DNA of 64,000 bases. Source: Escherichia coli (GTDB lineage Bacteria > Pseudomonadota > Gammaproteobacteria > Enterobacterales > Enterobacteriaceae). A program made the translations under genes and the position numbers. The stretch is taken from the NCBI RefSeq assembly GCF_003018255.1, contig NZ_CP027440.1; one strand, given 5' to 3'. Positions 1 through 64,000 of the stretch are shown piece by piece (positions within the stretch are counted from its first letter, which is position 1; each line of letters starts with the position of its first letter). The notes under the pieces are model-generated. The model was given only the letters and a program-made list of their open reading frames with translations, did no database searches and was not told the origin of the DNA.

Positions 1-187
1 GCGCATCTTCACAATGGTGACAGGTCACGGCACTACGTTGCTGCTGATGTTTGATAACCGTAATTCGGGGATGAAAATGGTGTTGGCTCAGGACATGTTG
101 CTCATCATTGTGAGCCATGACACAGGCGATTTCACAAGCATGACAACCCAGACATTGCTGACTGTTGGCCATAATAAAACGATTCAT
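1..187 (-). CDS. aegA: Ferredoxin-like oxidoreductase AegA, 5' end only (gene continues beyond window start)
   Basis: Reverse-strand translation from the start codon at 185-187 gives MNRFIMANSQQCLGCHACEIAC..., with a CxxCxxCxxxC 4Fe-4S motif; divergent from narQ as in K-12. Missed by the ORF track because there is no in-window stop. Confidence 0.8.
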   Translation of the reverse strand, partial: MNRFIMANSQQCLGCHACEIACVMAHNDEQHVLSQHHFHPRITVIKHQQQRSAVTCHHCEDA

Positions 188-392
188 AACGACCTTCTTT
201 TTTGGTTGTAAAAACCTTATTCTTTATATGAGTGTTGTTATTACCCGACTTACAGGGGAATCGGCAATGTTCATGTGCCCAGAATAAGTAACTATTTCGC
301 TATAAACTGTGGCAGATCAAATAATCCCATCACTGACTAAATTGCGTTTCAGCGAATTGGAACATTAATGATTTTTTGTGGAGAAGACGCGT

Positions 393-2093
393 GTGATTGT
401 TAAACGACCCGTCTCGGCCAGTCTGGCCCGGGCCTTTTTTTACATTGTGCTGCTGTCGATTCTTTCCACGGGTATCGCTCTGCTAACGCTGGCGAGCAGT
501 TTACGCGACGCTGAGGCTATCAATATTGCCGGATCGCTGCGTATGCAGAGTTACCGCCTGGGCTACGACTTGCAAAGTGGCAGTCCACAACTCAATGCAC
601 ATCGCCAGTTATTTCAGCAGGCACTGCATTCACCGGTATTAACCAATCTCAACGTCTGGTATGTGCCAGAGGCAGTAAAAACCCGCTATGCGCATCTGAA
701 TGCCAACTGGCTGGAGATGAATAATCGGCTCAGCAAGGGCGACTTGCCGTGGTATCAGGCCAATATTAATAATTATGTTAATCAGATAGACCTGTTCGTG
801 CTGGCTTTACAGCACTACGCCGAACGCAAAATGCTGCTGGTGGTGGCGATCTCCCTGGCTGGCGGCATCGGTATTTTCACGCTGGTCTTTTTTACTTTGC
901 GCCGCATACGCCATCAGGTGGTTGCCCCGCTGAATCAGCTGGTTACCGCCAGTCAGCGTATTGAACACGGGCAGTTCGACTCGCCGCCGCTGGATACCAG
1001 CCTGCCGAATGAGCTTGGCCTGCTTGCAAAAACCTTTAACCAGATGTCGAGCGAGCTGCATAAATTGTACCGTTCGCTGGAGGCGTCAGTAGAAGAAAAG
1101 ACCCGCGATCTCCACGAGGCCAAGCGTCGTCTGGAGGTGTTGTATCAGTGTTCGCAGGCGCTAAACACCAGCCAGATTGATGTGCATTGTTTCCGCCATA
1201 TTTTGCAGATTGTTCGCGACAATGAAGCGGCTGAATATCTGGAGTTAAATGTCGGTGACAACTGGCGGATTAGCGAAGGGCAGCCAAACCCGGAATTGCC
1301 GATGCAGATTTTACCGGTGACAATGCAAGAGACGGTTTACGGCGAACTGCACTGGCAAAATAGTCACGTTTCATCATCAGAACCGCTGCTTAACAGTGTT
1401 TCGTCGATGCTGGGACGCGGTTTGTACTTTAATCAGGCGCAGAAGCATTTTCAGCAGTTATTGTTGATGGAAGAACGTGCGACCATCGCCCGCGAATTGC
1501 ACGACTCGCTGGCTCAGGTACTTTCTTACTTACGTATCCAGTTGACGTTACTGAAGCGTTCGATACCGGAAGATAACGCCACCGCACAAAGTATCATGGC
1601 CGATTTCTCCCAGGCGCTGAATGATGCTTATCGGCAGTTACGCGAGCTGTTAACTACTTTCCGCCTGACGCTGCAGCAGGCGGATCTCCCCTCCGCGTTG
1701 AGGGAAATGCTGGATACGTTACAAAATCAAACCAGCGCCAAACTGACCCTCGACTGCCGTCTGCCAACCCTGGCGCTGGATGCGCAAATGCAGGTGCATT
1801 TGTTGCAAATTATTCGCGAAGCGGTGCTGAATGCGATGAAGCACGCCAACGCCAGCGAAATCGCCGTTAGCTGCGTCACCGCGCCGGATGGCAATCACAC
1901 AGTCTATATTCGCGACAACGGGATTGGCATCGGTGAACCGAAAGAACCCGAAGGCCATTATGGTCTGAATATCATGCGCGAACGCGCGGAAAGATTGGGT
2001 GGGACGCTGACTTTTTCACAACCTTCCGGCGGCGGCACGTTAGTGAGTATTAGCTTTCGCTCTGCGGAGGGTGAGGAAAGTCAGCTGATGTAA
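393..2093 (+). CDS. narQ: Nitrate/nitrite sensor histidine kinase
   Basis: ORF 378..2093; two N-terminal hydrophobic segments, H-box ELHDSLAQ and C-terminal ATPase region. Likely GTG start at 393 (MIVKRP...) for a 566-aa product. Confidence 0.9.
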   Translation: MIVKRPVSASLARAFFYIVLLSILSTGIALLTLASSLRDAEAINIAGSLRMQSYRLGYDLQSGSPQLNAHRQLFQQALHSPVLTNLNVWYVPEAVKTRYAHLNANWLEMNNRLSKGDLPWYQANINNYVNQIDLFVLALQHYAERKMLLVVAISLAGGIGIFTLVFFTLRRIRHQVVAPLNQLVTASQRIEHGQFDSPPLDTSLPNELGLLAKTFNQMSSELHKLYRSLEASVEEKTRDLHEAKRRLEVLYQCSQALNTSQIDVHCFRHILQIVRDNEAAEYLELNVGDNWRISEGQPNPELPMQILPVTMQETVYGELHWQNSHVSSSEPLLNSVSSMLGRGLYFNQAQKHFQQLLLMEERATIARELHDSLAQVLSYLRIQLTLLKRSIPEDNATAQSIMADFSQALNDAYRQLRELLTTFRLTLQQADLPSALREMLDTLQNQTSAKLTLDCRLPTLALDAQMQVHLLQIIREAVLNAMKHANASEIAVSCVTAPDGNHTVYIRDNGIGIGEPKEPEGHYGLNIMRERAERLGGTLTFSQPSGGGTLVSISFRSAEGEESQLM

Positions 2094-2256
2094 TGCCTCT
2101 TATTGACCAAAGAATAGTGGCACTTAAGGTTCAGTATAAAAGGGCATGATAATTTACATTAACTCCTTTTTTTCTCCACGATTGGCTCGTACCTTGCCGC
2201 TACAGTGAAGCAAGTCAAGCCTACAACGATACGCAGAAACACGAGGTCCTCTTTTA

Positions 2257-5200
2257 ATGGCGAATTTCTTTATTGATCGCCCCATTTTTGCCTGGGTGCT
2301 GGCAATCCTGTTGTGTCTGACAGGTACCCTGGCGATTTTTTCATTGCCCGTTGAACAATACCCCGATCTCGCGCCACCGAATGTGCGAGTGACCGCTAAC
2401 TATCCCGGCGCATCGGCCCAGACGCTGGAAAACACCGTGACCCAGGTTATCGAGCAAAATATGACCGGCCTCGATAATCTCATGTATATGTCGTCTCAGA
2501 GCAGTGGCACCGGCCAGGCATCTGTCACTTTAAGTTTTAAAGCAGGCACCGATCCGGACGAAGCCGTGCAGCAAGTACAAAACCAGCTGCAATCAGCCAT
2601 GCGAAAGTTACCGCAGGCGGTGCAAAATCAGGGCGTGACGGTGCGTAAAACCGGCGATACCAATATTCTGACCATTGCCTTCGTCTCTACCGATGGTTCG
2701 ATGGATAAACAGGATATTGCCGATTACGTTGCCAGTAATATTCAGGACCCGTTAAGCCGCGTGAATGGCGTCGGGGATATCGATGCCTATGGTTCGCAAT
2801 ATTCCATGCGTATCTGGCTGGACCCGGCGAAACTCAACAGTTTCCAGATGACGGCTAAAGATGTCACTGATGCCATTGAGTCACAGAACGCGCAGATTGC
2901 GGTTGGGCAACTTGGTGGTACGCCTTCCGTCGATAAGCAGGCGCTCAACGCCACCATTAACGCCCAGTCACTGCTGCAAACACCAGAACAGTTCCGCGAT
3001 ATCACCTTGCGGGTGAATCAGGACGGTTCAGAGGTAAGGCTGGGCGATGTCGCCACCGTCGAAATGGGGGCGGAAAAATACGATTATCTTAGCCGCTTCA
3101 ATGGTAAGCCAGCCTCCGGGCTGGGGGTAAAACTGGCCTCCGGCGCGAACGAAATGGCGACTGCGCAGCTGGTGCTCAATCGTCTCGACGAGCTGGCGCA
3201 GTATTTTCCACACGGACTGGAATACAAGGTGGCGTATGAAACCACCTCGTTTGTTAAAGCCTCCATTGAAGACGTGGTGAAAACGCTGCTGGAAGCTATC
3301 GCTCTGGTTTTCCTCGTTATGTATCTGTTCCTGCAAAACTTCCGCGCCACGCTGATACCCACTATCGCCGTGCCGGTGGTGTTGATGGGAACCTTCTCCG
3401 TACTTTATGCCTTCGGTTACAGCGTCAACACCTTAACCATGTTCGCGATGGTGCTGGCGATCGGTCTGCTGGTGGATGATGCCATCGTGGTGGTGGAAAA
3501 CGTCGAACGTATTATGAGTGAGGAAGGACTCACTCCTCGCGAAGCCACACGTAAATCGATGGGGCAGATCCAGGGGGCACTGGTCGGGATTGCGATGGTG
3601 CTTTCGGCGGTATTTGTGCCAATGGCCTTCTTCGGCGGCACCACCGGTGCCATCTATCGCCAGTTCTCTATTACCATTGTTGCGGCGATGGTGCTGTCAG
3701 TACTGGTAGCGATGATCCTCACTCCGGCTCTGTGTGCCACGCTACTTAAGCCACTGAAAAAAGGTGAGCATCACGGGCAAAAAGGCTTTTTTGCCTGGTT
3801 TAACCAGATGTTTAACCGCAACGCCGAACGCTACGAAAAAGGGGTGGCGAAAATTCTCCACCGTAGCCTGCGCTGGATTGTGATTTATGTCCTGCTGCTT
3901 GGCGGCATGGTGTTCCTGTTCCTGCGTTTGCCGACGTCGTTCTTGCCACTTGAAGACCGTGGCATGTTTACTACCTCGGTACAGTTGCCCAGCGGTTCAA
4001 CCCAACAACAGACCCTGAAAGTCGTTGAGCAAATCGAGAAATACTACTTCACCCATGAAAAAGACAACATCATGTCGGTGTTTGCCACTGTTGGTTCTGG
4101 CCCTGGGGGTAACGGGCAAAACGTGGCGAGAATGTTTATCCGCCTGAAAGACTGGAGCGAACGCGACAGTAAGACCGGCACCTCGTTTGCCATTATCGAG
4201 CGTGCAACGAAGGCGTTTAACAAGATTAAAGAAGCTCGCGTTATCGCCAGCAGCCCGCCAGCAATTAGCGGTCTTGGTAGTTCTGCAGGTTTTGATATGG
4301 AGTTGCAGGACCACGCTGGAGCGGGTCACGATGCGCTGATGGCAGCACGTAACCAGTTGCTGGCGCTGGCGGCGGAAAACCCGGAGCTAACCCGTGTGCG
4401 CCATAACGGCCTCGACGACAGTCCGCAGTTGCAGATTGATATCGACCAGCGTAAAGCTCAGGCGCTGGGCGTTGCTATCGACGATATTAACGACACACTG
4501 CAAACCGCCTGGGGTTCGAGCTATGTGAATGACTTTATGGATCGCGGTCGCGTGAAGAAAGTCTATGTGCAGGCAGCTGCGCCGTATCGCATGCTGCCAG
4601 ATGACATCAATCTCTGGTATGTCCGAAATAAAGATGGCGGCATGGTGCCCTTCTCTGCTTTCGCGACCTCACGCTGGGAGACAGGCTCGCCGCGTCTGGA
4701 ACGCTATAACGGTTATTCTGCGGTAGAGATTGTAGGGGAAGCCGCACCGGGGGTCAGTACCGGTACGGCGATGGATATTATGGAATCGTTAGTGAAGCAG
4801 TTGCCAAACGGCTTTGGTCTGGAGTGGACGGCGATGTCGTATCAGGAGCGGCTTTCCGGCGCGCAGGCTCCGGCGCTGTACGCCATTTCCTTGCTGGTGG
4901 TATTCCTGTGTCTTGCGGCGTTGTATGAAAGCTGGTCGGTGCCGTTCTCGGTAATGCTGGTCGTGCCGCTGGGGGTTATCGGCGCGCTGCTGGCAACCTG
5001 GATGCGCGGGCTGGAAAACGACGTTTACTTCCAGGTGGGCCTGTTAACGGTCATTGGTTTATCGGCGAAAAACGCCATCCTGATCGTCGAGTTTGCTAAC
5101 GAGATGAACCAAAAAGGCCACGACCTGTTTGAAGCGACGCTCCACGCCTGCCGTCAGCGTTTACGCCCGATTCTGATGACTTCGCTGGCATTTATCTTCG

Positions 5201-5370
5201 GCGTATTGCCAATGGCAACCAGCACGGGTGCCGGTTCCGGTGGTCAGCATGCGGTGGGTACTGGCGTAATGGGCGGGATGATTTCGGCCACTATTCTGGC
5301 TATTTACTTCGTGCCGCTGTTCTTTGTGCTGGTGCGCCGCCGCTTCCCGCTGAAGCCGCGCCCGGAATAA
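2257..5370 (+). CDS. acrD: RND family aminoglycoside/multidrug efflux pump, inner-membrane component
   Basis: 1037-aa ORF with AcrB/AcrD-type architecture (N-terminal [14 protein letters not shown], 12 predicted TM segments); position after narQ. Confidence 0.92.
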
Positions 5371-5375
5371 GCAAT

Positions 5376-5409
5376 AAAAAAGGCGACATGCTAATGTGTC
5401 GCCTTTTTC
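5376..5409 (+). terminator. Rho-independent terminator after acrD
   Basis: GC stem ggcgaca / tgtcgcc with loop, followed by a T-run (tttttc). Confidence 0.75.
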
Positions 5410-5468
5410 AACTTTCCGATTAAGAACCTGCTCAGCGGGTTCTTGCTGTTTGTACTTTGTCTCAGGAA

Positions 5469-5528
5469 TTACTTACGAAGCATAACTTCGATAAAGTCTT
5501 TCCAGTTCCCCAGTTCACGTTCAATCAT
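5469..5528 (-). CDS. ypfM: Small protein YpfM (19 aa)
   Basis: Minus-strand micro-ORF atg att gaa cgt gaa ctg ggg aac tgg aaa gac ttt atc gaa gtt atg ctt cgt aag taa (MIERELGNWKDFIEVMLRK) with GAGAGG Shine-Dalgarno upstream; below the ORF-track length cutoff. Confidence 0.75.
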   Translation of the reverse strand: MIERELGNWKDFIEVMLRK

Positions 5529-5890
5529 AACAACCTCTCTTATAATTATGGGTATTCTACGGAAACAATATACCGTGGTGAAGCTAATTTACTCGATTGC
5601 TGCGATGACTACCTCCGGGGGACAAACCTTATGTAAATACTATGGTCCTGCGGTGATAATTTGTATGTGATACACAGCAACATTTCGAGATATTCATACG
5701 GCATCTAATACTGATTTAATTCTGGTTAAAATACAGACAGATAACAAGATGAATATTCTTAATGTTTACGTTAAAAATGTTTAATGTTATTTAATAGTTG
5801 TTAATTTGAATACTTCGATAATGTTATATTTCCTGATGATCATTTGCAGGCAAAATGTTTTCACCCTTAAATGAGTATTTATTCTCATAA

Positions 5891-6265
<375 letters not shown>

Positions 6266-6268
6266 TCT

Positions 6269-7396
6269 ATGTCGTGCCCGGTTATTGAGCTGACACAACA
6301 GCTTATTCGCCGCCCTTCCCTGAGTCCTGATGACGCAGGATGCCAGGCTTTGTTGATTGAACGTTTGCAGGCGATCGGTTTTACCGTTGAACGCATGGAC
6401 TTTGCCGATACGCAGAATTTTTGGGCATGGCGTGGGCAGGGTGAAACGTTAGCCTTTGCCGGGCATACCGACGTGGTGCCGCCTGGCGACGCCGACCGTT
6501 GGATCAATCCGCCGTTTGAACCCACCATTCGTGACGGCATGTTATTCGGGCGCGGTGCGGCAGATATGAAAGGCTCGCTGGCGGCGATGGTGGTAGCGGC
6601 AGAACGTTTTGTCGCACAACATCCCAACCATACGGGGCGACTGGCATTTCTGATCACCTCTGATGAAGAAGCTAGTGCCCACAACGGTACGGTAAAAGTC
6701 GTCGAAGCGTTAATGGCGCGTAATGAGCGTCTCGATTACTGTCTGGTTGGCGAACCGTCGAGTATCGAAGTGGTTGGTGATGTGGTGAAAAATGGTCGTC
6801 GCGGATCGTTAACCTGCAACCTCACCATTCATGGCGTGCAGGGGCATGTTGCCTACCCACATCTGGCTGACAATCCGGTACATCGCGCAGCACCTTTCCT
6901 TAATGAATTAGTGGCTATTGAGTGGGATCAGGGCAATGAATTCTTCCCGGCGACCAGTATGCAGATTGCCAATATTCAGGCGGGAACGGGCAGTAACAAC
7001 GTTATTCCGGGTGAACTGTTTGTGCAGTTTAACTTCCGCTTCAGCACCGAACTGACTGATGAGATGATCAAAGCGCAGGTACTTGCCCTGCTTGAAAAAC
7101 ATCAACTGCGCTATACGGTGGATTGGTGGCTTTCCGGGCAGCCATTTTTGACCGCGCGCGGTAAACTGGTGGATGCGGTCGTTAACGCGGTTGAGCACTA
7201 TAATGAAATTAAACCGCAGCTACTAACCACAGGCGGAACGTCCGACGGGCGCTTTATTGCCCGCATGGGGGCGCAGGTGGTGGAACTCGGGCCGGTCAAT
7301 GCCACTATTCATAAAATTAATGAATGTGTGAACGCTGCCGACCTGCAGCTACTTGCCCGTATGTATCAACGTATCATGGAACAGCTCGTCGCCTGA
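6269..7396 (+). CDS. dapE: Succinyl-diaminopimelate desuccinylase (M20 peptidase)
   Basis: 375 aa; GHTDVVP and metal-binding motifs of the M20 family; 3 nt after the yffB stop. Confidence 0.92.
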
Positions 7397-7423
7397 TGAG
7401 TGGTTCTGCAAGAGGAAATAAGC

Positions 7424-7624
7424 ATGGACTGGCTGGCTAAATATTGGTGGATTCTGGTGATTGTCTTTTTGGTAGGCGTCCTGCTGAACGTGATTAAAGA
7501 TCTCAAGCGCGTCAACCATAAGAAATTTCTCGCCAACAAGCCGGAGCTTCCCCCGCATCGTGATTTCAACGATAAGTGGGACGATGACGACGACTGGCCG
7601 AAAAAGGATCAACCGAAGAAGTAA
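7424..7624 (+). CDS. ypfN: Small membrane protein YpfN
   Basis: ORF 7400..7624; likely start at [21 protein letters not shown] (one TM helix) with an acidic C-terminus [14 protein letters not shown]; 66 aa. Confidence 0.8.
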
Positions 7625-7632
7625 GCTAAGTG

Positions 7633-7662
7633 GCCGGATAAGGCGTTAACGCCGCATCCGGC
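7633..7662. repeat. REP (repetitive extragenic palindromic) element
   Basis: gccggataaggcgttaacgccgcatccggc between convergent ypfN and ypfH. Confidence 0.8.
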
Positions 7663-7704
7663 CATGATGCCTGATACAGTCTTATCAGACCTACCCGGCT
7701 ATTA

Positions 7705-8403
7705 TTACATCATTTCAATCACATCATCATCGCCAGGCTTACCGCCGCTTAGCGCTTCGTCGAAATAATGTTTCGGAATGGTATAACGCAAGTGATCCAG
7801 AGCAAATTGCATACTGCGATTGTCGATCGCATGGCCTAAATCCTCCACGATATCCAGCGTCACGTCACCACCGGCACTGATTAACGCTTCCTGCGCCGCA
7901 ACCGCATGCGCCAGATCGATAACCGGATCTTCACCGCCATGAATCAGGTGAATTGTCGTGGCTGTAGACGCAGTTTCCGGCAGGCTCGCATAGCGTCCGT
8001 TAAAGGCAATGACGCGTGAGGCAAGGCCCGGTTCGGCTTTAATGCTCTCCAGCGCCATAATCGCGCCTTGAGAGAAACCGATTAACGCCGTGGCGGTAGC
8101 CCCTACTCCGCTCTGTTTCTGCCAGTAGCGCACCGTCTCAATAAACGTCGGCATGATGGCATCCACACGCGCCTGGCGATTATCTTCCGTAATACCCTGC
8201 ACCGAAAACCACTGACGCCCCGCCGGATTACCGCTCGGCTCCGCGCCTCCGACACTCACCACCAGCGCATCAGGAAATAGCGGCGCAAACCAGCTACCTA
8301 TTTCCCCCATTGCCACCGGGTTATCCCCGACACCGTGGAAAAGCAGTAACAACTGTTGCGCAGGTTTATCCGGGCTTTGAACAACAAAATGGTCATGTTT
8401 CAT
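7705..8403 (-). CDS. ypfH: Alpha/beta-hydrolase fold esterase YpfH
   Basis: ORF 7705..8427; GFSQG (GxSxG) nucleophile elbow; probable start at MKHDHFVV for a 232-aa product. Confidence 0.85.
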   Translation of the reverse strand: MKHDHFVVQSPDKPAQQLLLLFHGVGDNPVAMGEIGSWFAPLFPDALVVSVGGAEPSGNPAGRQWFSVQGITEDNRQARVDAIMPTFIETVRYWQKQSGVGATATALIGFSQGAIMALESIKAEPGLASRVIAFNGRYASLPETASTATTIHLIHGGEDPVIDLAHAVAAQEALISAGGDVTLDIVEDLGHAIDNRSMQFALDHLRYTIPKHYFDEALSGGKPGDDDVIEMM

Positions 8404-8476
8404 GGCGAACTCCTTAACTGATGTCATTAATTTTACGCCGCTGACTCACAATGACCATGGGAGAAAATTGAAGGAG

Positions 8477-10492
8477 TCAGTGAAAAAATTGCCATTGCGT
8501 TATGCGATCGCGCAAACGCTCAGTGCGAACATCATCAAGTGCGTATAGCGCCTGCGCGGCCTCTTCCCGCTGACGGACCAGTAACAGCTTACGGCCTGAA
8601 AGTTTAAGTGTGGTACATAACTGCGCGTCGCTGGCGTTTTTCTGTAAACGCCCACGCAGCGCCGGTAATGCCATTTCGCTGGTTTGTAACAGACGCATTA
8701 AGCAACCTAACGACGTTAATAGCGGACGATGAGCGAAAGCAAAACCGGCCAGTTCAAGCCAGTCGTCGGCAGAAAGCACGATATCGTTTAGTGGATCAAC
8801 AGGGAGCGTTTCGCCATTCCACTTTGCGAGAGCTTGCGCATCGCGACGTAAACGGTAATGCTCACGTTCAGCCAGCTGTTTACCCGCATCACTCATCGGT
8901 AACAGCGCCATCGCCGTATAGCAACCGCTGCTGGCTTCACGATGATTACCCATTCGCACCAGCACAAAACCGCAGCGTTGCCAGAAACGCCATAATTCCC
9001 CGGTGTAACCAAAACTCACCGAAAGATAGTCGAGGTCATGCGTATATTGCAAAGCACCAGCAATCAGTTGCTGACCTGTGCCTTCCCGCTGACGAGCCGG
9101 ATGAACTGCTATCCGGCTAACCCGCCTTCCGCGCAATGTCGCCGCCAGTGGATTGCTGCCGTGCGCCGCCAGCGACTGGGCCACCAGATTACCCCGCGGG
9201 CGACGAAAACCTGCCCATACCGCCTGACTGAGTTCTTGAGATAATCCGCCCTCATCCACCAGCCACAGCGCCCCGGCAATCGCGTTTTCGCCAGCCGCCT
9301 GTAAAAAATGTTGCCCTGGTGCATCCATCATGCGGCGTAAATCCAGCGGCGAAGTCCGGTAGTGCGCACCAGACAATAATTGATAAACCTTTAACGGCGT
9401 TTGTGGCTCGCTTCGCCATAACGTCTGTTCAAATGCGGAAATGACGATATTGCCTTGTGGTGTGTGGGTGAAGTTTTCATCGTCAAAAACCAGTGCCTCA
9501 CTAACCATTTTTTCCAGCGGGCATCCCTGTGCCCAGCGGATCGGCTGTTGCAGTTCAAAACGGTGTAAATGCGGAAAGCGAGCGCAAAATTTCAGCAAAA
9601 AACCACGTCCCGTGCCTTCGTAGCCCTGCACCGTAGTGGTTAACAACGTTCGAGGAAAACGCGATACCAGTTGATGCAACAACGGCGCAGGTATGGCTGC
9701 GGCTTCATCGACCACCAGCCAGTCGGCTTGCTCATCGCTGGCTAACAAGGCATCCGGCGCAATAAAGCGAAACTTCTCGCCCGCAAATTGTGCCAGTACA
9801 TACGTTGCCGCTTTTGCGGGCGCGGTGACAATCGCACTACCCGCAATACGAGAAATGAGTTGCCCTGCCAGCGCCGATTTACCGCGCCCACGCGCAGCCG
9901 TTACCACCGCCACGCCCAATGGCATGGTCAGTAGCTGCTGTAAGAGTTGCTGTTGTTCTGGCTGTGGTGCGCCGGTCGCGGGGTGCCAGTCAGTACGGGG
10001 AGTAAAATGCGCCAACGTGAACGGCTGGTTCTGCCGCCAGAGGATAGCGTCGTTATTCGCCGTAAGTACGCGTTTGAGATGCTGGACAAAATGCGGCGTC
10101 GCAATAGGGTCAGGGCAATCACTCCATCGCAGCGAGTCGGCATCAGGTTGGTTTTCCCACTCTTCCCATACAGGGAGTAACAAAACCAGCCAGCTTCCCG
10201 CTTTCAACGTTCCGCTAAGTGCCGCAAAGGCAGCGGCATCAAAGCCGTGGCGGGCGTCGAATACCGCATGCCGGAACTCGCGCCCAAGTAAAGTTTGTAG
10301 CGCCGAGGGAGAACAGTGGTTTTCAGCATCTGGCTGCGGCGAAATCCACAGCCAGTCGCCAGGTAAGGCATCACGCAACTTAAGCGCATGATCAAAACAC
10401 CAACCCTCTTCCCCGCTCAACACCAGCAAGCGGCGGATCCCTTCACGTTTCATTTGCGCTGTTAATGTGTGAAGCGCAGTCAGTTCAGCCAT
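8477..10492 (-). CDS. tmcA: tRNA(Met) cytidine acetyltransferase
   Basis: 671 aa; Walker A GRGKSAL helicase-like domain plus C-terminal GNAT region. Confidence 0.88.
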   Translation of the reverse strand: MAELTALHTLTAQMKREGIRRLLVLSGEEGWCFDHALKLRDALPGDWLWISPQPDAENHCSPSALQTLLGREFRHAVFDARHGFDAAAFAALSGTLKAGSWLVLLLPVWEEWENQPDADSLRWSDCPDPIATPHFVQHLKRVLTANNDAILWRQNQPFTLAHFTPRTDWHPATGAPQPEQQQLLQQLLTMPLGVAVVTAARGRGKSALAGQLISRIAGSAIVTAPAKAATYVLAQFAGEKFRFIAPDALLASDEQADWLVVDEAAAIPAPLLHQLVSRFPRTLLTTTVQGYEGTGRGFLLKFCARFPHLHRFELQQPIRWAQGCPLEKMVSEALVFDDENFTHTPQGNIVISAFEQTLWRSEPQTPLKVYQLLSGAHYRTSPLDLRRMMDAPGQHFLQAAGENAIAGALWLVDEGGLSQELSQAVWAGFRRPRGNLVAQSLAAHGSNPLAATLRGRRVSRIAVHPARQREGTGQQLIAGALQYTHDLDYLSVSFGYTGELWRFWQRCGFVLVRMGNHREASSGCYTAMALLPMSDAGKQLAEREHYRLRRDAQALAKWNGETLPVDPLNDIVLSADDWLELAGFAFAHRPLLTSLGCLMRLLQTSEMALPALRGRLQKNASDAQLCTTLKLSGRKLLLVRQREEAAQALYALDDVRTERLRDRITQWQFFH

Positions 10493-10506
10493 CCCTGCCC
10501 CGGAAG

Positions 10507-11370
10507 TTAAATGCTTTTACCAAAAGTATTGCATTGTGCCGGATCGCCGCTGTCGAAACCACGTTTAAACCAGCTGTAGCGTTGCTGAGAAGTGCCATGA
10601 GTGAAACTGTCTGGTACTACTCGCCCCTGACTTTGCTGTTGTAAACGGTCATCGCCGATGGCCTGCGCCGCGTTCAGCGCCTCTTCCAGATCGCCGGTTT
10701 CCAGAACACCTTGCTGCTGCATACTATGCCCCCAGACACCGGCAAAACAGTCGGCCTGGAGTTCCATACGCACAGATAAGCGGTTCACTTCCGCCTGCGT
10801 CGCGTTTTGTTGCAGTTGACGAACTTTCGGCTCGATGCCTAACAGTTTCTGCACATGATGACCGACTTCATGGGCGATAACGTACCCCTGGGCAAAATCG
10901 CCATCCGCGCCAAGTTTGTCTTTCATGTCATCATAGAAGGAGAGATCGATATAAACCGTGCCATCCGCCGGGCAATAGAACGGTCCCATTATGGACTGGC
11001 CCGCCCCGCAGCCGGTGCGCGTCATTCCACGGTACATGACCAGCTTCGGTTGCTGATAGGTTTTACCCATCTTCTCGAATTGCTGTCCCCAGGTGTCTTC
11101 CGTGGTTGCCAGAATCACCGAAGTGAATTTTGCGGCTTCGTCTTCATTAGGACTAATTGACCGTGTTGATTGCTGTTGGGAAACCGGCTGTCCGGTCATC
11201 AACCCGGTTAAATCAACGCCATAGTAGCCTGCAACCAGCACGACTATCAGTAAAATCAGCCCGCCTTTACCGCTTGGCAGGCGAAAACCTGGACCGCCCA
11301 TTGACGGACCACCAGAGCTGTTGCGCCTGTCTTCAACATTGTCACTTTCACGTCGCCCTTGCCAACGCAT
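10507..11370 (-). CDS. ypfJ: Predicted zinc metalloprotease YpfJ
   Basis: 287 aa; N-terminal TM segment and HEVGHH zinc-binding motif. Confidence 0.85.
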
Positions 11371-11537
11371 AGATACCTCAACAATATATTCATTATAGAA
11401 ATGATCGTAGGTGGTTCAGAGGAAGATTACCACAGGAAAGCGGGATGAAATGGCGGAGGAATGAGCGTTCAATACTCATCTTATGAGAGCGGTTGTCTTG
11501 CCGTGCCAGCTGCACGGCAAGATGATGAACAGAAAAA

Positions 11538-12251
11538 TCAGTCCAGCTGTACACCCAGGCGGCGGGCGACGGCTTCATAGGCCTCGATCAGGCCACCGAG
11601 GCTCTGGCGGAAACGGTCTTTGTCCATTTTCTCCAGCGTTTCTTTGTCCCACAAGCGGCTGCCGTCCGGGGAGAACTCATCGCCCAGTACCACTTCACCT
11701 TTGTACAGACCAAACTCCAGCTTGAAGTCGACCAGAATGAGACCAGCATCATCGAACAGTTTTTTCAGCACGTCGTTCGCTTTGTAGGTCAGCTCTTTCA
11801 TGCGTGCCAGGTTCTCTTTGCTTACCCAGCCAAAGGTTTCGCAGTAAGATTCGTTGACCATCGGATCGTGCATGGCGTCGTTTTTCAGGAACAGATCGAA
11901 CAGTGGCGGGTTCAGCTCAATACCTTCTTCGATTCCAAGACGTTTCACCAGAGAGCCAGCAGCACGGTTACGCACGACACACTCAACCGGCACCATATCC
12001 AGCTTTTTCACCAGACATTCGGTATCGGAGAGCAGACGCTCCATTTGAGTCGGGATACCCGCTTCAGCCAGTTTGCTCATAATGAAGTAGTTGAACTTGT
12101 TGTTCACCATACCTTTGCGATCAAACTGCTCAATGCGCGCGCCATCCCCTGCTGACGTATCATTGCGGAATTCGAGCACCAACAGGTCCGGGTTTTCCGT
12201 GCTGTATACGGTTTTCGCTTTACCACGATACAACTCAGCTTGCTTTTGCAT
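11538..12251 (-). CDS. purC: Phosphoribosylaminoimidazole-succinocarboxamide (SAICAR) synthase
   Basis: ORF 11538..12260; probable start at [16 protein letters not shown] for a 237-aa product. Confidence 0.92.
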
Positions 12252-12303
12252 CTTTATCACTCCTGGGTGTGAATTAACGTTTTAAAATCTATTGCTGTCT
12301 GGT

Positions 12304-12360
<57 letters not shown>

Positions 12361-12463
12361 ACAAATTTCGTGCGAATTACCGCTAAAATCGCGTTTTTCT
12401 GCCGACGCACACGTTTGCGTATCATATCAGAAAAAAGGGCCGGATGACTCCAGCCCTGTATTT

Positions 12464-13498
12464 TTACTTGCTAAACGCAGCCTGGAAGACAGCTACCAGC
12501 GCGTCGTTCTGACTCTGAGTCAGAGTATGACCTTTCGGATCGATGAACTGTAGGCTGCTGCGGTTATCTAAATCGCCAACCTGCAGTTTATAGTCACCGG
12601 ATGCCAGACCTGGATCGCTCGCGCCCAGTTCGTGCCATTCGCTGTCAGACAGCGGCTTGTAAGTTACGGCCATGTTGCCCTGCGAACGGGTGCTGTCGGT
12701 CACTTTCATGCCCACTTTTTCCAGCGCAGCTGGCAGACGTTGCCAAACCACATTAAACGGCCCGCGTACGACCAGCATTGGTAAACCGGTGTCATCAGCT
12801 GCACTTTGTACGTCCATAGTGGTGGAGGCACGATTTTGCGCAGCGTTCGCGGCGTCAGTGGCAGATTTATCCAGACCGGCGGAAATAACGTTCATCATCT
12901 CCGTGCTGTAACGCTGCATGGAAGCCGCGTCTGCAACCGGTTTGCCCGCCTGTTCCAGGTTCAGCAGTTTAACCGTAACCGCCTGCTGATAACCCTGCGG
13001 CTTAACAGAGATTTGATAACGACCACGATACTGCTCGTCTTCGTCCAGACGGTTCCATTGTACCCAATCGGTGGTCAGTGTCTGACCAGCATCATCACGT
13101 TGGGTGATGGTGTAGTTTTTCGCCTGCAGCACGCTAACCACCTGCGGCCACAGAGTATTGCCACGACCATTTTCCACCAGCAATGAAGCGGTATCGCCCG
13201 TGAACTGGGTACGCGCGCCAGAAACCAGTGCCAACGGCTGGGCTGGTGGACGAATGTCCAGCGCCTTACCGACAGCACCACTACCGTTGGTCACCGGGAT
13301 TGCATAATCGCCGGAGGTCACCGGCAAAATCATTCCAGCCGGGGCATGAAGCTCCGCAAGCGGTGCCGCTTCCAGGTAGGCTTCATCACCACTGACCTGA
13401 CGCTTATAGCGTGAGTCAGAACTACAGGCAGCGAGTAATAAAACAAGCGAAACACCCGCAACCTTTGCCAGGCGCGACTTTTGAACAGAGTAAGCCAT
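12464..13498 (-). CDS. bamC: Outer membrane protein assembly lipoprotein BamC (NlpB)
   Basis: Signal peptide with lipobox LLAACSS; 344 aa; downstream of dapA in the same orientation. Confidence 0.9.
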
Positions 13499-13514
13499 CA
13501 AATCTCCCTAAACT

Positions 13515-14393
13515 TTACAGCAAACCGGCATGCTTAAGCGCCGCTCTGACCGTCTCACGACCACTGTCGGTGATTGGTGTCATTGGCAGGCGCAGCGTAT
13601 CGGTCGCCACAAGACCCAGTTCCTTACATGCCCATTTCACCGGGATTGGATTGGGTTCGACAAATAGTTTGTTGTGTAATGGCATCAGACGCTGATTAAT
13701 AACGCGTGCCTCGGCAAAATGCCCTTCTGCTGCCAGTTTGCACATCTGGGCCATATCACGCGCTGCGACGTTAGCCGTAACGGAAATAACCCCATGACCG
13801 CCTAATTGCATGAAGTCCAGCGCGCTCGCATCATCGCCGCTCAGCAGAACAAAATCATCTGAAACCAGCTCTTTGATCTGGTTTACACGCGTTAAGTTCC
13901 CTGTTGCCTCTTTGATTCCGATAATATTTTTTACTTTCGCCAGACGGCCCACCGTTTCCGGGAGCAGATCGCAGCCAGTACGGGACGGCACATTATACAG
14001 AATTTGCGGCAGGTCAGTATGTTCAGCGATGGCTTTGAAATGCTGATACAAACCTTCTTGCGACGGACGATTGTAGTAAGGGGTTACCGTCAGGCAGCCG
14101 ACGATACCGCTGTCATTGAAGCGCTGCGTCAGGCTAATGGCTTCCGCAGTAGCGTTAGCACCGGTCCCGGCAATCACCGGAATGCGCCCGTCAGCCAGCT
14201 CCAGCGTCATCATCACCACATCAGCATGTTCGTCATGATTTAAGGTAGCGGACTCGCCAGTGGTGCCAACAGAAACGATCGCCGAAGTACCGCTGGCGAC
14301 ATGATAATCAATCAGTTTTTTCATGCTAGCCCGACAGACATTACCTTTTTCATCCATCGGAGTAACAATCGCGACAATACTTCCCGTGAACAT
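13515..14393 (-). CDS. dapA: 4-hydroxy-tetrahydrodipicolinate synthase
   Basis: ORF 13515..14411; probable start at [17 protein letters not shown] for a 292-aa product. Confidence 0.92.
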
Positions 14394-14538
14394 GGGCCAT
14401 CCTCTGTGCAAACAAGTGTCTCAATGGTACGTTTGGTATGGCATTAAAAGCAAGCAGACAGAACCGTTCTGATTGTTGTATGCATGTTTTTTTTATGCTT
14501 TCCTTAAGAACAACTCACCCCTTGAAGGAATAACCAGT

Positions 14539-15111
14539 TTGACACTGTCATCGCAACATTATCTGGTGATCACTGCGTTGGGTGCCGATCGCCCTGGAAT
14601 TGTGAACACCATCACCCGTCATGTCAGTAGTTGCGGCTGTAATATTGAAGACAGTCGCCTGGCGATGCTGGGAGAAGAGTTCACGTTTATCATGCTGCTT
14701 TCCGGTTCATGGAATGCCATTACTCTGATTGAATCAACGTTACCGTTGAAAGGTGCCGAGCTGGATCTTTTAATCGTGATGAAGCGCACGACGGCGCGTC
14801 CGCGTCCGCCAATGCCAGCATCTGTCTGGGTTCAGGTCGATGTGGCAGACTCCCCGCATTTAATTGAACGCTTCACAGCACTTTTCGACGCGCATCATAT
14901 GAACATTGCGGAGCTGGTGTCGCGCACGCAACCTGCTGAAAATGAACGGGCTGCGCAGTTGCATATTCAGATAACCGCCCACAGCCCCGCATCTGCGGAC
15001 GCAGCAAATATTGAGCAAGCATTCAAAGCCCTATGTACAGAACTCAATGCACAAGGCAGTATTAACGTCGTCAATTATTCCCAACATGATGAACAGGATG
15101 GAGTTAAGTAA
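14539..15111 (+). CDS. gcvR: Glycine cleavage system transcriptional repressor (ACT domains)
   Basis: ORF track begins at 14473, but the conserved protein begins at LTLSSQHYLVITALGADRPGIV; probable TTG start at 14539 giving 190 aa. Stop overlaps the bcp start (TAATG). Confidence 0.8.
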   Translation: MTLSSQHYLVITALGADRPGIVNTITRHVSSCGCNIEDSRLAMLGEEFTFIMLLSGSWNAITLIESTLPLKGAELDLLIVMKRTTARPRPPMPASVWVQVDVADSPHLIERFTALFDAHHMNIAELVSRTQPAENERAAQLHIQITAHSPASADAANIEQAFKALCTELNAQGSINVVNYSQHDEQDGVK

Positions 15112-15581
15112 TGAATCCACTGAAAGCCGGTGATATCGCACCGAAATTTAGCTTGCCGGATCAAGACGGAGAACAAGTTAATTTGACCGACTTCCAGGGA
15201 CAGCGTGTTCTGGTTTATTTCTACCCGAAAGCCATGACCCCCGGCTGTACCGTACAGGCCTGCGGCTTACGCGATAACATGGATGAGTTGAAAAAAGCGG
15301 GCGTTGATGTGCTGGGTATCAGCACCGATAAACCCGAAAAACTCTCCCGTTTTGCGGAAAAAGAGCTGCTTAACTTTACGCTCCTGTCTGATGAGGACCA
15401 CCAGGTGTGCGAACAATTCGGCGTCTGGGGTGAAAAGTCCTTCATGGGCAAAACCTACGATGGTATTCATCGCATCAGCTTCCTGATTGACGCTGATGGC
15501 AAAATCGAACATGTCTTTGACGATTTCAAAACCAGCAATCACCACGACGTTGTGCTGAACTGGCTGAAAGAACACGCCTGA
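15111..15581 (+). CDS. bcp: Thiol peroxidase / peroxiredoxin Bcp
   Basis: 156 aa; peroxidatic cysteine motif FYPKAMTPGCT. Confidence 0.92.
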   Translation: MNPLKAGDIAPKFSLPDQDGEQVNLTDFQGQRVLVYFYPKAMTPGCTVQACGLRDNMDELKKAGVDVLGISTDKPEKLSRFAEKELLNFTLLSDEDHQVCEQFGVWGEKSFMGKTYDGIHRISFLIDADGKIEHVFDDFKTSNHHDVVLNWLKEHA

Positions 15582-15679
15582 TTACTTTGCTCCATTCCGT
15601 GCTGGCTGCGCTTGCGGCCAGCACATCTCACATCTTCTCACTGCCCTGCAACACTCGTTTCAAATTTTTTCGCTGAAGG

Positions 15680-16741
15680 TCAGTCTTGCGCGATTTGCCC
15701 ATCGGGCCAGGCGTGAATCACGGCTTTGATCAGCGTCGCCAATGGAATGGCGAAGAATACGCCCCAGAATCCCCACAAACCACCGAAGATCACTACTGAT
15801 AAAATAATGACCAGCGGATGCAGGTTAACCGCTTCGGAGAACAACACAGGTACTAACAGGTTGCCGTCCAGCGCCTGAATGATCAGATACACCGCGAAGC
15901 AGCTCCAGAATTCCGTGCCAGCACCAAACTGGAATAGCGCCACGCCAACCACCGGAATGGTCACCACAAATGCACCAATGTACGGAATAAGTACCGAGAA
16001 GCCGACCAGCACCGCCAGCAGCAGCGAATAGTTCAGCCCGAAGAGTAAGAATCCCAGCCAGGTGGCAATCCCCACCACGATCATCTCCAGCACTTTGCCG
16101 CGGATATAGTTGGTGATTTGTTGATTCATCTCCTTCCACACCTGTCCTGCCAGTCCACGGTTACGCGGCAGCACCCGGCGAACGGCGTTCAGCATCTGCT
16201 CTTTGTCTTTCAGCAGGAAGAAGACCATCAATGGTACCAGCACCAGATAGACGGCAATGGTCAGCAAACCGACCAGCGAGGCGAGGGAAATTTTCACCAC
16301 CGAATCGCCCATGGTCAGCATCCGACTGCGCATATTTTCGGCCATTGCATCAATAATGCCCGCATCCATTAACGCCGGATAGCGGCGCGGCAACGTGGCG
16401 GCAAAGTCAGAAAGCTTATTGAGCATCCCCGGCATATCGCGGATTAAGTAGATGCCCTGCTGCCAGGCGATAGGCAGTACCACGAACGCCATCAGTAGCA
16501 ATATACCGACGAAAACCACCAATACAATCGACGTCGCCCAGCGGCGGGAGCAGCCAATAGATTGCAGGCGCACGGTTGGCCATTCCAGCAAATAGGCCAG
16601 CACAATAGCCACCAACAGCGGAGCAAGCAGGCCACTAAAGAAAAAGATAATGCCAAATCCGGCAACTAAAATAACCAGCAAGGCAATCGCTTCCGGGTCG
16701 CTAAAACGGCGGCGATACCATTGCATCAACATTTCGAGCAT
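15680..16741 (-). CDS. perM: AI-2E family inner membrane permease PerM (YfgO)
   Basis: 353 aa, polytopic membrane protein; follows bcp directly in this strain. Confidence 0.85.
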   Translation of the reverse strand: MLEMLMQWYRRRFSDPEAIALLVILVAGFGIIFFFSGLLAPLLVAIVLAYLLEWPTVRLQSIGCSRRWATSIVLVVFVGILLLMAFVVLPIAWQQGIYLIRDMPGMLNKLSDFAATLPRRYPALMDAGIIDAMAENMRSRMLTMGDSVVKISLASLVGLLTIAVYLVLVPLMVFFLLKDKEQMLNAVRRVLPRNRGLAGQVWKEMNQQITNYIRGKVLEMIVVGIATWLGFLLFGLNYSLLLAVLVGFSVLIPYIGAFVVTIPVVGVALFQFGAGTEFWSCFAVYLIIQALDGNLLVPVLFSEAVNLHPLVIILSVVIFGGLWGFWGVFFAIPLATLIKAVIHAWPDGQIAQD

Positions 16742-16953
16742 ACAGACCTTCCCTGAACCTCAAGAGCGGGATTGCGATCCGCAATTGTATCGAAATGCCA
16801 CAAAAAAGACTTCGCTTTTTATGACGGATTCAGGAAACTGAAAAGTCATTTGAGTGGGCTAATCTTCGCCGTTACACTCAAAGGCGGCGCGGTGGGAACG
16901 ATATTTCACAGTATCGGTCAAATGACTATCTCCAGAAATACAGGATAGAGGTT

Positions 16954-18417
16954 ATGTTCAGGCAGTTGAAAAAAAACCTGGTTGCAACCCTCATTGCTGC
17001 TATGACCATTGGTCAGGTAGCCCCGGCGTTTGCCGACAGCGCAGACACCTTGCCGGATATGGGAACCTCCGCAGGAAGCACACTTTCCATTGGTCAGGAA
17101 ATGCAGATGGGCGACTATTATGTCCGCCAGCTACGCGGCAGCGCGCCGTTAATTAATGATCCGCTGTTAACGCAATACATTAATTCGCTAGGAATGCGTC
17201 TGGTTTCGCATGCCAATTCGGTTAAGACACCGTTTCATTTCTTTCTGATCAACAACGATGAAATTAACGCCTTTGCTTTCTTTGGCGGCAACGTGGTGCT
17301 GCACTCTGCCCTGTTCCGTTATTCCGATAACGAAAGTCAACTGGCTTCAGTTATGGCGCACGAAATCTCCCACGTCACCCAACGTCACCTGGCGCGAGCG
17401 ATGGAAGATCAGCAGCGCAGCGCGCCGCTGACCTGGGTCGGCGCGTTAGGTTCTATTTTACTGGCGATGGCCAGTCCGCAGGCGGGGATGGCTGCGCTGA
17501 CCGGTACACTGGCGGGAACGCGCCAGGGGATGATCAGCTTCACCCAGCAAAATGAACAGGAAGCGGACCGCATTGGTATTCAGGTGCTGCAACGCTCAGG
17601 ATTCGATCCGCAGGCGATGCCGACCTTCCTCGAAAAATTACTCGATCAGGCGCGTTACTCCTCGCGTCCGCCGGAAATTTTATTGACTCACCCGTTGCCG
17701 GAAAGTCGTCTGGCAGATGCCCGCAACCGTGCTAATCAGATGCGCCCGATGGTGGTGCAGTCGTCGGAAGATTTCTATCTGGCGAAAGCGCGCACACTGG
17801 GGATGTATAATTCCGGACGTAACCAGCTCACCAGTGATTTGCTGGATGAATGGGCGAAAGGAAACGTTCGTCAGCAACGAGCGGCGCAATATGGTCGTGC
17901 TTTACAGGCGATGGAAGCCAATAAATACGACGAGGCGCGTAAAACGCTGCAACCGTTACTGGCGGCAGAACCTGGCAACGCATGGTATCTCGATCTGGCT
18001 ACTGATATCGATCTTGGGCAAAACAAAGCCAATGAGGCGATCAATCGTCTGAAAAATGCCCGCGATTTACGCACCAATCCGGTGTTGCAGCTCAACCTGG
18101 CGAACGCTTATCTGCAAGGCGGTCAACCACAAGAAGCGGCCAATATTCTGAATCGCTACACCTTTAATAATAAAGATGACAGCAACGGCTGGGATTTGCT
18201 GGCACAGGCGGAAGCCGCGCTAAATAACCGCGATCAGGAGCTGGCTGCGCGAGCAGAAGGTTATGCGCTCGCCGGACGACTCGATCAGGCCATTTCGCTG
18301 TTGAGTAGCGCCAGTTCGCAGGTGAAATTAGGCAGCCTGCAACAAGCGCGTTACGATGCGCGCATCGACCAGTTGCGCCAGCTGCAGGAACGCTTTAAGC
18401 CTTATACCAAGATGTAA
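16954..18417 (+). CDS. bepA: Periplasmic M48 metalloprotease/chaperone BepA (YfgC)
   Basis: 487 aa; signal peptide, HEISH zinc motif, C-terminal TPR-like region. Confidence 0.9.
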
Positions 18418-18437
18418 TTCGCATTAAAGGAAGAACA

Positions 18438-18797
18438 ATGACCAAACAGGTAAAAATCTACCATAACCCACGCTGTTCAAAGAGCCGGGAAACGCTGAAC
18501 CTGCTGAAAGAAAACGGCGTGGAGCCAGAAGTGGTGCTCTACCTTGAGACACCCGCCGATGCGGCAACGCTGCGTGATTTGCTGAAAATGCTGGGGATGA
18601 ATAGCGCTCGTGAATTGATGCGCCAGAAAGAGGATCTTTATAAAGAACTGAACCTGGCTGACAGTTCGCTTAGCGAAGAGGCGCTGATTCAGGCAATGGT
18701 GGATAATCCGAAGCTAATGGAGCGCCCGATTGTGGTCGCGAATGGCAAAGCGCGGATTGGTCGTCCACCGGAGCAGGTACTGGAAATCGTGGGTTAA
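18438..18797 (+). CDS. yfgD: ArsC-family reductase-like protein YfgD
   Basis: 119 aa; N-terminal KIYHNPRCSKSRETL motif of the ArsC family. Confidence 0.85.
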   Translation: MTKQVKIYHNPRCSKSRETLNLLKENGVEPEVVLYLETPADAATLRDLLKMLGMNSARELMRQKEDLYKELNLADSSLSEEALIQAMVDNPKLMERPIVVANGKARIGRPPEQVLEIVG

Positions 18798-18827
18798 GAA
18801 GTGCTCCATCGCTAGTTGAAGCACATT

Positions 18828-18860
18828 GCCGGATGCGACGCTTGCCGCGTCTTATCCGGC
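18828..18860. repeat. REP element
   Basis: gccggatgcgacgcttgccgcgtcttatccggc between convergent yfgD and hda. Confidence 0.8.
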
Positions 18861-18902
18861 CGACGAATACTATGGGTGCATATCCGACAATAAACGTCTT
18901 GT

Positions 18903-19649
18903 CTACAGTTTCAGAATTTCTTTCACAAACGGAATGGTCAGCTTACGTTGCGCGGTAATCGACGCACGATCCAACTGATCCAACGTCATAAATAACGTGC
19001 GCATCTCTCTGTCGAGCCGCTTCAGCAAGAAACGCCCCACATCTTCCGGCAGTTCAAAACCACGCAAACGCGCGCGTAACTGTAGCGCCTGCAACTTATC
19101 TTCATCAGAAAGTGGCTGCAATTTGTAGATCTGCCCCCAGTCGAGACGCGACGCGAGATCCGGTAATCCAAGATTCAACTGCCGCGGTGGACGATCGCCG
19201 GTGATTAACAACCGTGTTTTGCCCGATTCCAGAATTCGATTGTAGAGATCGAAAATCGCCATCTCCCACAACTCATCGCCTGCAATACACTCAATGTTGT
19301 CGATACAGACCAGCGACAAATGCTCCATACCGTCGAGCACTTCCGGAACAAACCAGGTGCGTTTATCCAGCGGGACATAGCCCACCGCATCGCCACGCTG
19401 CGACAATTCCGCGCAAGCCGCGTGCAGCAGATGGCTGCGCCCCGCGCCTTCGCGTGCCCAGAGATAGATGTAACCGCTATGTTCCTGACGCAGCACGTTT
19501 TGCAGCGCGGCCAGTAAAGAGGAGTTATCCCCCGGCCAGAAACTTGCAAAGGTTTCGTCGTCAGGAAGATAAAGTGGCAAAGAGAGCTGTGCCGGTGTGT
19601 TCAGAGATACCTCAACCAGGATTTCACAAAATCGCGAGAAGTTTACCAC
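18903..19649 (-). CDS. hda: DnaA-inactivating AAA+ protein Hda
   Basis: DnaA-like AAA+ fold. ORF-track start gives 248 aa; the functional start is probably the internal non-AUG codon near 19604 ([14 protein letters not shown]..., 233 aa) as I recall for K-12. Confidence 0.85.
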
Positions 19650-19698
19650 AGAATCCCATGATGTTTGAACCGGGCAGCAACACTGCCCGGTCGGTACA

Positions 19699-20988
19699 TT
19701 ATTTGTCTGTTATATCCGCGTCTTCTGCGTCCAGCACCACTTCTTCAGGGCGCAGCATACTAATCAGTTTGAAGATCAAACTTAAGCCGATACCGACGAT
19801 GGTCGCCAGCGCCATACCTTTCAGCTCCGCCGCGCCAATGTTTACCTTCGCGCCACTGACGCCGATGATCAAAATAACGGAAGTCAGGATCAGGTTCTGT
19901 GCTTTGTTGTAATCCACTTTCGATTCGATCAACACACGAATACCGGAAGCACCGATGACACCGTAAAGCAGCAGCGAAACGCCGCCCATCACCGGCAATG
20001 GAATCATCTGGATAGCTGCAGCCAGTTTACCGACGCAGGAAAGCAGGATAGCGAAAATCGCCGCACCGCCGATAACCCAGGTACTGTAAACACGGGTGAT
20101 CGCCATCACGCCAATGTTTTCTCCGTAAGTGGTGTTTGGCGTGGAGCCAAAGAAGCCGGAGATCACGGTCGACAAGCCGTTAGCAAACATCGAACGGTGC
20201 AGACCTGGATCGCGCAGCAGATCTTTTTTGACGATATTAGCCGTTACGACCAGGTGCCCTACGTGTTCGGCAATAACCACTAACGCCGCTGGTAGAATAG
20301 TCAGAATGGCAAACCACTCGAAGCGCGGCGTATAGAGGGTCGGCAGCGCAAACCAGTGAGCATTAATAATCGGCGTGGTATCGACAATTCCCATTGCGAA
20401 AGAGAGCGCGTACCCCACCAGCACGCCAATTAAAATCGGGATAATTGCCAGGAAACCACGAAACAGCACGGAACCTAAAACCGTGACCGCCAGGGTGGTA
20501 ATAGAGATGATGATGGTTTTGGAGTCTGGCGTTTGCCCTTCAGCCGGGAGTAAACCCGCCATACCGGCAGCTACGCCCGCCAGCTCCAGACCGATGACGG
20601 CAACGATTGCGCCCATTGCCGCAGGTGGAAACAGCACGTCCAGCCAGCCGGTCCCCGCTTTCTTCACGATAAAAGAAACCAGGCAGAACAGCACGCCGCA
20701 CATAATAAAGCCGCCCAGCGCAACTTCATACCCCAACGGCAACAGTAACAATACCGGTGAAATAAAGGCAAAGCTGGAACCAAGATAAGCCGGAATTTTC
20801 CCTTTACAGATGAAGAGATACAGCAGTGTTCCTATACCGTTAAATAACAGTACAGTCGCCGGGTTAATATGAAATAAGACGGGCACCAGGACGGTTGCAC
20901 CAAACATGGCGAACAAATGTTGCAAACTAAGCGGGATTGTCTGTAAAAGTGGCGGTCTTTCACTCACCCCGATAGCACGGCGCGTCAT
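19699..20988 (-). CDS. uraA: Uracil:proton symporter (NCS2 family)
   Basis: ORF 19699..21030; probable start at [16 protein letters not shown] for a 429-aa product. Confidence 0.9.
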
Positions 20989-21029
20989 AGTATTATCCTC
21001 TGTATTATGTGTTATAGGCGCTTTACTCA

Positions 21030-21066
21030 AAAAAAAGCCGACTCTTAAAGTCGGCTTTAATTATTT
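21030..21066 (-). terminator. Intrinsic terminator/attenuator between upp and uraA
   Basis: Stem agccgact / agtcggct with loop cttaa; T7 run follows on the minus strand. Confidence 0.7.
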
Positions 21067-21073
21067 TTATTCT

Positions 21074-21700
21074 TTATTTCGTACCAAAGATTTTGTCACC
21101 GGCATCGCCGAGGCCCGGAATAATGTATCCGTGCTCGTTCAGTCCCTGGTCAATCGATGCAGTATACAGTTCGACGTCCGGGTGCGCTTTTTCCAGCGCA
21201 GCGATACCTTCTGGCGCAGCGACCAGCACCAGAACTTTGATGCTGCTGCAGCCCGCTTTTTTCAGCAGGTCGATGGTCGCGATAACGGAACCACCGGTTG
21301 CCAGCATTGGGTCAACGATCAGCGCCATACGCTCATCGATGTTAGAAACCAGTTTCTGGAAGTACGGTACCGGCTCCAGCGTTTCTTCATTACGGTACAT
21401 ACCGACGACACTGATGCGCGCACTCGGAACGTTTTCCAGCACACCGTCCATCATCCCAAGACCCGCACGCAGAATTGGCACAACGGTAATTTTCTTACCT
21501 TTGATCTGGTCGATTTCTACCGGGCCGTTCCAGCCTTCGATAGTGACTTTTTCCGTTTCGAGGTCGGCGGTCGCTTCGTAAGTCAGCAGGCTACCCACTT
21601 CGGAAGCGAGTTCGCGAAAGCGCTTGGTGCTGATATCTTGCTCACGCATCAGTCCCAGCTTGTGTTTGACGAGTGGGTGTTTGACTTCCACGATCTTCAT
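21074..21700 (-). CDS. upp: Uracil phosphoribosyltransferase
   Basis: ORF 21074..21727; probable start at [14 protein letters not shown] for a 208-aa product; upstream of uraA. Confidence 0.92.
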
Positions 21701-21726
21701 ACTCTTTCTCCTTTGAGGGGCAGCCA

Positions 21727-21771
21727 CAAAAAAAATCGACGGATTATACCTCCTTTCTTCAAGGCGGCAAT
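21727..21771 (-). promoter_or_regulatory. upp promoter with U-tract initially transcribed region (UTP-sensitive reiterative transcription)
   Basis: On the minus strand: TTGCCG (-35), 16-nt spacer, TATAAT (-10), then cgaTTTTTTTTg (plus-strand A8 at 21728-21735). Confidence 0.6.
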
Positions 21772-21945
21772 ATTATTTTCGTTGACTTTAGTCAAAATGA
21801 TAACGGTTTGAGATAAAGTTATTTTATATTCAAATGGTTATGGAAGAAGATTATTCCATCCGAAAACGATCCTTTGCCCTAGTACAAGTATTCTTTCGCC
21901 GCGCGCCTGGGGAAAAGACGTGCAAAAAGGTTGTGTAAAGCAGTC

Positions 21946-21961
21946 TCGCAAACGTTTGCTT
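21946..21961 (+). promoter_or_regulatory. PurR operator (pur box) in the purM control region
   Basis: tcgcaaacgtttgctt with palindromic core gcaaacgtttgc, ~65 bp upstream of the purM start. Confidence 0.8.
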
Positions 21962-22006
21962 TCCCTGTTAGAATTGCGCCGAATTTTATTTTTCTACCGC
22001 AAGTAA

Positions 22007-23061
<1,055 letters not shown>

Positions 23062-23062
<1 letters not shown>

Positions 23063-23700
23063 TGAATATTGTGGTGCTTATTTCCGGCAACGGAAGTAAT
23101 TTGCAGGCAATTATTGACGCCTGCAAAACCAACAAAATTAAAGGCACCGTACGGGCAGTTTTCAGCAATAAGGCCGACGCGTTCGGCCTTGAACGCGCCC
23201 GCCAGGCGGGTATTGCAACGCATACGCTCATCACCAGCGCGTTTGACAGTCGTGAAGCCTATGACCGGGAGTTGATTCATGAAATCGACATGTACGCACC
23301 CGATGTGGTCGTGCTGGCTGGTTTTATGCGCATTCTCAGCCCGGCGTTTGTCTCCCACTATGCCGGGCGTTTGCTGAACATTCACCCTTCTCTGCTGCCG
23401 AAATATCCCGGATTACACACCCATCGTCAGGCGCTGGAAAATGGCGATGAGGAGCACGGTACATCGGTGCATTTCGTCACCGATGAACTGGACGGTGGCC
23501 CGGTTATTTTACAGGCGAAAGTCCCGGTATTTGCTGGTGATACGGAAGATGACATCACCGCCCGCGTGCAAACCCAGGAACACGCTATTTATCCACTGGT
23601 GATTAGCTGGTTTGCCGATGGTCGTCTGAAAATGCACGAAAACGCCGCGTGGCTGGATGGTCAACGTCTGCCGCCGCAGGGCTACGCTGCCGACGAGTAA
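23062..23700 (+). CDS. purN: Phosphoribosylglycinamide formyltransferase
   Basis: 212 aa; start overlaps the purM stop (TAATG), consistent with the purMN operon. Confidence 0.92.
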
Positions 23701-23870
23701 TGCCCCGTAGTTAAAGCGCCAGCTCTGCCGCTGGCGTTTTTCAATTCACCTGTAAATCGCAAGCTCCAGCAGTTTTTTTCCCCCTTTTCTGGCATAGTTG
23801 GACATCTGCCAATATTGCTCGCCATAATATCCAGGCAGTGTCCCGTGAATAAAACGGAGTAAAAGTGGTA

Positions 23871-27483
<3,613 letters not shown>

Positions 27484-27489
27484 TGCTTT

Positions 27490-27516
27490 GCGGGCCGACG
27501 AGAAATGTCGGCCCGC
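27490..27516. terminator. Bidirectional hairpin between convergent ppx and pdeF
   Basis: gcgggccgac gagaaat gtcggcccgc, a perfect 10-bp stem. Confidence 0.7.
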
Positions 27517-27521
27517 ATTAT

Positions 27522-29765
27522 TCAGGCACTTTCGCGAATGGGTTCGATTTCATTCAGCGTATCAATTAACGGTTGCGGCTTACCAATAAGATAACCCTGC
27601 ATATAATCGATCCCCAAAGAGAGCACCGCCTCGCGGATCTCTTCGTTTTCAACGTACTCTGCCACTACCCGCATTTTCTTCATTCGCGCCAGGTGGCAAA
27701 TCGACGCCACTATCTGATAATCCAGACTATTTGACACAATATTGCGGATAAAACTGCCGTCAATTTTAAGCAGATCGGCATTCACATTTTTAAGCCGCGC
27801 ATAGCTGGCGTAGCCGGTGCCGAAATCATCAATCGCAATCTGGCAGCCTAATTCCTGAAGATGCTGCAAGGTGATTTGCGCCTGCTTAACATTGGTCAGA
27901 GCATTACTTTCGGTGACTTCAAAAATAAGTTGCCACGCTTCAATCTGATATTTAGCCAGCAGCTGACTGACTTCAACAGGAAAACGAGCCTGACATACCG
28001 AGGTTGGCGACAGATTAATCGCAAAACGGTGAGCGGGCATCTTCGCTCTGTTTTCAGCCATAAATTGCAGCGTATGCTCAATGACCCACATGTCGATACT
28101 CGACGATAAACCAAATTCGTGCGCGACCGGTAAGAAGCTATCGGGGCTGATCAGTTCATCATTCTCACCTTTCATGCGCAGAAGAATTTCATGGTAGACA
28201 TCACCACGCATACCGGTAATCGGCTGGGCCATCAGGAAAAAATGGTTGTGTTCCAGCGCCCGCTGTAGCCGATTCATCATCGCGACTTTATCTTTCAATT
28301 CGCGTTGCAAATACATTGCTCCGCGACGCTGCATATTTTCCGGGGCGTTGGTCACGATAGAAAGTTCGGCCACTGTATTTAGCTCTCCCAGCAGCAGGTA
28401 GATATGATTCACTGGCGAGCGCACATAGCAGTAACTGACGCCAATCTGCGGTTGCATCGGCATTCCATCCCAAAAGAAACGAAATTGCTTGAGATGGCTA
28501 TCCAGTGCGGTAATGCGCTCCTGGTGCGATTCTGTATTCAGCCGCAGCGCGAGATCGTTACCCGAAAGCTGATAAACATCTTCACCCGGTTCCAGCAATG
28601 GTGACAGCCAGTGAGAAAGTTTTTGCTTGTATTGAATCCGCAGCATGATGCCATAATTCTTAACCAGCATTTCCATGCCAGGGATGCGTAAATAACAAAG
28701 CGCAGACCAGGGGGCATCACGTAACGCGCGATTCAGGGCGCGAACATTTGGCAGATGAACCACCGGGTCCACATACGCAAGCCGCTGAATGCGTCTGACT
28801 ACCGCTCGCTGACGGGTTGCCAGTACAGCCATATAATTGACAATAAAAGAGAATACCAGATAACTGGAGGAGGTTATGGTCAGCTGCGTGGTATAGCCAG
28901 GATAAATGGGAATGTAATTTTGATAGCTGTGGATGCTGATCATCAACACGACCGCCCAGAGCAATGAAATCAGCTTATAACCATAGCGCATCGCTCCCCA
29001 CATCATCAGGGGCAGCAATAATGACAAGGTGTAATTGGTGCTAAAAATCGTGCTTTTTTCATTTAACGGCATGCATAACAGCAATAGTAAAGCACCTAAT
29101 GCCAGTAGCCAGATTGCGAACTCTTTTTTGGTAACTTTGGCATCAACCTGCTGTTTTAATTGCGAATAATAGCTACGTAAATAAAACGGATTTCGCACCA
29201 CCCGAATGATGAAGTAGCACAGCGGGACACCAATCAGATTACCCACCAGCAAGGCCTGATAATTGATTAAGGTCCCGAGGTTAAAGGGCATGACGCCGAC
29301 CAGATTTTCTCTGCTCGCCAGTAATCCAACAAACGCAGCAAACTGGAAAAGTATCAGAAACAGCGTTGCAGGAAACACAATCTGCCAGAATAGTCGCTGG
29401 GAAATTAAACGGCTATCACCATGTGAAACGTTGTTACGCCGGGGAGTAAAAACCCTGTAACCGCCCCAACAGAGAATGATAATGATAATAAAATTAGCCG
29501 TTAATGAGAGCGTTTCGTAAAAACCCAGCTCTGCATATTTGCGGACAAAAATCCCTAAGGCGATCCCTGGCAATGCCGCCCAGCTGAAAAACATCATCAT
29601 GCTGATCATCAGTGCCAGTGGCAGATAAAAGAGAAAAACTTCACCGGAAGAAATATGCGCGAAAGTATTAATGTGGGCGAAAATGGGCAAGATTAAAGAA
29701 GGCAGGAACAGCGGAAGCCCCCACCATTTATCACGTATTTTTATATAAGTTGCATTCAGTTTCAT
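27522..29765 (-). CDS. pdeF: Membrane-anchored c-di-GMP phosphodiesterase PdeF (YfgF)
   Basis: 747 aa; N-terminal polytopic membrane region, degenerate GGDEF-like middle, C-terminal EAL domain. Confidence 0.85.
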   Translation of the reverse strand: MKLNATYIKIRDKWWGLPLFLPSLILPIFAHINTFAHISSGEVFLFYLPLALMISMMMFFSWAALPGIALGIFVRKYAELGFYETLSLTANFIIIIILCWGGYRVFTPRRNNVSHGDSRLISQRLFWQIVFPATLFLILFQFAAFVGLLASRENLVGVMPFNLGTLINYQALLVGNLIGVPLCYFIIRVVRNPFYLRSYYSQLKQQVDAKVTKKEFAIWLLALGALLLLLCMPLNEKSTIFSTNYTLSLLLPLMMWGAMRYGYKLISLLWAVVLMISIHSYQNYIPIYPGYTTQLTITSSSYLVFSFIVNYMAVLATRQRAVVRRIQRLAYVDPVVHLPNVRALNRALRDAPWSALCYLRIPGMEMLVKNYGIMLRIQYKQKLSHWLSPLLEPGEDVYQLSGNDLALRLNTESHQERITALDSHLKQFRFFWDGMPMQPQIGVSYCYVRSPVNHIYLLLGELNTVAELSIVTNAPENMQRRGAMYLQRELKDKVAMMNRLQRALEHNHFFLMAQPITGMRGDVYHEILLRMKGENDELISPDSFLPVAHEFGLSSSIDMWVIEHTLQFMAENRAKMPAHRFAINLSPTSVCQARFPVEVSQLLAKYQIEAWQLIFEVTESNALTNVKQAQITLQHLQELGCQIAIDDFGTGYASYARLKNVNADLLKIDGSFIRNIVSNSLDYQIVASICHLARMKKMRVVAEYVENEEIREAVLSLGIDYMQGYLIGKPQPLIDTLNEIEPIRESA

Positions 29766-30116
29766 AGATGCTCAGCAGAATCCCCCACATCCTGAAGGAG
29801 GTGTATTCAGACAGGCATCCCACCTGACTTCGAATGATGATTATTCATCACTATAGAGAGCAATGATTCTAAGTGTCATATGAAAGTTCCAATTGATATA
29901 TATCAAACAAAATAACCCTGATTAATGAATTATTACGTTTATCATGTTAACTCATCATTATTACATAATCATTGTAAATAATTAAATTAACTTCCATAAC
30001 ATTAAAATATGTATCCACTGACGCTTTTTTACATAACGAAGAATTGACCATTTTGTCCTGTTGTGCCTTAATGTAAGTACCGTCCACGGCGTGGGACATA
30101 CTTCAAGGAACCTTTT

Positions 30117-30308
30117 GTGAGTCAGGCAACCAGTATGCGAAAACGACACCGATTTAACAGTCGCATGACCCGTATCGTACTGCTCATCAGCTTTATCTTC
30201 TTCTTTGGCCGTTTTATCTACTCGTCCGTCGGTGCCTGGCAGCACCATCAGAGCAAAAAAGAAGCTCAGCAATCCACACTCTCCGTCGAATCACCGGTAC
30301 AACGTTAG
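30117..30308 (+). CDS. yfgG: Small protein YfgG (one TM helix)
   Basis: 63 aa; hydrophobic segment IVLLISFIFFFGRFIY; conserved position between pdeF and yfgH. Confidence 0.75.
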   Translation: MSQATSMRKRHRFNSRMTRIVLLISFIFFFGRFIYSSVGAWQHHQSKKEAQQSTLSVESPVQR

Positions 30309-30456
30309 CGGTTACCTTCTCCACTCTCACAGAACATAACGGCACCTCGCTGTCGGATGCTTTTGCTCTTTGGGATTATCAAAGCGGCAGATATTTTTTC
30401 ATCTTAAATTTTACGTTTTTGTCCTGACTGATGTTTATCCTGTTCGACTGCGAAAT

Positions 30457-30494
30457 AAATACATCATTAATACATATGTTGTGATGATGTATTT
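30457..30494. promoter_or_regulatory. Perfect 11-bp inverted repeat (aaatacatcat N16 atgatgtattt) upstream of yfgH
   Basis: Seen directly at 30457-30467 and 30484-30494, ~125 bp upstream of the yfgH start, in an AT-rich spacer. Confidence 0.5.
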
Positions 30495-30618
30495 TTATAA
30501 ATTATTTCCCGCATGAATTTTAATAAATTTAATCTATTCCTTTATACGCAATACATTTACTTTCCTCTTTTGATGATCTTAAATGTCTTATTTTTCGTAA
30601 TGTGTATAACAAGGAATA

Positions 30619-31137
30619 GTGATGAAATTTAAAAAATGTCTTCTGCCTGTGGCAATGTTAGCGTCATTCACTCTGGCAGGATGCCAGTCAAATGCTGATG
30701 ATCATGCCGCCGATGTTTATCAAACCGATCAACTGAATACCAAACAAGAAACTAAAACCGTTAATATTATTTCCATTCTTCCCGCAAAAGTTGCCGTAGA
30801 CAACGCCCAAAATAAACGGAACGCACAAGCCTTCGGCGCGCTTATTGGCGCTGTCGCTGGCGGTGTTATCGGCCACAACGTCGGGTCTGGCAGCAATTCC
30901 GGAACGACGGCAGGTGCAGTTGGCGGCGGAGCTGTAGGCGCGGCAGCGGGTTCTATGGTGAATGATAAAACCTTAGTGGAAGGTGTTTCTTTAACATATA
31001 AGGAAGGCACCAAAGTGTATACCTCCACCCAGGTGGGTAAAGAGTGCCAGTTTACGACAGGTTTAGCCGTTGTTATTACCACGACGTATAACGAAACACG
31101 TATTCAGCCAAATACCAAATGTCCTGAAAAGAGCTAA
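30619..31137 (+). CDS. yfgH: Outer membrane lipoprotein YfgH (glycine-zipper)
   Basis: 172 aa; lipobox TLAGCQS; Gly-rich segment GALIGAVAGGVIGHNVGSG. Confidence 0.85.
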   Translation: MMKFKKCLLPVAMLASFTLAGCQSNADDHAADVYQTDQLNTKQETKTVNIISILPAKVAVDNAQNKRNAQAFGALIGAVAGGVIGHNVGSGSNSGTTAGAVGGGAVGAAAGSMVNDKTLVEGVSLTYKEGTKVYTSTQVGKECQFTTGLAVVITTTYNETRIQPNTKCPEKS

Positions 31138-31152
31138 TAATCAGGAGGAGTC

Positions 31153-31692
31153 ATGAAGAAAGTTTTTCTTTGCGCCATCTTAGCCTCCTTAAGCTATCCG
31201 GCTATCGCCTCATCATTGCAGGATCAACTCTCGGCTGTCGCAGAAGCGGAACAGCAAGGTAAAAATGAAGAGCAAAGGCAGCATGACGAATGGGTCGCGG
31301 AGCGCAACAGGGAAATCCAGCAAGAGAAGCAACGTCGCGCAAACGCCCAGGCCGCGGCTAATAAAAGAGCGGCAACGGCAGCGGCGAATAAGAAAGCTCG
31401 TCAGGATAAACTGGACGCCGAAGCCACTGCGGACAAAAAACGCGATCAAAGTTATGAAGATGAGCTACGCAGCTTAGAGATTCAGAAACAAAAACTGGCG
31501 CTGGCGAAAGAAGAAGCCCGCGTTAAGCGAGAAAACGAATTTATCGATCAGGAACTGAAGCACAAAGCTGCGCAAACCGATGTGGTGCAATCTGAAGCTG
31601 ACGCAAACAGGAATATGACTGAAGGCGGTCGCGATCTGATGAAAAGCGTGGGCAAAGCAGAAGAGAATAAATCAGATAGCTGGTTTAACTAA
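31153..31692 (+). CDS. yfgI: Periplasmic/secreted protein YfgI
   Basis: 179 aa; signal peptide followed by a charged coiled-coil-like region. Confidence 0.8.
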   Translation: MKKVFLCAILASLSYPAIASSLQDQLSAVAEAEQQGKNEEQRQHDEWVAERNREIQQEKQRRANAQAAANKRAATAAANKKARQDKLDAEATADKKRDQSYEDELRSLEIQKQKLALAKEEARVKRENEFIDQELKHKAAQTDVVQSEADANRNMTEGGRDLMKSVGKAEENKSDSWFN

Positions 31693-31730
31693 ACGATGTT
31701 AGTAACTTCAAACCTATAATTCTTTAGGAT

Positions 31731-31762
31731 AAAAAACCCTCTGTAGTAACAGAGGGTTTTGT
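31731..31762. terminator. Bidirectional terminator between convergent yfgI and guaA
   Basis: aaaaaaccctctg tagtaa cagagggttttgtt; stem flanked by A-run and T-run. Confidence 0.8.
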
Positions 31763-31784
31763 TCATTCATAGTGCAGGGTCAAA

Positions 31785-33362
31785 TCATTCCCACTCAATA
31801 GTTGCTGGTGGCTTGCCGCTGATGTCATACACCACGCGGGAAATACCATTCACTTCATTGATAATGCGGTTGGAAACGCGACCGAGGAAATCGTACGGCA
31901 GATGTGCCCAGTGTGCGGTCATAAAGTCGATGGTTTCGACAGCACGCAGAGAGACAACCCAGTCATACTTACGACCATCGCCCATTACGCCAACGGAACG
32001 TACTGGCAGGAAGACGGTGAATGCCTGGCTGACTTTGTCGTACAGGTCCGCTTTACGCAGTTCTTCAATGAAGATGGCGTCAGCACGGCGCAGCAGGTCA
32101 CAATACTCTTTCTTCACTTCTCCCAGAACACGAACGCCAAGGCCTGGTCCCGGGAACGGGTGACGGTACAACATGTCATACGGTAGGCCCAGCTCCAGAC
32201 CAATCTTACGCACTTCGTCTTTGAACAGCTCTTTCAGCGGTTCAACCAAGCCCATCTTCATCTCTTTCGGCAGGCCACCCACGTTGTGGTGAGATTTGAT
32301 GACGTGTGCTTTACCGGTTGCAGAAGCAGCAGATTCGATAACGTCAGGGTAGATAGTGCCCTGCGCCAGCCACTTCACGTCTTCCAGTTTCAGCGCTTCT
32401 TCATCGAATACTTCAACGAAAACGCGCCCGATGATTTTACGTTTTGCTTCCGGATCATTTTCGCCAGCCAGCGCTGACAAGAAGCGATCTTCTGCCGGTA
32501 CGTGAACAATATTCAGACCAAAGTGATCGCCAAACATATCCAGAACCTGCTCTGCTTCGTTGAGACGCAGCAGGCCGTTGTCGACGAATACGCAAGTCAG
32601 GTTTTTACCGATAGCGCGGTGCAGCAGCATTGCAGTCACGGAGGAATCCACGCCACCAGAGAGGCCGAGGATCACTTTATCGTCGCCTACCTGCTCGCGG
32701 ATACGGGCTACAGCATCGTCGATAATTTTCGCTGGCGTCCACAGGGCTTCACACTGGCAGATATCACGCACAAAACGCTCCAGCATGCGCATACCCTGGC
32801 GGGTGTGAGTCACTTCCGGGTGGAACTGTACGCCATAGAAGCGTTTTTCTTCGTTAGCCATAATGGCAAACGGGCAGCTTTCGGTGCTGGCTACGGTGAC
32901 GAAGTCGGACGGGATAGCGGTAACTTTATCGCCGTGGCTCATCCAGACATCGAGCAGAGGTTTACCGTCTGCGGTCAGCGCATCTTCGATACCGCGAACC
33001 AGTGCGCTGTCGTTTACGACTTCAACCTGCGCGTAGCCAAATTCACGTTCGTTAGAGGCTTCAACGTGACCGCCCAACTGCATCGCCATGGTCTGCATGC
33101 CATAGCAAACGCCGAATACCGGTACGCCTGCTTCAAAAACATACTGCGGCGCACGCGGGCTGTTTTCTTCAGTGGTACTTTCCGGGCCGCCGGAAAGAAT
33201 AATGCCGCTTGGGTTGAAGTCACGAATTTGTGCTTCTGTCACATCCCACGCCCACAGTTCGCAGTAAACACCCAGTTCACGCACGCGGCGCGCAACCAGT
33301 TGAGTGTACTGAGAACCGAAGTCCAGAATGAGGATGCGATGCTTATGAATGTTTTCCGTCAT
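31785..33362 (-). CDS. guaA: GMP synthase (glutamine-hydrolysing)
   Basis: 525 aa; class I glutamine amidotransferase motif GVCYGMQ and ATP pyrophosphatase SGGVDSSV. Confidence 0.95.
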
Positions 33363-33430
33363 TGACGCTTATTCCGAGGCAAGTGAAACAGATAATATAA
33401 ATCGCCCGACATGAAGTCGGGCGAAGAGAA

Positions 33431-34897
33431 TCAGGAGCCCAGACGGTAGTTCGGGGACTCTTTAGTAATGGTCACGTCGTGAACGTGGCTTTCCTGAATG
33501 CCCGCACCGCTGATACGTACAAACTCCGCTTTAGTACGCAGTTCGTCGATAGTACCACAGCCGGTCAGGCCCATACAGGAGCGCAGGCCGCCCATCTGCT
33601 GGTGAATGATCTCTTTCAGGCGACCTTTATAGGCCACGCGACCTTCGATACCTTCCGGCACCAGTTTGTCGGCAGCGTTGTCACTCTGGAAGTAACGGTC
33701 AGAAGAACCTTTGGACATCGCGCCCAGGGAACCCATACCACGGTAAGATTTGTAAGAACGGCCCTGGTAGAGTTCAATTTCACCCGGAGATTCTTCAGTA
33801 CCTGCCAGCATGGAACCCACCATTACCGCGCTTGCGCCAGCGGCGATAGCTTTGGCGATGTCGCCAGAGAAACGGATACCGCCGTCAGCAATAACAGGAA
33901 TACCGGTGCCTTCCAGGGCTTCTACTGCATCAGCAACGGCAGTGATCTGCGGAACACCGACGCCAGTCACGATACGAGTCGTACAGATAGAGCCTGGGCC
34001 GATACCCACTTTAACCGCGCTGCAACCTGCTTCTGCCAGAGCGCGGGCGCCCGCAGCTGTTGCCACATTACCGCCGATGATTTGCAGATCCGGATATTTA
34101 GCACGAGTTTCACGGATACGCTGCAGAACGCCTTCAGAGTGACCGTGAGAGGAGTCGATCAGCAGAACGTCAACGCCTGCGGCAACCAGCGCGTCGACAC
34201 GCTCTTCGTTACCAGCGCCAGCGCCAACCGCTGCACCAACACGCAGACGGCCTTGCTCGTCTTTACAGGCGTTCGGTTTACGTTCCGCTTTCTGGAAGTC
34301 TTTCACAGTGATCATGCCGATCAGGTGGAATTCGTCATCAACCACCAGCGCCTTTTCAACGCGTTTTTCGTGCATTTTTGCCAGCACCACTTCACGGGCT
34401 TCGCCTTCACGCACGGTTACCAGACGCTCTTTCGGCGTCATGTAAACGCTAACCGGTTGATTCAGATCGGTCACAAAACGCACGTCACGACCGGTGATGA
34501 TGCCGACCAGTTCGTTTTCTTCGGTAACCACCGGGTAACCCGCAAAGCCGTTACGTTCGGTCAGTTCTTTCACTTCACGCAGGGTGGTTGTCGGCAGCAC
34601 GGTCTGCGGATCAGTTACCACGCCAGATTCGTGTTTTTTCACACGGCGAACTTCTTCTGCCTGGCGTTCAATGGACATGTTTTTGTGGATAAAGCCGATA
34701 CCGCCTTCCTGAGCCAGAGCAATAGCCAGGCGCGCTTCCGTTACGGTATCCATTGCTGCGGAAAGCATAGGGATATTCAGACGAATAGTTTTCGTCAGCT
34801 GGGTGCTGAGGTCAGCAGTATTCGGCAGAACGGTAGAATGAGCAGGAACGAGGAGAACGTCGTCAAACGTCAGAGCTTCTTTAGCGATACGTAGCAT
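33431..34897 (-). CDS. guaB: IMP dehydrogenase
   Basis: ORF 33431..34966; probable start at [21 protein letters not shown] for a 488-aa product; CBS pair and catalytic IGPGSICTT loop. Confidence 0.95.
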
Positions 34898-35028
34898 GGG
34901 CAATATCTCGACCAGAGTGGTTAATAAATATTGCCGCGGCATTATACAGAGCGTAACCGATTGCATCTACCCCTTTTTGCAAAAAATGCTTGCTATCCCC
35001 GGAGGGCGGGTTACTATCGACTGAATAA

Positions 35029-36435
<1,407 letters not shown>

Positions 36436-36467
36436 ACCGGATAAGAGGCGCCAGCATCGCATCCGGC
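36436..36467. repeat. REP-like element at the xseA-proximal island boundary
   Basis: gaccggataagaggcgccagcatcgcatccggc immediately after the xseA stop codon. Confidence 0.7.
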
Positions 36468-36503
36468 AATAGCTCCCAGGCTACACCAGATCCGCCATGC
36501 TGG

Positions 36504-39500
36504 TTACTGGAAGCAGGTCACCAGACCCGGTTTATTTTTTATTAGCGTGATACTACAATCCTGCGCTCCAGTACCTTCGTCCATCCCACACTGTTGAGAG
36601 GACAAATAAGGAAAACTGGGTGAAGACGGCCATCCCAGTGAATTAAAAACAGTATGCAACAACTCTAATTCATTGTATGTCGGTGCATTTTCTATGCTGC
36701 CACACTGCCTTGCGATATCCCATTTACTGGCATCAATGATATGTGCAGAAGCCCAGTTTTCGTAGTTAATAATCGGTGAGGATACGGGATTAGCCCCGGA
36801 CGGCAATTCCGTCGTTAACAACGGTCGATGTAGCGATTTACTAGTCACCACTACCGTGTCTGCCATATGTCCCCAAAAGTGCGCCGATGAAACATTTGGG
36901 CTGGTTGGCACCGTAAAAATAGCATCCAGCGTGTCTGTCGCGGAAGCGTAATTAGCCAGAGTAACCGTCAGTGGCATTTTATAACCAGGGGTATTATCCT
37001 GGCGGAGCGTAAAACTTGCCGTCCCATCCGCGCCTGTCATGCCACTAATGGTATTACCGCTTTCACTCAGCGTAACAGCCGAACCTGATAACGGCTGAAC
37101 GACGAGATCGTCCATCGCCACTACATTGCCATACAACGTTGCCCCAGCGTTACGCGGCGATGCCTCACCACGTTTCAAAGTAAATTCAACATTCGGCACC
37201 GTATTCCCGGCGCTGTCTTTCACCGTCACGGTTACGGACATGGCTTCGCCTTTTTTCACTTTCGCCGCCTGAGTGGCTGCATCAAACGCTGTTGAGGTAA
37301 GTGTGACGCTGGAAACGGTTGAACGCGCGTTAGCCAGGCAAGGCTGAAATGATTTTGTTGAACCCGTATACAGCGTGCCATTTCTCAAATCAACCGACTG
37401 GTCTTTACCATCGGCGGATTTATCCTCTGCCCACCAGGTGTAATACGCAGGCCAGCCAGTTTCAGTGACAAACGTGTTATTCGGATAACGCGCAGACAAC
37501 GAACTTAAATCATTGAATAGTGGCTGCCTTGCTACTTCACAAGGGCTCACACTCGCATCTGATTTCTGTGTTGGGGTAAAGTACGGCCAGTCTTCATTAT
37601 TGTTATTGATCTTGCCGACGCCAGAAGTCGATGTCAGTTCACTCCACAATTTCGGGCGTTCAAATACCGCACCATTCACTGCCGTCAAGGTTGCTGGCAT
37701 ATGCCCCCAGTAGTTAGCCTTCGCAGAATCCGGGCTGGTCACTACCGTGAATATCAGGTCCTGATTAGCCGTAACCTGCGGATTTCGCGCCAATGAAGCT
37801 GTAAACGGCGTTACCAGACCGACGGTGTTATTTTGGGTAACGTTGAACGTTATCGTGCCATCACTGCCGGTGAAGCCGCTCCATGCCGACGTATTCTGGT
37901 TGAAGGAGATACGCGCCGATGTTGGGGTGACTTCATCTAAAATGAGATCATCTACGGTATTGGAGGATACAGAGATCCCTGAACGGCTTTTCGCCTGCAC
38001 GCGCTTGAGCGTAACACCTTCGCCGCCAACAGGATTACCATTGGCATCTTTGATCGTCACCACGATGGGAAGCATCTCACCTTTTTTCACAGATGACGTG
38101 GGGGTACCACCATTGCTGGCAGTTCGGCCCTCATCATAGGCAGTCGATGACAGCGTAAGGCTTGCTGGTGCCGAATGTGGCTGCGTCAGACAGAGCATTA
38201 AAGCGTATCCATTAATAGTCGTCGTCGATTGTCCCGTTTTCAAATTAATGACGCCGTAATACCACGTCAACGCGTCAGTGGTGCTCATTTCATAAGTCCA
38301 CCAATTTCCACTTCCGGCAGTTATAGGCAACCCCAAATCTGTCAGTATTGTCCCGCCTGGATGATCATTATATAGCCCCTGTAACTCATTGAGACGCGGC
38401 TGATACTCAACCGGGCAATCCGGCGTAACTTTATTGGTATAAAAAAGGTATGACCACGACTCATTATTATTACTTACCGAGGACCCCAAGGTCGCTTCTG
38501 CTGCCAGTAGCGGTCGTTTAAAGGTCACCCCCGCCCTACTGGTAAACGTGTCGGGCATATGACCCCAGTATTTTGCTTTCGGTGAGTTCGGACTGGTTAT
38601 CACAGTGAAAATAACATCCATCGTGGCACTTTTTGTGGTGTCGCGCATCAATGTTGCAGTGAGCGGAGTTGCCAGCCCATAAGTCTCGTTTTGCGTCACA
38701 TCAAAAGTCGCTTTACCATCACTTCCTGTCGTCAGAAGTGCCTGTGCCCCATTATTATAGAGTGACATGTTTACTCCGGCAGGGGTGACCGGCACGATAG
38801 TAAGATCATCATACGTAGAATCTAGCCTGTTTTTTGCACGATCCAACGCAGTCCCGCGTATGAGATTAAAGTTTGCGCCTGGCAACAGATTTCCTCCGCT
38901 ATCCCGCACAATCACCGTCATCCGGATCGCCGTACCTTTCGCCGCCGTTGCACTAGGGCGACCATCGTTGCTGGCCGTTTTCTCCGCATCCAGTGCCGTG
39001 GAGGTCATCTCTATAGAAGCTGCCACTGCATGAGGGTTTACCAGACAGGACACAAATGCCACGGTGTTTGATAATGCCCTGGAGCTTGATCCATTCGATA
39101 AATTAATAGACTGATCGTACCAGACGTTCGCGTAGGCAATTTTATCGTAAGCCCACCAGGTGTTAGTCAGCGGAAGGCCTAAATCGGTCCCTATCGCACC
39201 ATTAGGATGTTCACTGTATAACTCTTGAAATTCGCTTAATAACGGTTGATAAGGTTCGCCGCAGTCTGATTTGCTGACATCATTTTTTGCTGCCGTATTC
39301 AAAGAAAGCCATGATTCATTATTAGCCATGGTTGACTGCCCCGCTGGATGCTCGGCAGTAAGCAATGGCCGCTTAAAGGCAATTCCCGACCGGGTAGTAA
39401 ACGTTTCAGGCATATGCCCCCAGTAACTTGCCAGTGGCGTATCCGGGCTGGTTATGACGGTAAACATGACCGGTAATTTGTTGGATTCTATCGTCAGCTG

Positions 39501-42500
39501 ATACAACTGGGCGTACATATTGGTTACCAGGCCCATAGAATCATCTTGTTTTACCGTAAAGGAGGTAGTCCCGTCCGCGCCAGTCACCCCATAAAGCAGG
39601 CTTGAAGAACTATTCATCCTCGCAGAAGCGCCTGCCGCGTTAATTACCGTAATCGACTTATTTATCATCTCGGCATTTTGACGGTTCTTCGAGCCTTCAC
39701 GTCTGAGAATAAAGGGGACATTGGGCACGCTATTTCCCTGCGTATTTTTAGTCACCACGCGAATCACCGCGTCTTCGCCTTTTTTCACTTTCAACGCACT
39801 CAAGGTGTCGTCAACTTTGACAAATTGCGCCGTATCATTCGCCTCAACAATGATCTGACTGGCAACGGCGACAGGCGTGGTCCGGCAGCTCAGTAATGCA
39901 CCACCAGATGAGGGCATCTGCGTTTCATCTCCTGTCTTCAGCGAAACGACATCATACGTAAAGGTTTGAGTGAACGTATCTGCAACGGTATTCGAGATAT
40001 AGAACCTCGACACTGGCCAGCCAATAGCATCATGTAATGCGCTACTCCCCTGGTGCGCATAAATGGCCCTAAGTTCATTGTCAGTTGGAACATACTCCGC
40101 GCCACAACCATTTATCGAGGTATCGTTAGCCTGGCCCGACGGGAACGTAGACCAGGCCTCCCCCTCTTCCACCAGGGTACCGATACTGGTGGTAGCACTA
40201 TTCTCGTCCCTCAGCAAAGGCCTTCGATAAATAAGACCGTCATCGCCTGTCGCCGTTTCAGCCATATGCCCCCAGAATTTGGCTTTTGGCGAATCCGGGC
40301 TGGTAAGCACCGTAAAGACAACGGGAAGCGTCGATTTAGTGCTGCTGGAGGAATCCAACGCTGCCGTGAGTTCTGTTTTTAGCCCGGTAGTCTGGTCTTG
40401 CTTCAATGTGAAAGTGGTGATGCCATCAGCCCCCGTCACGCCATAAATAACCAGGGTCGTTGAAAGAAAATCATCTTGAGTATTTCCCCAGGCATCCGTT
40501 ACCGCCAGCGAAGCAATCGACGTCGTAGTTGACACATTGGCCCTGTTCACGCTGGTGTTTCGTTTGAGGGTAAATGCGGTATTTCCCACAGGGTTACCCT
40601 GCGCATCTTTAGTGGTCACTCGTAATACGGCTTCTTCGCCTTTTTTCGCTTTGACAACATTATTCGTACTGTCAAATTTTGTGGGGTCTGCAGCTTCAAG
40701 AACAATTTGGCTTGCCTTAACAATCGGCGTCGTCTGGCAGGTAAGCAGTTCTTTTGTGGCAGATGGAATTATCGAACTGGTGCCTGAACTGAGATTGACG
40801 GCCTTGAAGTCACGCTGTTCCAGGCTACTACTACCTGTTGTGCTGGAAAGGTAACTTGAGGCGACGGGCCAGCCCTGAACCGTTTTCATCGCATTGCCGC
40901 GGTTGGCTTCATACAATGACTCCAGCCCGGCCTGGGAGGGAACATATTCACTACCACAACCATTAGAGGCTGTGCTTATAGCCTGGGTTTGGGTAAATTG
41001 CGCCCAGTCTTCATTCTCTTCTGCAATCGCTGTTCGACCCGACGTACTGGATAACTCTTTCAACAATAATGGGCGTTTAAAGACCGTTCCATCTGCAGCC
41101 GTCACTGTTTCAGGCATATGCCCCCACATTTTCGCCTTATCGCTGTCCGGGCTGGTGACAACGGTAAAAATGGTATCGAGGGTCGCTTTTTTCGTTGTGT
41201 CTGAATAGAGCGCGACGGTCAGCGACGTTTTTGTGCCATGGGTATCCGGGCGGGTAATAGTGAGAATTTTAGTGCCATCGCTGCCGGTCATCGCGCTGTA
41301 TGCTGCGGCGGTATCATTGAGCGAAGTTTCATCCGCCAGGCCACTATTGATCACAACCGGCGCAACCAGCGCATCACCGCCACCGGCAATGTGTTTTTCG
41401 TTTGATCGGGTATAACCATCGCCACGCTTCAGCGTAAAAGGCATATCACCCAATGGATTGCCCTGAGCATCTTTTACCGTCACCTTCACCTGTAGCGTTT
41501 CGCCTTTTTTCAGCTTCGCCGCATTTGCTGCCGCGTTCCACTGCGCCGGGTCCACCACTTCCAGCGTAATGCTGCTGGCAGGATTGTTAGCCGTCGTCAG
41601 GCAACTGACATAAACCGCCGTGCTACCGCCAACGGTCCGCGCGCCATCGTTGAGGGCTATGGTGTAGTAATGCGGCACCTGATCCGCGGGCGAACTGCTC
41701 CAGTAGGGCTGACGCTGCGTTGGCCAACCGTGTACCGTTTGAACGGCGTTACCGCTGTTAGCATCATAGAGCGCGTTAAGCTGGGAACGGCGTGGGAGCA
41801 TATTGGCACCACAGCCACCTTTACTGGTGCTGGAAGTGTTGGCCTGGCTAACGCGCGACCACACTTCGTTATTTTCCGTTAATGTGCCGTCCGGGCTGGA
41901 CACTTCCGCAGCCAGCCGGGGTCGGGCAAAGGTTAATGCATCGACGGTAATCGTCTCATCCATATGACCCCACATCTGCGCGCCAACCGCATCCGGACTG
42001 GTGAGCGTAGTGAAAATCACATTGTAATTAACAGTATTGGGAATATAGGAGTTTACAGGCGCAATATTCAGCGGCGTCGCTAAGCCCACACCTTGCGGTT
42101 GCTTAATTTCCACAGTAGCAAAACCCTGCGCATCCGTAGTACCGGCATAGACTAAAGACGGTTGCGATGTTCCGTAGAGTGTGCCATTCATCTCGATTGC
42201 GCCGCGGGTTGGATCATCAAAACCTGTAGTCTGCCCCTGACGATTTTTCCCCATATCTTTAGTGATGGTGAACGCGGTATACGGCACGGGCGCATTATTC
42301 AAGGCATTAAAGGTGCGTACCGTCATGGTAATCGTTTCACCCTCTTTAGCCTGCGCTCTGCTGCTTGTGGAAACATCATGATCGGTGGTCGCAGCAATCT
42401 GGGCGACCATCTCATTGCCCGAACAAGAAAGGTAGTTTTGCTTAAAGCCGGAATAGGTGTCGATGTTGCCCGTGGCCAGGTTCACCGACGCGTGCGACGT

Positions 42501-44558
42501 CTCTTCCACCGCACTAAGATACGCTTTTTGCAACGTTGGCCAGCCATATTCGGTGCCGATGACATTGGCTGGATGTGCGGCAAACAAACTGTGCAATGAG
42601 CTTTGGCTCGGAATATGACCTAAACCACACTCAGCCTGCATACTGCTATTCTGATCAAACAGCGCCCAGTCTTCGTTATTTTCCCGCACTGCTCCCAGTT
42701 CGTTGTCGGTTTCATCCGCCAGCCGTGGGCGTTTAAAGATATTATTCGCTTCAATAATGCCTAACATATGTCCCCACATCCGCGCTTTGTCGGAATCAGG
42801 GCTGGTGATCACCGTAAAAATAACGTCTTTCTCATCCGAGGCGGTAAAATCACTGCGCATTTTCGCGGTGATGTGTGTTTTCACCCCCACGCCGCCTGGC
42901 TGGGTCAGCGTCAGAGAGGCCTCTCCGTTAGCATCAGTGATCCCTTCATAGGTATGCGCGTCAACTTTGCGAACGTTACTGCCACCATCAATTTGTACCG
43001 GATGCGTCTCCCACGCAGCGTCAGTTTGATTCTTACGGTTAACACCGTCATCCAGATGCAGCGAAAAGTAGTAGTAAGCCAGCGGCTGATCGTTGTTCTT
43101 GCTATCGGTAATCGTCAGGCGTAAAGAAGCCTCTTCCCCCACCTTTACTTTCATCGCTTTTATCGTCGAATCATAACTGCCCGGCGTCAGTACCAGCTTC
43201 GGTTCAACATCGGGCGCTTCTTTATCGACACAGCTCACAATAAACGTCGTATCGTCCGGTTTTTGCGCTTCGCTGCGGTTCGAAACATCCGCCGCATGGT
43301 GCTGCCCGCTCATCCCCGCCAGTGATGACCAGTAGTAGTTACCCTGCATCGGCCAACCAGCCACATCCTGCACTGACGTTGGCACCACCGTCGCCAGCGC
43401 ACCGAACTGACGCATTCCGGGCAAAATGTCGCAATGTTTATCCGCACCACTCCAGGTAAAGGTGGACCAGGTTTCATTGTGATCGTTAACCGTACCGTCT
43501 TCATTATCGACTTCCGCCGCCAGTTTTGGTCGACTAAAAGTGTAATCACGGGCCTTCAGCGTATCGGGCATATGACCCCACATTGTGGCCTGCGGGACAT
43601 CCGGGCTGGTGAGGACGGTAAAGATCACTGCCGTTTCACTGGTCTGAGCAATACCCGCGAGGCTCGCGACCAACGGCGTTTTTACACCAGGGGCGTTGGC
43701 CTGGGTGACCGTAACCGTGGCAACACCATTCGCATCGGTAGTACCACGATATTCCGTCGCGGTGGTGGTTAATTCGGTCGTGCCCAGTTTTACCGGCGCA
43801 GTATTGTTCACTACACCCTGGCGGTTTTCAGCATCTTTGCGTTTGATAACAAAAGGAATATTCCCCACAACATTACCGACGCAATCTTTGGTGGTGACCG
43901 TTAACGTGATACTGCCGCCAACCGTCGTTTTCGCCGCACCGGAGGATTCGTCATAGCCCGCGGCGCTGACGGAAATAAGGTCACCCTGCGCGGGCGCAAT
44001 CTTCAGCGTCACTTTCTGATCGGCGAGGGTCAGAACACTTTCATAGGGATAGCCCGTCGAGGTAAGTAGATATAACAGCGGCATGGTCTGCTGGGGGTCT
44101 GGCTGCGCCCAGGCGATCAGCGAACGCCCGGCAAGGCCCTGTGCGCAAAATGAGCGATCTGCGACTGGCTGTGGGTCCAGTAAGGTGTCCGGCGTCGCGG
44201 CATCCGCCCAAACTAAAGATACTGTCGGTGGCGTTTGGTTTTCCCAACGTGGTGTGGCAATGATATCGCCTTCTCTGTCTTGCGGGTTGGTGACGAGCAA
44301 TTTAGAGACGCTAACATCCGCGCTGAATTCACTCGGTTTAGCGGTAAACGCTACCTCATGCGTCTTTGCAGGATCCAGAAAGACACTGCCCTGGTAGACG
44401 GGTATGCTGGCACTGTCGGCGGTGGGCACGGTACCGTTAAATTCGCCGACCGTATCTGAAGAGTCTTGCCATGCAGATTCTGCCCATGCCCCCCCAGGCA
44501 GCATTGCGCTTATCAGCAATGCGCAAAACACAAGGATTTTATTCAGGGTCAGGGACAT
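36504..44558 (-). CDS. ratA: Giant repetitive surface protein, RatA-like (signal peptide plus nine ~270-aa Ig-like/lectin-like repeat units)
   Basis: 2684-aa ORF with ATG at 44556-44558 and GGAG Shine-Dalgarno; signal peptide [26 protein letters not shown]; nine units each carrying ...FTV(I/L/V)TSPD...WGHMP... and a downstream Cys pair; T/S/N/G-rich. Last gene of the sinH-sinI-ratA arrangement. Confidence 0.8.
36750..43650 (-). repeat. Nine tandem, diverged ~0.80-0.86 kb intragenic repeat units within the ratA-like gene
   Basis: The DNA motif CATATG(A/C/T)CCCCA (encoding WGHM on the minus strand) recurs at about 36865, 37698, 38557, 39411, 40263, 41115, 41962, 42766 and 43569. Confidence 0.85.
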
Positions 44559-44678
44559 GACAGAAACTCCACCGGTTGTTAAACGGACGCTTGTCGCATC
44601 AACATATTTTGCTTAATCCGGGATTAAGCAAAATATGCGGAAACAGCATTCCCTTGCGGGAATGCTGCTGAGTACGCG

Positions 44679-45656
44679 TTATTTGTGTTTGTAAATAATG
44701 TGAAGTTTGTACCCCTGTACCCCGTCGCCGTTGGTCGGGATGGTAAGAGCTTCTTTACCATCGCGCGCAGGGCCGTTAAGGTTGGTTCTGGCGTCTTCGT
44801 TGGTCGCAGGGATGACCAGATTGTTATTATCGAAGCTTGAGTTGACGATACCACCCGAGGTGCCGAGCTGTTGGCTGCTGCCAGAAAGTACCCAACGGAA
44901 GTCATAATTGGCGGTAACGTCAGCATCGGTATCCGCATCAAACTTGCCATTTTTGTTCTCATCCGAGTACAGTTTGGCCACGTAGGTTTTGCCAAGTTCG
45001 ATTGGCGTACTGCCGTTGATAAGGTTGATACTGGTACCATCAACAAAGATGGCGACTTTCAGGTTCTGGTTAACTACCGGCCCTGGCGCAACGTTGTCGC
45101 TGTCGCTTCCGCCGCCGCTGGCAGTGGAAATGTCATAAAGATGCAGCGCAGTCCCGACGTTTGGCGTACCGGTCTGCGTGGTCGGCGTAATTTCAATACC
45201 GATATAACGACCACGGTCGTCATCGGTAAGAGTGTAACTGGTCACCTTCGTTGCCAGCTCTTTCGGATCGCCCCCCTGAGCGTCCTTGTAGCTCATCCAG
45301 CGGATAGTATCGATAGTCTTTGCGTTATCGCCCAATCCCCCAAGATCCACGTCGCCTTCGGTATCACCAATTTCCCAACTTACGGTTAATTTATCACCCG
45401 AGTAAAGACGCTTGTCCGTTTCACTGCCTGTCGGGCGAGCGCCTTTTAGATCAGAAGTCAACGTTACATGGTCGGCATCTGTCGTAGCGCTTCCCCCTTC
45501 CGAATAGAGCCACGGAATGGTTCCCTGGAAAATATTGGTTTCGCCGCTGTCGACCCAGGCGCTTTCTTCCGCCAGCGCCACAGGTGCCACACAATAACCT
45601 GCCAGTGCCAGCGCCAATGCGATCCGGGTCAGACCGCGTCTTTTATCCTGCTTCAT
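44679..45656 (-). CDS. sinI: SinI-like secreted protein (signal peptide; C-terminal domain paralogous to the SinH C-terminus)
   Basis: 325 aa; ATG at 45654-45656 with AGGAGA Shine-Dalgarno; signal peptide ...ALALAGYCVAPVALA; C-terminal ~110 aa aligns with the SinH C-terminus (LVIPATN, GDGxQGY motifs). Confidence 0.7.
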   Translation of the reverse strand: MKQDKRRGLTRIALALALAGYCVAPVALAEESAWVDSGETNIFQGTIPWLYSEGGSATTDADHVTLTSDLKGARPTGSETDKRLYSGDKLTVSWEIGDTEGDVDLGGLGDNAKTIDTIRWMSYKDAQGGDPKELATKVTSYTLTDDDRGRYIGIEITPTTQTGTPNVGTALHLYDISTASGGGSDSDNVAPGPVVNQNLKVAIFVDGTSINLINGSTPIELGKTYVAKLYSDENKNGKFDADTDADVTANYDFRWVLSGSSQQLGTSGGIVNSSFDNNNLVIPATNEDARTNLNGPARDGKEALTIPTNGDGVQGYKLHIIYKHK

Positions 45657-45710
45657 TGATGCTCTCCTTAATGAACCTTCAGCGACTGGCCGACTGGCCT
45701 TACGCCAATC

Positions 45711-47888
45711 TTATTTTTTGGTATACAGCACGCGTAAACCGTATCCCTGCAAGCCATCTCCCGCTTGTGCGCCATAGGTTTGCGCTGCTTCGCGGTTAGT
45801 GGCCGGAATCACAATGTCCTCATTGGAAGAGTTCGCCTGTGCACCCACTTCACCATTGATGCTCTTGCCGGTAAATTCCCACTTGTAGTCGTACTGCGCC
45901 ATCTCTTCGTCAGTCAGTTTTTCGACCTGCTGGAAGACACCGTCTTTATTGCTGTCACGCCACAAAACAAATCGATAAGTGTTGTTGAGCGGCAGCGGTT
46001 CTTTATCTTTACCTATCAGGTTGCTGGGTTTAGCTGCCCCCACACGATAGATAAATGCATTTAGCCCACCAATTTCTGCCCCGAGGAAAGTGACATCCAC
46101 ATAGTTACTGTCGTCGTAGGGCGCAGCTTTTGCTTTCCAGCGATAGGTGCCGGGTAAGGTACTGGAGAGGGTGACAGTGCCCTTTTCTTTATCTTGTTTA
46201 GCGATAAAAACGCAGGGGTTGTCGGTCGAGCAAGGCTTGTTGGTTAACGTCACTCGTTTGTCCTGCGCGTCGTAAAGCCGCGGCGTGAGGTTATCTTCCG
46301 GCAGCGCATCGCCATTGCGGTCGGTGTTATCGCCAAAGCTGTCGGTTACATCGAGATCCATCACCACACCATCAACGCCATCTGCCTGGGCGCTGGCTTC
46401 GTGGCTGTGGTTGTTCTCTTCCGGCACGTTCGCGATGTTATTAACAATCAACTCAATTTTACGGTCCTGCTGAACGGTGATTTCCACCACACCAGAGTTC
46501 TGTCGGTTGCCCTTTTCATCTTCCAGTGCCAGACGTACTCGCCAGGTATTGAGTTTTTCTTGTTCGGCTTTGTCAGAGCTGTACTGCCAGGCGGGCAGCA
46601 CCAGGTTCCAGTGGTTATTGTTACCCTCTGTCAGGGTATTCTCTTTGATAACCGGCATAACCAGCGTGCGGGCAGCATTGTTTTTCGCCTGCCATGACGC
46701 AGCGACAATTTTGTAGTGGTGGTTGATAAGCGCGTTAATGGTCCACTTACATTTTTCCAGCCCGACCGCCGCTTCAGGCGTATCTTTAATGACACACTCG
46801 GGGTGTTCGTTGGTGGCATCCGCTTTTAACCACAGGGTGACATCAAGCGGATCTTTTTCTTTGTATTCCAGAACAATAAAGTTATTACGCTCAACAAAAT
46901 CATGACGACTGCCCATCAACGAGTGAGCCGCTTTCACTTTATCGCTATCCAATTGATCTTTTAGCGGAACGCCGAACTGATAATTAAGAGTGGCATTAAT
47001 GCTGACATCGCTGTTATCTCCGGTCCCCGCTTTATAGTCCGCCCCAACGGTTAGTAATGGCACCGGTTGATAATTCAGTCCAAGTGTTACCGCGTAGGGA
47101 TCTTTCTCCAAATTATCCGTACCAAAAAGGGCAACTTCATCGCCGTAATATTGCTCGAAGACAACTTTGCCCCCCAGTTGCGGATAAGAAGGTAACCAGG
47201 CTTCGGCGCGAATATCCCAGCCGCGCGCAGGACGCTCCTCATAAAAATCGAAATCTTCGGAGTCTTTCCAGTCAGAAAGCGGATGATAATAGTTGCCAGA
47301 GAATTTTAAATAATCAGTCCACGCTTCGCCGCCTAAACCTAAACGGCGATGTCCTCGGGTAAAATCATAATCATAAAATATATTCCCGCCCAATAACCAT
47401 TCATTAAAATTATGTCTTACCCCAAGACCAATATTCCCGATTGTACGATCTTCTTTTCGCTGCGCAGAAAATTGACTGAAATAAACAGTGGTTTGATTAT
47501 CGTACCAGGGAACAAAATAATCGATGGAACTGCCATCCAGATCGCCGCCCTGGCCAATGGAGAGGTTCGAACGGACCTTACCGTAGGGAGAGAGAGTGTC
47601 TTCAATATAAGATTGTGCGGTTGAGGTGATTTGACTTTGCAGATAGCTTCTGGCCTGAGATTCCAGCGCCTCAGGGGTCAAGTTTTCAAACCCTTGCGTG
47701 GCGGAGTTGATGATGTAATCGGCTCCGCGCTCTTTCAGCGATTTACCCTTGTTGGTTTGTTCATCCTGCTGTGCTGCCTGGCTACCTAAATCAGGTAACG
47801 ATTCGTTTTGCTTAACATTTATCTCTGGTGCCGCGAAAGCAGCACCAGAGATAAATGTTAGAATAATACAGCGTTTCCATCGCAGCAT
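45711..47888 (-). CDS. sinH: Intimin/invasin-family inverse autotransporter (SinH-like)
   Basis: ORF track starts at a TTG (47918); probable ATG start at 47886-47888 (MLRWKRCIILTFISGAAFA, signal peptide) with AGGGA Shine-Dalgarno. N-terminal region with alternating aromatic beta-strand pattern typical of the intimin/invasin beta-barrel, followed by Ig-like passenger domains. Confidence 0.8.
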   Translation of the reverse strand: MLRWKRCIILTFISGAAFAAPEINVKQNESLPDLGSQAAQQDEQTNKGKSLKERGADYIINSATQGFENLTPEALESQARSYLQSQITSTAQSYIEDTLSPYGKVRSNLSIGQGGDLDGSSIDYFVPWYDNQTTVYFSQFSAQRKEDRTIGNIGLGVRHNFNEWLLGGNIFYDYDFTRGHRRLGLGGEAWTDYLKFSGNYYHPLSDWKDSEDFDFYEERPARGWDIRAEAWLPSYPQLGGKVVFEQYYGDEVALFGTDNLEKDPYAVTLGLNYQPVPLLTVGADYKAGTGDNSDVSINATLNYQFGVPLKDQLDSDKVKAAHSLMGSRHDFVERNNFIVLEYKEKDPLDVTLWLKADATNEHPECVIKDTPEAAVGLEKCKWTINALINHHYKIVAASWQAKNNAARTLVMPVIKENTLTEGNNNHWNLVLPAWQYSSDKAEQEKLNTWRVRLALEDEKGNRQNSGVVEITVQQDRKIELIVNNIANVPEENNHSHEASAQADGVDGVVMDLDVTDSFGDNTDRNGDALPEDNLTPRLYDAQDKRVTLTNKPCSTDNPCVFIAKQDKEKGTVTLSSTLPGTYRWKAKAAPYDDSNYVDVTFLGAEIGGLNAFIYRVGAAKPSNLIGKDKEPLPLNNTYRFVLWRDSNKDGVFQQVEKLTDEEMAQYDYKWEFTGKSINGEVGAQANSSNEDIVIPATNREAAQTYGAQAGDGLQGYGLRVLYTKK

Positions 47889-48097
47889 GCACTTTCCCTG
47901 TGACAATGATACAGTCAAAAATAAGCTTTAATATTGTATCCCTGATTATTCAGAAAGGCATGTCATAAAGAATAAATATACTCTTAATTATTTAAATTAG
48001 TGATTTCACTCAATTACATTAGTTATTCCACTAATAACAGATTGTTTTACCATTCACATATTAAATATAAATGATAAAACAATATATTCACATGATA
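47889..48097 (-). promoter_or_regulatory. AT-rich upstream/promoter region of the sinH-sinI-ratA cluster
   Basis: ~210-bp spacer between the yfgJ stop and sinH start, visibly much more AT-rich than flanking coding DNA; no other promoter-sized gap before sinH. Confidence 0.5.
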
Positions 48098-48313
48098 TTA
48101 AGCAATAACAAATTCAACGCGTTTTTTAGATATTAAACCGTGCCCATGTTGGCAGAAATAATCCACAACACCACAAGCTTTTAACACTTGTAACGGCTGA
48201 TGACACTCAGGGCAAAGTGCCTGGACGGTAAAGTCTTTGTCGCAAGTTGCACAGTGGGCAGTCTCGCCATTGCGTTCGAGAGGGATTTTGCAGGTTGGAC
48301 AGTTGAGTGCCAT
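48098..48313 (-). CDS. yfgJ: Zinc-ribbon protein YfgJ
   Basis: 71 aa with paired CxxC motifs (CPTCK...CATCD...CPEC...CQHGH). Confidence 0.85.
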   Translation of the reverse strand: MALNCPTCKIPLERNGETAHCATCDKDFTVQALCPECHQPLQVLKACGVVDYFCQHGHGLISKKRVEFVIA

Positions 48314-48336
48314 AAATACTCCTCACGTGTTATTCG

Positions 48337-48366
48337 GTTTCCCTCTCCGTGTGGAAAGGGAAACCA
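48337..48366 (-). terminator. Hairpin between der and yfgJ (attenuator/terminator-like)
   Basis: ggtttccct ctccgtgtgg aaagggaaacc, a 9-bp stem. Confidence 0.5.
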
Positions 48367-48375
48367 GATAAGTGA

Positions 48376-49848
48376 TTACTTACTTTTCTTGATATGCTTC
48401 ATCAGGCGCTTACGTTTACGCATCTGGGTTGGCGTCAGGGTGTTACGCTTGTTCGCATACGGGTTTTCCCCTTCTTTGAACTGAATACGAATCGGCGATC
48501 CCATTACGTCCAGCGATTTGCGGAAGTAGTTCATCAAGTAACGCTTGTAGGAATCAGGCAGGTCTTTCACCTGGTTACCGTGAATCACCACAATCGGCGG
48601 GTTATAACCACCAGCGTGGGCATATTTCAGCTTCACACGACGACCGCGTACCAACGGCGGTTGGTGATCTTCAACAGCCATCGTCATGATGCGCGTCAGC
48701 ATAGAGGTCCCCACACGACGGGTGGAGCTGTCATACGCTTCACGTACTGATTCAAACAGATTACCAACACCACTGCCGTGCAAGGCTGAGATAAAATGCA
48801 CACGAGCAAAATCGATAAAGCCCAGACGGAAGTCCAGCGTTTCTTTCACCTGCTCTTTCACTTCCTGGCTCAGGCCATCCCACTTATTCACTACAATGAC
48901 AAGTGAGCGCCCACTATTGAGAATAAAGCCCAGCAACGAGAGATCCTGATCGGAAATACCTTCGCGGGCGTCAATCACCAACATCACCACGTTGGCATCT
49001 TCAATGGCCTGCAACGTTTTGATTACCGAGAATTTCTCTACAGCATCGGTGATTTTGCCGCGTTTACGTACGCCAGCGGTGTCAATGAGCACATACTCAC
49101 GTCCGTCGCGTTCCATTGGAATGTAGATGCTGTCACGCGTCGTGCCAGGCATGTCGTAAACAACAACGCGCTCTTCACCAAGAATACGGTTCGTGAGTGT
49201 AGACTTACCTACGTTCGGACGACCCACAATCGCCAGTTTGATCGGCAGACTTTGCGGGTCGAAGTCATCTTCCTCTTCTTCTTCGCCGTTTTCTTCTGCT
49301 TCAAATTGCGCCCAGTATTCAGCGTCTTCATCCACTTCTTCTTGTGGTGCGAGATCTTCCATCCACGGCAGCAGCACGTGCTCCAGCAGACTTAATACGC
49401 CACGACCGTGAGACGCGGCGATCGGGTAGATTTCCCCTAAACCAAGCGAGTAAAAATCAACTACCGCCTGATCAGGATCCAGCCCGTCAGTTTTGTTTGC
49501 CACCAGGAAGGTTGGCTTTTCGCGGGAGCGCAGATGTTTAGCAATAGCTTCATCCGCAGGCATCAGACCCGCGCGCGCATCGACCATAAACAGCACAACG
49601 TCCGCTTCTTCAATCGCCAGCAGCGACTGTTCCGCCATACGTGTCTCTACACCGTCTTCGGTGCCATCAATCCCGCCAGTATCAATACAAATAAACTCGC
49701 GGCCTTCAATTTCTGCACGACCGTATTTACGGTCACGAGTCAGACCTGGGAAATCCGCAACCAGCGCATCTCGTGTGCGAGTTAGACGGTTAAATAACGT
49801 GGATTTTCCTACGTTAGGGCGCCCGACAAGCGCGACCACAGGTACCAT
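48376..49848 (-). CDS. der: Ribosome-associated GTPase Der (EngA)
   Basis: ORF 48376..49887; probable start at [20 protein letters not shown]; two tandem GTPase domains (GRPNVGKS twice) plus C-terminal KH-like domain; 490 aa. Confidence 0.92.
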
Positions 49849-49965
49849 GTTTAAAGCCTCATTTTTATAAATCATCAGACAACGCACGCTATATTCGTGT
49901 CGTTGTTAAAAACAGGAAAACGGCCCCTGTCCAGGAGCCGTTTTCAAAGTGAACGACAGAGACGA

Positions 49966-51144
49966 TTAACGTGTAATAGAGTACACGGTTCCGTCTTTTG
50001 CCTGGATCAGCAGTTTGCCGTCAGCAGCAACCGGTTCAGTCTGGAAACCGGAACTATCAACTTTTTGCTGGGCAACGAAACGACCATCTTCGACGTTAAT
50101 CCAGTGCAGATAACCTTCGCTGTCACCTACCACCAGGTTGTCATTATACAGCACCGGAGAAGTCAGCAGGCGATGCAGCAGATCGCTTTGTGTCCACAGC
50201 GTAACGCCGCCATCAATGGTCAACGCCATCACCCGGTCATTTTGATCGACCAGATAGATGCGGTTGCCGTCGACGATGAAATCATTCACCGAACCCAGTT
50301 CGCGTTTCCACATAATCTGACCGCTGCGCAGATCAAGCGCCGTCAGGTTACCATTATAGGCCAGCGCGAAAACAACGCCGTTAACAACGACGGGAGTCGT
50401 GTCAACATCGCTCAGACGGTCAATTTCGGTAGAACCGGTCGCCTGGGAAATACGCTGCTGCCAAATCATCTGGCCCTGTTCCATCAGCACTGCGCTGACG
50501 CGACCATTATCGCCACCCACGACGGCCGCACCAAAAGCCGTTGCCGGCGCAGACTCGCCACGCAAAGAGAGCGAAGGCATATCGAGGTTAACTGTCCATT
50601 TGACAGCGCCGTCAGCTTCGTTCAGCGCTTGTAACTGACCGTTACTGGTGTGGATTAACACCAGACCGTCGCTGACCACCGGGCGCGAAAGTGCTTCACC
50701 CGCGACTTTAGTTTGCCATGCCACAGTACCATCGCTGGTATTCAGCGCGTAAACCTGCGCCTTTTCGGTGCCAATGTAGACATGCCCACCAGACACGGTC
50801 ACGCCGCCAGAAAGTAATGCAGGATCTTTAGAGAACCAGCCATCTTTCTCGGCCAGGTTGACAGACCAGATTTCTTTGCCGTCATCCGCATTCAGCGCTT
50901 TTACTAAACCAGCGCGGTCCGCTGCATAGACAACGTTGTCCGCCAGTGCCGGATGAAGATTGGAATAGAAGTTGCCAATGCCGCTACCAACGGAAGTGCT
51001 CCACACAGTAGTCGGCGTAAACTGGTTTTCAACGGTTGGCAATGGGGACATCTTTACCACATCTTCTTCGCTGTTAAACAGCGAACAGCCGCTTAAAAGG
51101 GTAACGGAAAGCAGTCCTGGCAGCAGTAATTTACGCAATTGCAT
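49966..51144 (-). CDS. bamB: Outer membrane protein assembly lipoprotein BamB
   Basis: 392 aa; lipobox LLSGCSL; PQQ-type beta-propeller repeats. Confidence 0.92.
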   Translation of the reverse strand: MQLRKLLLPGLLSVTLLSGCSLFNSEEDVVKMSPLPTVENQFTPTTVWSTSVGSGIGNFYSNLHPALADNVVYAADRAGLVKALNADDGKEIWSVNLAEKDGWFSKDPALLSGGVTVSGGHVYIGTEKAQVYALNTSDGTVAWQTKVAGEALSRPVVSDGLVLIHTSNGQLQALNEADGAVKWTVNLDMPSLSLRGESAPATAFGAAVVGGDNGRVSAVLMEQGQMIWQQRISQATGSTEIDRLSDVDTTPVVVNGVVFALAYNGNLTALDLRSGQIMWKRELGSVNDFIVDGNRIYLVDQNDRVMALTIDGGVTLWTQSDLLHRLLTSPVLYNDNLVVGDSEGYLHWINVEDGRFVAQQKVDSSGFQTEPVAADGKLLIQAKDGTVYSITR

Positions 51145-51154
51145 CGGGTCCCTC

Positions 51155-51775
51155 TCAGATGGACAAATTATTAATTTTCATCTGCATCATTTCGCTCAGT
51201 GCCGGGGTAACATCGCTTTTCACGCCTGCTTCCCATGCACTACGCGCACCTTGCTTATCACCTTTGCTCAGCAATGCTTCACCACGCAGGTCGGCAACAA
51301 TGGCAGCCCACCCTTCACCTTTGATGGTATCAAGGGTTTTCAGCGCGGCATCAGCCTGCTTGAGCTGAACCTGAACGCGAGCAAGACGCAGATTTATCAC
51401 GGCTTTGAGATTTTCATCGCTCGTGTCTGCCAGCCCCTGTTGTAACTGGGCGGCAGCTTTCTCTAGTTCATTTTTGTCAACAAATTGCTGCGCAAGTTCC
51501 AAAGAAGCCAGCGCACCATAAGTATTTTTATTTTCAGCAGCAAATTTTTCCGCCGCCGGAATGCTATCCGGTTTGCCTTCGCTCACTGCGGTAACCGCAT
51601 TTTGATAGGCAAGAGAAGCGGAGCGTGCAGAATCAACCTGATGGCTGTTCCAGTAGCGCCAGCCAATTAGTGCGCCAACGCCCAAAATCACCCCAACAGC
51701 CAGTGCTTTGCCATTTTCAGCAAAAAAGCGTTTAACCGCTTCTACCTGGTCGTTTTCGTTCTCGTAAATTTCCAC
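51155..51775 (-). CDS. yfgM: Membrane-anchored TPR-like protein YfgM
   Basis: 206 aa; single N-terminal TM segment then helical repeat region. Confidence 0.85.
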   Translation of the reverse strand: MEIYENENDQVEAVKRFFAENGKALAVGVILGVGALIGWRYWNSHQVDSARSASLAYQNAVTAVSEGKPDSIPAAEKFAAENKNTYGALASLELAQQFVDKNELEKAAAQLQQGLADTSDENLKAVINLRLARVQVQLKQADAALKTLDTIKGEGWAAIVADLRGEALLSKGDKQGARSAWEAGVKSDVTPALSEMMQMKINNLSI

Positions 51776-51792
51776 GCTGTCCTTCTCCTTCC

Positions 51793-53067
51793 TTAACCCA
51801 GTAACGTGCGCAAATGCGCGGCTACGCTATCCTGCGCAACTGCCGTTTGCTCACCAGAGCGCAAATCCTTCACTACTGCTGTGCCGTTAGCCACTTCAGA
51901 CTCACCCAGCACCACAGCAACGCGGGCACCCCATTTATCAGCACGGGCAAACTGTTTCTTAAAGTTGCCGCCGCCGTGGTTGGTCATCAGTTTCACGCCC
52001 GGTAATTCATCACGCAGACGCTCTGCTAATGCCATAGCCGCAGATTGTGTATCAGCACCTGAAGCCACCAGGTATATATCGACAACAGGATCGGCCTTAA
52101 ATTCCGGATTAACGGCCTGAACTAACAATACAAGACGTTCGAGGCCCATCGCAAAACCGACAGCCGGTGTTGCACGACCACCCAGTTGTTCCACCAGACC
52201 GTCATAACGACCGCCTGCACACACGGTGCCCTGGGAGCCGAGACTGTTAGTCACCCACTCGAAAACGGTACGGTTATAGTAATCCAGACCACGCACCAGA
52301 CGCTGGTTGACGGTGTAAGCGATCCCCGCGCTCTCAAGCAGTTTGCACAGACCGGCAAAATGCTCACGAGATTCCTCGTCCAGATAATCGCCTAATGCCG
52401 GAGCGTCGTTGAGAAGCACCTGCACTTCCGGATTTTTTGAATCGAGTACGCGCAACGGGTTAGTGTACATGCGGCGTTTGCAGTCTTCGTCCAGCTTTTC
52501 TTTATGCTGCTCAAGGAATGCCACCAGCGCATCGCGGTAATTCGCACGAGCTTCCAGCGAACCGATAGAGTTCAGCTCAAGAGTTACGTGCTCGGAAATA
52601 CCCAGCGCGCGCCACCAGCGGGCAGTGAGCATAATCAGTTCGGCGTCGATATCCGGACCTTGCAGACCGAAAACTTCGCAGCCCAACTGATGGAACTGAC
52701 GATAACGCCCTTTCTGCGGACGCTCGTGACGGAACATCGGCCCGATATACCACAGACGCTGTTCCTGATTGTACAGAAGACCATGCTCGATGCCGGCGCG
52801 TACACAGCCCGCCGTCCCTTCAGGGCGCAGAGTCAGGCTGTCGCCATTGCGATCCTCAAAGGTGTACATCTCTTTTTCAACCACGTCGGTGACTTCACCA
52901 ATCGCACGTTTGAATAGCGGGGTCTGCTCTACAATCGGCAAGCGGATTTCACTGTAACCGTAGCTGCCGAGCACGTTTTTCAGTGTGCCTTCAATGCGCT
53001 GCCAGATGGCCGTTTCGCCAGGCAGGTAATCGTTCATGCCGCGAATGGCTTGAATGTTTTTTGCCAC
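51793..53067 (-). CDS. hisS: Histidine--tRNA ligase
   Basis: 424 aa; class II aminoacyl-tRNA synthetase motifs. Confidence 0.95.
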
Positions 53068-53177
53068 GTTTATTCTCTTTCTGAATATAAAAATGAACCC
53101 TCAACGCTTCCCTCAATGTTTCGGGAGCCATGCGGGTTCAATCATACACGGGAAGCGAGGCGCTTCCCATCACGTTA
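53068..53177 (-). ncRNA. sroE: Candidate SroE small RNA in the ispG-hisS spacer
   Basis: 110-bp spacer between co-oriented ispG and hisS; assignment from recalled K-12 annotation of SroE at this position, not from a structure computed here. Confidence 0.4.
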
Positions 53178-54296
53178 TTATTTTTCAACCTGCTGAACGT
53201 CAATTCGACGCGCTTCGTCCAGCTGACTGGCTTTCGCACGAATGCGCGCTTCCAGCTGATCGATCATATCGTTGTTGTCCAGACGGTCTTTGCGCACGCC
53301 ATCTTCATAGAGGCCGCTTTTCTTGTTGCCGCCGGTGACGCCGAGTGTAGAAACCAGCGCCTCACCAGGGCCATTCACCACGCAGCCGATAATCGAAACG
53401 TCCATCGGAGTGATGATATCTTCCAGGCGTTGCTCCAGCGCGTTAACCGTACCGATAACATCAAATTCCTGACGCGAACAGGTCGGGCAGGCGATGAAGT
53501 TGATCCCGCGCGAACGGATACGCAGCGATTTCAAAATATCGAAACCGACTTTGATCTCTTCGACCGGATCGGCCGCCAGCGATACGCGCAGCGTGTCGCC
53601 GATGCCTTCAGACAGCAGCAGACCTAAACCAATAGCGGATTTTACTGCCCCGCTACGCGCACCACCGGCTTCGGTGATCCCCAGATGCAGCGGCTGATCG
53701 ATTTGTTTTGCCAGCAAACGATAAGACTCAACAGCGAGGAAGACGTCAGACGCTTTCACGCTGACTTTGAACTGATCGAAGTTCAGGCGATCGAGATGAT
53801 CAACATGACGCATGGCAGATTCCAGCAACGCCTGCGGCGTCGGTTCGCCATACTTTTCTTGCAGATCTTTTTCCAACGATCCGGCATTAACGCCAATACG
53901 GATCGGAATGTTTTTATCGCGCGCACAGTCAACCACCATGCGAATACGCTCTTCATTACCGATATTGCCAGGGTTAATACGCAGACAATCGACGCCGTAT
54001 TCCGCTACTTTCAGCGCAATGCGATAGTCGAAGTGGATGTCAGCCACCAGCGGCACGTTAACCTGCTGTTTGATGAGTTTGAACGCTTCTGCCGCGTCCA
54101 TCGTCGGTACGGAGACACGGACGATATCAGCGCCAACACGTTCCAGCGCCTTGATTTGATTGACCGTTGCTTCGACGTCTGTCGTACGCGTATTGGTCAT
54201 GGACTGTACGGCGATGGGAGCACCATCGCCAATCGGCACATTCCCAACGTAAATACGTGTTGATTTTCTACGTTGAATTGGAGCCTGGTTATGCAT
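53178..54296 (-). CDS. ispG: 4-hydroxy-3-methylbut-2-enyl diphosphate synthase (IspG/GcpE)
   Basis: 372 aa; C-terminal Cys cluster (CPTCSR...GCVVNGPGE) of the 4Fe-4S domain. Confidence 0.95.
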
Positions 54297-54322
54297 GAAA
54301 AATCTCCCGCGTTACCCGTCTG

Positions 54323-55330
54323 TTACTGCGCCGGTGGTTGTTCGGCATTGAGGGTCAGACGCGCAACCTGGTTAGTTCTGATAAAACGACTCAGATCGAC
54401 AGGTTTCCCTTGATACTGGATCTGTACTGCGGCTGGCGCACCAATTTTCAGTTTGTACGGTGCCTGGCCGGTTAAGTTCAAATTACCGTCTTTACGCTGC
54501 ATACCGCTAAACAGTTTTTTACCGGTAGCATCGGTGACTTCCAGCCAGCAATCGGCAGTAAAGTTCATCACCAGCGCATTCGGGTCAACCGCCGGCGTGG
54601 TCACGCCAGCCTGATCGGTTGGCAACGGCGCAGCGCCATCTGGTGTTGTTGTTGCCGCTGGTGCCGGAGTCGCAGCGGTATCAACATTTGCCTGCGAAGG
54701 TGGAACAACCGCATTCTGTTGCGGATCAACAGCTGGTGCTGGCGCAGTTACGGCAGGTGTTTGCGTGTTGGTTGCGGTGGTATCCACAGGTGATGTCGGC
54801 GTGGTCGCCATAGCCTGATCTGTGGTTGTCGACGTATCTAACGGTACACTCTGGCTTTGATTATTATTCAGTTCCGCAGAAGATTGATCGGCCATAGTGG
54901 TGATCTCTTCCTGCTGAGCTTTGTGGTCTTGCCACCACCAGGCACCGCTCAGGCCAATAACCACAAACAATACCAGCCAGGTGAAGGTCATCAGCCAGCC
55001 GTCACGTTTTTTGCGGCGTTTACCGAGGGAAAAACTCTGCATCGGCGCAACTTTTGCAGCCCGTAGTGGAGCCTGCTTTTCCAGCCCTGGCAGCAGTTCT
55101 TCTTCTGGAATATGTACCAGACGCGCATAAGAGCGGATATATCCGCGCAGGAATGTTGAAGCAAGATCGGCGGGTGCCTTATCTTCTTCAATGTCGCGTA
55201 CCGTGGAAACCTTCAGGCAAAGTCGCTCGGCAACGGCCTGTTGACTAAGTCCTAGTTGTTCGCGAGCATTACGCAGGCGAGCGCCGGTAGTAAGTGCTTC
55301 ATTTTGGTCGTGCGTGGCTTCAGTATTCAT
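54323..55330 (-). CDS. rodZ: Cytoskeleton protein RodZ
   Basis: 335 aa; N-terminal HTH, single TM segment, Pro/Thr/Ala-rich periplasmic linker. Confidence 0.9.
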
Positions 55331-55573
55331 TCGCTGCAGGTACGTTTAAATGAGAATTGAGATGCCGGTGAACCATCATGCCCACCCACACCGCGAAACA
55401 TCCGTTAAGTTAACCGTTATCATACAGTATAAGACCGTCTGTGTGCTCGTGACAAAGCCCACATTCACTAAGGCTAACTTACTGTTGCATCGTTACATAC
55501 TGCCTTAAAGTCAGCAAAAACGCACCGTTAATATTGACCAGACAATTGCAACTTAATACTTCATTCATAAAAG

Positions 55574-55609
55574 ATTACGCCACGGTACATAAAGTAACCG
55601 TGGCGTAAT
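55574..55609 (-). terminator. Terminator downstream of rlmN
   Basis: attacgccacggt...accgtggcgtaat, a 13-bp stem immediately 3' of the rlmN stop. Confidence 0.7.
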
Positions 55610-55614
55610 GGCTA

Positions 55615-56769
55615 TCAGACCGCTTTAATGTCGATGGCTTCACCCTGCATCCGTTTACGCAGGGTACGTTTCGTACGGTCGATAACATCGCCCGCCAACT
55701 GACCACAGGCAGCATCAATGTCATCACCACGCGTTTTACGCACAATAGTGGTGAAACCGTAGCTCATCAGCACTTTTGAGAAACGGTCGATACGGCTGTT
55801 CGAACTGCGTCCATACGGCGCGCCCGGGAACGGGTTCCACGGGATCAGGTTGATCTTACACGGTGTATCTTTCAGTAGTTCCGCCAGTTGGTGCGCGTGT
55901 TCAGTGCCGTCGTTAACGTGATCAAGCATCACGTATTCAATAGTAACTCGGCCCTGATTGGCGTTGGATTTCTCCAGATAACGGCGCACCGCCGCAAGGA
56001 ACGTTTCGATATTGTACTTTTTGTTGATCGGCACAATCTCGTCACGAATTTCGTCGTTCGGCGCGTGCAGGGAAATTGCCAGCGCTACGTCGATCATATC
56101 GCCCAGTTTATCCAGCGCCGGAACCACACCGGAAGTGGAAAGCGTGACGCGACGTTTTGACAGGCCAAAACCGAAATCATCAAGCATGATTTCCATCGCC
56201 GGAACGACGTTGTTCAGGTTGAGCAGCGGCTCGCCCATACCCATCATCACTACGTTAGTGATTGGGCGCTGACCGGTGACTTTTGCTGCGCCGACAATTT
56301 TCGCCGCACGCCACACCTGGCCGATAATTTCCGATACCCGCAGGTTGCGGTTAAAGCCCTGCTGGGCGGTGGAACAGAATTTACACTCCAGCGCACACCC
56401 CACCTGCGAAGAGACGCAGAGCGTGGCACGGTCGTCTTCCGGGATATATACCGTTTCAACGCGCTGATCGCCAACGGCGATCGCCCATTTAATGGTGCCG
56501 TCAGATGAACGCTGTTCTTCAACCACTTCCGGTGCACGGATTTCCGCCACCTCTTTCAGTTTGCCGCGCAACACTTTATTGATGTCGGTCATCTCATCAA
56601 AGTTGTCGCAGCAATAGTGATACATCCACTTCATCACCTGATCGGCGCGGAAGGGTTTTTCACCTAAATCTTTAAAAAACTCCCGCATCTGCTGACGGTT
56701 GAGATCCAGCAGGTTGATTTTTCCATCTTTCGTGGTGACGTTTTCAGGTGTGACTAATTGTTCAGACAT
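55615..56769 (-). CDS. rlmN: Dual-specificity 23S rRNA/tRNA m2A methyltransferase (radical SAM)
   Basis: 384 aa; radical-SAM cysteine motif CALECKFC. Confidence 0.92.
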
Positions 56770-56918
56770 ATGCTATTCCGGCCTCGTTATTACACGTTAT
56801 GGCCCCTGGAGGGTTGAAAAAAGAAACGCCCCGGTGAGCGGCTGCTCGTCCGGGGGCGCTGCATTGTACAAATTCTGGCGCACGGATGCCACGTTTGCAC
56901 GCGGCATTTACGAAATTA

Positions 56919-57350
56919 TTAACGGGTGCGCGGGCACACTTCGCCTTCGCCGAAGAAATAAGCGATTTCGCGAGCGGCAGATTCGACGGAATCAGAACCG
57001 TGGGTACCATTTTCGGTCAGGCTGTCAGCGTAATCAGCACGCAGAGTACCGGCCAGTGCGTTTGCCGGATTGGTCGCGCCCAGCAGATCGCGGTGACGCT
57101 GAACAGCATTTTCACCTTCCAGCACGGAAACAACGATCGGGCCAGAAGTCATGAATTCAACCAGACCATCAAAGAACGGTTTTCCATCGTGTTCAGCATA
57201 AAAGCCACGAGCCTGTTCAACGGTCAGGTGCAGCATTTTGGTGCCGACAATTTTGAACCCTGCAGCTTCAAAGCGCGCAAAGATACTACCAATCACGTTT
57301 TTTGCTACCGCGTTCGGTTTGATGATGGAAAAAGTACGTTCAATAGCCAT
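56919..57350 (-). CDS. ndk: Nucleoside diphosphate kinase
   Basis: 143 aa; active-site NGTHGSDS motif. Confidence 0.95.
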
Positions 57351-57498
57351 TTTTACCTCTGTAAATTGTTCTGTTGTTGTCTGTACCAGCGTACGAGATG
57401 GCGCGGATTATAATGAGCAACAGGGCCGTTGACTATTGATGAAGGTAACATTTTTTTAAAATAAACCCAGTTTAAGCAACAATCAGGGACAAAACAGA

Positions 57499-59811
57499 CT
57501 ATTGCATGACAAATTTCACTGTCGCTATTTGCCCCACGTCATCCATCACCAGCAATTGATAATCGCCTTTATCCGTCAAATGCAGGGTCACGTTGCGCCC
57601 ACGTTCAGTTAACGGTTCGCCATTCAGAAACCACCAGCGTTCACCTGCCCCTCCACTTGATTGCAACGGCAAAGTCGCTTCCGCTGCGCCCGGTAAACGT
57701 TTAATAATCGCGCCATCGCGCACACCTGTTAGCTGCAGCGGGAGTTGTGCATCGTGACCGTATGGCGGGCAAATTGTCGAGGCCGGTGGCAAGCGCACAG
57801 CGCGACGTTCTGATGCGGGCAGCCAGGGTTCCAGCGGTAGCGGCCAGACATTTATCATTTCTTGTCGCGCCTGAGGGCAATCAGCGGCAACACGTTTGCC
57901 GTTTTCATCCAGCCAGATGGGGAAACGAATGCCATTAATGCCTTCCTGCTCCGGCAGTAATAGAGTTGGCGGCTGGCTCCCGTCCAGCAGCCAGGTTGCC
58001 AGGCGGCGGCGACAGTTACCGTCACCTTCCGGCAAAGACTGTCCGCCCGGCCAGCAGATAACGCCACGACTTACAGAGTCAGGACGTGGGTCTTCCGGCA
58101 AATTCACACTGCGCGACAGTAAGATATTATTAACCTGATTCAACAGCGGTACGGCACTGGCAAAGCCAAACTGACCAACAACGGGCGTGCCGTCCGGTCT
58201 GCCAGTCCAGATCCCAATGACATAGCGAGCGTTAACCCCAATCGCCCAGGCATCACGATAGCCATAGCTGGTGCCCGTTTTCCATGCCAGTGGGGCGACG
58301 CGCGGCAAGGCACCATCCGGCAAGGGTTGCGCTTCATCAGCCATAATCCGGCGAATGATCCACGCAGCCCCCGACGACATTAAAGGCCGTTCAAGCAGCG
58401 GATCGTCAGGCTGTAAGCGCAATTTGCCTGCCTTGCCGTGGCGAGCAAACGCGGTATACGCTGCCGCCATATCTTCCAGTTTTGCGCCAGCGCCGCCGAG
58501 AATGAGCGAAAGATTCGGTGCAGCACCGTTGGGCAAATACAACGGCAATCCAACATTGCGTAACTTTGCCGCAAACCGTTTCGGTCCATAGGATTCCAGC
58601 ACCTGCACAGCAGGTAAGTTCAGCGATCGCACCAGCGCCTCACTCATGCTGATCGGGCCATGAAAACCGCTGTCAAAGTTGCCAGGTCGGTAATCACCGG
58701 TGCGTCGGGGGACGTCTTGCAACAGCGATGCCGGGTGGATCAAGCCTTCATCCAGCGCCAGACCATAAACAAACGGTTTGAGCACCGATCCTGGCGATCG
58801 GATCGCATTGACCATATCAACATGACCAAAGCGTGAATCATCGTTGAGATCAACTGATCCCACCCAGCCGCGAACACGCATATCGGTATGATCAACCACG
58901 ATCATCGCCAGTGAGCTGCGCGGTGGCAATCGTCCTTTCCAGTTTTGCGCCAGTTCTTCCAGACGTCGTTGAAGACCGGCATCCAGCGTAGTAACGATTT
59001 TGTCGCTTTTGCTTTTACCGAGCATCATGCGCGAAAACAGCGGTGCCAGTTGCGGCATTTGTCGGGGTGCCAGCCAGATGGGTTCTTCCCTTGACTCTTT
59101 TACCCGCTCACGGGACCACACACCTTGCACGGCCATCCGTTCGAGCACTTTATTACGCGCGGCTTCGGCACGCTCCGGCCAACGATCCGGGCGAAGACGG
59201 CTGGGCGCTTGCGGCAACACCGCCAGCATTGCCGCCTCGGAATAGCTTAAATTCGCGGGCGATTTCCCGAGGTAAGCCCAACTTGCCGCACCAATCCCCT
59301 GCAACGTACCGCCAAACGGGGCACGGTTAAGATACAAGGTCAGAATTTCACGCTTAGACAGATGCCATTCCAGTTGCAACGCGCGCCAGAGCTGGCGAAT
59401 TTTGCCGCCAAACGTTTTGGGATGAGGATCAAGCAGGCGCGCCACCTGCATGGTGAGCGTGCTGCCGCCGGAAATGACCCGACCCGACGTGAGATCTTGC
59501 CAGGCTGCACGCGCCACCGAGAACGGATTCACCCCCGGATGCATCCAGAACCAGCGATCTTCATAATTGATCAGCGCTTCAAGGTAACGTGGAGAAACAT
59601 CTTCGATTGTTACCGGATAACGCCAGATACCGTCAGCATCGGCGAAACGCCAGAGTGGCGTACCATCCTGCGCCACCACCACGCGTGCAGGATTCACTTC
59701 TTGCAATGGCAGAGGCCAGAGTTTATCTGCTGCCCATGCTGCCAGAATGATGATAAAAGGCGCGGCTGCCAGCATTATCCAGCAGCCGCGTTTGGTTAAC
59801 AGGCGAGGCAT
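57499..59811 (-). CDS. pbpC: Penicillin-binding protein 1C (glycosyltransferase/transpeptidase)
   Basis: 770 aa; N-terminal TM anchor and transglycosylase motifs; start codon abuts the yfhM stop. Confidence 0.9.
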   Translation of the reverse strand: MPRLLTKRGCWIMLAAAPFIIILAAWAADKLWPLPLQEVNPARVVVAQDGTPLWRFADADGIWRYPVTIEDVSPRYLEALINYEDRWFWMHPGVNPFSVARAAWQDLTSGRVISGGSTLTMQVARLLDPHPKTFGGKIRQLWRALQLEWHLSKREILTLYLNRAPFGGTLQGIGAASWAYLGKSPANLSYSEAAMLAVLPQAPSRLRPDRWPERAEAARNKVLERMAVQGVWSRERVKESREEPIWLAPRQMPQLAPLFSRMMLGKSKSDKIVTTLDAGLQRRLEELAQNWKGRLPPRSSLAMIVVDHTDMRVRGWVGSVDLNDDSRFGHVDMVNAIRSPGSVLKPFVYGLALDEGLIHPASLLQDVPRRTGDYRPGNFDSGFHGPISMSEALVRSLNLPAVQVLESYGPKRFAAKLRNVGLPLYLPNGAAPNLSLILGGAGAKLEDMAAAYTAFARHGKAGKLRLQPDDPLLERPLMSSGAAWIIRRIMADEAQPLPDGALPRVAPLAWKTGTSYGYRDAWAIGVNARYVIGIWTGRPDGTPVVGQFGFASAVPLLNQVNNILLSRSVNLPEDPRPDSVSRGVICWPGGQSLPEGDGNCRRRLATWLLDGSQPPTLLLPEQEGINGIRFPIWLDENGKRVAADCPQARQEMINVWPLPLEPWLPASERRAVRLPPASTICPPYGHDAQLPLQLTGVRDGAIIKRLPGAAEATLPLQSSGGAGERWWFLNGEPLTERGRNVTLHLTDKGDYQLLVMDDVGQIATVKFVMQ

Positions 59812-62800
59812 TTACGGTCTGACTATCAACAGATCGTCAGCCGCACCAGTCGCCCGCCATTGAGGAACATACATTGATTCCACCATAGGCTGCGGCACCT
59901 GATACGTTCCCGGCGTCACCGCCCGCGCCAGATACACCAGCGTTACCGGTTGATATTCATCAACGGCAACCGCCGCCACAAAGCGATCGTCACGGAACTC
60001 TATGTGCTTAATGCTCGCCTGCTGCATCTGGTTCAGCAAGTTCTGCACTTCACCACCACTTTGCTCCAGGCTGGCGCTGCCGTTCGCCAGATTCTGGTTT
60101 TCCAGTTCCAGCCCCGCAGGCAACAGATCCACGACTAACGCATCCGGTACACTGTTACTGGCTTTAACCTGCAACCACACCAGCACCAGATCGCCGCTAC
60201 GTAACGAGTCCAGCGATTTGCTCTTACCGTCAGTACCCAGAATATGACGCTCAATTTGCAGCACATTGCTCGCCGGTAAAGGTGCGGATTGCGGATAACC
60301 GCTGGCATCCACACGCAGCCATAACGGCTGATCGCCACTGTTGGTCACCTGCAAGGTGGCAAGTTGATCGCTATTCAGATTGCTGGTTTGCGCTTTCTCG
60401 CCTGTCAACGGCTCAGCAGAGAAAGTGGTTTGCGCCTGCCATTTGCCCGGTAAATCCTGAAGAGTACGGGCAGCCAGGAACAACGCGTTACTTTCCTGCG
60501 TCGATAGCCAGCGTTCACCGAACGCCTGCTGCGAAAGTGTGTTTAACAGGGAGTACTGCTCATCGGGTAGCAGTTTGTTCTCTTCCAGCAATGAGAGCAT
60601 CAACGCGCTGTCTCGCAGTGGACTACCGTAATCACCCAGCCATATCCGCTCATCACTATTACGCGGCGTTTTCAGCGCCAGCGCAATCGCTTCTTCACCA
60701 CGCGTCGCATCACCCATGATTTTCAGCGCAACGCCAAGTTGCAGCAGCGGTAAACCAGAAGCGGCATCTGCACGATGCTCCCAGATTTCACGCAGCGCAC
60801 CCAGTGGTGCTTTTTGCTGACGGGCCAACACCAGCGCAGCGTAAGACTGTACGGCGAATTTACTGGCTTTGAGATTATCAGCGTACGGGATCGACATCAT
60901 GCCCGGATCTTGTAAATAGCGCAGCAGACGCTCATTACCCCGGTTAATGGCGTCTGTCGGTACGCTGTAACCCTGTTCGCCTGCGCGGACCAGGAAATCC
61001 ATCACGTAAGCCGTCAGCCAGTACTCTTCGTCACCGTTTTTATCCCACAGCGTAAAGCCGCCGTTATCACGTTGCATTTGCAGCAAACGGGAAATGCCGA
61101 TATCGACCGATGCACGGCGTTTCTCATCACTGTCGCCTTTGATGCCCAACGCCTGCAGTTGGGCTGCATTGGTATAAAGTGACGGGAACAGGCCGCTGGT
61201 GGTTTGCTCGAGACAGCCGTACGGATACGCTTTTAACTCTTTGATATAACGTGCGATGTTCAGCGGTGGTTTGCCGCTCAACAACAATTGCCCTTCCAGC
61301 GTAACAGGCGAGAAGTTTTGCAATCCATCAGCCGGGAGCGCCCAGGTTTCACCAGGCTGTAACGCCGTACCGTAATTGACCGTTTGTGCCGGGAATGCCG
61401 GACGGACGCCGATTTTCCACTGCTTATGCTGATCGGCAACGGTTTCCCCGGGTAACGCTAACCCGCTAATGGTGGCCTGAATGTCTCCATCGCCATAACC
61501 CGGCAATGCACGCACCGGGATAAACAGCGTAGTACGCACCCCTGGCGCTAATTCAACAGGTGCGGGGGAATTACTCACCAGTTCAAGCAAGCCACTGGCG
61601 GTCAGAGCAACATTAAGTTTTTGCGGTTTATCGGTAAGATTAGTGATATCCAGCGTCAGGCGCGAGGTATCGCCACTCGCCATAAAGCGTGGCATGTTCA
61701 GTTCAGCAATCACCGGTGCAGCAACAATCACTTTGCTTTCGTTGCTTCCGAAGTCATCTGCCGTCCAGGCTTGCGCCATGACGCGCAATTCACCGTTAAA
61801 ATCGCCAATTGGCAGTGTAACCGAGCCTTCGCCCTGTTCGTTGAGCGTTACCGGCAGCGCCTGCTGCGCGACAATATTGACGTGATTGACCGGCGGTTTA
61901 CCACCACGTTTCAGCTCATCACCATCACCACCAAAACGCAGAGCTGCCAGACGCCCCTGACCTTCAATGACCTGACCGTAAATATCGTAAATGTCTGCGC
62001 CATAGCGTTTCTGACCAAAGAACGCCTGCCACGGATCTGGCGTGACGTAATCAGTAATATTCAGCACACCGCTATCAACGGCAGACACCAGCACATTCAC
62101 CTGTTTTGGCATCTCACCATTTTTATTGCTGGCTTTAATTTTCACGGTTAATGGCTGATTGGGGCGCATTTTGGTAGGGGTTTCCAGCGCCAGATCGAGG
62201 CGACGGTTTTCATCACCAAGCGGCAGATGCAACACCCCAACCGCGCGTTTTGGCGTCGCGGAGCGAGATTTATCGCCAGGACGTACCACCAGCGTACTTA
62301 AATACAGATCATGACGATTCCAGGTTTTATCGACCGGAATCGTCAGATCCAGCCCTTGAGCCGGAACATCAATCTCTTGCCACCACAGCGGCCCTTCACT
62401 GGACTCGACCATCGCATAACCTTTACCCGCCGTTGGCGCGGCAATATGCAACTTAATGGTATCGCCAGGGCGATAGCTGGCTTTATCCAGTTTCAGCGTG
62501 ACACGGTCGGGTCGCACTGCACCACCCCCGTCGCTGTTATCCTGCCAGCTATAACCAGCCCAGAAACGCACACTACTGACCGCTTCATTCGGCGCTTTAA
62601 CTTCCAGACGATAAGCGCCCCACTCTACCGGGAAACTGACCTTACCGGTTTCGTCCGCTTTCAGATCCAGAGTTTGTTCATTTTCGATCAGATCTTTTTG
62701 ATCAAACTGTGACTGCCAGCCTTCATATTCCGACCAGTTCCAGTAGTAATCGCGGCGTTCGCGAATCAGGCGCACCTGCAAGCCCGACACGGCTTTTTTC

Positions 62801-64000
62801 ACGCCTTGCGCATCGCTATAAACGATGTCAAAAGCGGCGTTACTGCCTTCATCAACAATGGGCTGTTTCACCGTGCTGTCGGTGCGATAATCGTAAACCG
62901 ATTTCGAGGCGAACTGCGGACGGATCCCCGGCAATGCATCGGCAGGCCAGATAGCCTGCTCAGCACGGCGCGTCACCGGGCGACCGCCCGATTCCAGCAA
63001 ACTACCCTGGAAAATAACCTGTAATGGGGAATGCGTTTCCTTCCACTGGCTTTCTGTAGAAACTTCGCCGCGCCCTTTATCATCCAGCGTCAACTGAACT
63101 TCATCCAGCGTGCGGGAAAGATTTTCGGCAGCTATATCGCCGAATTCAAAACCAGGTAAGGCTGATACAGCTTCACGCAGTGGGCGCAGGAAAAGTTGCC
63201 CTTGCAAAGTATTACCATTAGCAGGTGCGCCATACAGGTAGTACCCCACCACGGAGAATTTCACTTCATCTTTCGGCGTTAGCGGGGTTTTCTCACCGGT
63301 CAGATTCAGCGCCATACGCTCTGGCATAAAATCTTCGACGTGGAAATCCCACATCCGATACTGGTTATCGCCCGTGTTAGCGCGAATATGCCACATACCG
63401 GTTGCCGCATTGCTATCGAGTGGCCAGGTAAAGTGGTAGAGGCCATTCTCCGGCTGACTAACGACGCTCCTGAGTACCTGCCCGTCGGGTTTAATCACGT
63501 CCAGCTTGACAGGTTGATCGGGCAACGCTTTACCGTCTGCATCACGCAGCAAACCATTGAGGATGACCGTTTCACCCGGGCGATAAAGATCGCGCGGGCC
63601 AAACATGAAAAACTGTTTGCTATAGCCCGGCGCGCCAGCAATGTTAAATTCCGCTAAGTCCAGCGCCGGGAGTTTTAAATCGAGCAGCGTTGTCTGACCG
63701 TTTTTACGCGCCAGCAGTAATGCCGCGTTTTTATCATTTTCCAGCTGCACATGCCCTTGAGCGTCACTGCTTGCCTGAGTCAGAGTCTGCCCTTTCTCAT
63801 TTAATAAAGAGACTTCAATTCCTTGCTGGGCCGCGCCGTTTTCCAGACTTTGGGTAAAGATATCCAGACGATTGTGATAACGGTGAGCTGAAACGCCAAT
63901 ATCACTTAACGTAAACAGCGTCGCGGGATTACTGTAATCGTAACGTCCAGCCTGATTCATCACAGCCAGATACACGCCCGCCTGCTGAAGCGGTTTGATA
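59812..64000 (-). CDS. yfhM: Alpha-2-macroglobulin family lipoprotein YfhM, C-terminal ~1395 codons (N-terminus beyond window end)
   Basis: Open frame runs to the window edge; thioester-type motif GCLEQTTS present; operon partner of pbpC. Confidence 0.88.
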   Translation of the reverse strand, partial: IKPLQQAGVYLAVMNQAGRYDYSNPATLFTLSDIGVSAHRYHNRLDIFTQSLENGAAQQGIEVSLLNEKGQTLTQASSDAQGHVQLENDKNAALLLARKNGQTTLLDLKLPALDLAEFNIAGAPGYSKQFFMFGPRDLYRPGETVILNGLLRDADGKALPDQPVKLDVIKPDGQVLRSVVSQPENGLYHFTWPLDSNAATGMWHIRANTGDNQYRMWDFHVEDFMPERMALNLTGEKTPLTPKDEVKFSVVGYYLYGAPANGNTLQGQLFLRPLREAVSALPGFEFGDIAAENLSRTLDEVQLTLDDKGRGEVSTESQWKETHSPLQVIFQGSLLESGGRPVTRRAEQAIWPADALPGIRPQFASKSVYDYRTDSTVKQPIVDEGSNAAFDIVYSDAQGVKKAVSGLQVRLIRERRDYYWNWSEYEGWQSQFDQKDLIENEQTLDLKADETGKVSFPVEWGAYRLEVKAPNEAVSSVRFWAGYSWQDNSDGGGAVRPDRVTLKLDKASYRPGDTIKLHIAAPTAGKGYAMVESSEGPLWWQEIDVPAQGLDLTIPVDKTWNRHDLYLSTLVVRPGDKSRSATPKRAVGVLHLPLGDENRRLDLALETPTKMRPNQPLTVKIKASNKNGEMPKQVNVLVSAVDSGVLNITDYVTPDPWQAFFGQKRYGADIYDIYGQVIEGQGRLAALRFGGDGDELKRGGKPPVNHVNIVAQQALPVTLNEQGEGSVTLPIGDFNGELRVMAQAWTADDFGSNESKVIVAAPVIAELNMPRFMASGDTSRLTLDITNLTDKPQKLNVALTASGLLELVSNSPAPVELAPGVRTTLFIPVRALPGYGDGDIQATISGLALPGETVADQHKQWKIGVRPAFPAQTVNYGTALQPGETWALPADGLQNFSPVTLEGQLLLSGKPPLNIARYIKELKAYPYGCLEQTTSGLFPSLYTNAAQLQALGIKGDSDEKRRASVDIGISRLLQMQRDNGGFTLWDKNGDEEYWLTAYVMDFLVRAGEQGYSVPTDAINRGNERLLRYLQDPGMMSIPYADNLKASKFAVQSYAALVLARQQKAPLGALREIWEHRADAASGLPLLQLGVALKIMGDATRGEEAIALALKTPRNSDERIWLGDYGSPLRDSALMLSLLEENKLLPDEQYSLLNTLSQQAFGERWLSTQESNALFLAARTLQDLPGKWQAQTTFSAEPLTGEKAQTSNLNSDQLATLQVTNSGDQPLWLRVDASGYPQSAPLPASNVLQIERHILGTDGKSKSLDSLRSGDLVLVWLQVKASNSVPDALVVDLLPAGLELENQNLANGSASLEQSGGEVQNLLNQMQQASIKHIEFRDDRFVAAVAVDEYQPVTLVYLARAVTPGTYQVPQPMVESMYVPQWRATGAADDLLIVRP

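Follow-up and report, generated by a model that had tools for sequence, protein, structure and literature searches.

A RatA-like gene of the Escherichia coli sinH-sinI-ratA island encodes a putative adhesin of nine Ig-like and lectin-like units

The 64,000-nucleotide stretch of Escherichia coli DNA analyzed here (the window) carries a giant open reading frame in which one short DNA motif recurs nine times, raising the question of what kind of protein is built in this manner and whether its repeats are free to expand and contract. The encoded protein matches NF011844, the NCBIfam equivalog for 'RatA-like protein', from end to end (residues 1–2684 on profile positions 1–2683 of 2683) with a score of 5883.4 bits against a cutoff of 3870, bearing out the name given in a first-pass annotation, and RefSeq annotates the same CDS in a strain that is 99.5% identical. 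The RefSeq gene order is der, a zinc-ribbon gene, sinH, sinI, the ratA-like gene, xseA, guaB, and guaA. In E. coli, the sinH-sinI-ratA island (the ila locus, counterpart to part of Salmonella CS54) is inserted between der/yfgJ and xseA, and the region analyzed is its ratA-like gene, which lies next to xseA, with sinH and then a sinI-family gene upstream of it (Table 1). The true start of sinH is probably about 10 codons inside the ORF limits. PADLOC returned zero matches among the three genes. The island shows enrichment among extraintestinal pathogenic E. coli, and work on SinH as a vaccine antigen is under way; of the proteins that the island encodes, RatA is much the largest. The observations described below are very probably explained jointly by an ila-locus RatA-like adhesin of nine units, export aided by SinH and SinI, and losses of units at microhomologies. 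The gene itself is already catalogued; what is new, in a modest way, is the deletion hot spot.

Table 1. Features of the sinH-sinI-ratA region, in window coordinates
Feature	Position	Strand	Residues	Remarks
sinH, intimin-like inverse autotransporter	45711..47918 (ORF limits)	minus		NF033423, 1486 bits vs cutoff 999, residues 11–735
sinI-family gene	44679..45656	minus	325 aa	NF040711, 333 bits vs cutoff 165
sinI-ratA intergenic region	44559..44678	minus		Two conserved hairpins; RNA MFE −49.7 kcal/mol, z −5.96
ratA-like gene	36504..44558	minus	2684 aa	One ORF, ATG start
Predicted Sec-type signal peptide	44481..44558	minus	1–26	...GGAWA/E cleavage, read from translation
N-terminal domain	44004..44480	minus	27–185	Conserved among Rat-like proteins
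Unit 1	43206..44003	minus	186–451	BIg21 + InvE_AD
Unit 2	42399..43205	minus	452–720	BIg21 + InvE_AD
Unit 3	41577..42398	minus	721–994	BIg21 + InvE_AD
Unit 4	40713..41576	minus	995–1282	BIg21 + InvE_AD; unit chosen for structure model
Unit 5	39861..40712	minus	1283–1566	BIg21 + InvE_AD; deletions are commonest at its boundary with unit 6
Unit 6	39021..39860	minus	1567–1846	BIg21 + InvE_AD
Unit 7	38166..39020	minus	1847–2131	BIg21 + InvE_AD
Unit 8	37314..38165	minus	2132–2415	BIg21 + InvE_AD
Unit 9, terminal	36507..37313	minus	2416–2684	BIg21 + InvE_AD; two extra Cys
Nine WGHM-coding 12-mers	36864..43580	minus		Plus-strand starts 36864, 37698, 38556, 39411, 40263, 41115, 41961, 42765, 43569

The 12-mer CATATGHCCCCA, which is the reverse complement of the W-G-H-M codons, occurs exactly nine times in the window, every copy within the ratA-like ORF, against a chance expectation of 0.05; none of 100 shuffles reached nine. 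Successive copies start 834, 858, 855, 852, 852, 846, 804, and 804 nt apart, as the reported recurrence at about 0.8 kb had indicated, and each sits in the most conserved DNA block (61–112 nt, 60–75% identity) at the boundary between the BIg21 and InvE_AD domains. An offset-wise BLOSUM62 self-comparison of the protein peaks at 267 and 284–285 residues and at multiples of these, so that the periodic self-similarity implied by the first-pass annotation is present at the protein level; self-BLASTP returned the identity HSP alone. Invariant residues in an alignment of the nine units include F-T-x-x-T-S-P, A, W-G-H-M, R-P-x-L, E-x-W, G-x-P, and two Cys, with RPxL, ExW, and the Cys pair regularly spaced in all nine. 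The unit consensus originally proposed stands for WGHM and these three elements, while its 'KA(K/R)' and 'P(D/E)T' positions hold for most units rather than for all.

All nine units match both PF05688 and PF05689 (BIg21 and InvE_AD, formerly DUF824 and DUF823) at E ≤ 0.001, and within each the Ig-like BIg21 domain runs straight into the C-type-lectin-like 'adhesion domain' InvE_AD. The Big_1 family suggested at first pass gave only marginal matches, with none of the nine units at E ≤ 0.001. The predicted structure of unit 4 matches Yersinia pseudotuberculosis InvE (PDB 5N40). The domain repeated here is the one that InvE carries as its tip adhesion domain, and its fold is shared with the receptor-binding domains of intimin and invasin; the CTLD-type fold of the model and the conserved disulfide of the Cys pair place it in the C-type-lectin-like superfamily. 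The domain content suggests that the RatA-like protein, a putative adhesin, would be long and multivalent, with nine different lectin-like heads arranged as beads on a string.

The fold raises the possibility that these domains are genuine lectins that bind carbohydrate, with a glycan recognized by each unit. The C-terminal domain of Lcl, a protein that binds glycosaminoglycans, is a structural neighbor of the lectin-like domain and would favor such a function. However, the Ca2+/carbohydrate motifs EPN, QPD, and WND are absent from all nine lectin-like domains, so that sugar binding is not implied, and intimin and invasin use the same C-type-lectin-like fold to bind proteins; the motifs are reportedly missing from InvE as well. 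We therefore regard glycan recognition by each unit as unlikely, and the alternation of Ig-like and lectin-like modules proposed earlier is retained with 'lectin-like' referring to fold only. The single QPD of the protein is found at residue 152, in the N-terminal domain.

Inspection of the N-terminus suggests a route of export. The first 26 residues read as a Sec-type signal peptide, in which a basic n-region precedes a hydrophobic core and AWA serves as the cleavage motif; L-V-F-C does not make a lipobox. The domain that follows is modeled as a small, family-specific β domain of ∼160 residues; no fold typical of secretion or anchoring could be recognized in it, and it does not resemble SinI or SinH. 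Pfam gave no match over residues 1–225; hence, the RatA-like polypeptide contains no IAT_beta barrel, and the barrel is encoded by the separate sinH. A gene for an inverse-autotransporter barrel, followed by a SinI-like and then a Rat-like gene, recurs at two loci whose flanking genes differ. A barrel protein co-encoded with barrel-less partner genes is the layout of Salmonella ZirT/ZirS/ZirU, in which the barrel gene is followed by barrel-less partners with signal peptides. SinI matches the ZirU family weakly (E 1e-7, 32 bits against a cutoff of 100), and RatA, built from different domains, exceeds ZirS and ZirU about tenfold in size. That Rat-like proteins are substrates of a partner barrel has been proposed as a hypothesis (Heinz et al., 2016). 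By analogy, export may follow a ZirT/ZirS/ZirU-like two-partner arrangement, in which the RatA-like protein would first be exported by Sec and would then reach the surface or the medium with help from the co-encoded SinH β-barrel and SinI.

Comparison with known systems places the protein near, and distinct from, the Rat adhesins of Salmonella enterica. RatA and RatB of CS54 (NF011843 and NF011842, 'DUF823/DUF824 repeat adhesin') have in common with it the N-terminal domain and the unit of BIg21 and InvE_AD; they likewise lie downstream of sinH (sivH) and sinI, adjoining xseA, and their profiles align over the first ∼1480 residues of the E. coli protein. Its scores fall below both the RatA cutoff (2012 vs 3700) and the RatB cutoff (2204 vs 4079); thus, it is a separate 'RatA-like' equivalog. 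By arithmetic, profile lengths of 1860 and 2435 residues suggest about six units in RatA and about eight in RatB, compared to nine here. The E. coli island has one Rat gene and lacks shdA and ratB, whereas another locus (L012) has the Salmonella-type arrangement with two Rat genes. Yersinia InvE is an inverse autotransporter that carries its own β-barrel and a single tip adhesion domain, in contrast to a barrel-less protein with the Ig and adhesion pair repeated nine times. Similarly, intimin and invasin (type Ve inverse autotransporters) possess an IAT_beta barrel and a LysM region, both missing from RatA, and present one lectin-like domain at the tip rather than nine spaced along a rod. The giant enterobacterial adhesins SiiE and BapA, with Big repeats, are also very long rods of repeated β-sandwich domains, but they leave the cell by a T1SS through C-terminal signals and repeat a single domain, whereas RatA carries its Sec signal at the N-terminus and repeats a unit of two domains.

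An alternative is that RatA is not a host adhesin at all and instead serves as a periplasmic or surface structural protein (a spacer, a component of the biofilm matrix, or a decoy for phage or antibody), with SinH and SinI as mere neighbors. A secondary source credits Salmonella ratA with 'no role in virulence' in mice, the ratA-like gene has been mutated independently in hospital ST131 isolates, and truncated alleles on complete chromosomes suggest that its loss is tolerated. Arguing against this alternative are the identity of the repeated domain with the InvE tip adhesion domain and its intimin/invasin receptor-binding fold, the conservation of barrel-SinI-Rat synteny in unrelated contexts, and the attenuation of UPEC in a mouse UTI model after deletion of ila genes (Shea, 2022, as cited second-hand). 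On balance, a purely structural role seems quite improbable, and for the putative adhesin the nine different InvE-type domains, the conserved gene order, and the natural losses of whole units narrow the experiments to be done.

We compared the units with one another and with those of other alleles. Within this protein the units are 27–39% identical in amino acid sequence, and their codon-aligned DNA is 37.5–49.8% (about 44%) identical; the longest exact word common to any two is 20 nt. Units are 59–78% identical to their positional counterparts in another allele, and unit 9 shares 60–78% identity with the terminal units of other alleles. They are old paralogues, each nearer its same-numbered unit elsewhere than its neighbors. 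TRF, run on positions 34000–47000, reported nothing within the gene, owing to the divergence of the units, and the DNA is not what is usually called a tandem repeat. Because of this divergence, with no shared exact word above 20 nt, neither the ordinary homologous recombination between units nor the collapse of the gene in short-read assemblies that had been anticipated is likely; the repeats fall below the similarity (tens of bp of identity) needed for homologous recombination.

Strain-to-strain differences in repeat number are common in giant repeat adhesins, and the expected variation was found: E. coli alleles contain 7, 8, 9, or 11 units, and a 1864-residue variant probably contains 6. 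Allele lengths are quantized (∼1864, 2111–2139, 2396–2413, 2680–2697, and 3264 residues). We counted 32 distinct unit-scale gaps, 17 of them in alleles ≥86% identical to this one (most 97–99%), and alleles ∼98% identical to it are cleanly missing one or two whole units, with frame and register preserved. The seven DNA junctions inspected all fall in microhomologies of 5–20 nt, five of them in the WGHM-coding motif, and 11 of the 17 gaps in close alleles lie inside one 24-residue block (binomial P 1e-8). The unit 5-to-6 loss arises from at least three different crossover points. Recent duplication was not seen among the alleles compared, leaving contraction as the only recent change where expansion had also been envisaged. 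Judging from the anatomy of the junctions, unit loss may proceed by microhomology-mediated slippage or illegitimate recombination that would be RecA-independent. The alternation of domains is intact after a loss, so the shortened proteins should still fold. Truncated ratA-like alleles are present on complete chromosomes too.

The shorter alleles could in principle be artefacts of short-read assemblers jumping between similar units, given that most variants are singleton clusters from Logan, SKESA-type, or metagenome assemblies and that the junctions coincide with the most similar stretch between units. De Bruijn assemblers, however, join contigs at k-mer sizes above 20 nt, the length of the longest inter-unit exact word. 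Furthermore, the unit 5-to-6 junction is present, with differing crossovers, in two complete chromosomes, FDAARGOS_1298 (NZ_CP070115.1) and BEN5202 (NZ_LR740758.1), and allele P0040, which has this loss, was read on 24 contigs, with P0029 on 19 and P0042 on 10. Assembly error is thus a very improbable source of the variation; short reads should suffice to assemble the ratA-like gene correctly, and where its length differs by ∼0.85 kb, a real allele is likelier than an error.

Change in unit number within lineages is nonetheless infrequent. The first half of the gene is unit-complete in 1685 of 1685 complete genomes (0/1685 changed), and the second half in 931 of 938, with a unit-scale gap in at most 7 of 938; this second-half count covers the alleles within reach of megablast from the window, among which the UPEC-type (L001) family is not included. 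A contingency locus, in which near-identical repeats undergo gene conversion and frequent RecA-dependent expansion and contraction, would account for the regular periodicity and for the differing copy number but is scarcely credible in view of these counts, the low identity and positional orthology of the units, the negative TRF result, and the lack of recent duplication.

For the losses at microhomologies, a further suggestion is that the conserved block at each Ig/lectin-like boundary (FTVxTSPD...WGHMPET), beyond any structural part, acts through its short stretches of identical DNA as a built-in breakpoint and that the recurrent, independent unit 5-to-6 losses reflect selection for a shorter stalk and not neutral decay. 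We put this forward tentatively, as possible and not as probable. Were it true, the adhesin would be shortened in exact whole-unit steps and stay foldable, and a shorter stalk might match the depth of capsule or O-antigen or shed an immunodominant unit.

The spacer between sinI and the ratA-like gene drew no family in an Rfam search, the sole match being a chance miRNA. Its two hairpins are also kept in other alleles and in one distant locus, and ratA could be transcribed or regulated separately as a result.

The ratA-like gene is a single ORF of 2684 codons with an ATG start, as seen in the translation of the window. A 12-mer, CATATGHCCCCA, occurs nine times in the 64-kb window, always within this ORF and at a spacing of 804–858 nt; 0.05 occurrences are expected by chance, and none of the shuffled sequences reaches nine copies. 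On the coding strand the 12-mer reads TGG GGN CAT ATG, which encodes W-G-H-M. The BLOSUM62 self-score of the protein, calculated for each offset, peaks at 267 and 284–285 residues and at their multiples, which is the periodicity that a self dot-plot had been expected to reveal. Nine units were cut from the protein and aligned (alignment A1; see table), and FTxxTSP, A, WGHM, RPxL, ExW, GxP, and two Cys are invariant and regularly spaced in all nine of them. The nine-fold recurrence at ~0.8 kb and the residues listed in the first-pass annotation are thus borne out. The repeat is very weak in the DNA sequence: TRF reported no tandem repeat in the gene, codon-aligned identity between units is 37.5–49.8%, conservation is limited to a block of 61–112 nt around the 12-mer (60–75% identity), and the longest exact word common to any two units is 20 nt.

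Coordinates of the features discussed and junctions of seven loss alleles
Feature	Position	Details
ratA-like ORF	36504–44558	minus strand
Unit 1	aa 186–451	
Unit 2	aa 452–720	
Unit 3	aa 721–994	
Unit 4	aa 995–1282	
Unit 5	aa 1283–1566	
Unit 6	aa 1567–1846	
Unit 7	aa 1847–2131	
Unit 8	aa 2132–2415	
Unit 9 (terminal)	aa 2416–2684; 36507–37313	
SinI-family gene	44679–45656	minus strand, upstream of ratA-like gene
sinH	45711–47918	minus strand, upstream of ratA-like gene; intimin-like inverse autotransporter
sinI–ratA spacer	44559–44678	minus strand; two hairpins
ratA–xseA convergent gap	36436–36503	REP-like element
sinI–ratA spacer, 7-unit allele	L002:4101–4390	REP/BIME-like insertion
IS1 transposase, strain 200164	L003:1743–2440	
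Mini-Rat genes	L014:6001–10086	
Junction, P0040	units 5 to 6	CTGGGGGCATATG (13 nt)
Junction, P0028	units 4 to 5	TGGGGGCATATG (12 nt)
Junction, P0033	units 6 to 7	CATATGCC (8 nt)
Junction, P0053	units 3 to 5	TGGGG (5 nt)
Junction, P0055	units 4 to 6	TGGGGGCATATGCCTGAAAC (20 nt)
Junction, P0029	units 2 to 3	TGGCCAACG (9 nt), codes for GWPT
Junction, P0042	units 5 to 6	GAAAAAAGGCGAAGA (15 nt), codes for KKGE

Each of the nine units consists of a BIg21 domain (PF05688) followed by an InvE_AD 'Adhesion domain' (PF05689) in Pfam; Big_1, the Ig-like family suggested initially, stays below significance. A sequence search of solved structures with the unit profile returned one match, 5N40 (E = 4e-45), with which the units share TSPD, WGxM, RPxL, NNExW, and GWP in the alignment. 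An AlphaFold model of unit 4, built from an alignment of 45 sequences from diverse relatives, has a mean pLDDT of 95.7 and a pTM of 0.89, and its best Foldseek match in the PDB is again 5N40, 'Yersinia pseudotuberculosis adhesin InvE' (E = 1e-20, TM 0.77). The last three Foldseek matches have no Ig domain and must therefore align to the second half of the unit; they belong to the C-type-lectin-like fold class. A DGR survey independently places DUF823 with the C-type-lectin DUF1566 class. The proposal of Ig-like and disulfide-stabilised lectin-like modules is thus upheld for the fold, by Pfam and the model, but lectin activity is not implied, as EPN/QPD and WND motifs occur in none of the nine adhesion domains. 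In the model of unit 4, the Ig domain ends with FTVxTSPD as its last strand and the adhesion domain starts at WGHM, so that the conserved block marks the inter-domain junction. Residues 1–26 look, from their sequence, like a Sec signal peptide that ends in AWA|E and lacks a lipobox. Unit 9 carries two extra Cys (four in total) in a QQCG...QDC loop and may be a specialised tip domain.

The NCBIfam equivalog NF011844 'RatA-like protein' covers the entire protein (residues 1–2684 on the 2683-position profile) with 5883 bits against a cutoff of 3870; the scores for both the Salmonella RatA and RatB models stay below their cutoffs. The genes xseA, guaB, and guaA lie on the flank opposite sinI and sinH, and RefSeq records have the same order (der, zinc-ribbon gene, sinH, sinI, 'adhesion domain-containing protein', xseA). 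The locus is the E. coli 'ila' cluster, which is regarded in the literature as a derivative of the Salmonella CS54 island. Of 5426 complete E. coli genomes, 1734 carry the gene or a diverged allele, in every case on the chromosome. The closest complete genome, that of strain 200164, has an IS1 transposase between the zinc-ribbon gene and sinH, just 5′ of the first gene of the island. The adhesin is called 'ribosome association toxin RatA' or 'ratA-like toxin' in some records and papers (the source name of protein cluster P0051, a table in PMC3680342, and bioRxiv 2023.12.11.571174); the true RatA toxin is unrelated to it.

Units of the window protein are 27–39% identical to each other in amino acid sequence, versus 59–78% to the same-position units of an 11-unit allele and 49–80% to those of the UPEC-type allele. 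The array is thus very old, its units are orthologous by position, and this comparison gave no sign of concerted evolution. Conservation between allele families is highest for units 1–4 and the last unit and lowest for the middle units; at the extremes are units 1 and 9 on the one hand and units 5–8 on the other. Repeat number does vary between strains, as the first-pass annotation had anticipated, through 7-, 9-, and 11-unit allele families as well as recent whole-unit losses. Like the window allele, the UPEC-type allele (strain 2/0, 2693 aa) has nine units; the seven-unit allele (2139 aa) occurs in 48 complete genomes, and one allele at the same locus has eleven units (3264 aa). The family is small, with 433 representatives at E ≤ 0.001 among 1.84 billion representative proteins, and includes Rat-like proteins, with an N-terminal domain and 5–11 units, and invasin-like proteins with one unit at the C-terminus. 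Many UPEC-type alleles (P0111–P0120) end early, at ~2116–2262 aa, with unrelated C-terminal residues, two of them on chromosome-size contigs; these are probably frameshift pseudogenes, and the gene would thus be inactivated at times.

Global alignment of each of the 120 closest protein clusters to the window protein revealed that many are 97–99% identical to it with one clean in-frame gap of 272–287 aa (one unit) or 566–571 aa (two). The gaps fall into 32 distinct classes, of which 17 occur in alleles with 86% or more identity to the window allele, the range of reliable alignment. The FTV...WGHMPET block, 24 residues long, accounts for ~9% of a unit, and the gap starts inside it in 11 of these 17 classes (binomial P = 1.4e-8). 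The junction DNA of seven variants was compared with both parental positions in the window gene, and every junction falls within a short stretch identical between the two joined units (see table); five of the seven lie at the motif noticed at the outset. Loss from unit 5 to 6 has at least three crossover points (within TSPD, after SPDSP, and within WGHM) and thus arose more than once. No recent unit duplication was seen in the 120 alignments; only the 11-unit allele has an insertion relative to the window allele, in the form of two additional units that are old and diverged. In E. coli, RecA-dependent exchange needs roughly 25 bp of homology to be efficient, and the homology at the junctions is far below this length. 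The losses appear to arise at microhomology, by slippage or illegitimate recombination independent of RecA. Each product is a clean chimera in which the Ig domain of unit i is joined to the adhesion domain of unit i+1 or i+2; with crossovers placed in register at the boundary between the domains, it should fold.

Collapse of the gene in short-read assemblies, a concern raised beforehand, found no support. A 400-nt probe across the P0040 junction matches in full exactly two complete chromosomes, FDAARGOS_1298 (100%) and BEN5202 (98.3%), which belong to two different crossover classes; P0040 is carried by 24 contigs, P0029 by 19, and P0042 by 10. Words common to units do not exceed 20 nt and are shorter than assembler k-mers. 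Together, these observations make an assembly artefact unlikely. Loss variants are rare: in searches with four-unit sub-queries, for which loss of a single unit puts coverage below 80%, units 4.5–8.5 are intact in 931 of 938 complete genomes and units 1–4.5 in all 1685. Most deletion variants are singletons, against thousands of members in the main nine-unit clusters. The gene, the family name, the two Pfam domains, the crystal structure of a homologous unit, and the export hypothesis are already on record. The catalogue of in-register unit losses and their concentration at the WGHM-coding block appear to go beyond the literature found; they extend, to a modest degree, a theme that is common among large adhesins.

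The order of barrel (IAT_beta), SinI-like (300–333 aa), and Rat-like genes is found again in two loci whose flanking genes are different, one with a five-unit Rat protein and the other with three 'mini-Rat' genes, each encoding an N-terminal domain and a single unit. SinI has a C-terminus in common with SinH, and its match to the ZirU family is weak. With ZirT/ZirS/ZirU as the parallel, Heinz et al. (2016) proposed that the neighbouring inverse autotransporter has Rat-like proteins as its substrates; we consider such export the most likely route, at about an even chance. The exported product would be a long multivalent adhesin with nine heads, and as these are only ~30% identical, their ligands may differ. 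According to a secondary source, Salmonella ratA has no virulence role in mice. Truncated alleles of the gene are found on complete chromosomes and hospital ST131 isolates show recurrent mutation of the ratA-like gene, so its loss is tolerated. At locus L014, three consecutive mini-Rat genes (423–433 aa, one BIg21 and InvE_AD unit each) lie downstream of an inverse-autotransporter barrel gene and two small genes; this pared-down form of the system may lend itself more readily to study.

The sinI–ratA spacer contains two strong hairpins with stems of 12 bp and 17 bp (RNA MFE −49.7 kcal/mol, z = −5.96 versus shuffles). Both are kept in other alleles and in L013, a distant barrel-SinI-Rat locus, and the second stem shows base changes on each of its two sides; an Rfam search of the spacer returned no family. 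The hairpins may uncouple expression of the ratA-like gene from that of sinH–sinI, as a possible terminator, attenuator, or processing site. The corresponding spacer of the 7-unit allele is ~190 nt longer, with a REP/BIME-like insertion (GCCTGATG... / ...GCATCCGGC) between two copies of the first hairpin. The gap between the convergent ratA and xseA stops also contains a REP-like element (GCCGGATGCGATG...CTTATCCGG), and the REP-type pattern occurs five times in the window versus 0.65 expected.

Follow-up and report, generated by a model that had tools for sequence, protein, structure and literature searches.

SinI shares an N-terminal motif with RatA-type proteins and a C-terminal domain with the inverse autotransporter SinH: a candidate bridging subunit of a three-gene adhesin system

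Between xseA and der, the 64-kb stretch of Escherichia coli DNA analysed here (the window) carries three minus-strand genes, which encode the intimin-like inverse autotransporter (IAT) SinH, the small barrel-less protein SinI and a giant RatA-like adhesin, and the locus raises the question of what SinI does between two neighbours, each of which it resembles at one end. The sinH-sinI-ratA genes constitute the 'ila' cluster of ExPEC, a relative of the Salmonella CS54 island (PMC12928451, PMC12525524), and SinH is a colonisation factor of ExPEC and Salmonella as well as a vaccine candidate (PMC9937491). How substrates are recognised in ZirT-like 'type Ve two-partner' systems has been a question since 2008: Gal-Mor et al. 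named no recognition motif for ZirS, which is devoid of a TPS-like domain (PMC2270342), and the barrel is seemingly plugged (PMC4943183). A conserved tag on the partner proteins would matter because ZirS has no such recognition domain.

The features of the locus are listed in Table 1. The sinH product scores 1486 bits against the NCBIfam model inverse_SinH (cutoff 999), and its barrel matches those of invasin (4E1T) and intimin (4E1S). The mechanical open reading frame of sinH begins with a TTG at 47918, ten codons upstream of the RefSeq ATG (47889-47918); translation from the ATG gives a normal signal peptide. Immediately downstream of sinH, after a gap of 54 nt, lies sinI, whose product is named 'SinI family autotransporter-associated protein' in RefSeq, flanked in E. 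coli by sinH and the RatA-like gene, and belongs to the NCBIfam family NF040711 (partner_SinI), the model of which it matches over residues 7-322 at 333.4 bits (cutoff 165). The RatA-like protein is built of BIg21 and lectin-like adhesion-domain repeats (Pfam families in the Salmonella orthologues). The window is a piece of E. coli chromosome with 99.9% identity to NZ_AP027254 over 3.6 kb, a match is present in 1,700 of 5,426 complete E. coli genomes, and the synteny recurs in 24 genome loci of a species-level genome collection.

Table 1. Features of the sinH-sinI-ratA locus in the window, and small third genes of related operons (located within their own loci).
Feature	Location	Strand	Description	Basis or remark
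sinH	45711..47888	-	intimin-like inverse autotransporter, 725 aa as annotated	RefSeq agrees
SinH distal (third) passenger domain	45714..45998	-	residues 641-735 in the numbering of the 735-aa ORF	paralogous to SinI C-terminal domain
sinI	44679..45656	-	325-aa barrel-less partner protein	NF040711 partner_SinI match
SinI signal peptide	45570..45656	-	residues 1-29	translation; cleavage after ALA placed by the -3/-1 rule
SinI N-terminal partner motif	45504..45569	-	EESAWVDSGETNIFQGTIPWLY, residues 30-51	in all SinI orthologues and distant SinI-like proteins
SinI central Ig-like domain	45123..45473	-	residues ~62-178, ZirU/AIR9-like	AF2 beta-sandwich
SinI C-terminal beta-sandwich	44682..45089	-	residues ~190-325	AF2 pLDDT 85-96; BLASTP to SinH
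Two strong RNA hairpins	44602..44668	-	sinI-ratA intergenic	MFE -52.1 kcal/mol, z -5.8 vs shuffles
RatA-like giant adhesin	36504..44558	-	2684 aa	NCBIfam PRK15316, 5883 bits
RatA N-terminal partner motif	44424..44480	-	residues 27-45	right behind signal peptide 44481-44558
Small third genes	L023:1758-2864, L025:11429-12691, L026:11304-12470, L029:11112-12440		motif plus lectin/Ig tip	

SinI itself is tripartite, with a RatA-type N-terminus, a central Ig-like domain and a SinH-type C-terminus. The initial annotation had compared only the two ends and missed the central domain, which aligns with the ZirU_fam model (NF040485) at 1e-7 and gives a weak IG_AIR9 match; SinI as a whole falls outside the ZirU family, since only this domain aligns and its 32.3 bits lie under the family cutoff of 100, and it is no member of the ZirS family either. 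Giant proteins from many phyla (for example P0161, P0164 and P0168) contain up to 27 copies of the same type of Ig unit. Within the domain (residues ~90-175) an invariant acidic loop, 'GDTEGD.D', may bind calcium. Searches with the full protein returned no significant match in Pfam and no IAT_beta or other barrel match in NCBIfam or Pfam, and PDB sequence searches with SinI or a SinI profile yielded no relative with a solved structure. The signal peptide of SinI is unusually conserved and carries an A-G-Y-C signature, with L13, A18, G19, C21, P24 and A28 invariant across genera in the orthologue alignment, and 'LAGY[CSAT]' is retained in distant SinI-like proteins; the signature is not a canonical lipobox. 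Unlike that of SinI, the signal peptides of RatA proteins are not conserved.

The C-terminal likeness to SinH, which had been noticed from the sequence at the outset, is borne out by database models. Residues 218-325 of SinI align with SinH 641-735 in BLASTP at 37% identity (E 2e-13), the SinH C-terminus matches positions 197-299 of the partner_SinI profile at 5e-21, and SinI in turn matches inverse_SinH at 2e-11. This similarity is already published and embodied in NCBI family models: it was documented by Kingsley 2003, as stated by Heinz et al. (PMC4943183), and repeated by Goh et al. for IatB, the E. coli SinH orthologue (PMC6714894). The SinH segment concerned is the vaccine antigen known as 'Ig-like domain 3', aa 602-724 (PMC9937491).

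The N-terminal resemblance to RatA is, taken pairwise, marginal. The E value is no better than 0.011, and part of the alignment consists of hydrophobic residues of the signal peptides, as would be expected of a chance match or a by-product of the signal-peptidase context. The comparative data nevertheless make the resemblance solid. In every full-length SinI orthologue the signal peptide is directly followed by W-x(2-4)-[ST]-x-x-T-[GA]-x-[ILF]-[QNE]-G-T-[VI]-P-W, and the motif is also present in Salmonella RatA and RatB (SinI, NLKSGQWQIVSEQTGTIQGTVP; RatA, LLKGGTWQELNSVTGAVNGTAP; RatB, RSSGAWQELTEQTAAINGTPP). The sample was extended to about 30 SinH-type operons, made up of the 24 syntenic loci and the loci of distant SinI-like representatives and spanning Escherichia, Salmonella, Citrobacter, Buttiauxella and non-enteric metagenome contigs. 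In these, every barrel-less protein bears [ST]-x-[ST]-[GA]-x-[ILFV]-x-G-[TRA]-x-P at its mature N-terminus, and the SinH-type autotransporter never bears it in any locus examined.

A motif HMM trained on SinI orthologues only found its best match in every Rat-like protein at the mature N-terminus, at up to 27 bits, while all other ORFs among the 441 locus ORFs stayed at or below 5 bits. In the 64-kb window the same profile gave 31.9 bits for SinI and 11.7 bits for RatA, the next best being 5.6 bits. Profile-profile comparison of SinI with RatA-type proteins by hhalign reached an E value of 1e-4 over exactly 21 motif columns, and no significant match between the two remained after removal of the motif. 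With some 30 operons showing the motif in the same place and with this gap in scores, an origin by chance or from the cleavage-site context is effectively refuted. Both similarities claimed in the initial annotation thus proved significant, the C-terminal one already in pairwise alignment and the N-terminal one at the profile level. The wording of the motif had to change: the literal 'ESAWxDS' is lineage-specific, but the core T-x-x-[IF]-x-G-T-x-P, usually with a W ahead of it, is kept in orthologues including those from Salmonella. That the motif is simply the strand with which each Ig repeat begins was considered and rejected: the internal repeats of the IAT lack it, and in SinI it ends ~15 residues before the Ig domain enters its first strand. 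One 1081-aa protein (L034:6432-9677) has a second, internal motif copy, SPVIGTVQGTAPVIRS, at residue ~257, besides SDTVKGRAP at its N-terminus. The motif apparently is undescribed so far, and so is the relation between the two ends of SinI set out below; full-text searching of the literature, which did not cover Kingsley 2003, Prehna 2012 and Shea 2022, returned no mention of either.

SinI and Rat motifs from the same genome are more alike than pairs taken across genomes (BLOSUM 20.4 vs 15.1, permutation p 5e-5), in a statistic that a few clades drive and that is not phylogeny-corrected. The states common to both proteins are lineage-specific: 'EF[QN]GT' in the window and Pseudocitrobacter vs 'xI[QN]GT' elsewhere, 'SAG' vs 'STG' in Lelliottia/Buttiauxella, where SinI and its partner change alike, and 'GRAP' vs 'GTxP' in both proteins of the non-enteric operons. 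The RatA of E. albertii is the closest overall to that of the window (67%) and yet has the other motif type, as does its SinI, which is not of window type either. At the DNA level the motifs of sinI and ratA in the window are identical at only 28 of 57 positions (49%), and the shared serines are encoded by AGC in sinI and TCT in ratA. This low identity and the different serine codon families rule out gene conversion between the two genes as the source of the shared motif; the likeness is maintained by selection. No SinH column separates loci of the two motif types, so the co-evolving partner of the variable part would be SinI, RatA or something else, and SinH as a co-evolving receptor of the variable motif residues finds no support.

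The combination of ends seen in SinI recurs well beyond its close relatives. In five divergent operons (Buttiauxella, L029 and three metagenome contigs) the C-terminus of the small partner matches the extreme C-terminus of its own IAT, with E values from 3e-21 to 4e-5, and in three of the five the N-terminus of the small partner matches that of the big downstream protein (2e-15, 3e-14 and 0.004). The rule still holds in the non-enteric operons L033 and L034, where the small partner and the IAT share a terminal domain of another kind, AIR9-like and Cys-containing. The term 'mosaic', understood as a recent recombinant, does not survive this comparison: the whole family is defined by this architecture (NF040711, residues 7-322), and operons at a great distance show it as well. 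A head like that of the big partner joined to a tail like that of the autotransporter is a conserved architecture.

The general layout read from these operons is an autotransporter made of a barrel, an Ig stalk and a terminal domain, a small partner made of the motif, an Ig domain and the terminal domain of the autotransporter, and a third protein that begins with the motif and ends in an adhesive tip. In Lelliottia, Buttiauxella and one further genome the third gene encodes only a small protein of 368-442 aa, in which the motif is combined with a C-terminal lectin or Ig domain of intimin/invasin-like type; in effect, the adhesin tip is here a polypeptide of its own. The SinH system has in common with intimin and invasin the barrel family, the Ig-domain stalk and the C-type-lectin-like tip. 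Intimin and invasin are single chains, however, whereas SinH-type operons spread the stalk and the tip over two or three polypeptides, and the operons of Lelliottia and Buttiauxella put the intimin-like lectin tip on a separate, motif-bearing small protein. The presence of lectin-like tips on the third protein of related operons favours an adaptor role for SinI. The initial annotation had proposed a ligand-binding tip in the C-terminal domain and, with it, a possible role for SinI as soluble competitor of the SinH passenger; these proposals are less consistent with adhesive tips on the third protein.

The distant operons also bear on a descent-based explanation, in which SinI and RatA have a homologous N-terminal module (motif and first Ig domain) from a common ancestor, and the motif, as the part of it conserved best, acts as an intramolecular cap with no shared partner. 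There, the small protein is collinear with the big one over the initial 110-220 residues of the latter, past the motif. Where the two first domains end, hhalign gives a weak collinear match, 'T-TG-P' (E 0.005, probability 7%). In the window and the enteric orthologues, by contrast, profile similarity ends at the motif, and lineage-specific states common to paralogues that have diverged in DNA need a common constraint.

Structure prediction speaks to the same point in both directions. In the AF2 model of the SinI monomer, made from a 26-sequence alignment, two beta-sandwiches (~62-178 and 190-325) are confidently predicted, residues 1-61 have very low confidence (pLDDT 25-30), and the motif is predicted to be disordered and is not packed onto SinI's own domains, against what a cap would require. 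A second AF2 model was made of a fusion of the SinH passenger (355-735), mature SinI and RatA 26-78 joined by 30-residue Gly/Ser linkers, with an alignment of 28 paired rows and 20 SinI-only rows. Its overall pLDDT is 78.7, with 86-89 in the SinI motif region and 70-83 in the RatA peptide, and short beta-bridges are predicted at equivalent residues of the two motifs (V35-D36 and F43-Q44 in SinI, Q31-D32 and E39-N41 in RatA). The loop 95-101 of the SinI Ig domain, disordered in the monomer, is ordered in the fusion alongside the motif; this hints at packing of the motif within SinI itself, in line with a cap. A partner need not be behind the gain in confidence of the motif: the alignment was deeper (48 vs 26 rows) and the signal peptide had been removed, either of which could account for it, and the fusion model is no more than suggestive. 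Foldseek searches with both models returned only generic tandem Ig/FnIII proteins and intimin D00-D0. Weighing these points, we consider an ancestral module with a capping role unlikely.

With about even confidence, we favour a reading in which SinH, SinI and RatA form a three-gene adhesin system of ZirTSU type, with SinI as its small bridging subunit and the motif as a partner-recognition or assembly element. The initial annotation had suggested a sorting or partner-recognition signal, and this is still the most reasonable reading of a motif that is conserved across genera, predicted to be disordered in SinI alone and co-variable between SinI and RatA within genomes without DNA conversion. 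SinI would be exported by Sec, and the N-terminal motif (W-x2-4-[ST]-x-x-T-x-x-[IF]-x-G-T-x-P) would be the recognition or assembly peptide of the barrel-less partners; we infer for it a role in export, in surface attachment or in both. Because SinI bears both a RatA-type head and a SinH-type tail, it would couple RatA to the SinH anchor. A report that IatB/SinH mediates biofilm formation without the downstream gene runs counter to such a bridge (PMC6714894).

The analogy with ZirTSU has been drawn for SinH/SinI before (PMC4943183, PMC6714894). As in ZirTSU of Salmonella, the IAT gene is followed by genes for Sec-dependent barrel-less proteins with Ig domains homologous to the IAT passenger; a feature not shared with ZirTSU is the third protein, a lectin-repeat adhesin of 2684 aa. 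ZirT is needed for both ZirS and ZirU, and secretion of a partner in dependence on the IAT has been shown for ZirS/ZirT only (PMC2270342). Heinz et al. proposed SinI and Rat-like proteins as substrates of the IAT in a two-partner model (PMC4943183).

Both precedents would also fit a motif that is purely an export signal, comparable in function to a TPS domain, with SinI and RatA as independent substrates of SinH and the SinI C-terminal domain as a duplicated passenger tip that serves as a soluble decoy or competitor. Such a signal would be expected just where the motif lies, at the place where a post-Sec recognition element is first exposed, and on all barrel-less proteins while absent from the IAT. 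The resemblance to type Vb TPS extends to a conserved element that follows the signal peptide on diverse, often giant exoproteins co-encoded with an outer-membrane barrel protein. It ends with the size of the element (~20 residues, against a 250-residue beta-helical TPS domain), with the NPNGI/NPNL motifs, which are lacking here, and with the barrel, which is IAT_beta and not Omp85/POTRA; no TPS-domain match was obtained for the N-terminus of SinI or RatA in Pfam or NCBIfam, which leaves them outside TpsA. An export signal as the whole explanation would leave unexplained why the small partner always keeps the terminal domain of the IAT, even one of a different sequence family, and why the variable residues of the motif change together in SinI and RatA without a matching change in SinH; a further problem, discussed before, is that the barrel is filled by its own linker (PMC4943183). 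On balance it appears somewhat unlikely.

The partners might alternatively leave the cell by another route, for example type II secretion, and be tethered to SinH by the motif or the shared domains only afterwards. The barrel-less invasin-like protein InvL is a T2SS substrate (PMC9245377), and tethering would be compatible with the bridge architecture. InvL, however, is a lipoprotein, whereas SinI and RatA have ordinary signal peptides, and strict co-encoding with the IAT in all loci examined points to dependence on it, which makes a separate route very improbable.

The bridge model can be carried further. Chaperone-usher pilins have a short N-terminal extension with alternating hydrophobic residues around a conserved Gly, such as PapA '...TFNGTVV' and FimA '...TVNGGTVHF'. 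This extension may resemble the motif of the SinH-type operons (I/F-x-G-x-V-x-W), both being borne by subunits of Ig-like fold and following a head-to-tail logic. SinI cannot be counted among these pilins, as no chaperone or usher genes lie between xseA and der, and, unlike theirs, its Ig domains are predicted by AF2 to be complete and confident on their own. In an extended form of the model, which we regard as quite unlikely, SinH-type operons would encode a non-covalent modular surface fibre, with the IAT as anchor, SinI-like adaptors that possibly polymerise head-to-tail, a giant or lectin protein as tip, and on every barrel-less subunit an N-terminal docking strand that acts in a donor-strand-like or motif-to-motif manner. 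If true, type V secretion would include an assembly principle like that of pili, with the motif as its address tag.

The SinH-type system and the similarity between SinI and SinH were known already, and it is the N-terminal motif and the head/tail rule that are apparently new. A selected 20-residue tag on all partners is a concrete, mutable handle on substrate recognition, and likewise the rule by which the head and tail are copied. Together they could help to detect systems of this kind in genome sequences and to single out the giant adhesins that rely on an inverse autotransporter.

Several minor observations concern the locus itself. The two intergenic hairpins between sinI and ratA are adjacent, with stems of 11 and 17 bp; no T-run follows them, and the terminator scan made no call there. 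They may tune the expression of ratA relative to sinHI, with transcripts attenuated or stabilised between the two.

Among Escherichia strains (L009, L010, L022 and L019 compared with the window), the identity of SinI runs through 100, 85, 68, 48, 46 and 42% and that of RatA is 53-67%, while the adjoining SinH stays at 85-88%. This pattern of sequence divergence suggests allelic replacement or diversifying selection acting on SinI/RatA across Escherichia. In some strains the locus appears, from its broken reading frames, to be decaying to pseudogenes: in E. coli SCPM-O-B-8794 (L005:11472-17899) the RatA-like gene is broken into ORFs of 254 and 1881 aa, and in E. coli E69 (L022:7358-10315) sinH is split. 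Finally, a 3.1-kb contig (JAIJJM010000381.1) in a genome labelled 'MAG: Collinsella sp.' (Actinobacteria) encodes protein 98% identical to the E. coli sinH-sinI-ratA junction and is almost certainly a mis-binned E. coli contig.

Follow-up and report, generated by a model that had tools for sequence, protein, structure and literature searches.

The 209-bp spacer between yfgJ and sinH is, in our assessment, probably a regulatory region that is silenced by H-NS and StpA and opened by LeuO, serving the adhesin genes sinH and sinI and perhaps also the ratA-like gene beyond them. In this model, the extreme AT content and TpA density of the spacer would attract H-NS and StpA to a local patch, which would cover a weak sigma-70 promoter (predicted -10 TACAAT at 47938-47933, with a poor -35) and thereby keep sinH essentially silent in laboratory culture. 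Expression of sinH would then need an anti-silencer or an activator, LeuO being the one demonstrated experimentally. LeuO would probably act through GAATAT-type half-sites and a palindrome located just downstream of the yfgJ stop codon, and a second factor may bind a conserved box at -63 to -46.

Composition and conservation of the yfgJ-sinH spacer

We analysed a 64-kb stretch of DNA, here called the window. Its minus strand carries, in this order, bamB, der, an allele of yfgJ, sinH, sinI and an 8-kb adhesin gene, which meets xseA. The features of the locus are the following:

48376-49887, minus strand: der
48098-48313, minus strand: the sinH-linked yfgJ allele, encoding a double zinc ribbon protein of 71 aa and named c3032 in strain CFT073
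47889-48097, minus strand: the yfgJ-sinH spacer, probable regulatory region of sinH (iatB), 209 bp, 24.9% GC
45711-47888, minus strand, ATG at 47888: sinH (iatB), an intimin-like inverse autotransporter of 725 aa, from Pfam IAT_beta and the RefSeq annotation of near-identical genomes
44679-45656, minus strand: sinI
36504-44558, minus strand: the giant, ratA-like 8-kb adhesin gene beyond sinI, followed by xseA

The assignment of SinH to the inverse autotransporters rests on its IAT beta-barrel, which matches PF11924 over residues 63-336 (E = 1.7e-108).

An earlier note on this DNA, made by eye, had described a leader at 47889-48097 that is far more AT-rich than its surroundings. These coordinates are exact, the sinH ATG lying at 47888 and the yfgJ allele starting at 48098, and calculation agrees with the eye. 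The spacer has a GC content of 0.249, compared to a mean of 0.515 (sd 0.052) for the 209-bp windows of the 64-kb stretch, just 0.17% of which are as low, and the GC profile is non-uniform, with its global minimum (0.22) at 47905, inside the spacer. Twelve neighbouring intergenic regions have between 38 and 63% GC, indicating that the spacer is more than generic AT-rich intergenic DNA. TpA steps make up 13.5% of the spacer compared to 4.4% window-wide, an enrichment of approximately three-fold. The predicted curvature, which the note had proposed to compute, turned out to be merely moderate: in a wedge model, the bend of the spacer averages the 88th percentile and peaks locally, at 47917, in the 97th.

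The arrangement of yfgJ, spacer and sinH is found in Escherichia (including E. albertii), Citrobacter, Pseudocitrobacter and Superficieibacter; Salmonella sinH was not recovered by the genome scan. Across 16 lineages from these four genera, the spacer measures 186-221 bp and has 19-31% GC, while the genes that flank it have 40-52% GC. The retention of length and AT-richness over such a long evolutionary distance points to a function of the spacer rather than to a recent xenogeneic origin.

Occupancy, silence and induction of sinH

The binding of H-NS and StpA at this locus can be read from the ChIP-seq data of Hustmyer et al. 2022 for the UPEC strain CFT073 (PMC9765446, Data set S1 sheet 1E). 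The spacer of this strain measures 208 bp and shares 96.7% identity with that of the window. With a bound-gene cut-off of 0.07 of the maximal signal, sinH is listed as occupied by H-NS (0.116) and StpA (0.100), and c3032, the 216-nt yfgJ allele, shows considerably higher values for both proteins (0.407 and 0.367, respectively). The other genes of the locus, namely guaA, guaB, xseA, two downstream island genes and der, are absent from the bound list, in which the rows flanking sinH and c3032 are yfgH and yphF (PMC9765446). The strong signal on c3032, its dilution over the 2.2 kb of sinH and the lack of signal beyond them point to a bound patch that has its centre in the spacer. Judging from these per-gene values, the patch would extend over approximately 0.5-1 kb. 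The high-affinity H-NS nucleation motif TCGATAAATT, which is not obligatory for H-NS binding, has no match with up to two mismatches within 47889-48097.

The window contains other sharp low-GC dips (approximately 24% GC). One of them, 5585-5995, is the region around acrD, ypfM and dapE; two more, 29774-30130 and 30323-30724, correspond to the pdeF, yfgG and yfgH region as mapped by the coordinate offset to CFT073. Both yfgG and yfgH are also in the CFT073 list of H-NS-bound genes (PMC9765446), suggesting that the low-GC dips of the window predict H-NS occupancy well.

The expression of sinH was studied by Goh et al. 2019, who renamed the E. coli gene iatB (PMC6714894), in strain SMS-3-5, whose spacer is 82.9% identical to the window's. 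In the wild-type strain the IatB protein was undetectable in every culture condition tried, and a chromosomal iatB promoter-lacZ fusion was silent in culture (PMC6714894). A screen of approximately 30,000 Tn5 insertions yielded 12 independent up-mutants of this fusion. All 12 carried the transposon in the leu region upstream of leuO and pointing towards it, and no hns insertions were reported among them (PMC6714894). Goh et al. inferred that the insertions raise leuO transcription and confirmed the effect with a LeuO plasmid; overexpression of LeuO led to approximately 15-fold more iatB mRNA in SMS-3-5, the protein still being undetectable (PMC6714894). We found no hns-mutant expression (derepression) data for sinH in the searchable literature. 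It has also been reported that sinH is up-regulated during human urinary tract infection and that sinH and sinI are co-transcribed, and 78% of the E. coli LeuO targets are co-regulated by H-NS.

The occupancy in CFT073, the silence in culture and the induction by LeuO thus lend support to the suggestion of the earlier note that this is an H-NS-repressed adhesin promoter, and the rise of iatB mRNA on LeuO overexpression supports its further suggestion that the promoter is inducible. From these observations we infer that H-NS is the cause of the silence.

Predicted promoter, LeuO-like sites and hairpins

To locate the elements on which these proteins would act, we combined a PWM scan with phylogenetic footprinting, which replaced a strict consensus scan. 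Counted from the predicted transcription start, the elements nearest to sinH are:

47895-47899, minus strand: Shine-Dalgarno sequence AGGGA, 6 nt ahead of the sinH ATG, within the conserved motif CAGGGAAA
47933-47938, minus strand: predicted sigma-70 -10 hexamer TACAAT (5/6), from the PWM and cross-genus conservation
47956-47961, minus strand: weak -35 candidate ATGCCT, 3/6 to TTGACA, 17 bp upstream of the -10
47972-47989, minus strand: 18-bp conserved box at approximately -63 to -46, with consensus TTTTAGGAATTTATTTAG and window copy AATTAAGAGTATATTTAT

TACAAT is the top PWM hit when the local composition is taken as background, and TAnAAT is present at the same aligned column across genera, within a conserved GGAATAcAAT block. 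Transcription is predicted to start near 47926, which would give a 5'UTR of approximately 38 nt. The -35 candidate is poor and is not conserved among the lineages, which suggests that the promoter is activator-dependent. For a weak promoter of this kind an empty strict scan is expected, and indeed the strict consensus scan for promoters and terminators returned nothing in the spacer on either strand.

The 18-bp box is a candidate site for an activator or anti-silencer. It matches its consensus at 15-18 of the 18 positions in 12 of the 16 lineages, and its distance to the -10 downstream of it is 33-34 bp in most; the copy in the window is the most degenerate (12/18). A sigma-E reading of the box (GGAAyTT) was rejected by eye, given that TCTGA is found at a spacing of 23 nt instead of approximately 16 and that the downstream element is unconserved. 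Likewise, a sigma-54 site at Salmonella sinH in a published ChIP-chip table was judged irrelevant to the spacer.

Natural variation also touches the promoter. In the AR_0055-type allele (locus L026, in the 90.4% identity class) the -10 is the consensus TATAAT and the leader carries a 3-bp deletion, and the basal strength of the sinH promoter may be higher in this lineage. The allele is common in our sample, with 12 of the 40 spread-sampled rows at 90.4% identity, and 645 genomes fall in the band of 90-95% spacer identity.

Further upstream, the spacer contains several repeats and a LeuO-like site:

47992-48032, minus strand: tandem direct repeat AGTGGAATAACTAATGTAA / AGTGAAATCACTAATTTAA, 19 nt with a 22-bp period
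48022-48038, no strand assigned: inverted repeat GTTATT-CCACT-AATAAC, noted earlier, present at chance frequency
48036-48088, minus strand: imperfect 24-nt inverted repeat forming an AU-rich hairpin just past the yfgJ stop, -25.6 kcal/mol, z = -5.7
48050-48068, minus strand: LeuO-core-like 7-5-7 site ATATTTA-atatg-TGAATGG, 11/14 to ATATTCA-N5-TGAATAT

The LeuO core was derived, following Fragel et al. (PMC6698644), by scanning the K-12 cas3-casA and leuL-leuO spacers, which contain ATATTCA-tactg-TGAATAT and ATATTGA-tttgg-TGAATAT, respectively. When the sinH spacers are scored against this core, Citrobacter sp. MGH106 reaches 14/14 and six other lineages reach 12/14 at about the same place, the latter with per-sequence P values of 0.002-0.016 against shuffled sequences. 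The copy in the window scores 11/14, which is not significant on its own (P = 0.12 against shuffles), and that of SMS-3-5 scores 10/14. In total, GAATAT/ATATTC hexamers occur 22 times in the 16 spacers against 7.0 +/- 2.6 expected, in counts that are not independent as the lineages are related. On these grounds direct binding of LeuO at the sinH spacer is plausible, if unproven.

It could be argued that specific factors, namely LeuO acting directly and/or a factor at the -63 to -46 box, are chiefly in control of the promoter, and that the binding of H-NS is a by-product of AT-richness with little effect on regulation. The poor -35, the constant spacing of box and -10 across four genera and the presence of LeuO-core-like palindromes would all fit such control, as would the outcome of the Tn5 screen, in which only leuO-activating insertions and no hns hits were obtained; the core of the box (TAAGAAT/TAGGAAT) may moreover resemble an RcsB half-site. 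We nevertheless consider this explanation unlikely: both H-NS and StpA strongly occupy the flanking 216-nt gene (0.41 for H-NS on a 0-1 scale), LeuO acts mostly at H-NS-repressed loci, and the upstream half of the spacer conserves AT-richness and not sequence, which fits a protein that reads composition. Silencing by H-NS and StpA, relieved by LeuO, remains our preferred reading.

Regarding the repeats, the earlier note had singled out short inverted repeats such as GTTATT-CCACT-AATAAC. This repeat does exist at 48022-48038, but hairpin-type repeats with 6-bp arms are at chance frequency, numbering 3 in the spacer and 1.36 +/- 1.44 in its dinucleotide shuffles (P = 0.19), and the quoted one is missing from distant E. 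coli alleles and from other species. Its 7-5-7 geometry fits LysR-type sites and its sequence mismatches the LeuO core, and we rejected it as a regulatory site on account of its chance level and lack of conservation. The two copies of the tandem direct repeat are identical at 16 of 19 positions, a level which none of 300 shuffles reaches, and the repeat is partly conserved within Escherichia. Its second copy contains the palindrome AGTGA-AA-TCACT (47999-48010, minus strand, approximately -83 to -73), which is partly conserved in Escherichia and replaced by TGTGTAAAGTCACA in other clades; its spacing is not that of a CRP site.

The inverted repeat at 48036-48088 is a candidate 3' hairpin of yfgJ, an insulator or an operator. 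A palindrome or hairpin past the yfgJ stop is present in most lineages, its sequence varying by clade and its start lying 10-37 nt, mostly approximately 30 nt, beyond the stop codon. In the AR0055 allele, the folded sequences show by eye one compensatory change from A-U to G-C. The scan found no intrinsic terminator after yfgJ, the hairpin being AU-rich and followed by a tail, CUGUUAUUAG, that has no U-run. The spacer between der and yfgJ (48314-48375) contains a GC-rich stem-loop past the der stop, GGTTTCCCTTTCC-ACAC-GGAGAGGGAAACC; the K-12 allele has another sequence there with an equivalent stem, CCATTCCCTCTA...TAGAGGGAATGG. This stem-loop has no U-tract, and the scan calls no terminator.

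A further structure is located within the sinH coding sequence:

47813-47860, minus strand: 22-bp near-perfect hairpin in sinH codons ~10-25, the signal-peptide cleavage region, z = -6.9

The 137-nt context of this hairpin folds at -50.6 kcal/mol, and in Escherichia its stability exceeds that of synonymous recodings (z = -3.5 to -4.3). Pseudocitrobacter and Citrobacter MGH106 have shorter hairpins of other sequence at the same place in sinH, and C. youngae, C. gillenii and Superficieibacter lack it. The hairpin may be an element of post-transcriptional control. An apparent second genomic copy ("2 places per genome") proved to be a match of the sinH hairpin to its own complementary strand. A search of Rfam at a permissive E-value returned nothing but spurious hits to microRNA models, driven by the two hairpins.

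More speculatively, the spacer and the first 75 nt of sinH could together form a deeply conserved multi-layer switch instead of a generic AT-rich silencer, an idea to which we give little weight. Its first layer would be the palindrome after yfgJ, at a roughly fixed place, with LeuO-type half-sites and doubling as an RNA hairpin; the second would be the 18-bp box at -63 to -46, conserved in four genera, serving an activator; and in the third, the 22-bp hairpin over the signal-peptide cleavage codons would limit translation or mRNA stability. If this were true, the hairpin layer would help to explain how mRNA can rise 15-fold without detectable SinH protein.

It is very improbable that sinH lacks a promoter and depends on read-through from der/yfgJ, the spacer being just the 3'UTR of yfgJ. 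Such an explanation would be consistent with the lack of a canonical intrinsic terminator between yfgJ and sinH and with the co-orientation of all the genes, and the published lacZ fusion, being chromosomal, is compatible with it. On the other hand, four genera retain the -10 and the box 40-110 bp ahead of the ATG, a hairpin is conserved after the yfgJ stop, and the housekeeping role of der contrasts with an undetectable SinH and a fusion that is silent in culture; these three observations together make transcription by read-through alone unlikely. H-NS, in addition, occupies the yfgJ-sinH junction.

Distribution of the segment, related promoters and significance

Of 5426 complete E. coli genomes, 1746 contain the spacer, with identities of 72-100%. 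Genomes of the K-12 type have a convergent 4-bp overlap of xseA with yfgJ, showing that the whole spacer is confined to genomes with the sinH segment, and homology to the K-12 type breaks and resumes exactly at the der stop. The sinH-linked yfgJ allele has approximately 50% DNA identity to the K-12 allele in its 5' half and 72-86% in its 3' half. It occurs in 1748 genomes, essentially the set that carries sinH, and this agreement with the 1746 genomes of the spacer indicates that the variable segment spans yfgJ in addition to sinH, sinI and ratA.

The earlier note had assumed a horizontally acquired adhesin operon, and this assumption holds in part. The variable presence among E. coli genomes speaks for it; against it, the island genes have ordinary GC contents (sinH 48.5%, sinI 52.8% and the giant gene 51.6%, compared to 51.5% for the window), xseA and yfgJ enclose these three genes alone, neither an integrase nor a tRNA being annotated, and the layout is common to four genera.

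Insertion sequences are found at the locus in two strains. In strain 200164, whose genome is otherwise 99.9% identical, an IS1 of 768 bp (locus L033, 665-1432) lies in the spacer, and its 9-bp target duplication corresponds to 48055-48063 of the window, the centre of the upstream palindrome, approximately 130 bp before the predicted start. In strain ESDR8 (L029), IS1 and ISKpn26 disrupt sinH itself. It is barely credible that island insertion left the AT-rich spacer as a neutral scar, or that it is a mere terminator or insulator with no regulatory role for sinH, for although it is confined to genomes with the sinH segment and, like a permissive AT-rich target, has taken up an IS1 in strain 200164, its length, composition and specific blocks are kept in 16 lineages across genera and the regulation of the locus by LeuO is published.

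A sinH promoter of the proposed kind, silenced by H-NS and StpA and opened by LeuO, would have several known relatives. The E. coli cas (casA) and leuO promoters are, like that of sinH, AT-rich, bound by H-NS, silent in culture and activated by LeuO. They share the LeuO core ATATTCA-N5-TGAATAT, and similar 7-5-7 sites occur in the sinH spacers; by comparison, the sinH site is predicted from sequence, is degenerate (11/14) and would lie approximately 120-140 bp upstream of the predicted start. We know of no counterpart of the -63 to -46 box in the cas and leuO promoters. The bgl operon also resembles sinH in being silent, in having an upstream AT-rich H-NS site and in the counteraction of its silencing by LeuO. 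It is activated by IS insertion, by LeuO and by BglJ-RcsB, and the IS1 in the spacer of strain 200164 recalls this activation by insertion sequences; no downstream silencer has been identified for sinH, in which it differs from bgl.

Among the adhesins, fdeC and yeeJ encode inverse autotransporters (IAT_beta) that are, like SinH, cryptic in laboratory culture, and yeeJ is regulated by H-NS. For fdeC, regulation by H-NS and temperature is stated in the title of a work cited by Goh et al. (PMC6714894). The case for H-NS at sinH differs from these two in being built on ChIP occupancy and the effect of LeuO and not on an hns mutant, and sinH has sinI and a giant adhesin gene downstream of it. The inv (invasin) promoter of Yersinia is silenced by H-NS/YmoA, with RovA as anti-silencer. 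As in sinH, an AT-rich region lies upstream of a gene of the invasin/intimin family and silencing is relieved by a DNA-binding antagonist, which belongs to the RovA/SlyA family in Yersinia and is the LysR-type LeuO for sinH. A further difference is that sinH is not known to be thermoregulated.

Both the control of sinH by LeuO and its occupancy by H-NS and StpA are already published, and the promoter is a silenced adhesin promoter of a known kind. It will not surprise specialists, and it opens no long-standing question. Our analysis adds a modest and testable map, comprising the predicted -10 and start, the conserved box and the LeuO-like palindrome, together with two natural variants, the TATAAT -10 of the AR0055-type allele and the IS1 of strain 200164. 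Because SinH contributes to the fitness of extraintestinal pathogenic E. coli and is a vaccine candidate, the timing and mechanism of its expression bear on vaccine coverage and on infection models.

Follow-up and report, generated by a model that had tools for sequence, protein, structure and literature searches.

SroE, the small RNA of the ispG-hisS spacer of Escherichia coli, is best explained as the stable tail of the ispG transcript, encoded by DNA that would serve at the same time as the ispG terminator and as the hisS promoter, with the RNA itself mainly a by-product; we give this reading a probability of roughly 60%. It is proposed that transcription arriving from upstream passes the ispG stop codon and forms one hairpin (hairpin 1) and then another (hairpin 2) followed by UUUUUAU. 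A fraction of the transcripts would terminate at this U-run, 19 nt before hisS, and the fragment between the two bounding hairpins would survive as SroE, its 5' end at the stop codon being a processing end. The hisS promoter would have its -35 in the 5' arm of hairpin 1, its -10 in the linker and its start at G53133, so that hisS mRNAs begun there would lack half of the terminator stem and could read into hisS unhindered. The conservation of the element would then reflect its duty as terminator and promoter.

Identity and fold of the spacer RNA

The window, a 64,000-nt stretch of E. coli DNA, carries rodZ (54323-55330), ispG, hisS, yfgM and bamB in this order on the minus strand (Table 1). The original prediction placed SroE in the ispG-hisS spacer, as an RNA of about 90 nt co-oriented with both genes. 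An Rfam covariance-model scan bears this out: RF00371 (sroE) matches 53178..53087 on the minus strand at 116.6 bits (E = 1.8e-28, model positions 1-92 of 92), more than twice its gathering score of 51 bits, and is the sole above-threshold Rfam match in the whole window. The K-12 MG1655 record has ncRNA sroE (b4761) in the same place and on the same strand, at 2640595..2640686 (-), and its geometry is that of the window: the length is 92 nt in both the Rfam model and the annotation, the 5' end is the final base of the ispG stop codon, and 19 nt separate the 3' end from the hisS GTG. ispG, SroE and hisS all lie on the minus strand, and the predicted spacer length of 110 bp is exact. Alignment to K-12 sroE, set beforehand as the test, gave 100% identity over 153 nt (53048-53200 against MG1655) and not the lack of identity that was to count against the idea. 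The spacer RNA is the already known E. coli sroE, the same gene in another strain; its sequence, length, strand, position between ispG and hisS and two-hairpin fold are all those of RF00371/b4761, with no difference.

A discrete RNA of ~90 nt was reportedly found in the original SroE screen of 2003 and has been catalogued since. In other RefSeq E. coli records only ispG and hisS are annotated under the match, sroE being absent from automatic annotation. The 310-nt stretch around the spacer occurs as a single copy in 5425 of 5426 complete E. coli genomes, many of them 100% identical. The spacer (116 nt) is at least 99% identical in 5396 of the 5425, against 4291 for the 310 nt including the flanks, so that within E. 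coli its conservation exceeds that of the coding flanks.

Table 1. Features of the ispG-hisS region, in window coordinates
Feature	Position	Strand	Remarks
ispG (gcpE) CDS	53178..54296	-	NF001540, 528 bits; stop TAA 53180..53178
hisS CDS	51793..53067	-	GTG start at 53067; TIGR00442, 521 bits
ispG-hisS spacer	53068..53177		110 bp, ispG stop to hisS GTG
SroE small RNA, 92 nt	53087..53178	-	Rfam RF00371 and K-12 b4761
Second published 5' end assigned to hisS	53444	-	inside ispG, 377 nt upstream; 4 reads (PMC3415461), exact mapping
Candidate -35 TGGGAA	53164..53169	-	3/6 to TTGACA; 17-nt spacer to -10
Hairpin 1, GGGAAGCG-CCU-CGCUUCCC	53150..53168	-	from fold; motif unique in window
Linker GUGUAUGAU	between hairpins 1 and 2	-	contains TATGAT
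-10 TATGAT	53141..53146	-	in GUGUAUGAU; +1 is the eighth base after the hexamer
Hairpin 2, outer stem UGAACCC/GGGUUCA plus inner stem	53094..53140	-	from fold
Published start site (G)	53133	-	66 nt upstream of hisS GTG; one base past hairpin 2 5' arm
Second GGGAAGCG copy (gcttccc on +)	53105..53112	-	within hairpin 2; pairs with GCUCCC 53128..53123
U-run UUUUUAU	53087..53093	-	abuts hairpin 2; SroE 3' end
Proximal hisS 5' UTR AUUCAGAAAGAGAAUAAAC	53068..53086	-	weak Shine-Dalgarno-like AGAGAA; conserved across Enterobacterales

The 92 nt of SroE fold into two hairpins at -40.1 kcal/mol (z = -4.73), and none of 200 shuffles was equally stable. The internal pairing potential claimed for the spacer (gcttccc...gggaagc) held in part: both heptamers are present (53106-53112 and 53150-53156 on the plus strand), but they are not each other's partners in the Rfam or the minimum-energy fold, and as a fold the pairing fails, the forced structure reaching -22.3 kcal/mol against -40.5 for the consensus, about 18 worse. 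In hairpin 1, CGCUUCCC (gggaagc on the plus strand) pairs instead with the adjacent GGGAAGCG at 53168..53161, while the outer arms of hairpin 2 join 53140..53134 to 53100..53094. A switch in which CGCUUCCC leaves hairpin 1 for the second GGGAAGCG copy was considered and given up: masking the whole 5' arm of hairpin 1 leaves hairpin 2 in place. The second copy occurs only in Escherichia and, in part, in Superficieibacter, and the genera without it include Citrobacter, Kluyvera, Pluralibacter and Enterobacter. An attenuator switch is rejected because the forced pairing is ~18 kcal/mol worse, hairpin 2 persists and the second copy is unconserved.

This result bears on the proposal that the element is a cis-acting leader or attenuator tuning hisS to histidine or tRNA-His, in the T-box-like manner suggested by Barquist et al. 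(2013). The element does sit directly 5' of hisS in every species having it and is required in transposon screens, a terminator-like hairpin ends it before the gene, and Escherichia has, in its second GGGAAGCG copy, another sequence with which the 3' arm of hairpin 1 could pair. In their position directly upstream of a synthetase gene and in the terminator-like hairpin at the end, T-box and other aminoacyl-tRNA synthetase leaders are similar to SroE; they differ in that SroE has no T-box match and no conserved sensor domain, and the hisS start lies inside its terminator hairpin. No T-box reached the gathering score in the window, and neither T-box nor any other cis-regulatory Rfam family appeared at E <= 10 in 52800-53500. 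The only possible sensor site, the interior of hairpin 2, differs by genus and is absent in Enterobacter, and with the mapped start neither hairpin 1 nor the 5' arm of hairpin 2 is part of the hisS mRNA. Nor does the region resemble an attenuator of the hisL type: the spacer frames hold no run of histidine codons, the two 10-codon frames seen by eye being unconserved with no and one His codon, respectively, and the alternative pairing is likewise unconserved, 18 kcal/mol worse, and fails to form when the 5' arm of hairpin 1 is masked. The requirement seen in transposon screens is expected of any promoter of an essential gene. Taken together, we regard a leader of this kind as very unlikely.

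A frame of 46 codons (52991-53131, minus strand) opens with an AUG 2 nt past the mapped start, carries 6-7 His codons (6 here) and overlaps the start of hisS out of frame. Its ATG is found in Escherichia and Citrobacter only. The His codons arise from NNC-AUN codon pairs of hisS, and because this pattern tracks lineage codon bias, the histidine richness of the frame is probably a coincidence.

The hisS promoter and the ispG terminator

Kim et al. 2012 (PMC3415461, Table S1) list a start at 2638663 (-) of NC_000913.2, obtained by 5'-triphosphate enrichment with 6 reads and assigned to sroE. Their 51-mer, the start with 50 nt upstream, maps exactly to 53133-53183 (-) of the window, so that the start falls on the G of Table 1. 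The sequence before it conforms to a sigma-70 promoter, TGGGAA-17-TATGAT with +1 at the eighth base, although a weak one, with 8 of 12 consensus positions and 6 reads. TGGGAA, which the 5' arm of hairpin 1 overlaps, is the putative -35 of the hisS promoter; every SroE-type species has TGGGAA, or TTGGGA with an 18-nt spacer, at the same position. A standard promoter and terminator scan of 52700-53700 called nothing, at thresholds that exclude -35 hexamers matching at 3 of 6 positions as well as long-loop hairpins (loops of 3-8 nt are counted). Immediately upstream, the last ispG codons and the stop (GAAAAATAATAAC, 53170-53186, minus strand) amount to an A/T-rich tract some 42 to 53 nt before the hisS start (about -42 to -53), the position expected of an UP element.

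The RNA that begins at 53133 is, unlike SroE, not significantly structured (-18.4 kcal/mol, z = -0.60) and has no hairpin beside the U-run, as would be needed for these transcripts to read into hisS. Cho et al. detected the annotated SroE 5' end with a 5'-monophosphate method, whereas the triphosphate method gave no start there (Kim et al. 2012, PMC3415461, Table S2); because of this combination the SroE 5' end fits a processed end. The same table flags the SroE start as 'upstream' of the sRNA, at odds with its own coordinate. At 53444, inside ispG, lies another 5' end published for hisS; it lacks a convincing -10 and is for this reason treated as weak.

Hairpin 2 (-21.7 kcal/mol) together with UUUUUAU has the form of an intrinsic terminator, with a d-score of +6.4 by an approximate form of the d'Aubenton-Carafa formula. 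In almost every SroE-type species a scan for hairpins with T-runs places the same arrangement 24-29 nt ahead of the GTG, and the d-score is positive in nearly all of them, the exceptions being L023 (-38.8) and L054 (-0.4, with a large insertion). A 3' end at the U-run is annotated for K-12 SroE, but the curated Term-seq lists of Adams et al. 2021, which cover three growth conditions, contain zero 3' ends in 2640500-2640799; termination at the U-run may therefore be weak. Within hisS, Adams et al. 2021 do report strong 3' ends, which lie at 2640434 and 2640283 of K-12; by offset these correspond to window positions 52926 and 52775 (-), 141 and 292 nt past the start codon.

Conservation and equivalents in other families

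The locus was collected from 80 species with HisS as query, and ispG lies directly upstream of hisS in all 80. Matches to sroE at the Rfam cut-off were confined to Enterobacteriaceae proper, with 19 among the first 23 loci; the Rfam scan returned none in Yersiniaceae, Erwiniaceae, Pectobacteriaceae, Hafniaceae, Morganellaceae, Orbaceae and the first Vibrio loci. The last batch of 20 loci, mostly Vibrionaceae, was assessed by eye in place of the Rfam scan; its spacers of 17-104 nt look unrelated, with the exception of a Yersinia locus (L074) whose spacer has 411 nt.

The invariant blocks of the Enterobacteriaceae alignment are the arms of hairpin 1 around a free 5-nt centre, GTGTATGAT(T)GAACCC, GGGTTCATTTTT, and AAAGAGAATAAAC before the GTG; the linker GTGTATGAT is unchanged in 22 of 22 spacers. 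Hairpin 1 is paired in 100% of cells and six of its seven pairs are invariant, so the stem is near-invariant and the loop free. The outer stem of hairpin 2 is paired in 98% of cells, and its interior differs by genus in sequence and length, folding in every case. Three Enterobacter species have lost the interior, leaving a short hairpin with 6-8 T (for example AACCCA-TTCT-TGGGTT-T8), and this reduced hairpin 2 has the sequence of a canonical intrinsic terminator. For covariation, the shuffle controls were not significant and one compensatory pair was seen; since the stems are almost invariant, covariation speaks neither for nor against the fold.

The arms of hairpin 1 are both invariant beyond what a -35 hexamer needs, which counts against the reading as terminator and promoter. 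One could take GGGAAGC-N5-GCTTCCC as a DNA operator, bound by a dimeric regulator over the hisS -35 and spacer, with the RNA hairpin incidental. Invariant arms around a free 5-nt centre are commoner in protein-binding palindromes than in RNA stems, which would tolerate compensatory changes; the repeat overlaps the hisS promoter, and the single variant, L024, retains the symmetry. The change in L024, the lone compensatory one in hairpin 1 (G-C to U-A), is however just what an RNA hairpin predicts as well; no regulator is known for the repeat, the motif occurs once in the window, and related families have unrelated GC-rich hairpins with T-rich tails at this place, which points to a hairpin function. 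We consider such an operator highly improbable.

Outside the range of sroE the hisS promoter takes the form TTGAAN-18-TATAAT, located 31-38 nt before the GTG or farther where the spacer has extra sequence. Its carriers are Serratia, Rahnella, Yersinia, Pectobacterium, Brenneria, Dickeya, Edwardsiella, Photorhabdus, Proteus and Budvicia, and weaker variants are seen in Hafnia (TTGATG-17-CATAAT) and Morganella (TTGCGC-17-TATAAT). A small hairpin with a T-rich tail, right behind ispG, precedes the promoter in Yersinia, Photorhabdus and Proteus; in Rahnella, Pectobacterium, Edwardsiella and Serratia plymuthica the promoter sits in the loop of a large homologous GAACCCG...CGGGTTC hairpin ending in a T-run. 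Because both elements recur across other families of Enterobacterales, an ispG terminator and a hisS promoter appear to be the general content of this spacer. Aligned by eye, the E. coli spacer reads as though an inner stretch with the -10 had been deleted, joining GCGTTGA to GGGTTCA.

Spacers shared by the terminator of an upstream gene and the promoter of a downstream one are a known arrangement, and Yersinia, Photorhabdus and Proteus have it in its plain form. Enterobacteriaceae differ from such plain pairs in that the two signals are interleaved, the promoter preceding the terminator hairpin and firing into it; Rahnella and Pectobacterium differ in that the promoter is located in the hairpin loop. 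In Tatumella and Pantoea (L037, L038, L039 and L043), upstream of position 2501, there is an unrelated hairpin, CCTGTGCGG...CCGGACAGG followed by T7, about 23 nt before hisS. The 3' half of this Erwiniaceae hairpin contains a TATGAT some 35 nt ahead of the GTG, seemingly a further case of a promoter nested in a terminator hairpin.

Four species carry spacer insertions of 80-200 nt (L006 at ~2340-2425, L049 at ~2335-2460, L054 at ~2310-2470 and L074 at ~2165-2355), which have strong folds, resemble one another in sequence and leave the flanking conserved blocks intact. Their sequence appears to match the core of ERIC elements (enterobacterial repetitive intergenic consensus). The insertion lies in the loop of hairpin 1 in Pseudocitrobacter, in the loop of hairpin 2 in a Klebsiella sp., and within the TATA of the -10 in Photorhabdus caribbeanensis and Yersinia thracica.

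SroE as a regulator or as a by-product

SroE might have a regulatory role, as a trans-acting, Hfq-associated sRNA derived from the ispG 3' UTR, with the linker GUGUAUGAUUGAACCC as seed and hairpin 2 with the U-tail as the Hfq module. Its layout is the usual one of that class (a 5' hairpin, a conserved single-stranded stretch, and a terminator hairpin with a U-tail), the linker is invariant, SroE has been named in the literature among the Hfq-bound sRNAs of nitrogen-starved cells, and ligB is reported as one weak partner in vitro. The 3' UTR-derived Hfq-dependent sRNAs CpxQ and SroC are close parallels, as they too begin at or near the upstream stop codon, end in a hairpin with a U-run and contain a conserved single-stranded stretch. 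SroE differs from both in having no validated target, in that its conserved stretch coincides with the -10 of a promoter, and in having a downstream gene within 20 nt, so that its '3' UTR' doubles as promoter and leader region.

The remaining evidence runs against a trans-acting function. Nine of ten predicted targets were unbound in vitro and the tenth, ligB, was the weakly bound one; overexpression is described in the literature as without phenotype for biofilm, motility and fimbriae; and no (ARN)x Hfq motif was found. The hisS -10 and discriminator explain the conservation of the linker equally well, reads assigned to 'sroE' are indistinguishable from those of the hisS 5' UTR or the ispG 3' UTR, and the Term-seq lists hold no 3' end for the RNA. 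The SroE level is described as constant across conditions. We judge a trans-acting SroE of this type to be unlikely. That SroE or the hisS leader is a real regulator, be it an Hfq-bound RNA acting in trans through a linker seed or the 46-codon frame of Escherichia and Citrobacter sensing histidyl-tRNA supply, is in our estimation distinctly unlikely.

The reading of the spacer as terminator and promoter accounts for a further observation. In Salmonella, transposon insertions in SroE are not tolerated (Barquist et al. 2013), and this is expected because the region would hold the promoter of the essential hisS gene. Terminator and promoter duty would in the same way explain the conservation of the spacer and the scant findings of functional screens, and we infer from it the status of the RNA as a by-product. 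The conserved blocks of the orphan RNA SroE fall together with a promoter and terminator serving two essential housekeeping genes, which would explain in a simple way that no function for SroE itself has emerged from twenty years of screens, and RNA-seq or pull-down reads that are assigned to sroE may derive from the hisS 5' UTR.
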